In this document: piece by piece, positions 1 to 32,000 of the stretch
How positions within the stretch are numbered: the first letter of the stretch is position 1
How the letters are laid out: each line of letters starts with the position of its first letter
Position numbers and translations under genes: made by a program
Notes under the pieces: generated by a model
What the model was told of the DNA's origin: nothing
What the model saw: the letters and a program-made list of their open reading frames with translations, nothing else
Database searches by the model: none
Assembly: GCA_026627305.1 (NCBI GenBank)
Contig: JAPNVD010000035.1
Span: forward strand, 1-32,000
Source: Sulfolobaceae archaeon
GTDB taxonomy: Archaea > Thermoproteota > Thermoprotei_A > Sulfolobales > Sulfolobaceae
DNA: 32,000 nucleotides
Reading direction: 5' to 3'

Positions 1-498
1 CCAGTAGTCCTAGAGAGCGGGAAGTGGAGGTTTAGGGAGGAAGACGTAGAGAGGTTGATGGGCATAACAAGGAAAAAGAAGGTAGTCCTCTACGCTAGAG
101 TATCCTCTGACACGCAAAAAGACGACTTAGTTAAACAAGTATCTTACCTAGAGGAAAAGGTGAAGGAATACGACCTAGTCATAACAGACTTTGGCTCTGG
201 GATAAACGTGAAGAGGAAGGGGTTCCAAAAACTACTTAGAATGATACTAAACAACTAGGTGTCAAAGGTTGTCGTTACATATAGGGAAAGGCTAGTTAGG
301 TTCGGCTTTGAGGTAATAGAGGAGGTGTGAAAAGCCCACAACTGTGAAATACAAGTGCTTGAGGAAGAGGAAAAGACACCAGAGCAAGAACTGGTGGAGG
401 ACTTGATTACTGTGCTAGTATCCTTCAGTGGTAAGTTACACGACATGGGGAGTAAATACGAGAAGGTGAAGAAGTGTATTGAGGAGCTTAAGGCTTAA
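1..498 (+). pseudogene. IS607-type serine recombinase (TnpA/orfA), 5' truncated by the window edge, two in-frame stops
   Basis: Frame 1 reads KKVVLYARVSSDTQKDDLVKQ, which carries the resolvase catalytic-Ser motif. The same frame continues with resolvase-like sequence (VVVTYRERLVRFGFEVIEEV, EQELVEDLITVLVSFSGKLH) through TAG 256-258 and TGA 328-330 to TAA 496-498. Confidence 0.75.
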
Positions 499-1740
499 AG
501 ATTTCACACCTCAAGAAGAGTACACATACTTGACTTATGCATTAAAGAACGATAAGAGGGAAGAGACCCTCTTCCTCATAAAGGAGTACAAGAAGCTATT
601 GGAGAAAGCGATAGACTACTTGTGGAACAAGACAAGGGTAAAAGTAAAGAGTACTACAGATAAGAGGGGAAGGCATAAGAGCGTTAAGGTAAACCTACCG
701 AAAAAGAAGGACGTTTATAAACAGTTAAGGGACGAGCTAGAGAGAGTAAACACACTAGCTTCCCACCATGTAGACAAGGCTATTAATGAAGCGTTTTCCA
801 TCCTTAAGTCTTGGAGGAAGAGGGTATTAAAGGGTAAAGCGTCTTTAAAGAAGCCCAGAGTGAAGAAGGCTTATGTTAGGGTTAAGTCAACTCTGAGGAA
901 AGTAGTCAACGAAGAGGTTAGGATAACTGTCAGACCTCACGATTACTTGACCTTTTCATGGGGAAACGCGTGGTTCAGGGAAAGGGGTTGGAGCTAGGTG
1001 AGCCTATAATAAAGGAGGACAAAGTGTACTTGCCATTCTACTACAAGGTGCCACTCCGCTCTCCACTGGACTTCTTAGCAATAGACTCAAACCTATTTAG
1101 TCTAGACTCCTATGATGGTGAGAAGTTCATAACATTCTCACTCAAGGAGTTATACTCCCTAAAGTATGGCATGGTAAAGAAGAGGGGTAAGGTACACTCC
1201 TTTGCATCAAAGCATAAGAAGAAGGGTAAAGAGTTGTTGAGGAAGTATTCTCACCGTGAGAGGAACAAGGTCATTGACTATGTGCACAAGTTTGTAAACT
1301 CTCTCCTAGAGCTCTACCCCTTGACGACCTTTGTAGTAGAGAAACTGAATAAGCAGGAAATGTTCAATGACGCCGACAACTCGCTGTCTAGGAAGATTTC
1401 AAGGACTGTGTGGAGGACTATCCACAAGGTGCTAAAGTATAAGGCACTACTTTATGGCTCACGAGTTGTTGAGGTAAACCCGCACTTGACTTCTAGGTCT
1501 TGCCCCAGATGTGGGTTTGTATCCCGAAAGGTTGGCAAGACCTTTATCTGCGAGAGGTGTGGTTTTAAGTTGGATAGACAGTTGAACGCGTCATTAAAAA
1601 TTTTCCTCAAGATGTGCGGGTTCCCCCACCTAGTCTATATCCCGTCTAGGTGGGTTGGGGTTATCCCGCTAATGGGGCGGAGGAGGGTGAAGGTGGGAAA
1701 ACCGCTTGACTCCCGTGAAGCCCAAGGGTTGATATTAAGT
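479..1740 (+). pseudogene. tnpB: TnpB (IS605/IS607 orfB, RuvC-like RNA-guided nuclease family), single frameshift near 970-995
   Basis: ORF 479-997 (N-terminal part) and ORF 958-2085 (C-terminal part) are contiguous apart from one frame change in the run ttcagggaaaggggttgg. The RuvC triad candidates IDSN, VVEKL and LDRQLNAS are present, as is the zinc finger CPRCGx14CERCG. The 3' end is approximate. Confidence 0.8.
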
Positions 1741-1839
1741 TATATGAAATCCGATGAAACCCAAACCCCACTATATTCAACTAAAGTATATTACCAGCTC
1801 TATATTTCAATTTTATATATTAGTTTAGTCTTTAAAATA

Positions 1840-2085
1840 ATGAGAAAGATAATGAATGAATTAAGGTATGAGATTAAGGTATCCGGAATCTGCTGTGGAT
1901 ACTGTGTAGCAAACGTTAAAGATATCATTAAAAGGGAGAGTAAAAATTCTGTTGATGAAATTGAAGTTAAAATAACTGATGGTACAATAAGGATGATTGC
2001 CAGTAAGGATTTAGATGTAGCAAGGATAATTGAAAGTCTTAATAGAGCAGGATATTATGTAATAGATTTAAAAAGAGAAAAATAG
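1840..2085 (+). CDS. Heavy-metal-associated (HMA) domain metallochaperone-like protein, 81 aa
   Basis: The sequence YEIKVSGICCGYCVANVKDIIK...IEVKITDGTIRMIAS...IIESLNRAGYYV fits the ferredoxin-like HMA pattern with a CxxC metal site (CGYC). A TATA-like ttttatatat (1811-1820) lies about 25 nt upstream of ATG 1840. The track ORF 958-2085 fuses it artefactually to tnpB. Confidence 0.7.
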   Translation: MRKIMNELRYEIKVSGICCGYCVANVKDIIKRESKNSVDEIEVKITDGTIRMIASKDLDVARIIESLNRAGYYVIDLKREK

Positions 2086-2269
2086 TAGGAAGAAACCACG
2101 TACGATTAAGTTATAACTTTTTTGTTATTGTATTAATTTCTATGTAGATAATTTTTAAGCAAATAAATTAATTTATTTAAGATGTATATAAACTAAATAA
2201 GTAAAGGTTTTCACGTTTTATACGTAATAACGCTCTTTCTTAAAAATTATTAATGGAAGATAATATAAA

Positions 2270-2995
2270 TTAAGAATTTCCTTCAATGTTCTTTATTATT
2301 ATTTCGTCGAACTCCTTAGGTCTAGGAAGCCTTATGGACTTTAGTGAATTTATGAATTCTTCTTTGTTATTTATACTAAATAACTTGTTATACTTTTTCT
2401 CAAAACCGATGGTTGATGACGGTTTTCCACTCATCCCAAATCCACACGCTGAACCAGAAGTATGGGCAGGGAAAACTTCAACGTAATCTGGTAATACCTT
2501 AAGTTTCTGTAAACTGTAAAAGAGCTGTTCTGCTGATTCCTCACCTCCTATATCTATCCTACCAATTCCACCCACGAATAGCGTGTCACCAGTTAGTACT
2601 GCCCAAGGCTCATCTCCTCTTCTTAAGTCGGTTATAAGTACAGAAACACTGTCTGGAGTATGCCCGGGAGTATAAAGGAACTTTATTTTGACGTTACCAG
2701 CTTTTATTTCCTCGTTATCTCTAACCTTTTGTGCAAACTTAACCTTCGTATTCTCATGCATATAAACATTAGCCCTAGTTATGTCAGCTAACCTTTTTGC
2801 CCCAGATAAGTGGTCAGCGTGAGTGTGAGTATCTATAATGTAAGATATCCTCATGTCGTACAATTCAGAAAAGTTCATCAAATCATCAACTAAGTCTAGC
2901 CTAGGGTCAACGATTATTAATTCACCTGCTTGAGTACATCCAATGACGTAAGTTAAGCACCCTCCACTTTTTGAGATGAACTGTCTAAATAACAT
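2270..2995 (-). CDS. MBL-fold metallo-hydrolase, ETHE1/persulfide-dioxygenase- or glyoxalase-II-like
   Basis: The motifs HTHADH, TPGHTPDS and GDTLFVGGIGRID are present. The N-terminus LFRQFISKSGGCLTYVIG resembles the ETHE1-type start LFRQLF..S.TYTYL. Confidence 0.8.
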   Translation of the reverse strand: MLFRQFISKSGGCLTYVIGCTQAGELIIVDPRLDLVDDLMNFSELYDMRISYIIDTHTHADHLSGAKRLADITRANVYMHENTKVKFAQKVRDNEEIKAGNVKIKFLYTPGHTPDSVSVLITDLRRGDEPWAVLTGDTLFVGGIGRIDIGGEESAEQLFYSLQKLKVLPDYVEVFPAHTSGSACGFGMSGKPSSTIGFEKKYNKLFSINNKEEFINSLKSIRLPRPKEFDEIIIKNIEGNS

Positions 2996-3224
2996 ATGTT
3001 AATATAATCAACATAATTAAAAAGGGTTATTCACTATTCTCAGTTAAATGCTTACAACATGATGAAAGCTTTTCTTTAAGTCGAGAGGAAATCAGCTCCT
3101 TAGCTTTTGCTATCGTAACCTAACTAGCCTCAAAATTTTTCTAGATATAAACCCTTTAAATGGCTTATTGTCTGAAATAATACTGAATTCTGCACTAAAG
3201 GACGAGGTTTGCTCTTCCTTTGTA

Positions 3225-3899
3225 TCATTTATCACTGTTAAATATTAACTTAAAGTGTTCCATTGAATGGATTATACAACCTAAGCACGACTCTACAGTG
3301 GCGTAAGATTCATCGGTAAAAACAACAGTTATTTCATCATTAAAAATCATGAACTTTGCATTGACTTCATCATTGTATTTAATCTTTCCTCTCAAGCCCT
3401 TAACTTTCTTCATATCTTCGCTTTTTACTACTAAGTATAGTTCGCCGTTAAAGTTTCTCAGTAGCTTTATCAACCAGCCTGGTATTTTCGGATATACCAC
3501 CTTAAGGATTTTGGCCTCACTGATCATGTTTCTCACGAAGCTCATTACTTGTCTTCTCCCTTCAATTACGGTAGACCTTTCTTTGCTCTTATCCTTGGTA
3601 ATGGTGTTTATTTCAGCAACTATTTTGTCTATCTGCTCTATGATAGTTTGCTTGTAATTTTCAAAGCTTATGTTAGGATCTATGAGTTTAACCCTCTTCG
3701 GTTTTCCATTTATCACTTTAACAAAACCTTTCTTCTCAAGCCTTGAAACTACGTCATACACCTTTTGGTATGGAACGCCAGACAGTTCTGCCAATTCCCT
3801 CATTTTGGCGTTGCAGAGTTTAGTTAATGAAGAATAAACTTTGCTCTCATATCTTGAAAAACCTATCTTAATTAATTTCTCTTCCAATTCACCACTCAT
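3225..3899 (-). CDS. TrmB-family transcriptional regulator
   Basis: The N-terminal winged HTH reads LIKIGFSRYESKVYSSLTKLCNAKMRELAELSGVPYQKVYDVVSRLEKKGFV, typical of TrmB. At 224 aa there is also a C-terminal effector-like domain. Confidence 0.75.
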   Translation of the reverse strand: MSGELEEKLIKIGFSRYESKVYSSLTKLCNAKMRELAELSGVPYQKVYDVVSRLEKKGFVKVINGKPKRVKLIDPNISFENYKQTIIEQIDKIVAEINTITKDKSKERSTVIEGRRQVMSFVRNMISEAKILKVVYPKIPGWLIKLLRNFNGELYLVVKSEDMKKVKGLRGKIKYNDEVNAKFMIFNDEITVVFTDESYATVESCLGCIIHSMEHFKLIFNSDK

Positions 3900-3940
3900 A
3901 GTGAATAATACTAATTTATTGCTAATAAGACTTTATAGTA

Positions 3941-5018
3941 ATGAGTAAGAAGAAGAACTTTCAACTCTTCACCGTATTAGTCTTCTTCACGGGAATTTAC
4001 TTAGGAGTATTCAGGGTAGCATTCCCAGTCCTTGAATTGAATGAATATTATTTCGTTCTATACTCGATTATTATTTTTGGTTTCACTAAAGCTTTAATGA
4101 ATTACATCTCTGGACATTTGTCAGATATAATAGGTAGGAGAAAAGGTGTTAATATTAGGTTGGTTAGTCTCAATTCCTTTACCATTAATAGCAATTATAG
4201 TCAAATCTCCTATATTAGTTACATTATTTACAGTGTTTCTAGGAGTAAATCAAGCCTTAACCTGGACTACTACAGTGACTTCTCAGATAGACATATCTGG
4301 CAAAAGGAGGGCAGGTTTAGCAGCTGGGATAAATGAAACTTTTGGGTACTTAGGTGTCTCGATGGGGAGTTTTCTCTCTGGTTTAATAATTTCCTCTTTC
4401 TTCTCACCATATTACTTGATGTTATTAATAGGGTTATTAGCTTTGGTATTCTCGAATAAAGCATCAGAGACTAAACCTAACACAAGTTTAGGTAAGGGAG
4501 GATTGATGTCCTCTCTACTTATAGGTATTGCTGGACTATTGGAGAAGTTTGTTGATGCCTTCTTCTGGGTTCTTCTACCACTATACCTATCTACTAAAGG
4601 TCCATTTGAGATTTCCACCATAGTGACAATATATACACTAACCTGGGCATTATTACAGATCCCTTTTGGGTATATGAGTGATGTGAAAGGCAGACTCTTG
4701 TTATTAGTGTTAGGATTTATTTTTATGGGAATTGGAGTTTCTATCTTCACGATTCAGTATTACGTTATTTCTGCCCTTATAGCTGGATTGGGAATGGCAA
4801 TGGTATATCCTAATCTCATAGCCTATGTAAATGATTATTGTAGCGATATGAATAGAGGGAAGTCGTTAGGTATTTATAGGTTGTTGAGGGATTCAGGTTA
4901 TGGATTTGCTGGGCTAATTTTCTTATTAATATATAAAGACTTATTAACAGCTGTAATTCTAGTAGTTCTCTTACAACTCGTATCCATATTTCCCCTAGTG
5001 TACGTTAGGAGGATTTAA
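3941..5018 (+). pseudogene. MFS transporter interrupted by one frameshift (about 4138-4148)
   Basis: ORF 3941-4336 carries the MFS loop motif GHLSDIIGRRK. The hydrophobic continuation (V)LILGWLVSIPLPLIA... is in another frame (ORF 4146-5018). The switch occurs at aggagaaaaggtg. Confidence 0.7.
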
Positions 5019-5039
5019 GAAAATTTTTCCTCAGCGTCT

Positions 5040-6147
5040 CTAGATATTATTGAAAGCGACCTTTAGTGCCTGACTTCCTCCCCTTAGAGAGGTTCCCCTC
5101 ATCGATTCAAGATTACATCTCTCATATATCGAGAGGGTCAGAGAACCATAAAGGTTCATAACTGCAATAACGTCACGATCGTTCTCATAACCGCAAGGAC
5201 AATGATAGCACCTATGTCCTACTTCTTTCATTTCTTTACCACACTTAGGACATTTAGTCGAAGAGAAATGTGGATCTACATAGACAACTTTTGGACTGTA
5301 TTTTTTAGCCTGCCACTCAATTCAGTATTGTACCCTACGGTAATGCATCAAGTACAGTCTATCCCAAAATCACTTGGTAGTCTCTTCACACTTTTGATCA
5401 TATTATTTAAGTAATCTAAGAAGATGACAGAGACGTTTAGTGAGTTAGCTACTTCTACTACCCACTTACCTAACAGAGTCCTCCAAGATGTTCTTAGCCT
5501 TTTTGTGGAATGACCTAATCTTGTTCTCCCTCCACCTCTTCTCGCACTTTTTCTGTAATGACTAAGCTAATGATTTGTAATGATGAGCATCATCAAGTAG
5601 GTATCCTAACGTACTTTTCATCGTCCTCACCAACGACTACATCAGCCATGTTTATGTCTACTGCGACACTGTCATTAACTTCTGGCTCTTTCCAGTCCTT
5701 AAGAAGAGAGACCTTTAAGTATGCCTTTGCATCTCTCAATACTAACCTAGCCTCTCTCATTTCCCAGTCCTTGTATTCTGATAAATTCCTTGGATAGCCC
5801 TCTATTTTTAATTCGCCAACTCCCGCTATTCTCACTACCATCTTGTTGAAATCTATTGAAAACGATAGGGTTGGGGTCAACCATACGGACACGTTGCGTA
5901 CAGTAGGGTACCTACTGCGTTTAGGGTTGTTTAACCACGACTTATACTTTGCTATAGCGTCCCTATAACAGTCCTGAGCGACTTTTGACGGTAGATTAAG
6001 CTCTCTTAGGACCTCATAAGTCCCCTTATGAGTGTCTTTTAACAACTTTTTCGGTCTGTTTTCTCTTAACCATTCTGAAACGAAACGTAGACCTTTTTCG
6101 TACCTTTCAACTAAGCTGAGCAGAGTGGCGGTAGGGGAAACCTTCAA
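5040..6147 (-). pseudogene. tnpB: tnpB copy A, internally deleted and frameshifted
   Basis: N-terminal ORF 5593-6147 and C-terminal ORF 5040-5231 ([24 protein letters not shown]) match copy B. The 5232-5592 segment aligns to copy B only with deletions and stops. Confidence 0.8.
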
Positions 6148-6220
6148 ACTGTGGCTCTGATTACGATCTCACTCTTTGAGACCCCTCTACTCCTATTTAT
6201 GAGTAGAGGAAAGGAGTTTA
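5070..6220 (-). mobile_element. TnpB-only IS200/IS605-family (IS1341-group-like) element, degenerate copy A
   Basis: The right end ...GGGGAGGAAGTCAG terminates at 5070 on the minus strand. The tnpB remnants are collinear with copy B at 10122-11319. The left end has a subterminal hairpin ctctactc/gagtagag near 6186-6209. Confidence 0.7.
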
Positions 6221-6257
6221 TATACCTTCATCTCCGCCAGAGAGGCTTTCCCCAATT
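6221..6257 (-). repeat. Orphan IS right-end-like repeat (family GAGGAAAGCCTC...GATGAAGGT) abutting the left end of copy A
   Basis: The reverse complement aattggggaaagcctctctggcggagatgaaggtatat matches 10087-10121 and resembles 14778-14817. Confidence 0.6.
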
Positions 6258-6425
6258 TGTAAACGACAAGGAATTAAAACGACATCGTTCAATTAGTTCT
6301 GTATATGCCGTTCATCTTTGTACTGACGTTCTCCTGTCCTGCCAGTATGGCTTTCCTCGCATAGGGGTGGAAGAGGAATTTACATCAGGGGACTTAGAAA
6401 TCTTTAGCGGACCTCTTGAAAAAAG

Positions 6426-6436
6426 TTTATATTTTA
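6426..6436 (+). promoter_or_regulatory. TATA-like box for the 6455-9224 operon
   Basis: tttatatttta is centred about 24 nt upstream of ATG 6455, consistent with a leaderless archaeal transcript. Confidence 0.4.
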
Positions 6437-6454
6437 AAGTTTGAAGCTATAGTT

Positions 6455-7558
6455 ATGTGCGCTGACTTAGTTGACATTGATTATTCCTCCTCCACAACTT
6501 GGGATCAATACATAAGAGAGGACGTAATGAGGGTATATAAAGCAACGTCAAAGGCCCTCAACTTGTATCAGCAGGTTGAGAAGTATGCCAACTTAACTTA
6601 TGACAAGCTAGACGATAACTTGAAAAGGATACTTTTAGGTGGAGTTATAAGAAAAAAAGATGGATCCTTTGACTACACAAGAAACAGTAGTGCAAGGTTT
6701 TATAAGGAGCTTTTCGGCTTAAGTATGGACTATGCCGCGTATCTACAATCACTTCAGCTAAATACCCCAATTCCTATTAAGCTAATAAGAACTGAACCAG
6801 TTGAGGTTGGCTTACGTACGGTAAGAGATTACATTCAAGCTATGAATGATTTAGCCAGGAGAATCGTAATCTCTAGTAACTTTACTCCAGCTATGGAATT
6901 AGAAAACGTTTCCCTCAGTGATTTAAATGGAGTTTTAAATACATTTAAAGAGCTAGTTGAGTCATTGATTAACTTTTCGTCGGTCTATAACCCAAGGACA
7001 TTCTTTATAACTTCTCTAACAGGCAACATCCTGAAAGCGTTTCTAGAGGCTTACGATAAGCTTAACGACGAGAACGTCAGAAATAGCGTATTCAAAAGGT
7101 TTGGAGTAATTCGTTTAGCGGACTTTTTGAGAGATGAAAAATATGCAATTTACGGGTACACTGTCAACTCTTTAGGTCGCCACATTACTGAGCTCGATAA
7201 AATGGTTTATGTTTTTTTACGCAAATTTTATTCAGAATATATAAGCCTAGATAAATATATAGTGGACGATTTCAAGTCTTTACTTAGTATTTACCTTACG
7301 TCCTCAAATCTGGCTGAAGTATTAGATTTCAGTTGGTGGGGTTCGATTAAATGCGAGATACCAACATCAGATCCACTGTCAATGGTATCGTGTCATAACA
7401 CCTATGATCCTTATTACTATAAATATAGATCTAGAAAATACACCCTTATGGAAATGCTTGAGGAGTTTTCAATCCCCCTCTTACTCTATTATGATCTAAA
7501 AATGGAATATAGTTACAATACTTTAGTATTGCAATTAGATCCAAAACACGAGGTGTGA
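6455..7558 (+). CDS. Hypothetical protein (about 367 aa from ATG 6455; track start TTG 6416), no recognisable motif
   Basis: A long uninterrupted ORF with coding-like composition and a TATA-like box upstream. Its stop TGA 7556-7558 overlaps the SD-like GAGGTG (7550-7555) of the next gene. Confidence 0.65.
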   Translation: MCADLVDIDYSSSTTWDQYIREDVMRVYKATSKALNLYQQVEKYANLTYDKLDDNLKRILLGGVIRKKDGSFDYTRNSSARFYKELFGLSMDYAAYLQSLQLNTPIPIKLIRTEPVEVGLRTVRDYIQAMNDLARRIVISSNFTPAMELENVSLSDLNGVLNTFKELVESLINFSSVYNPRTFFITSLTGNILKAFLEAYDKLNDENVRNSVFKRFGVIRLADFLRDEKYAIYGYTVNSLGRHITELDKMVYVFLRKFYSEYISLDKYIVDDFKSLLSIYLTSSNLAEVLDFSWWGSIKCEIPTSDPLSMVSCHNTYDPYYYKYRSRKYTLMEMLEEFSIPLLLYYDLKMEYSYNTLVLQLDPKHEV

Positions 7559-7562
7559 TATA

Positions 7563-9224
7563 GTGGAAAGTAAAGGGGAGGAGAAGAACAAAAACGTAAC
7601 CGCTGAGGAAAGTAAAAGCGATTATTACACTAAAGCTAAAGGGGACGTCAAAAGTAGTGTAAGGATTTCCCCTCAAACGGGGGTTGAAAACAAAAGCGCC
7701 ATTTCCCCTCCTACACCGTCTATAAATGTTGAAGCCCCAGTTAACATTAAGGACCAGTTGAGCAGAGCTGTAGTTCAAACCCTCCTATTCCCTGCTTTAC
7801 CTACAGTTAACGTCCTAGACTTAGACACCAATAACTACTTGATAACCACAGTTACTTCGCAGAGGCGTAACATTGCTATAACACCCCTTATCTTCCCGAT
7901 TCCGCTCAATGTAATAGTCTCACAGATCGACTTAGAAGACTACTTAACTACTAGCGTTAGTAGGAAAGCATTGGTGATAAAGCCTCTACAGTTTAAGACC
8001 CCACCTAATGTTATAGTCAACTCCCTAGACGTTACGGTTAGGGAAGAATTCGCTTTGAAGTTAACGCCTCCTAACATAAAGGAGACAACGATGGACACTA
8101 AAACTGGTGTAAGCGAAACATCAGCAGCTCAAACAATTAGTTATACCTCTACTCCTCAGCCTGAGAAGAGCATTTCTATCAAGAGCACCACTTATGAAGA
8201 CTTTCTTAACCCGTTTTCCAGTCTGTTAAAAGCCTCTGGGGTAAACATTGTAGTATATGACGAAATGAAGCCAGGGATAGAGGACTCGCTAGTAAAAATT
8301 GGTGTAGAGTTTGCCCTCATCAACGGCTATGAGGTAACACCGCAGGAGATATCTACGAAAAACCTGAACAGCATACAGCTAATAGGGAGTGCAGGAGTAT
8401 TCAAGGTGGACAAATCGCTATGTGAGGAGAAGGAACCCACTTTGTACGATCAAGTGGAGAGCTTACTGACCAAGATCATGGGATACCAATTCTCTATATT
8501 AATAGTCCCTTCATGCTTTTACACTAAATACATGCTAAACATAGGTGGGAAACCGCATAGGATATTTGCCGATGAGGATGTATTAAAGAGGTTTTCAAGC
8601 ACTATCAATCCAAAAATACTCCATACTTATAAGGCTAATAAAGAAGCGATACAGAGGTTAGCCTTTGGCGCTTCAGGGCTCCAGGTGGATGTTTCGTCAT
8701 ACGATGCCCTAGCCCATCATAACCTGCAATTTATGAAGATATTAGACGATTCGTTTAAATGGCTCAGGTTGCGTTACCCTGATTTGAATAAGCCTTCAAC
8801 GGGAGAAGAGACTGAGTACCACCTAAAGATGAAGGCAGTGGTTATAAAGCATTTAATAGAGAACCTAAAGGTGGAGCCCAAGTCCATAAAAGTAGAAGAG
8901 GTGCTACCTCCCTGTGGAATACCAGATATTCACTTTTCCTACCAAGGTAAGCTGATTGCAGTGGACGTTAAGACGAGCATTGGTAAAATCCCCAGCAGTG
9001 AGGTAGACGAGGCTTATAATAAGTACCAAGGGTGTTCAGACGAGGTTTGGGTAGTGCTGAGACCTTTACCAGCTCTGCTAGACCTTGTGGACATTATAGG
9101 GCGTTATAAAGGGTATAATAGTAAGCTAAAAGTACTCTTACCCGTAATGGGTTATGGCAGTAAGGTGTCGTTACTGCCCCTAGAAGATTTTATACAAAAG
9201 ATGGAAAGCCTGCAGACTTGTTAA
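7563..9224 (+). CDS. Hypothetical 553 aa protein: low-complexity N-terminus, three ~33 aa tandem repeats, C-terminal PD-(D/E)xK (Hjc/restriction-endonuclease-like) nuclease motif
   Basis: GTG start lies 8 nt after GAGGTG. The repeats share xFPxxPxNV(I/L)VxxxD...YLxTxV (aa 74-172). The C-terminus reads GEETEYHLKMKAVVIKHLIENL...GIPDIHFSYQGKLIAVDVKTS, which fits E...PD...(D/E)xK. Confidence 0.7.
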   Translation: MESKGEEKNKNVTAEESKSDYYTKAKGDVKSSVRISPQTGVENKSAISPPTPSINVEAPVNIKDQLSRAVVQTLLFPALPTVNVLDLDTNNYLITTVTSQRRNIAITPLIFPIPLNVIVSQIDLEDYLTTSVSRKALVIKPLQFKTPPNVIVNSLDVTVREEFALKLTPPNIKETTMDTKTGVSETSAAQTISYTSTPQPEKSISIKSTTYEDFLNPFSSLLKASGVNIVVYDEMKPGIEDSLVKIGVEFALINGYEVTPQEISTKNLNSIQLIGSAGVFKVDKSLCEEKEPTLYDQVESLLTKIMGYQFSILIVPSCFYTKYMLNIGGKPHRIFADEDVLKRFSSTINPKILHTYKANKEAIQRLAFGASGLQVDVSSYDALAHHNLQFMKILDDSFKWLRLRYPDLNKPSTGEETEYHLKMKAVVIKHLIENLKVEPKSIKVEEVLPPCGIPDIHFSYQGKLIAVDVKTSIGKIPSSEVDEAYNKYQGCSDEVWVVLRPLPALLDLVDIIGRYKGYNSKLKVLLPVMGYGSKVSLLPLEDFIQKMESLQTC

Positions 9225-10086
9225 ATGTTTACTTTTTCACTGCCTTGTGTACTTAACCTCGTCCTCTATTATCTTTAACAACATTTCACAAAGGAACAAC
9301 AAGCCTCATCCTTAAGGAGATTAGCCCTAGGGCTAATTTAATTGTCCCTTAGATTTCAAACCTACAATTAGTCGTCCTTCATCACAACTCTGCTTCTTGT
9401 CAATCTCGTTGATATGAGCTCATACATGAAAGGTATAGACTAGGATAATGACGATAAAACGGCTTAAAATTGAACTAGCTTATAGAATTTAAGAAACTTC
9501 ATATGCACATTTGAGCTTGGTTATTGTGAAAATTTAAGTTCCTAAAAAGTCTAATAGGATCGAAGATGAAGATCTTCTGTCCTATAGCTGTTGGCTGTCA
9601 ATAAGTATTTATCATCTCTCAAACAAAAAAGGGAGATTAACCATGTTATACTAAAAATAGCACTGGTTCGTTTACCTTTTATCGTACGGTAAAGATTCTT
9701 ATGAAATAGACCCAAATCCCTTTTCCGTAAACATTCCTATACTGCTTACTTTATCCTCAATCTCGGCTGGGGGCATTAGTGCTAAGTACATAGGTTCCCT
9801 TTTGTTAACGCTAAATCCAGTCGATAATAGCCTAAAAGGTGAGCTTAAGCTTTTCCTCATTTAGGTTTTTAACTTTCACGCATTGGTCTTTAAGACATAC
9901 CCTATCGACATCATAGCTATCGATTATCGCAGGCGAGTACAGTATCCTCTTCCTGTTTTATACAATGAGTCTCTTTATTTCTTCTCCCCTAGCACCATCA
10001 TCTTCATTAGTCTTTCCTCACCTCCTAATGGACCTACGAACTTGTCTATTATCTTACTAAGATCCTTGTCGTAGTCAGCCTTTACA

Positions 10087-10121
10087 AAGTGAGGAAAGCC
10101 TCGCAGGGCAGGGATGAAGGT
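10087..10121 (+). repeat. Orphan IS right-end-like repeat abutting the left end of copy B
   Basis: aagtgaggaaagcctcgcagggcagggatgaaggt is the inverted counterpart of 6221-6257 and is related to 14778-14817. Confidence 0.6.
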
Positions 10122-11372
<1,251 letters not shown>

Positions 11373-12516
11373 CCAAGAGCACAGTAACGATATCTATTAT
11401 CTCTAGGTCTCTCTTGGTATAATATGCTGACTGTGCGTAAACTGGCAAGTGACCAGTTACCGTACCATTAATCTCCTGAATGAACTGCTCCACACTGGTT
11501 AAGCTCTCGTTCTTTGGAACCTCTATTAAGAATAGCCATTCATTTCCCCTGTGGAAGTTTGATAAAGATATTGGAGGTGGTGGGAACTTACTCTCTATCA
11601 CCTTTAGGGCATAAGCTTTAGGAGAGATAAGTGCCTCATTTGGTACTTCTTTGCCAGTGAGTAAGTACACTAGATAAGAGTAGTTGTCGAAGTGTAGGAT
11701 AGTGTTATAGACTAAACTAGCATTGCTGTAGTTATTGAAGGAGAAGAGGAGGACGAATGGGTCCTTAAAGACGTAAAGGCTAGCCTCCCTGCTAGCGTTT
11801 AGAGGAGAATCGTTAGATAGCTTCTCGTAGACCAACATAAACTCTATCGCCTTAGGTGAAGTGGAGAAGAACTTATGCGTTGGTAAGCCATAAGTAACGT
11901 TTAGCTGGAACTGGAACTCGGTGAAGTTGTTCAAGATCACCTCCCTTACCTTGGTTAAATTAATGTACAATCCATGTAAAGGCTCTAGAATGGAGGTCAA
12001 GTTTTCCAGTTCAGGGGAGACCTGCTTTAGGTAAGTTGAGTTTACCTCTTTTAAGTATTCGAAAGGGGTTATTATGAAGTAGTCTTTTAGATACTTCGAA
12101 GCTATTGTCCTAACTTCATTATAGGTTTCGTTGAGGCTCCCGTTGAGTATTGCATAAATTGTGGAGTTAGTACTCACGTTGAAATATTTAGTGACTACGT
12201 TATCGACAACCACGCTCTGATACTGGCTAGTAAGGAAGGGTGAATCGCTGTAGACAAAGAGGTGTTGAACGTTTAATGCTAATGGGGCTAAGAGCACAAC
12301 AATGAGGATCTAAGGAATAATAGCTATTGTCGCTGTCCTCATAAGAAAAGAATAACTAGCCTATCGGTAAAAACTATTGCTAGGGCTCTTAGCTTGTAAT
12401 AATAGTATACTCTTCACACAGCCTTTTTAGTTTACCATAGCGTTAGCTTTAGGGTTACTCTTTTGTTGCCCATATTACTAAACGTAAAAAATCTGGCTCT
12501 AGATACGTTTTTTCAA

Positions 12517-13671
12517 TCAGCTCGCTAAAAGCTCCTGAACAGCCCTGACTCCCTCACCGAGCTTTATTGGCTCACCTAACCTCTTCAGCACTCTTTCGAG
12601 GACGGCTATAGCTGAGATAACATCATTCATATTAACCCAACCCATGTGCCCTATCCTGAAGTACTTACCAGCTAGGTCAGGGTGTACTCCAGGGGCGAAC
12701 TCTATGCCCTCGGATATGGAGAGGGATAACACTTCAGCTGGGTTAGCCCTCTTTAACATTACACCAGTTACTGTATTACTGTAAGCCTCTGGGGTCTTTG
12801 CCACTATTTCTAGTCCCATAGCCTCTATCCCCCTTCTTATAGCAGAGGCTACTAACTCATGTCTCTTGATCCTGTTTTCTAATCCCTCAGCTTCTATCAT
12901 CTCGAAAGCCCTCTTTATCATGAATATAAGGTGTACAGGAGGGGTGGAAAAGTAAGATGCTTTACCGCTTTCCATAGCCTGCATCACCCCTATCCAATTC
13001 TTCAAATTGAGATAGTATCCTGCAACGCTATCATCTGATAGCATTTTCAAGGCTTTTTGGGAGAGGACTAGCAAACCTGCACCAGGTGGAGCTCCTATTG
13101 CCTTTTGACTCGCAGTGAGGTAAACGTCAACCTTCCAATCCTTAGCCTTCACTTCTTCCGCACCTACGCTAGAAACTCCGTCAACCACTATTAAGTCTAC
13201 GTAATCCCTTACCCTATCGATAACCTCCTTCACCGGTTCCCTAACCCCTGTGCTTGTCTCCACGTGGGTTAAGGTAAGCATAGTGTAAATACCCTTCTTT
13301 ACCTCTTCTTCAACCTCCTCAGGCTTTACATAATAGCCAGCCTTTGCCCTTATCGCTTTGACCTCTAGGGGGTATCTAGAAAAGATGTCTAACCAACGGT
13401 TACCGAATACCCCATTTGTCACCACAAGCACCTTATCACCTCTCTTCAAGAGGGAGGTCACGCTTTCCATGGCAGAGGTTCCTCCTCCAGGAATGATAAA
13501 AGGTTGATAGCTCTCATCAGCTCCCATGAGCTTCCTTAAAAACTTCAGTGAATAAGACATGGCATCAACGAACTCCTTTGAAGTAAAGCCCACATCTCCC
13601 TTAACTCCTGCCAATAGGACATCGTAATCCAAAGTCTCAGGACCCACATGCATCAGAATCTTTCTGGTCAT
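12517..13671 (-). CDS. Class-V pyridoxal-phosphate aminotransferase (serine/alanine-glyoxylate aminotransferase family)
   Basis: The protein shows a LMHVGPE start region, [16 protein letters not shown] and the PLP-lysine context [15 protein letters not shown] prefer ATG 13671 ([11 protein letters not shown]) over the track start 13737. Confidence 0.8.
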
Positions 13672-14025
13672 AAGCTCTAGTATAGTAATAAGGATAATTA
13701 AAAAGTTGTTGTTAACTGCATATACATAGCTGTTCAATTATAGTCTCCTAAATCACGGATCTTACTGCTGTTAAGTTGAGGAGGATTCATTGCTTAGAGA
13801 TCTAGTGCTTGGTTCATTGTCTATCTGAATAGAAAGGCTTAAATATAATATAATATTTTTCTGGAAATATTTTCGCGAAAATATTATCATAGAAATATTG
13901 AGAATACAGGAAACTATTAAAAATATGAACTCATGATTGATATACGGAAGGAGAAAAGTAGGTAAATTCTTTCTGATTAAAAAGTACATAAAAGCAACAT
14001 ACTGTAGTTTTATTTATTCTTTTGC

Positions 14026-14079
14026 GTAGAGTTTATTAGTCCCGAACTGATGGGGTAACCCCTAAGGGGAGGAAGTCAG
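14026..14079 (+). repeat. Orphan tnpB-3'/right-end remnant ending GGAAGTCAG
   Basis: gtcccgaactgatggggtaacccctaaggggaggaagtcag is collinear with the last ~50 nt of copies A and B. Confidence 0.65.
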
Positions 14080-14111
14080 AAGCAATAGTGTGAAAACACT
14101 ATGGGGATACA

Positions 14112-14507
14112 CTAACCCTTCCAGTTACAGACCTTCAACCCACTTATCTTGGAGAAGTGTCTAACGTTGCCTGTCACGACCTCACATCCGTTAGATAGAG
14201 CTATGCTACCTATTATTAAGTCCCTCATTTCAATCGGTTTTCCCTTGCTCTCCAACTCAGATAGCAACTTCCCTGCGAGTATAGCTGAGTCAAGATCAAG
14301 TCCCAAAACCTTCAATGTCTTAAAGAACTCAACTGTCCTATCTACGTTCTTCCCGTACTTGTAAGCCCCATAAACTACCTCAAACACATTTAAGACAGTT
14401 GTGCAGAGCTCTCCCTCCTCTACAGCCCTCTCCATATACCTCACAGCTTCAACTTTGCCCCTCAAAAAGTCTATTATAATGTCACTGTCTAGGCATTTAC
14501 AGCCCAC
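14112..14507 (-). CDS. vapC: PIN-domain toxin VapC
   Basis: The acidic PIN residues are in the expected order (LDSDIIIDF, FEVVYG, MRDLIIG, TGNVRHF). At 131 aa it overlaps the upstream antitoxin gene by 19 nt. Confidence 0.8.
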   Translation of the reverse strand: MGCKCLDSDIIIDFLRGKVEAVRYMERAVEEGELCTTVLNVFEVVYGAYKYGKNVDRTVEFFKTLKVLGLDLDSAILAGKLLSELESKGKPIEMRDLIIGSIALSNGCEVVTGNVRHFSKISGLKVCNWKG

Positions 14508-14713
14508 TTAGACCACTTTTCCCTGAGTTCTTCAAACAAAGCCTGTACCTGTTTATCGCTTAGATCTCCCCATATCCCAGCATAATTAATGGGGCTCTTA
14601 CTCTTACGCTCATTTATCAATCTCAATATCACGTCAGAGAAGCTCTCTCCTTCCCTTTTCTCTCTCAATAGGCTCTCATATGCCTTATCTGATATTGTTA
14701 TCGTCTTAGCCAT
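14489..14713 (-). CDS. vapB: VapB-type antitoxin (archaeal CopG-like, KTITISDxAYxxL...ESFSDVIxRL family)
   Basis: MAKTITISDKAYESLLREKREGESFSDVILRL matches the conserved N-terminus of archaeal PIN-associated antitoxins. It is 74 aa and lies immediately upstream of vapC. Confidence 0.75.
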   Translation of the reverse strand: MAKTITISDKAYESLLREKREGESFSDVILRLINERKSKSPINYAGIWGDLSDKQVQALFEELREKWSKWAVNA

Positions 14714-14762
14714 GTTTAAACTTATGTTTAAACAGATATAAGAAGATTTCGGATGTTTAACT
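14712..14762. promoter_or_regulatory. Three copies of ATGTTTAA(A)C (palindromic core GTTTAAAC) over the vapB start and promoter: candidate operator
   Basis: The copies lie at 14712-14721, 14724-14733 and 14753-14761 (one A shorter). On the minus strand a TATA-like cttatat sits between them. Confidence 0.45.
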
Positions 14763-14777
14763 CCCTGAGCTTACTAA

Positions 14778-14817
14778 GTGAGGAAAGCCTCGCCATTTAT
14801 GGCGGGAAGGAAGTCAG
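14778..14817 (+). repeat. Orphan IS right-end hairpin repeat GTGAGGAAAGCCTCGCCATTTATGGCGGGAAGGAAGTCAG
   Basis: It contains a CGCCA-TTTA-TGGCG hairpin and the GGAAGTCAG terminus, and no adjacent tnpB body. Confidence 0.7.
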
Positions 14818-14962
14818 CTCTTGATGAAGAGTTAAAGGAGTTTATTAGAGGTGTTAAGCAATTATCGAAGTACTAGACTATAACATTGTTGAGACTAAGG
14901 TCGGAGTTTATAAAATTGTCATAAGAGATGAGGAAATATTACTAAAAGTAATTCCAGTCCTA

Positions 14963-15250
14963 TTGAAAGTATATAAGGATGATGAAAAATTAGCGTTAGT
15001 AATAAACAACGTTATTTCAGTATCTACGAATAAGCCTTCAAACGGTCCATTATGCTCTCCCTCGATGTTATCGTCACCTTCTGCACAAATTCAAAAAATG
15101 CAAATAATCTCTCAGCCAAGTTTAACTGTTGAAGTGGAAGGAAAGAGGAGAGAGGTGAGCATCGTTGTAACTAATATAGCCATATATCCGACCTATAGAG
15201 ATGTTTTTGGCGCTCCATGCGTAAGTGTAAGTACGGTGACTCTCTATTAA
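14963..15250 (+). CDS. Hypothetical protein (ORF open from 14858; only a TTG start at 14963)
   Basis: This is an ORF-track entry with no recognisable motif and no canonical ATG, so its coding status is uncertain. Confidence 0.25.
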   Translation: MKVYKDDEKLALVINNVISVSTNKPSNGPLCSPSMLSSPSAQIQKMQIISQPSLTVEVEGKRREVSIVVTNIAIYPTYRDVFGAPCVSVSTVTLY

Positions 15251-15563
15251 CTACTGTATTTTCACACGTCACGCTAATGAGAGACTTAAGGAAAGGGAAG
15301 AAGTATTATCGAAAAAATTTGGTATAGAAATCATATCTCTTATAAGGAGGATATTAGACGATTTCTGCAGCTCATCACAACTAATAAATGCAAAGAAACT
15401 AAGTGTAAAAAACGATGAGGTACAGTATCCTTATTGTGAAAAAATTACTGATGAGTTATATATGGTTATAATCTTTAAGTTAGACGGAAACTTTAAGAAG
15501 GTAATTACAATGTTCCCGACATCAAAAAAGGCTACATTGACGGATTTCTGTGGTTTTAGTTAA
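15240..15563 (+). pseudogene. DUF4258-like (toxin-like) ORF lacking a start codon
   Basis: The frame opening at 15240 reads LSINYCIFTRHANERLKEREEV...ELYMVIIFKLDGNFKKVITMFPTSKK. The HAxxRxxxR motif near the N-terminus and a vvv...g..viTv(y/f) C-terminus are typical of DUF4258. There is no ATG/GTG/TTG upstream of the motif, and it is absent from the ORF track. Confidence 0.4.
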
Positions 15564-15804
15564 TCTTTTGCAGTAGAGTTCATTTTTAGTTAGTTAGAAA
15601 GTGATTCATTTCATTCATGCCAGCTATAACAAACTTTACTTTTAATCACGATATGAAGTAATACAAGCTCATAAAAACTGAATAATAAGTTTGGTTTGTT
15701 TTCAGAATAAAATATGAATTCTTATGTATGTTCCATAATTTACTATTCGTAATAATTTATTAAGCCCAATTGTATATTTGAAAAATATTAAATCCTTAGT
15801 AGAG

Positions 15805-17059
15805 ATGTCGAGACCTAAAAGACTAGTTAGGATAATTCCAGTACTCTTCTTTTTATACCTCATAAACTTCCTAGATAGGGTAAACATTTCATATGCCATA
15901 GATGCGGGGATGTTCCAGTATTTAGGAGTTCCAGCAAAACAAGTGGGAGTAATAGCATCAATAGCATCATCACTGTTCTTCGTAGGATACTTCATACCGC
16001 AAATATTCTCAAATTTAGGTATAAATAAACAAGTATGGTATAAGGAAGATCTTTGCAGTAGCCTTCACTGCCTGGGGGATAATAACTATCTTAACTGGTT
16101 TCGTAACTAGTGTCCCACAAGTCGAAGTGCTGAGGTTCTTACTAGGTATCGCTGAAGGTCCATTTTATGCAGGTGTCATGTTCTATTTGAGCTTATGGTT
16201 TTTAAAATCTGAAAGGGCTTTTGCTAATAGCCTATTTAACGCAGCCATCCCCATCTCTGGAATAATTGGTGGTCTGATAGCTAACTCAATATTTGCTGTT
16301 TACGGAGATTACCCAGGGTGGAGGTACCTGTTCTGGTATGAGGGAGTTTTAGCACTCGTAGGTGCACTAATAGCCTACCTCTTGTTAACGGACTTTCCAA
16401 AAGATGCTAAATGGTTGACCAAAGAGGAGAAGGAAGCCTTAGACCAAGCTATGAAGGAGGAATCGGTAAGTAAGATGAAAGTTAAGTGGACTCAAGCCTT
16501 AGCGTCTAGAGATGTAATACTACTTGCAATAGTTTACTTTTTAGGCGTTACCAGCCTTTACGGTTACTCCATATGGCTTCCAACAATAATAAGTAATTTA
16601 GCAAAAGTTAACGCTAGTATTGCTAGCTTCTTATCGATAATACCATATGTACTTGCATCCATTGCCCTAGTATTCATTGCGAGATATTCGGATAGACATC
16701 AAAATCACAAATTCATAACCTTCATAGTGTTTTTGATAGCTGGGCTAGGATTAGCGTTAAGCGCGGTTAGTGCAAGCATAGTGGTATTATCTTTCATATT
16801 ATTTGCGATCTCTGCTATTGGCATCTTCAGCTTCCTTTCACCGTTCTGGGCTGTACCTCAGAAGGCATTAGAAAGCGAAGGTGCGGCTGCAGCTATTGGC
16901 TTAATAAACGCTGTAGGAAATTTAGGCGGAATAGCGGGACCGATAATAGTAGGGTTTCTGAAGACGTTTACTGGCTCATTTCTGCCAGAGATTTATGCTA
17001 TGGCATTGTTCGCATTCCTTGCAGGGTTAGTGATGTTATTAGTGAGGGAAAGAGGTTGA
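15805..17059 (+). pseudogene. MFS transporter (ACS-family-like, [10 protein letters not shown] motif) with one frameshift near 16021-16036
   Basis: ORF 15778-16110 ends in out-of-frame sequence after LGINK. The frame holding ORF 16127-17059 is already open upstream and reads [45 protein letters not shown]. The shift lies in the A-rich run ataaataaacaag. Confidence 0.75.
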
Positions 17060-17119
17060 AATTGCATTATTTACAAAGGAATCTTTAACTTCTCACCGTT
17101 AAGATACAGGATAGTTTTT

Positions 17120-17155
17120 CTGACTTATTTCCCGCCAGTGAAACTTTCCTCAACT
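17120..17155 (-). repeat. Orphan IS right-end-like repeat
   Basis: The reverse complement agttgaggaaagtttcactggcgggaaataagtcag matches the 14778-14817 family. Confidence 0.6.
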
Positions 17156-17927
17156 CTGTAATAAATTATATCATCTAGGGTTATGAGAATTCTAGAAAGA
17201 AGGGTCTATCTTCCTGTTTCCTTTAGAGTTCACTTCTTAACGCATTTCTGGTTTAATGCGCTAAAAGGATGAGGCGTCAATTTCGTTAGAGCTAGAGGGT
17301 ATGTTAGTAAGCATTTAACATGAATGAAATAAAGTGGTTTAAGAAAAGAGATCCTAAGATTCCCTAGCACCAAACTATCAAAAGTGAGAAGAACTTTAGG
17401 ATAGTAGTTAAAGAGATAAGCGAAAAACATTACTTCTCTAATTTTATATTTTCAACTTATGGGTAATGAATGAAGGATAATGTTGTCATTATAAGATAAA
17501 CTTTGAAACAGTGTAGACTCTATATACTTCATTGCATTTAACTATCATCTGCCTTTCCCTAAGAGTTTATCCAATCAATTTAGACTGAGCTTTAATTGAG
17601 TATCTCTCACATAAGTTAGGGTCGAGAAACGCCTAATGGAGTGATTATACCTATGGAACATCTTTTTATCAAAATGAGTAGAGATAAGAGACGAGACCAG
17701 TTTGCAGAACACGGAGGTAAAAAACTCATTTTCGGAACCGTTAATTGTTGTGATTTTTATTGTTATAAGTATTATGATGAATTAATTGCATCCTCATAGA
17801 AGAGGTCTTAACATTTTGTTAAAATTTTTTATCTAGCTACTTGAAAGAGAGTTAATATGAATTCTCTAAGTGATTAACATTGGTGTGGTATGAGATCGCG
17901 GAAAGACCAAGTTTAAAGAAGCTCACA

Positions 17928-17965
17928 AAGGCAAGTCTCGCCCTTCAAGGAAGAGGGGAATTAGG
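17928..17965 (+). repeat. Degenerate IS right-end-like repeat
   Basis: aaggcaagtctcgcccttcaaggaagaggggaattagg resembles 25675-25717 (aagcctcgcccttcagggtatggagaaggtcag). Confidence 0.4.
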
Positions 17966-18079
17966 GGACTAATGAATAAGAAAAAATCTTTCGATTTAAT
18001 AGGAAAAGGAGGGATTCAAGGGTTAAATAGGTTGAGACACCATTGTTGTTAGATATTAGCACTACCGTTCAGAGAACCG

Positions 18080-18379
18080 TTATAATAAAAACCTTATTGT
18101 CATTACCTCAGGTTTCTTCAAAGCTAGTTTATGGCGGCGTCTTATGGAGCTCCATCCATATTTATTCCTGAGTTCATTCTTATTGCGCATTACTTTTATG
18201 ACGGTTCTACACTCCTCACAGACAACGCCGTAAAAATCTGGCCAACGCCTGGTCCGATAGATGTTGACCACTACCAGTGGGATTACGTATCGTATCTTTC
18301 TCTTCTCATATACGTAGACTATATCTAAGTCAGTCTCCTTTTGACACACGGGGCAATAACCCCTTACCCTACTTAGCAC
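18080..18379 (-). CDS. Small zinc-ribbon protein (CPVC...CEEC), function unknown
   Basis: Two CxxC pairs (CPVCQKE and CEECRTV) are separated by about 45 aa. It has a GTG start and no other motif. Confidence 0.4.
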   Translation of the reverse strand: MLSRVRGYCPVCQKETDLDIVYVYEKRKIRYVIPLVVVNIYRTRRWPDFYGVVCEECRTVIKVMRNKNELRNKYGWSSIRRRHKLALKKPEVMTIRFLL

Positions 18380-18697
18380 CTGTAGCTTCCTCTTCTGTTC
18401 GTCAAACCTCGGTTTGTTAGAGGTACTATCTACAATTTTTATTCATCTCTCCACCTGTATTGTTTTGGCCAAATTTAAAGCTTTTATACCTGTTACATTC
18501 TCTAAAGTGAAGTCTAAAAAAGAGTGAGGTACATCACAAAAGGGAGGAAATCAGCACATGAAGAGCATCGCGTAGCCATACTGTGTCATTTCGTCTTGAC
18601 TTTTGGAAGGAGAATTATTGCAAATCCTTCAATAACCTGTTATGTTAAACTCTTCGCTACTTTAAATTATATCTTATTATTACCATTAGTCTTTAAC

Positions 18698-18901
18698 GAT
18701 GTGGGAGAGAAATGAAGGAAGTTTGCTATAGGTACTTTCATTGCACAAGTCGCAGTTATGAAAACGATAGGGATGCTATAGCTTTCGTGAACCTCAATGG
18801 GAGAGGGTCTCTAACTCTCTTAACTGCTCCTCAGATGAGAGATGTAGTCCCGAAGCTATGGGGGGAGGGGTAACTTTCTAGTCCTTTAGGGGAGAAGTCA
18901 G
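18698..18901 (+). pseudogene. tnpB: tnpB 3' fragment plus right end
   Basis: The fragment reads [52 protein letters not shown] and ends ...ggggagaagtcag at 18901. It is collinear with 11130-11319 of copy B. Confidence 0.75.
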
Positions 18902-18994
18902 ATAAACAAGGATATGCGGCTTATTAGCGATCTTATGTTTAAAAAATTTAAACTAAATCGTATATGAGATAAAAAAGTTTTTACCTTATACAGC

Positions 18995-19243
18995 TCAGCA
19001 ATCCTTAATTACTTGGACCTTCATGAAATTATCCTGCTTTCCCTTATCCTCCACCTTGTAGTCCAAACCCCTTATTTGAAGTATATACTTCAGGCTTACG
19101 TACCAATCATAGTCGTTCATCAGGATCTCTACAGCCTCACCACATTCCTTGATCTTTTCAATAGCCTTAATTATTATGAACAGGGGACTCCTCTCACCAC
19201 AGCTGTCAGTTCTATCCACTTTAATGGAATCTATGACCCTCAT
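18995..19243 (-). CDS. TusA/SirA-like small protein with an atypical Cys motif
   Basis: VDRTDSCGERSPLFIIIKAIEKIKECGEAVEILMND follows the TusA pattern (LD..G..CP.P....K.....l..Ge.leVl.dD), but has CGERSP in place of CPxP. Its ATG overlaps the rhodanese stop (ATGA). Confidence 0.45.
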   Translation of the reverse strand: MRVIDSIKVDRTDSCGERSPLFIIIKAIEKIKECGEAVEILMNDYDWYVSLKYILQIRGLDYKVEDKGKQDNFMKVQVIKDC

Positions 19244-20124
19244 GGTTCTTGACCCTTCTTTAGAGGTGCACTAACGACGTTGCCCCATTCCGCCCACGAA
19301 CCGTCATATACCCTGACTGCTGGATAGCCCAATAAGTACTTTAGGACAAACCACGTATGTGAAGCCCTCTCACCTATCCTGCAATAAGTTATTACTTCTT
19401 TGTCAGGGGTTACTCCTGCACTCTCATATAGCCTCCTCAACTCCTCTACAGGTTTGAACTCCCCTGTTTCAGGATTGACAGCCTGAGACCACGGTATGTT
19501 TACAGCTCCAGGTATGTGACCTCCGACCTGTGTCTGTTCATCAGCATATTCTGGTGGAGCCCTTATTTCACCAGTGTACTCCTTAGGAGACCTAACGTCA
19601 ACTAACACTAGAGACTTCCCCACTTCCCCCTTATTAACCCTCTGTAATATCTCCCAGAAGAAAGCCCTATGGGTTCCCCAATCTATTTTCTTAACCTTAT
19701 AACTTCCCTTAGGATATGAGGGCTCCTTCGGTCCCTGTTCTGTTGGTAAACCCTCCTTAGCCCACTTCGTCCTACCTCCGTTCAGAACCCTTACATCTTC
19801 GTGGCCATATGCCTTGAAGAGCCAAAAGGCATATACAGCAAACCAGTTGTTGTAATCGCCGTAAAGTACTACTGTAGTATCGTTACTTATCCCCTTAGAC
19901 TCCATCAACTTCTCGAATTGTGGAGGCTCTATGAAATCCCTTAATACCGGATGCCTTAAGTCTTCCCTCCAGCGGATTAGCACAGCCCCTGTTATGTGCC
20001 ATATGTTGTAGGCAGTATTTGGATCGTAGTCTACCTCTACAACTCTCACCTTTGGATCTTTAAGGTGGCTTAGTACCCACTGTGTGTCCACCACAACTTG
20101 TTGTTGTTGTGTTGTTTGTGACAT
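19240..20124 (-). CDS. Two-domain rhodanese (thiosulfate / 3-mercaptopyruvate sulfurtransferase)
   Basis: At 294 aa it has the tandem rhodanese architecture, with the active-site loop YCRIGERASHTW in the C-terminal domain. Confidence 0.85.
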   Translation of the reverse strand: MSQTTQQQQVVVDTQWVLSHLKDPKVRVVEVDYDPNTAYNIWHITGAVLIRWREDLRHPVLRDFIEPPQFEKLMESKGISNDTTVVLYGDYNNWFAVYAFWLFKAYGHEDVRVLNGGRTKWAKEGLPTEQGPKEPSYPKGSYKVKKIDWGTHRAFFWEILQRVNKGEVGKSLVLVDVRSPKEYTGEIRAPPEYADEQTQVGGHIPGAVNIPWSQAVNPETGEFKPVEELRRLYESAGVTPDKEVITYCRIGERASHTWFVLKYLLGYPAVRVYDGSWAEWGNVVSAPLKKGQEP

Positions 20125-20264
20125 TTTTCAACTAATAATAAATATGACTTTCTAATTTAAATATGATAATAATTAGTGCAAATTTTGCACAGAAATTAAT
20201 ATAGATCATTTAAGAAAAATTAATAAACCGGCTTTTCCCAAATTAAATTAAGGGGGGATATGGT

Positions 20265-20564
20265 GTGATTGAGAGCTTAACAGATGCCGCAATCGTGTTA
20301 ATAGTGATAGTTATACTGTTTTTCGGCGCGAGCAAACTGCCAGAGATATTTAGAGCACTGGGAAGAGCTACTGGCGAATTTAAAAAGGGACAAATGGAGG
20401 CAGAAATGGAGTTGGCTAAGATGAGAAATGAGCTGTCACAACAACTTAGAGACGCTAATGGAAGCATAATTAGGAGTAGCAGAGAACGAGAGTTAGAGAT
20501 GAAGATTAAGGAGTTAGAGATGCAATTGGAGGAGTTGAAGAAGCAGTTAGGAAATGCCAAATAG
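20265..20564 (+). CDS. tatA: Twin-arginine translocase subunit TatA/E
   Basis: The N-terminal TM plus hinge AAIVLIVIVILFFGASKLPEIFRALGRATGEFKKG matches the TatA signature (FG..KLP...R.lG.....FK). The start is GTG, preceded by the G-rich SD aggggggat. Confidence 0.8.
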   Translation: MIESLTDAAIVLIVIVILFFGASKLPEIFRALGRATGEFKKGQMEAEMELAKMRNELSQQLRDANGSIIRSSRERELEMKIKELEMQLEELKKQLGNAK

Positions 20565-20579
20565 GAGGGGGTTTATAGA

Positions 20580-20933
20580 TTGATAACTTCACCTTCAGAC
20601 TTTTTGATACTTATAATAGTTGCGATCCTATTAATGGGAGGTGATAAAAATATAGAAAAGGATATAAAGAATTTCTTGAAGGTCATCAACGAGTTTCAGA
20701 TAAGGAGGGCTGAGCTCGTGAATGAGTTGAGACGTGAGCTAGGAGATGTGACTATGGAATTGCAACAGCCTATGGTTCAAGTAACAAGGGTGATGCATGA
20801 TAGTGTTTCTATACTTCAATATAATGATAGGGTAAAGGAATTGGAGGAGAGGATTAGGATTTTAGAGCAGGAAATCGAGAAGTTAAGAATGGAGAAAAGG
20901 ATAGGGGAAGAATCCCTACATTCTCGTCAATGA
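20580..20933 (+). CDS. Divergent TatA-like protein (TM + amphipathic helix + coiled-coil tail)
   Basis: DFLILIIVAILLMGGDKNIEKDIKNFLKVINEFQ has the same architecture as the upstream TatA, but GGDKN replaces FGxxKLP. TTG start, SD ggaggggg. Confidence 0.45.
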   Translation: MITSPSDFLILIIVAILLMGGDKNIEKDIKNFLKVINEFQIRRAELVNELRRELGDVTMELQQPMVQVTRVMHDSVSILQYNDRVKELEERIRILEQEIEKLRMEKRIGEESLHSRQ

Positions 20934-21100
20934 TGTTTATGAGAGAATTTTAGAAGGGAGTTTTAGCCCTGAGAGTTTAATTTAAACATGCATGTAACTG
21001 GGGAGAAGGTAGTAATAACAGTAGTAGTAATTTATTACATTTAGTTCGAAAAGGAAATGTTTAGCCCTATTTTTAGTAGATCACATGTTAAAGGGCAATA

Positions 21101-21793
21101 TCAAGAAACCTTCCATAGAAACTCCCTCAATTTTACCACATCTCCTAACACTAACATCGATGGAGAACTGGGCTTGAACTCCCCTAAATCTTTTAGTCTC
21201 GTGATGTAAACCTTTTGATCTTCATAAGTTCCCCTCTCTATAATAGCTACGCTCTCCAAAGGGGATCTCTTTGCCATCAACGCTTTGCTCACCTCCCTTA
21301 ACCTTTTACCAGCCATTAGGACCACTAGGGTTCCCTCACTTGGTACCTTTTCGAACTCGAACATCCTACCTCCTTCAGTAACTGCTGAGACTATAGTTAT
21401 CATATTTGATATCCCTTGGAATGTTAGGGGAATCCCAGCGTATGCGGGCACCGAATTTACCGCAGACACTCCTGGTACCACTTCACACTCCACACCCACC
21501 TCCTGCATTAGCTCTTTGCAAAGCTTAGCACCCCTTCCAAATATGTAGGGGTCACCGTTCTTGAGCCTCACTATCAACCTATAGCCATAATCTATAAACC
21601 TCTTAATTGTGGTGACCTCCTCTTCAGAGTCGGCCAGAAAGTACTTTATACAGTTTGGCCTAGCGTACCTTATTAACTTCTCAGTGAGCTTATCGTATAT
21701 TATAACATCACATGCCTCAATGTATTTTAATCCCTTTAGCGTTATTAGCTCCGGGTCACCAGGACCTGCACCTACTATTACAACCTTACTCAT
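21101..21793 (-). CDS. Uroporphyrinogen-III C-methyltransferase (siroheme branch, CobA/SUMT family)
   Basis: VIVGAGPGDPELITLKGLKYIEACDVIIYD and GDPYIFGRG are tetrapyrrole methylase signatures. The gene overlaps the sulfite reductase stop by 8 nt. Confidence 0.85.
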   Translation of the reverse strand: MSKVVIVGAGPGDPELITLKGLKYIEACDVIIYDKLTEKLIRYARPNCIKYFLADSEEEVTTIKRFIDYGYRLIVRLKNGDPYIFGRGAKLCKELMQEVGVECEVVPGVSAVNSVPAYAGIPLTFQGISNMITIVSAVTEGGRMFEFEKVPSEGTLVVLMAGKRLREVSKALMAKRSPLESVAIIERGTYEDQKVYITRLKDLGEFKPSSPSMLVLGDVVKLREFLWKVS

Positions 21794-23660
21794 GGATATC
21801 TCTGACCTCCTCTAGCCTTTTGGCTAGAAGCTCGTGAAAGGTTTTATACCCCTCTATCTTCCTGTCAAACCTCTGGGGTTTCATGAGGTCCTTAGTCTTT
21901 TCGTGATTCCTCAACCATTCGATTACCTTCTTATTGCCCAACCTTCTAAAGACTTCAGATGGGTCACTAGAGATGTCCTTGTTCTTCTCATATAGCTCTA
22001 TAAGAGCCTCAGTAACATCAGCTACCCTGCTAGCAGGAACCTGATAGAGGTAAATAAGCCCCTCATCGTAATCTATTAGGGGTTCCCCAGGGCTATTCTC
22101 ATCTCTCCCAATCTTAAGCATGAATAGTCCATAACCGCTACCTATCCAAGCAATGGGGTGAAGCGCAGGTCTAGAGCACTGGGCCACACAACCTGAGAGA
22201 CCTATTGAAACCGAGGAGTTCCCAAACCCCCTCCTCTCCAGCTCATCAATCAGCTTTGGCAAATACCTCTCTGAGTCAGTGAAGGAGAGTTTACAAGTGG
22301 GAAAGCCGACACAAGCTGTGGAGTGAAGCCTCAGAGATGAGTAGCTCTCTAGCCTATAGTTGAACTCCTCTGTGACTTTCTCGATCTCCTCCTTCTGCCC
22401 CTCTTCGATCTCTCCTACAATAATGTGTTGGTTTGCGGTAGTGAATAACTTGACGTTATCGAAGTTGTCTGAAATAAACCTGATCATCGATTTTAGCCTA
22501 CAGTTTCTACCATCTATTAGCCTACCGTTCTCTACAAATACTCCTAGGAACCACTTACCCCTCAGCTTCTTCCACCCCAGGTGGAGGTCTTTAACTAGCC
22601 TTACCGGCTTTACCGGACCTAATTCTACACCGCTATACTCCCTAACCTTTTCCCTCAACCACTTTATCCCCTGAAAGTACAGGAGGTACTTTAGCCTAGC
22701 CCAATGCCTGTCCTTCCTATCCCCCCACTCCGCTTGGATCCTAACTATGGCATCTAACGTCTTTATTAGCTCACCCTCACTTACAGTACCTATTGGCAAT
22801 GCCAGAGCTGAGAATGTGGGGTAACTATTGTTCTCCCCCATGGAACCTCCAACGTAGATCTGGAACTTCTCTACCCCTCCGTTTTCTGAAACTAAAGGTA
22901 CAACCCCTATATCGTTAGTCCTGACATTTATACAGTCATCAGCATAATATTTACCATCCTCGCCCCTTATTACACCAGCTATTCCTATCTTGAACTTCCT
23001 CGGTAATAGGTTTTCAGGGTAGTCAAACCTGTCCCTTATGGGGTTATCTTCCGTCAGGGCTATCTCGAAGACCTGGACATAAAGCTCCGTTGGTAGCCTA
23101 AAGTATTCAGAAACCCTCCTAGCTATTTCGTTGGAGTTGAATACCCCATAATATCCTGAAATGGGGCAGCCAACAGTGTTTCTAACGTTATCCCCACAGC
23201 CGTTTAAGGTAAGAAGCCCTGACTCAGCTATCTCCCTAATAGCACTTGCCAGGTCCTTCTTCTTTACATGGTGGAACTGTATTGCCTGCCTCGTGGTTAT
23301 CTTAATGCTAGGTGTAGGGTAACCAGTATAGGCATCGCTGATGGTGTATCTATTAGCTATATCATCTATTATCCTCCACTGTTCTGGTGATATTGGACCA
23401 CCTCCAGGTATTGGAACCCTTATCATATATATCCAATCCTTTACCTGTGTAGCCCTAGCCTTATCCCTGTGGAACTCCATGTAGATGCCAAAGCTCTTAG
23501 AGATTAACGCCACTTCCTTTTCTAGGTCATCCCTGCTAAGGTCGTAAATTGATTGCTTTATGTTTAGTGTGTCCTCCCTTAATCCCCTTGTGGCTATCTT
23601 AACCCTTTCCTCCTCTGAGTACTCTCTAGGATCCGTTTTAAAGGCTGGCTGGATGGGCAT
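21786..23660 (-). CDS. Assimilatory-type sulfite (nitrite/sulfite) reductase, siroheme-[4Fe-4S] hemoprotein
   Basis: At 624 aa it has duplicated NiR/SiR ferredoxin-like halves and the cluster/siroheme cysteines TACVGFPTC (Cx5C) and SGCVAQC (Cx3C). Confidence 0.85.
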   Translation of the reverse strand: MPIQPAFKTDPREYSEEERVKIATRGLREDTLNIKQSIYDLSRDDLEKEVALISKSFGIYMEFHRDKARATQVKDWIYMIRVPIPGGGPISPEQWRIIDDIANRYTISDAYTGYPTPSIKITTRQAIQFHHVKKKDLASAIREIAESGLLTLNGCGDNVRNTVGCPISGYYGVFNSNEIARRVSEYFRLPTELYVQVFEIALTEDNPIRDRFDYPENLLPRKFKIGIAGVIRGEDGKYYADDCINVRTNDIGVVPLVSENGGVEKFQIYVGGSMGENNSYPTFSALALPIGTVSEGELIKTLDAIVRIQAEWGDRKDRHWARLKYLLYFQGIKWLREKVREYSGVELGPVKPVRLVKDLHLGWKKLRGKWFLGVFVENGRLIDGRNCRLKSMIRFISDNFDNVKLFTTANQHIIVGEIEEGQKEEIEKVTEEFNYRLESYSSLRLHSTACVGFPTCKLSFTDSERYLPKLIDELERRGFGNSSVSIGLSGCVAQCSRPALHPIAWIGSGYGLFMLKIGRDENSPGEPLIDYDEGLIYLYQVPASRVADVTEALIELYEKNKDISSDPSEVFRRLGNKKVIEWLRNHEKTKDLMKPQRFDRKIEGYKTFHELLAKRLEEVRDIHE

Positions 23661-23667
23661 TTTTCAC

Positions 23668-24262
23668 CTACCTCCTAAAATTGAGTCCTCTTCTTATCCC
23701 TCCCCTAAAGTGCCCCCAGGGCTTTACAAGACTAGTGCGAGGTTTACAACCTATGCCTAGGTCATAAAGCCTTTTATAAGGCAAGCTGTTTTTCTTTACA
23801 TAGTCCCATAGCGTGCTCCAAGTCCCGTTAGATAGCTGGTTAAGCTTTGTTATGCCATCATTTACTTCATCCATCTCAACCTTAGCTCTACTGAAGCTCT
23901 GCACCCTCCTAACACCCGTTATCCGAGCCTTGAGATCCTTTAGAGCCCTTTTTAGCGTGTTTACATTCCTTAACTTCCTGAACTCTAAGCTCTTGTAGAA
24001 GAAGTTCATTCCATACCTACTTACCATTTCCTCTACCTCCTTGTATACCTACTCCTCATGTCGCTGTAAGGTCACAGGCCTCTTGGTATAACCTCTCAGT
24101 ATCTGTTATGATCACCCTTGGTCTATTGATTACCTTGCTAAGAACATCCTCCATCTGACCACTGAAGGCTATATCAGGGTGGGACTTTTCAACATTTCGT
24201 TTAAGAACCTGATATGCATGGCCTCTGTATTTGAGTTTCTTTAATTCCTCCACCGAGATCAT
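23668..24262 (-). pseudogene. cysH: PAPS/APS reductase (CysH family), split into two ORFs with a degenerate C-terminus
   Basis: ORF 24056-24262 (DIAFSGQMEDVL...ITDTERLYQEA) and ORF 23668-24027 (EFRKLRNVNTLKRALKDL..ITGVRRVQS..R...KLNQLSNGTWSTLWDYVKKNSLPYKRLYDLGIGCKP) are collinear with CysH. At the junction each frame has its own stop. The expected CxxC reads CKPR, and the terminal ECGLH motif is missing. Confidence 0.6.
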
Positions 24263-24715
24263 TATATTATATAAACGCAGATTTATAGTTTAATATTTCG
24301 ATATGTGTAAAAATTGCACTAATAAGAACAAATATATACTATCCTAATTTATACTTAGATGTAGGTAATGGAGGGGTTGAGATAAGGAAAAGGGTAACTA
24401 ACTATAAGGGTTTTAATAAATTGCAGAAAATGGAAGTGAAGATAGCATATGAGATAATGAGTATATCTTCCCTTTAGAGCTTCATGAACTAGAGAGATAT
24501 GCAGAGTGTGTAGTAAACGAGATGGCAATGGAAACTATGGTAAACACTCAATATCACTATAAGCGTGATAAAATACTTATGTACACTAATACCAGTTGAG
24601 AAGGAAAATGGTTAACACTCACCACGTATTGTTGGTAACACTAGTTTTTACTCCTACTGGCTAAAAATAGTATAGAAAGCGTAATAATTAAACGCGGTAA
24701 GTAGGGGGAGATACC

Positions 24716-24771
24716 CTGACTTCAAAGAGCTATGTTAATGTTACCTTTTTCCCCTCGCTTAATGGCTAGCC
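24716..24771 (-). repeat. Weak IS right-end-like remnant
   Basis: The reverse complement ggctagccattaagcgagggg...ctttgaagtcag shares the hairpin core and the GAAGTCAG terminus, but with about 25 nt of extra sequence. Confidence 0.3.
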
Positions 24772-24796
24772 TGATTTTCAATGGGGATAAAAGTTT

Positions 24797-25583
24797 TTAC
24801 AATGAGTCCTTAGACTCCGTAAAGCTTCTACTACCGCTAGTGAGGAATACCTTGCTCTTCTTGCACATTTGGATAAGGTCATAAGTGGGGCTGAGGGTAA
24901 ATATTACTGGTAAAAGTTTCTTGTTCATGAACAACTCTGGTTTAGCCATTTTAAGCTTTTCAATCTTTTTCATCAATTCGCTGAACACATTCCTATTAGC
25001 ACTACTCTTAATCTCGCCTATCAACACATACTTGCCGAACTCAACAAAGATATCTACCTCCACTAAACCTTTAACCTCTAACCTACTTACTTTACGGAAT
25101 GTCCTAACTCCTTTTCTATCAGCCATTCCAAATAGGACTGAGCATAATCTTCTATACTAGTTGTTAAGTTCTCCACTAGAGCTGACACCTGTTTAAATTA
25201 TTGGTTCATTTCTTGTCTCAACTTCTGCATTTCCTTTGTAAAGTCCTCTCTCATTTTGTTCTGGTCTTCTCTAAGTTTTTCAAGCTCTTCACCTAGCCTA
25301 GTAATCTGTTTTCCGAACTCTTCCCTCATCTTTTTTGCTCTTCCCAAAACTTTCCGATTTGTTGTGAGATCTCTTCTCTCATCCTATTCTGACCATCTCT
25401 AAGCTTCTCCATCTCCCCCATAAGGTCTTCTCTTAACATGTTTTGATCTACTCTTAGCCTTACTAACTCGCTCGCTAACTCCTCTAGCCTTTTTATAACG
25501 ATTTTATCAACAAGTGCGTCAGCTAATTTCTAAATGAACTCTGGATCATTCTTTAGTTTGTTGTAGATCTCCTCAGTACTCAC
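24797..25583 (-). pseudogene. Coiled-coil repeat + PD-(D/E)xK family gene (DUF3782-like N-terminus), multiple lesions
   Basis: The minus strand from GTG 25583 reads STEEIYNKLKNDPEFI, then TAG (25530-25532), then KLADALV...DQNMLREDL..DGQNRMREEI..QKKMREEF..DQNKMREDF. There is a frameshift in the A6 run (25331-25336), a TAA, and another shift before ORF 24797-25126. That ORF carries EVDIFVEFGKYVLIGEIKSS (D...ExK). Confidence 0.6.
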
Positions 25584-25674
25584 AATATTAATATTTGAAA
25601 TTAACGTTATAAGCGTTTTTTCTTTCAACGAGTTTCGAAATTTTATATAAAAATACGCATTTTATTCACTAGCA

Positions 25675-25717
25675 AAGTTGAGGTAAGCCTCGCCCTTCAG
25701 GGTATGGAGAAGGTCAG
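25675..25717 (+). repeat. Orphan IS right-end-like repeat
   Basis: aagttgaggtaagcctcgcccttcagggtatggagaaggtcag is of the same family as 14778-14817. Confidence 0.55.
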
Positions 25718-25851
25718 TTCCTAACCTAACAGACCTAGATGTATGTATTTTATTTATATTGAAATTGTTATTTAATCCCCTCTTTATCCTCTGCAGTATT
25801 GCACAAATTACTATAGAAAACCTATATATTCGTATATTGTACAATTAAGTG

Positions 25852-26313
25852 ATGGACAATTTAGATTCAATTGATCTGCAGATCCTGAAATTACTTCAAA
25901 CGAATGCCAAATATTCGCTGGAAGAGTTGAGACAGATACTTAAGATTCCTAAATCAACACTAGCTTATAGGATAAAAAGGCTGGAAAAGTTAGGGGTTAT
26001 AAAAGGATATTACGCACAATTAAACCCTGATATGCTAAACTTTGACTATAATGTTATAACATTTGTAAGGACTAAATATGGAAAGGATTATCATATTGAA
26101 TTAGGAAAGAAGATTGCGGAACTTCCAGGAGTCTGGGGAGTGTATTTTGTCCTAGGTGAGATAGACTTCATAGTCTTGGCTAGGTTTAAGAATAGAGATG
26201 AGTTCATGGAAAATTATTTGGAGAAATTAATGAGTATGCCAGAGGTTGAAAGATCTAGCACGCAGGTGATCGTGAAGACTATTAAGGAGACGCCAAACAT
26301 CGTATTATATTAG
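25852..26313 (+). CDS. Lrp/AsnC-family transcriptional regulator
   Basis: LDSIDLQILKLLQTNAKYSLEELRQILKIPKSTLAYRIKRLEKLGVIKGY is an HTH_AsnC-type region, followed by a C-terminal RAM/AsnC_trans_reg-like domain. A TATA-like cctatatatt lies about 25 nt upstream. Confidence 0.85.
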   Translation: MDNLDSIDLQILKLLQTNAKYSLEELRQILKIPKSTLAYRIKRLEKLGVIKGYYAQLNPDMLNFDYNVITFVRTKYGKDYHIELGKKIAELPGVWGVYFVLGEIDFIVLARFKNRDEFMENYLEKLMSMPEVERSSTQVIVKTIKETPNIVLY

Positions 26314-26421
26314 GGCTTTTCTGTTTAGAATTTTTTGCTACATTTGGCTAAAAATAATCTGGACGTTTTCCGAAACCTATTTCAGATACATTTTTTAAAT
26401 CTATAACGTAGAAGAGAAATC

Positions 26422-27744
26422 ATGGAAAACCTTGATGGAAGTATCCTTGATGCACCTGTAATCAAGGTCACACCTCCTGGACCTAAATCTCAGCAAATAC
26501 TAAAATACCAGGAAGAGTATGAGACTTCAGCACTCAATTACCCTAAATACTTCAAGATCGCTATAGATAGGGCACAAGGCTCAACTGTAGTTGATGTAGA
26601 CGGCAACGTTTACATCGATATGGTTACTGGAATATCAGTGTTAAATCTAGGCCATAACAATCCTTACATCAGGAAATATGTGGAGGAACAGCTAGATAAG
26701 GTTTGGCATACGTTAGAGGTACCAACTGAGACAAGGATTAACTTCAGCAAAAAACTATTGTCTACGCTAGACTTTAGAGCGAAGCTCCTTTTCACTACCA
26801 CTGGTGCAGACGCAGTAGAGGCTGCAGTTAAGATAGCCAGGTGGGCTACTAAGAGGAAAACTATCATTTCATTTGAGGGATCATACCATGGTATCACCGC
26901 TGGAACTCTAGGGTTTACAGGGGCTAATAGGTATAGAGAGTTTCAGGAGTTCTTCGATAATAGAGTTGTAAAGTTTCCCTATCCCTACCCATATAGGTGT
27001 CCATTTAAGGACTGTTTAAATGAGGTGTTAAGCTTAATAGACTATGCCCTATCTAATCCAGGATATTTAGGCAACGATGTGGCTGGAATACTGGTAGAAC
27101 CTATACAAGGGGAAGGGGGATACGTTGTACCACCAAGGGGATTCTTAAAGGGATTAAGGGAGATAGCTGATAAGCATGGAGTATTATTGATAGTAGACGA
27201 AGTTCAGACAGGTATGGGAAGGACTGGTAAGATGTGGGCTTATCAGTGGGAAGGTATTAAGCCAGACATCGTTACCATTTCTAAGTCTATAGGTTCAGGA
27301 ATACCTGTTTCTATGGTAGCGTTTAGGCAAGATCTAGATAATTTGCCTACAGGCTTTCACTTGGGAACTTATAGAGGGAATCCCCTCGGTTTAGCTGCGG
27401 GACTAGCATCTTTGGAGTTCATAGAGAAGTATGACATATTATCAAGGGTTCAGAGGCTCGGTGATAAAATACTGAAAGAGTTATCTGCAGGGGTGAAAAA
27501 TCCACACGTAGGGGATATAAGGGGGCTAGGGTTCATGATAGGAATAGAGCTAGTCAATAATGGAAAAACACCTTGGAGTGAAGGTACAAAGAAAGTGATT
27601 GAAGAATCTTTAAGAAGAGGATTGCTTGTATATAAAGCAGGTAGGTGGGATAACGTAATAAGGTTAATGCCACCTCTAACAATACCAGAGAAGCTGCTAG
27701 ATAGGTCTTTGGAAATTTTACAAACAACCCTTAACAATCTATAA
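26422..27744 (+). CDS. Class-III PLP aminotransferase (4-aminobutyrate / acetylornithine aminotransferase family)
   Basis: The motifs GSYHG, EPIQGEGG, DEVQTGMGRTGKMWA and the PLP-lysine context DIVTISKSIGSG are present. Confidence 0.85.
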   Translation: MENLDGSILDAPVIKVTPPGPKSQQILKYQEEYETSALNYPKYFKIAIDRAQGSTVVDVDGNVYIDMVTGISVLNLGHNNPYIRKYVEEQLDKVWHTLEVPTETRINFSKKLLSTLDFRAKLLFTTTGADAVEAAVKIARWATKRKTIISFEGSYHGITAGTLGFTGANRYREFQEFFDNRVVKFPYPYPYRCPFKDCLNEVLSLIDYALSNPGYLGNDVAGILVEPIQGEGGYVVPPRGFLKGLREIADKHGVLLIVDEVQTGMGRTGKMWAYQWEGIKPDIVTISKSIGSGIPVSMVAFRQDLDNLPTGFHLGTYRGNPLGLAAGLASLEFIEKYDILSRVQRLGDKILKELSAGVKNPHVGDIRGLGFMIGIELVNNGKTPWSEGTKKVIEESLRRGLLVYKAGRWDNVIRLMPPLTIPEKLLDRSLEILQTTLNNL

Positions 27745-27812
27745 TATGATTTTGTATAGTTTTCAATTTTCCCCTCCTTTAAAGTTTATATACTGATTTT
27801 TTTTATTTATTA

Positions 27813-29384
27813 ATGTATATGCCAGATGGTACTAAAAGGAGTTCAGCCTTCTTAAGGCAATCTTCAGGGCTAGTAAGAGAGTTTGGTCTTTTGGACGCAT
27901 TATGGTTTAATATAGCGCTGTTAGGACTACTATTCTCAACATACTATGTAGCATCCACAGGACCTCTAGTAGGGGGAAGTCCAATATTGGGATTAGTACT
28001 GCCATTTATAGGGTTCCTACTCGTTGGTTTAACGTTCTCTTATATAGGATCTAAAGTCCCAAGGGTTGCTGCAGATTATGTTTACGTCAGTAGGAACTTG
28101 CATCCAGCATTAGGTTTCGTTGGTAACGCAGGATATTTTTTAGCTACAGTACCGCTGTTCATGGGTATTACTGGAATAACGCTACAGACTTTCGGTCTAA
28201 TTCCTTTATTAACTATTTTAGGTTATTATACCCATAATTATGCATTGATATCATTGGGTTCAACTATAGACTCTAACACTTATCTTATCATGGCTATAGG
28301 AGCTGTCGAAATAGTGATAATGTCATTTATACCTGTTTTCGGAAATAAGTTCTATAGGGCTTTACAGTGGTTCGCAATACCACTAGCTCTAATAGCCGCT
28401 ATTGGGATGATAGTAGTAGAAGCAGTAGTACCTCACTCAGTTGCAATATCAAGATTAAATAACTTCGCCTTAGTGTATGCTAATGTTTCTGATCTACATC
28501 ATCAAGTCGTTTCAGCAAACGTCTCTGTACCGGCCTATTATAGTCTATACAACATCTTATCCCTAAACCCAGTATATGTTGTAGGATTCTCATACATAAT
28601 AAACACAGTCTACATTGCAGGAGAAGTTAGAAACCCCAAGAGGAGCATGCCATTTAGTATCTTGGGAACCTTAATTATAACAGGATTTATATTTACAGCT
28701 GCCCTAGCGTTAGAGTACTATCAACTAGGCTATTCATTTACAACGAAGATGATGTATTTAAGTATAGTCCAGGGAAGCCTACCTATTCCCACTCCATACC
28801 TAGACCTGATAGAAGGGATATCTAGCGGAAACGTAGTTTTAGGCGTATTGTTCGCGTTAGCAAGCATTATACAGCTTTTGATGTATTTAGCCGCAGCCTC
28901 ATTTGTGGGAAGTAGATTGTTACTATCTTATGCAATGGATAGGATAATGCCAGATTTCGTGGGATCAGTGAGCGAGAAAAGACATGTTCCAATTAACGCT
29001 ACTATAATATCAATGATAGCAGGGCTAATAGGACTAGTGTTATTTAGCCTACCTGTTACATCCGCTGGAGCATTCCTGCTCTCAAGCGTAGCAGTTGCAA
29101 TACTGATGCTTTTCCCCATGACTGTCGTAGCGATTGCGATATTGAAGACCGAGAAATCAAATAAGTTGATGAGGATAATCGCAGTCATGGCTATAGTTTA
29201 CCTAGTCTACACGTTCTACCAGTACTTAACTGTGCCAGCAATAGGAGCTGACAGCGTCGTGGGATATGGTATTTTGGCTGGATCTATTGCGGTGCTGTTC
29301 GCAATATTCTACATAGCTAAGTTCATAAGGACAAGACAAGGAATAGATTTCAACCTAATATTTACGGAACTGCCACCAGAATGA
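27813..29384 (+). CDS. APC-superfamily amino acid/polyamine permease
   Basis: The 523 aa protein has about 12 hydrophobic segments and an N-terminal LDALWFNIALLG region, typical of amino-acid permeases. Confidence 0.7.
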   Translation: MYMPDGTKRSSAFLRQSSGLVREFGLLDALWFNIALLGLLFSTYYVASTGPLVGGSPILGLVLPFIGFLLVGLTFSYIGSKVPRVAADYVYVSRNLHPALGFVGNAGYFLATVPLFMGITGITLQTFGLIPLLTILGYYTHNYALISLGSTIDSNTYLIMAIGAVEIVIMSFIPVFGNKFYRALQWFAIPLALIAAIGMIVVEAVVPHSVAISRLNNFALVYANVSDLHHQVVSANVSVPAYYSLYNILSLNPVYVVGFSYIINTVYIAGEVRNPKRSMPFSILGTLIITGFIFTAALALEYYQLGYSFTTKMMYLSIVQGSLPIPTPYLDLIEGISSGNVVLGVLFALASIIQLLMYLAAASFVGSRLLLSYAMDRIMPDFVGSVSEKRHVPINATIISMIAGLIGLVLFSLPVTSAGAFLLSSVAVAILMLFPMTVVAIAILKTEKSNKLMRIIAVMAIVYLVYTFYQYLTVPAIGADSVVGYGILAGSIAVLFAIFYIAKFIRTRQGIDFNLIFTELPPE

Positions 29385-29491
29385 AAAGTTTTTACTTAAG
29401 TAATTCATCATTTTTTGAACTATGCGCTTTTATTTCAGTTAAGCGATCAAACGAGACCATCATACTAGTAATAAAAACGCTTTAACTTCTC

Positions 29492-30412
29492 TTAAAGGGT
29501 TAATGATAGTACGCTCATCCCTTCGTATATAATATTAGCCGCTAACATAGTTGTTAACTCGCTTAAATCATAGGGAGGGGATACCTCGACCACATCAAAC
29601 CCCACTAGCCTCTTGAACCTGAGCTGTCTAATGAACTCAATAATCTCAAAGCTCGTAAGCCCGCCAACCTCTGGAGTACCTGTACCTGGGGCGAAAGCAG
29701 GATCTACAACGTCTATATCTATAGATATATACGTAGGACCTTCGAGCGAGTTTATCTCACTAATTATCTCTTTAACGTTATACTTCATATCCCTTATAGT
29801 ATAGCTCCTAATCCCTAGCCTCTTTTTATCATCTAGATCTTCCTTAGAAAACGTTGAAGCCCTTATACCCGCCTGAATCACGCTTTTGAGCAAACCTTCC
29901 TCTAGTGCTCTCCTGAGCCAAGTACCGTGAGTATACTTCTTCCCCCAGTATGAGTCCCAAAAATCATAGTGGGAGTCTAGATGGACTAGGTTAAGCTTTC
30001 CATACTTTTTGTTCATTGCCCTTAAGACCGGAAGTGTTATGGAGTGGTCTCCCCCAGCTATAAATGGAACGAAGTTCTCTCTTCTCGTAATTATGTCGTA
30101 TATATTGCTCTCTATTATCCTCATTGTATCGTCGATATACCCTGGAATTATATTCACATCACCCATATCGCACGCGTTTAGCTTATCTAATGGGTAAGTA
30201 TCTAAAAACTGGTTATATGGTCTTAATAATCTTGAACCCTGTCTAATTCCCATAGGACCGAACCTAGCACCAGGCCTATAGGTTGTTGCATCATCAAATG
30301 GTATACCTATAAACCCTGCCTTGACCTCCTCATCATCTCTACATATTGGCAATCTTGCAAATGTAGATATTTGCGTGAACCTAGGTGACTTTAAGGCGTC
30401 TATTTGCCTCAT
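29492..30412 (-). CDS. Ureohydrolase (agmatinase / guanidino-acid hydrolase family)
   Basis: The Mn-binding motifs GGDHSIT, DSHYD and SIDIDVVDPAFAPGTGTPE are present, in a 306 aa protein. Confidence 0.85.
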   Translation of the reverse strand: MRQIDALKSPRFTQISTFARLPICRDDEEVKAGFIGIPFDDATTYRPGARFGPMGIRQGSRLLRPYNQFLDTYPLDKLNACDMGDVNIIPGYIDDTMRIIESNIYDIITRRENFVPFIAGGDHSITLPVLRAMNKKYGKLNLVHLDSHYDFWDSYWGKKYTHGTWLRRALEEGLLKSVIQAGIRASTFSKEDLDDKKRLGIRSYTIRDMKYNVKEIISEINSLEGPTYISIDIDVVDPAFAPGTGTPEVGGLTSFEIIEFIRQLRFKRLVGFDVVEVSPPYDLSELTTMLAANIIYEGMSVLSLTL

Positions 30413-30718
30413 AAATTACTTTAATGTTACAGAATATTTGAAATTAACTAAGTTTTTCCACTTTGCACAGTTTAATACTCAAGACTTTGGTCAGATTAAC
30501 GAGGTGTTCAAGTATTGATAGGCTCATGATATCCTTTGTCGGATAATAGATGTGCAAAAAGTCCTGCCCTTCAGTTTGTATCCCTTAAAAATATTTATGA
30601 CGAGAACTTAGTATAATGTCTAAATCAAGTAGGCTTCTGCTCTACATCTCATATCTACAAAAGAAGGAGCGTATACCTTAGAAAAAGCTTTTAATTAATT
30701 ATATATAATTACTACTGT

Positions 30719-31693
30719 ATGGGATTGTTTAAGAAAAATAAGCCTGAATCAAACAAAATAGGAAGTCTTAAGATATTCTTCACAACTGATTTACACGGAT
30801 CAGAGACTGCTTTTAGAAAGTTTCTAAATACAGCCCTAATGACTAAGGCTGATGTTCTAATCATTGGAGGAGATCTAGCAGGAAAGGCATTAATTCCCAT
30901 AGTAGACTTAGGAGAAGGAAAGTATAGAGTTGAGGATAAAGTCGTAGGAAGAGAAGGTTTAGACGCGATTATAAAGGACTATAAATCAAAAGGCACTTAT
31001 TATACTATAGTTGATGAGAGAGGTTATCGTGAACTCGAGGAAAACAATAAGATGTTGGAGGAGGAGTTTAAGAGGGTGATCTTGGAGAGGTTGAGTGAAT
31101 GGGATAAGATAGCTGAGGAGAAACTAAGAGACACTACTCATGTCATCTACACAAACTTAGGTAATGATGACCCACTTTATATGTTTGACCTAATAAAACA
31201 GAGTGAAAGGTTTGTGAAGACTGAGGGAGAGGTTATAGATCTAAAAGGATATGAAATGATATCGTTTGGATATGTTAACCCAACTCCTTGGAATACACCT
31301 AGAGAGATGAAGGAAGAGGAAATATATTCCTATTTAAAAAGAGAGGCTAGTAAACTTCAGAGACCAGAGAGAGCAATCTTTAACTTACATGCACCACCTT
31401 ATGGCACTAACCTAGATAACGCACCACTATTAGATAAAAACCTCAAACCCGTGATAAGGGGTGGAGATATAGTAATGACGAATGTAGGTTCTACAGCTGT
31501 AAGGAAAATAGAGGAGGAGGTACAACCCCTTTTAGGGCTACATGGACACATTCACGAATCAAGGGGTTTCGATAAGATAGGTAGAATCCTTATAATAAAC
31601 CCAGGAAGTGAGTATAATTTAGGAGTCCTCCACGCAGCATACATAACACTAGAGGATAATAGGGTGAAAGTCCATCAGTTCGTCATAGGCTAA
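30719..31693 (+). CDS. Calcineurin-like metallophosphoesterase
   Basis: The motifs FFTTDLHGS, IIGGDLAGK, LGNDDP, NLHAPP and GLHGHIHES occur in the canonical order. Confidence 0.8.
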   Translation: MGLFKKNKPESNKIGSLKIFFTTDLHGSETAFRKFLNTALMTKADVLIIGGDLAGKALIPIVDLGEGKYRVEDKVVGREGLDAIIKDYKSKGTYYTIVDERGYRELEENNKMLEEEFKRVILERLSEWDKIAEEKLRDTTHVIYTNLGNDDPLYMFDLIKQSERFVKTEGEVIDLKGYEMISFGYVNPTPWNTPREMKEEEIYSYLKREASKLQRPERAIFNLHAPPYGTNLDNAPLLDKNLKPVIRGGDIVMTNVGSTAVRKIEEEVQPLLGLHGHIHESRGFDKIGRILIINPGSEYNLGVLHAAYITLEDNRVKVHQFVIG

Positions 31694-32000
31694 TTCACTT
31701 CATAAGAGGTGCCTAACATTTCTAAAGGCAAAGAACAAACTAGAAGTGTTCTTATAGCCAGTTGCTGCAAATCCTTTTTCAACTACAACTGTTATGTCAA
31801 CTTCATTCTATAAAGAGAATCTAAGCCATTTACTAGTAATCTCATATCTAGCCCTCTTCAAAACAATCTTCCATTACCTGAACAATTTTATTGTGCAAAA
31901 ATTCACCTACGTGCAGTAAATCTAAATAACTTATCTCTTTGTACAAGATCTCAGCGTTTATGATAGATTGAAGTTCATCAAATTCCATTTATATATAAAA

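Follow-up and report, generated by a model that had tools for sequence, protein, structure and literature searches.

The described systems closest to the locus analysed here are the nucleases of the PD-(D/E)xK superfamily, the OLD/Septu-type systems (Class 1-4 OLD, Gabija GajA, PARIS AriA/AriB, Septu PtuA/PtuB and retrons Ec78/Ec83), the type II toxin-antitoxin operons, whose components are typically of roughly 70-150 aa, and Cran1, an OLD-family ATPase-nickase of the Sulfolobales. While the family of Cran1 is usually tied to defence, Cran1 itself has a role in cell-cycle progression and not in defence, and it is essential and vertically inherited in all Sulfolobales (PMC12796447). Cran1 shows that archaeal nucleases of this kind can serve the cell. 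The two-gene module that we describe, which encodes a putative nuclease, is carried by a member of the same order, a Sulfolobaceae MAG. It was found in a window of 32,000 nucleotides (the whole stretch of DNA that was analysed) and is one member of an archaea-restricted operon family lacking earlier description. The module is a credible candidate for a new archaeal defence or conflict system, and we place at roughly 40% the probability that the product of its first gene regulates a candidate nuclease effector, encoded by the second, in such a system.

The organization of the locus is given in Table 1. A first-pass annotation, made from the sequence alone, had proposed two long, tightly coupled ORFs preceded by a TATA-like box of their own, and both were confirmed. 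When the locus was compared with two orthologous loci, identity was highest at the second codon position, followed by the first and then the third, indicating that both ORFs are under purifying selection and are real genes. The ORF of gene 1 holds two candidate starts, TTG at 6416 and ATG at 6455. The TATA element TTTATATTTTAAA sits within the ORF extended to the TTG. DNA homology with Metallosphaera tengchongensis starts at 6454, next to the ATG, and gene 1 orthologues begin MCADLVDIDY; together with the position of the TATA element, these observations identify the ATG as the true start. The centre of the element lies about 25 nt upstream of this ATG, a spacing from which a leaderless or near-leaderless gene 1 mRNA is predicted, and a comparable TTTATAT box is kept at an equal distance from gene 1 in loci L001, L003 and L009. 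At the gene junction, the GTG of gene 2 does follow 4 nt after the stop of gene 1, as had been claimed, but GAGGTG abuts the TGA (7556-7558) and does not overlap it. The tract TTTACTTTTTCA is, from its composition, a possible archaeal oligo-T terminator. The anatomy of the module, as given here and below, is very probably correct.

Table 1. Features of the two-gene module and of the flanking IS copies (window positions).
Feature	Position	Strand	Remarks and basis
Degraded TnpB-only IS200/IS605-type copy, outside the module	5091..6238	-	ORFs, DNA comparison
TATA-box-like promoter element TTTATATTTTAAA	6426..6438	+	Read from the sequence
Gene 1	6455..7558	+	367 aa; ORF
GAGGTG Shine-Dalgarno-like site for gene 2	7550..7555	+	Sequence
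Gene 2	7563..9224	+	GTG start, 553 aa plus stop; ORF
Gene 2 aa 1-68, Ser/Lys/Glu-rich segment, predicted disordered	7563..7766	+	Composition; AF2 pLDDT ~20-29
Gene 2 aa 69-172, three ~34-aa repeats	7767..8078	+	Unit alignment
Gene 2 aa 205-400, alpha/beta domain and helical linker	8175..8762	+	AF2 pLDDT ~55-85
Gene 2 aa 401-553 plus stop, candidate PD-(D/E)xK (restriction-endonuclease-like) domain	8763..9224	+	Residues, Foldseek
T-rich tract TTTACTTTTTCA, T5 run at 9233-9237	9229..9240	+	Just 3' of the gene 2 stop; sequence only
Second, inverted TnpB-type IS copy, outside the module	10107..11372	+	ORF, DNA comparison (copy at about 10107-11290)

The pair had at first been taken for an orphan, which proved wrong. 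An exhaustive profile search recovered at least 88 clusters (at 50% identity) of distant gene 1 relatives from Sulfolobales, Pyrococcus, Methanococci and metagenomes, the proteins being of ~370-430 aa across the family. Linkage was counted over the 50 non-redundant loci with a gene 1 relative and at least 400 nt of downstream sequence. A gene 2 relative lies directly downstream in 47 of these, and at one more locus the typical K/E-rich repeat N-terminus starts before the contig ends. The gap between the two genes is -38 to +47 nt in 41 of the 47 loci, with a median of about 1 nt. Two tandem gene 1 paralogs are present in 28 of 62 loci, so that the module often has a third gene; no further gene is conserved near it across loci. 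Since the locus has a single gene 1 whereas many relatives carry a tandem pair of diverged paralogs, the gene 1 product probably acts as a homo- or heterodimer.

Neither gene matched a family in Pfam, NCBIfam, PHROGs, PADLOC or any PDB sequence, in agreement with the earlier statements that gene 1 has no assignable family and that the pair fits no named family or system. The two proteins gave zero matches to PADLOC-DB v2.0.0, and a PADLOC search with 60 gene 1 and 9 gene 2 relatives returned scattered single matches, all with E > 1e-3. PHROG gave no consistent match. For gene 1 the sole Pfam match was a weak one to Xre_MbcA_ParS_C (E = 0.27), which is noise, and the Pfam scan found no DNA-binding domain in it. 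Its AF2 model, which is of low confidence (mean pLDDT 60), had no fold match. The residues conserved in gene 1 (W16, G62-G63, S78, A80, G88, Y178-N179, T182-F183-F184, Y200 and G217) are nearly all hydrophobic, aromatic or glycine, and no evident catalytic set was seen among the conserved residues of the family. The non-catalytic type of these residues suggests that gene 1 is not an obvious enzyme, and its product may be a scaffold, sensor or regulator.

Gene 2 begins with the predicted disordered, Lys/Ser-rich segment and the three tandem repeats that had been noticed in its translation, and both were borne out, the former by composition and low model confidence and the latter by alignment of neighbouring units at z = 5.5-5.8 relative to shuffles (the units are ~34 aa, where ~33 aa had been given). 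The repeats follow the core pattern hydrophobic-x-P-L-x-F-P-x-x-P-x-V ... D; their key residues are invariant across gene 2 orthologues, and a 33-aa period is found again in distant gene 2 subgroups. The DNA itself shows no tandem repetition. The protein repeats are a putative adaptor that would dock onto the gene 1 protein. In the AF2 model the domain that follows has five strands alternating with helices, strand 1 leading into VYDEMKPGIED, which includes V231-Y-D-E234; D283 is also conserved. This middle domain weakly resembles AAA+, clamp-loader, RecA-type and other P-loop folds in Foldseek (no E < 1e-3). It lacks a Walker A motif (GxxxxGK[ST]), and the window proteins have no AAA_15/AAA_21 match in Pfam or PADLOC.

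The C-terminal PD-(D/E)xK signature that the first-pass annotation had read in gene 2 is present and conserved, and the catalytic motif of the superfamily, which places an acidic residue, often as PD, on strand 2 and (D/E)xK on strand 3 and mostly has a Glu on the first helix, was found at the level of the domain. The candidate active-site codons are E416 (8808), H420 (8820), K424 (8832), E445 (8895), D455 (8925, in P454-D455), D468 (8964) and K470 (8970, in D468-V-K470). Over 36 different full-length members of the family, H420, E445 and D455 never vary. Position 468 is acidic throughout, with E in 30 of them and D in the other 6; position 470 carries E in 30 and K, the Sulfolobales type, in 6; K424, T471 and K487 are each kept in 35. 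The C-terminal 150 aa thus resemble the superfamily in having a helix with E, H and K (E416 and H420 lie on it) followed by strands that carry E445, PD and (D/E)x(K/E). In the AF2 model this region has a block-mean pLDDT of ~70-93, lower in the last residues, with its elements in the order expected of an alpha-beta-beta-beta-alpha-beta core. Its predicted fold resembles YaeQ (2g3w; Foldseek probability 0.97-0.98, E = 8e-3) and viral endonuclease-like and Mrr-domain proteins (probability 0.47-0.84), and a restriction endonuclease was matched too, none with E < 1e-3. Unlike described members of the superfamily, the domain reaches the threshold of no Pfam family: the best Pfam match, CoiA_nuc (PF06054), scores 12-15 bits against a cut-off of 20.3, with E = 0.22 on the full gene 2 protein and 0.021 on the domain alone. 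A PDB profile search with gene 2 gave nothing significant. Also unlike the superfamily, most module members have ExE instead of ExK, and the domain is fused to a repeat N-terminus and an alpha/beta domain, a combination found in no named family.

One alternative is that the PD-(D/E)xK-like domain is a binding or structural one and that the role of the pair is non-nucleolytic. The replacement of the canonical lysine by Glu in most members and the fact that all profile and fold matches fall short of the usual significance thresholds would fit such a role. However, three acidic residues and a histidine are kept at the positions expected to bind metal, with K424 and K487 nearby, and ExE variants of the motif occur in active enzymes such as BamHI. 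Moreover, the effector that replaces gene 2 at one locus comes from a nuclease-associated family. We regard a non-nucleolytic domain as quite improbable.

At the locus with the replacement (L021), a 715-aa ABC/SMC-type ATPase takes the place of a gene 2 relative downstream of the gene 1 relative. Its nearest PDB sequences are Septu PtuA and the ATPases of retrons Ec78/Ec83 (E ~1e-3), the match spanning both the Walker A and the Walker B/H-loop regions. The first 60-100 aa of this ATPase are homologous to the N-termini of gene 2 relatives, with 42-58% identity (E = 6.5e-9 with composition correction; 66 bits against a shuffle maximum of 38). As judged by sequence comparison at this one locus, then, the effector has been exchanged and the adaptor retained, which supports the earlier suggestion that the module resembles defence or mobile-element cargo. 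TOPRIM-like EGxxD and DxD motifs can be picked out by eye in the same ATPase, in which TOPRIM has no profile support. The module resembles the OLD/Septu-type systems both in this PtuA/retron-like ATPase and in combining a constant partner with an exchangeable nuclease effector. It differs from them in its partner, gene 1, which is not related to helicases, HNH proteins or reverse transcriptases, and in that gene 2 of the window has neither a Walker A motif nor a TOPRIM profile match. No TOPRIM or HNH family was found in either protein of the pair with Pfam or PADLOC, and ATPase motifs occur at L021 only, so membership of gene 2 in the OLD/PtuA type was rejected.

The distribution of the module bears on whether it serves the cell or its defence. 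The two genes stay together as a unit and their distribution is patchy, in support of the earlier reading. Among the Sulfolobales its carriers are few (this Sulfolobaceae MAG, M. tengchongensis, A. manzaensis, S. ohwakuensis and Ca. Aramenus), and carriers outside the order include Pyrococcus kukulkanii and a Methanococci MAG. Most family clusters are small, with 1-8 members. Each locus has its own distinct neighbourhood, in which toxin-antitoxin genes, PaREP1, Cas10 or IS elements are frequent, and some loci lie in housekeeping surroundings, such as L012 amid cobalamin and diphthamide genes and L014 beside Nop5 and ribosomal protein genes. No match was found by tblastn in 50,697 phage or virus records and 72,556 plasmids, and IMG/VR, scanned three times with profiles, yielded no locus. 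The housekeeping contexts and the lack of viral or plasmid matches weaken the defence or mobile-cargo reading. They would suit a cellular DNA-processing complex in repair, recombination, chromatin or the cell cycle, in which gene 1 would be a structural partner that guides the nuclease to its substrate in the cell. The module lies on chromosomes, and Cran1 provides a precedent for a cell-cycle function (PMC12796447). But Cran1 is order-wide (PMC12796447), whereas the module is very patchy even within the Sulfolobales, is not homologous to Cran1, and has no ATPase motif or profile match. Copies of it are also sometimes broken: the Aramenus AZ1 loci L003/L004 carry frameshifts, and at L046 an IS-type ORF stands where the partner gene is expected. 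Such decay fits dispensable genes. Together with neighbourhoods that are never conserved and the PtuA-like replacement of the effector, this makes a cellular role unlikely, in our estimate.

The surroundings of the pair in the window were also thought to be informative, since the first-pass annotation had placed it among toxin-antitoxin genes and between inverted IS copies. The two IS copies are real and inverted, with segments 76-92% complementary, but they are old copies that have diverged from each other, one of them is degraded, and at other loci with tabulated genes there is mostly no such bracket, so that it is not a feature of the module. The Pfam match to OrfB_IS605 / Cas12f1-like_TNB belongs to another TnpB ORF of the window (958-2085), which clusters by blastp with the ORFs of the 5091-6238 copy. 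Cargo of an IS200/IS605 composite transposon was rejected on the divergence and decay of the copies, on their both being TnpB only, and because DNA homology between the window and M. tengchongensis is limited to the two coding regions and ends at their edges. TnpB-only IS200/IS605 elements are not known to form composite transposons. The claim about toxin-antitoxin genes is weakly true: a Pfam scan of 20 larger ORFs of the window found one PIN-domain gene (14112-14507), about 5 kb from the pair. Thermophilic archaea are so rich in both toxin-antitoxin genes and IS elements that finding them close by carries little evidential weight.

It could still be proposed that the module is a selfish addiction module or the cargo of a mobile element, with gene 1 as antidote and gene 2 as a toxic nuclease; such a module would be maintained by post-segregational killing and would be carried along by IS or integrated elements. 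As in type II toxin-antitoxin operons, the putative antidote gene comes first, the two genes are translationally coupled, the second gene has a product that could damage nucleic acids, and the module is patchy with variable surroundings. Besides the IS copies on both sides in the window, there are related copies within ~1 kb downstream in M. tengchongensis and Aramenus, and toxin-antitoxin genes adjoin the module at L008, L009 and L010. Against this, both proteins are far larger than typical components, in gene 1 no DNA-binding domain of an antitoxin (HTH, RHH or AbrB) is recognisable, and nothing in these operons corresponds to the repeat adaptor or to the versions with two paralogs; type II toxin-antitoxin membership was rejected on the sizes of the proteins and the lack of a Pfam domain in gene 1. 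The age of the TnpB-only copies, the confinement of the M. tengchongensis homology to coding DNA and the lack of matches on plasmids, in viruses or in IMG/VR argue against mobile cargo as well, and so do many loci, L002, L012 and L014 among them, with no transposase in their called-gene tables (the tables cover loci other than the 53 from metagenomes). We hold an addiction module or cargo to be unlikely, slightly more so than a cellular complex.

In the reading that we prefer, a defence or conflict system, the gene 1 protein would act as a sensor that keeps the nuclease in check. Gene 2 would combine a disordered repeat N-terminus, a domain of P-loop-like topology without a nucleotide-binding loop, and a metal-dependent PD-(D/E)xK-type nuclease with the site His-Glu-Asp-(Asp/Glu)-x-(Lys/Glu), and it would be anchored to the gene 1 protein through its repeats. 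On a trigger, of which a virus or some other invading element is the most plausible, the nuclease would be set free or activated and would cut nucleic acid. More tentatively still, the locus may be the founding example of an archaea-specific immune or conflict family, in which a dimeric, non-enzymatic sensor holds an exchangeable effector through 33-aa proline-containing repeats, the effector usually being a pseudo-ATPase joined to a PD-(D/E)xK nuclease and occasionally an OLD/PtuA-like ATPase-nuclease.

Efforts to find archaea-specific systems have been called for (PMC12988326). The module is a concrete candidate, with two families unnamed in all libraries searched, a conserved nuclease-type site, strict linkage in ~50 loci ranging from Sulfolobales to Thermococcales and Methanococci, and a repeat "adaptor" that appears to be retained on effector exchange. 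Even if its function should be cellular, the gene 1 proteins would constitute a new family without a fold match, and tethering through repeats would be a new mode of linking a nuclease with its regulator. Direct tests of the family are possible in Sulfolobales species with genetic tools.

The two reading frames proposed in the first-pass annotation were both found in the window sequence, which is chromosomal DNA from a Sulfolobaceae MAG; the source locus names of the pair are OWQ54_09800/09805. Gene 1 most likely starts at the ATG at 6455 rather than at the TTG at 6416, because the DNA similarity to the Metallosphaera tengchongensis locus begins at 6454, the orthologues open with MCADLVDIDY, and a promoter-like box, TTTATATTTTAAA, lies about 25 nt 5' of that ATG. 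A box at about this distance from the start codon is the layout of leaderless Sulfolobales transcripts, and three related loci have a similar box with a spacing from the ATG identical to that in the window. A run of five T residues lies 3' of the gene 2 stop codon. When the window was compared with two orthologous loci, identity in both genes peaked at codon position 2 and dropped to its minimum at position 3, indicating that both are real genes under purifying selection. The 880 nt that separate gene 2 from the right IS copy hold no ORF longer than 63 aa, and showed neither an Rfam match nor similarity to the orthologous loci.

Coordinates of the two-gene module, its surroundings in the window and features of related loci
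Locus	Feature	Position	Strand	Remark
Window	TnpB-only IS200/IS605-type copy 1	958-2085	+	intact, 375 aa, OrfB_IS605 plus Cas12f1-like_TNB
Window	MFS transporter gene	3941-5018		beside left IS; split, two overlapping ORFs
Window	TnpB-only IS200/IS605-type copy 2	about 5040-6238	-	degraded, in fragments
Window	Promoter-like box	6426-6438		
Window	Gene 1	6455-7558	+	367 aa
Window	GAGGTG	7550-7555	+	adjoins gene 1 TGA
Window	Gene 1 stop TGA	7556-7558	+	
Window	Gene 2	7563-9224	+	553 aa; start GTG at 7563, four bases after gene 1 stop
Window	Stretch between gene 2 and right IS copy	9225-10106		
Window	TnpB-only IS200/IS605-type copy 3	10107-11372	+	ORF without N-terminus
Window	PIN-domain (VapC-like) gene	14112-14507	-	
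Window	Second MFS ORF	16127-17059		begins at Pfam position 91
Window	PAPS-reductase ORF	23668-24027		profile positions 76-174 only
L001 (M. tengchongensis)	Window-related IS copy	12871-14105		about 100 nt 3' of gene 2
L003 (Ca. Aramenus AZ1)	Window-related IS copy	13834-15045		about 900 nt 3' of gene 2
L003/L004 (Ca. Aramenus AZ1)	Module	10001-12911		frameshifts in both genes
L016	Gene 1 paralog, gene 1 paralog, effector	259-1269, 1266-2531, 2525-4387		three-gene form
L021	Gene 1 relative, 715-aa effector	1270-4635		
L046	82-aa ORF and IS-type helix-turn-helix transposase ORF	1404-2215		at effector position

The pair had been regarded as an orphan, but this view could not be upheld. Word-indexed searches recovered few close relatives, those of gene 1 sharing 72% identity in M. 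tengchongensis, 65% in a Logan contig, 55% in a JGI metagenome contig and 54-56% in Ca. Aramenus. An exhaustive HMMER search of 1.84 billion cluster representatives with a gene 1 profile returned 88 proteins at E <= 1e-3, mostly of 370-430 aa. These include proteins of Sulfurisphaera ohwakuensis, Pyrococcus kukulkanii and a Methanococci MAG, all three annotated as hypothetical. The family shares the motifs F-D-Y...W..Y, ILLGGV...G.Y..NSLAKFY..FG and NYN..TFF..S......Y...AYPKL; since nearly every conserved position holds a hydrophobic or aromatic residue or Gly, the family shows no apparent catalytic site. A Foldseek comparison with the PDB gave no credible match to the gene 1 model, which is weak (pLDDT 60) and was built without the deep gene 1 alignment (A5). 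A metagenome scan with one gene 1 subgroup added 53 loci, and after all fetched loci had been scored with local HMMs there were 62 non-redundant loci with a gene 1 relative. In 28 of these, two tandem gene 1 paralogs, 26-29% identical and often overlapping by 4 nt, precede the effector, as in L016. The gene 1 protein of the window scores about equally against both paralog models which, together with the tandem arrangement, suggests that the product could be a homodimer in the window and a heterodimer elsewhere.

Relatives of gene 2 were found by word-indexed search in M. tengchongensis (59% identity), Aramenus and Acidianus manzaensis. The genes proved to be conserved as a unit: they are adjacent in every first-round locus in which both could be inspected, and in the wider set a same-strand gene 2 relative follows the gene 1 relative in 47 of the 50 loci with at least 400 nt of downstream sequence (gap -38 to +329 nt, median about 1). 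Among the three exceptions, L014 stops within a typical K/E-rich, repeat-bearing N-terminus, L046 has other ORFs at the effector position, suggesting that its module was disrupted by insertion, and L021 encodes another effector in place of the gene 2 relative. A scan of genome contigs with the gene 2 profile returned one locus only, at an Aramenus contig end, and missed genomes known to carry gene 2. No additional gene recurred beside the module across the loci compared. A 323-aa gene upstream in L013 was considered as a third component and dropped, as it matched neither paralog HMM.

The anticipated architecture of gene 2, a disordered N-terminus with three repeats and a C-terminal PD-(D/E)xK signature, was confirmed. 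In an AF2 model from a six-sequence alignment, residues 1-204 are disordered (pLDDT about 20-29) and residues 205-553 are folded (about 55-93). An S/K/E-rich head is followed by three units of about 34 aa (residues 69-172), of which neighbours match each other at z = 5.5-5.8, and orthologues keep the P/F/V/D positions without exception; Tandem Repeats Finder detected no DNA-level repeat in this region. Distant subgroups also have a 33-aa period and a hydrophobic-P-hydrophobic-hydrophobic-x-L-x-x-P core. The middle domain alternates strands and helices, has a conserved V-Y-D-E after strand 1 and D283 after strand 3, lacks a Walker A motif, and shows weak Foldseek likeness to AAA+, clamp-loader, RecA-type and other P-loop folds. 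Its identification as TOPRIM, from the Glu after strand 1 and a DxD after strand 3, was dropped because the DxD occurs only in Pyrococcus and L012 members and is missing from the window type, and Foldseek gave no TOPRIM. In the C-terminal domain, H420, E445 and D455 are invariant among 36 distinct full-length family members, position 468 carries only acidic residues (E in 30, D in 6), K424, T471 and K487 are each kept in 35, and E416 in 28. Position 470 is E in 30 and K in 6, K being the Sulfolobales type, the window included. This pattern fits the PD-(D/E)xK superfamily; that the domain is PD-(D/E)xK-like and non-catalytic seems improbable. With Foldseek the domain resembles YaeQ, a known PD-(D/E)xK fold, at a probability of 0.97-0.98, as well as viral endonuclease-like, restriction endonuclease and Mrr-domain proteins. 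The His-Glu-Asp-Glu/Asp arrangement recalls His-containing variants, the cap-snatching endonucleases for example, a likeness that we treat as a lead; an L_protein_N match in one family member was at noise level.

The locus L021 provides the best evidence, from a single case, that the repeats may form the connection to the gene 1 protein, and that an interchangeable effector may be what is encoded downstream. Here a gene 1 relative (E = 3e-100 against the family HMM) is followed by a protein with GLNDSGKS, ILVDEIE and THSP motifs. In the PDB, the sequences nearest to this PtuA-like ABC ATPase are those of the retron Ec78/Ec83 and Septu PtuA ATPases, then SMC and Rad50 heads (E about 1e-3), in matches that span the Walker A as well as the Walker B/H-loop regions. 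The first 60-100 residues of this protein are K/E-rich, then carry VKIPILKLEKPKIEVK, and share homology with the N-termini of gene 2 relatives of the same subgroup, with 42-58% identity at E = 6.5e-9 after composition correction and low-complexity filtering; the alignment scores 66 bits, and none of 100 shuffles exceeded 38 bits. This homology suggests that the N-terminal module is retained beside gene 1 when the catalytic part changes. The C-terminus, with VVIFCEGPTDEE and VLFVGDEDQE, resembles the TOPRIM motifs of OLD-family nucleases; a TOPRIM assignment was set aside, as neither the PDB sequence search nor profiles confirmed it. The protein may belong to a new class of OLD-like proteins in archaea that have a partner of their own.

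The module is indeed patchily distributed, occurring in a handful of Sulfolobales lineages with most clusters of one to a few members, and a database of 5.8 billion proteins yielded no copy from the well-studied Saccharolobus and Sulfolobus species. Saccharolobus islandicus and Sulfolobus acidocaldarius seem to be without it, as the protein searches gave no homologue for either. Broken copies include the apparently IS-disrupted L046 and the Ca. Aramenus AZ1 MAG (L003/L004 and L005), where gene 2 is split over two contigs and the frameshifts reflect either assembly error or decay; another Aramenus MAG has an intact gene 2 of 595 aa (P0009). The neighbourhood differed in every locus examined: toxin-antitoxin genes (L008, L009, L010), PaREP1 (L006, L013), Cas10 (L015), IS copies (the window, L001, L003) or housekeeping genes (L012, L014). 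The last of these would suit a cellular DNA-processing complex, for which there is a precedent in Cran1, an archaeal OLD-family enzyme with a cell-cycle role (PMC12796447). Cran1 is vertically inherited and essential, unlike the module, and we consider such a role unlikely.

Besides metabolic genes, the Pfam scans place three TnpB-type IS copies and a single PIN-domain gene in the window. The pair had been placed among toxin-antitoxin genes, but the PIN-domain gene is the sole toxin-type gene that these scans showed among 20 larger ORFs. Inverted IS copies (about 5091-6238 and 10107-11290) do flank the pair; segments of the two show only 76-92% likeness, and the left copy is degraded. We take the bracket to be incidental, since the copies are old, TnpB-only and not kept at other loci of the module, and the closest orthologous locus is homologous to the window no further than the ends of the coding regions. 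A composite-transposon cargo was rejected on the divergence of the copies and their lack of conservation around the module, and an addiction module or mobile cargo appears rather unlikely. Scanning the window for Rfam families and tRNAs gave no match, including none for an IS-associated RNA. Window-related IS copies also lie 3' of gene 2 in L001 and L003, in differing orientations; the end of the operon may be close to a favoured site of insertion, or these genomes may simply carry many IS elements. The split MFS gene, the second MFS ORF and the PAPS-reductase ORF of the window may be pseudogenes or assembly frameshifts.

As the first-pass annotation had supposed, no named family accommodates the pair: neither window protein matched Pfam, NCBIfam, PHROGs or PADLOC, and the wider family gave only noise-level scores against Pfam, PHROGs and PADLOC. 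The sole library hint is CoiA_nuc (E = 0.22 for full-length gene 2, 0.021 for the isolated C-domain). PDB sequence and profile searches with the alignments and profiles A2, A3, A5 and A7, the last being the gene 2 C-domain profile, gave nothing significant, and phage and plasmid collections (tblastn) and three scans of IMG/VR did not match the module. A full-text search by accession numbers and locus tags returned no paper, and the libraries and literature searched contain no description of the module.

We are highly confident of the module's anatomy as described. For its role we favour a regulated-nuclease conflict system, at a probability of about 40%. The gene 1 protein, as a dimer, would bind the gene 2 repeats, restrain the nuclease and act as a sensor; once triggered, the PD-(D/E)xK domain would cut nucleic acid. 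This tentative reading draws on the patchiness and dispensability of the module, its variable contexts and intact active site, the translational coupling of the two genes, and the effector swap; the sub-threshold profile and fold matches, the housekeeping contexts at some loci and the Cran1 precedent count against it. A 2026 census describes archaea-specific defence systems as largely unknown (PMC12988326). The overall plan of the module is that of a nuclease-effector operon with a regulatory partner, and the protein families that build it are themselves undescribed. The comparative case is strong and the hypothesis can be tested, the function itself being predicted from sequence.
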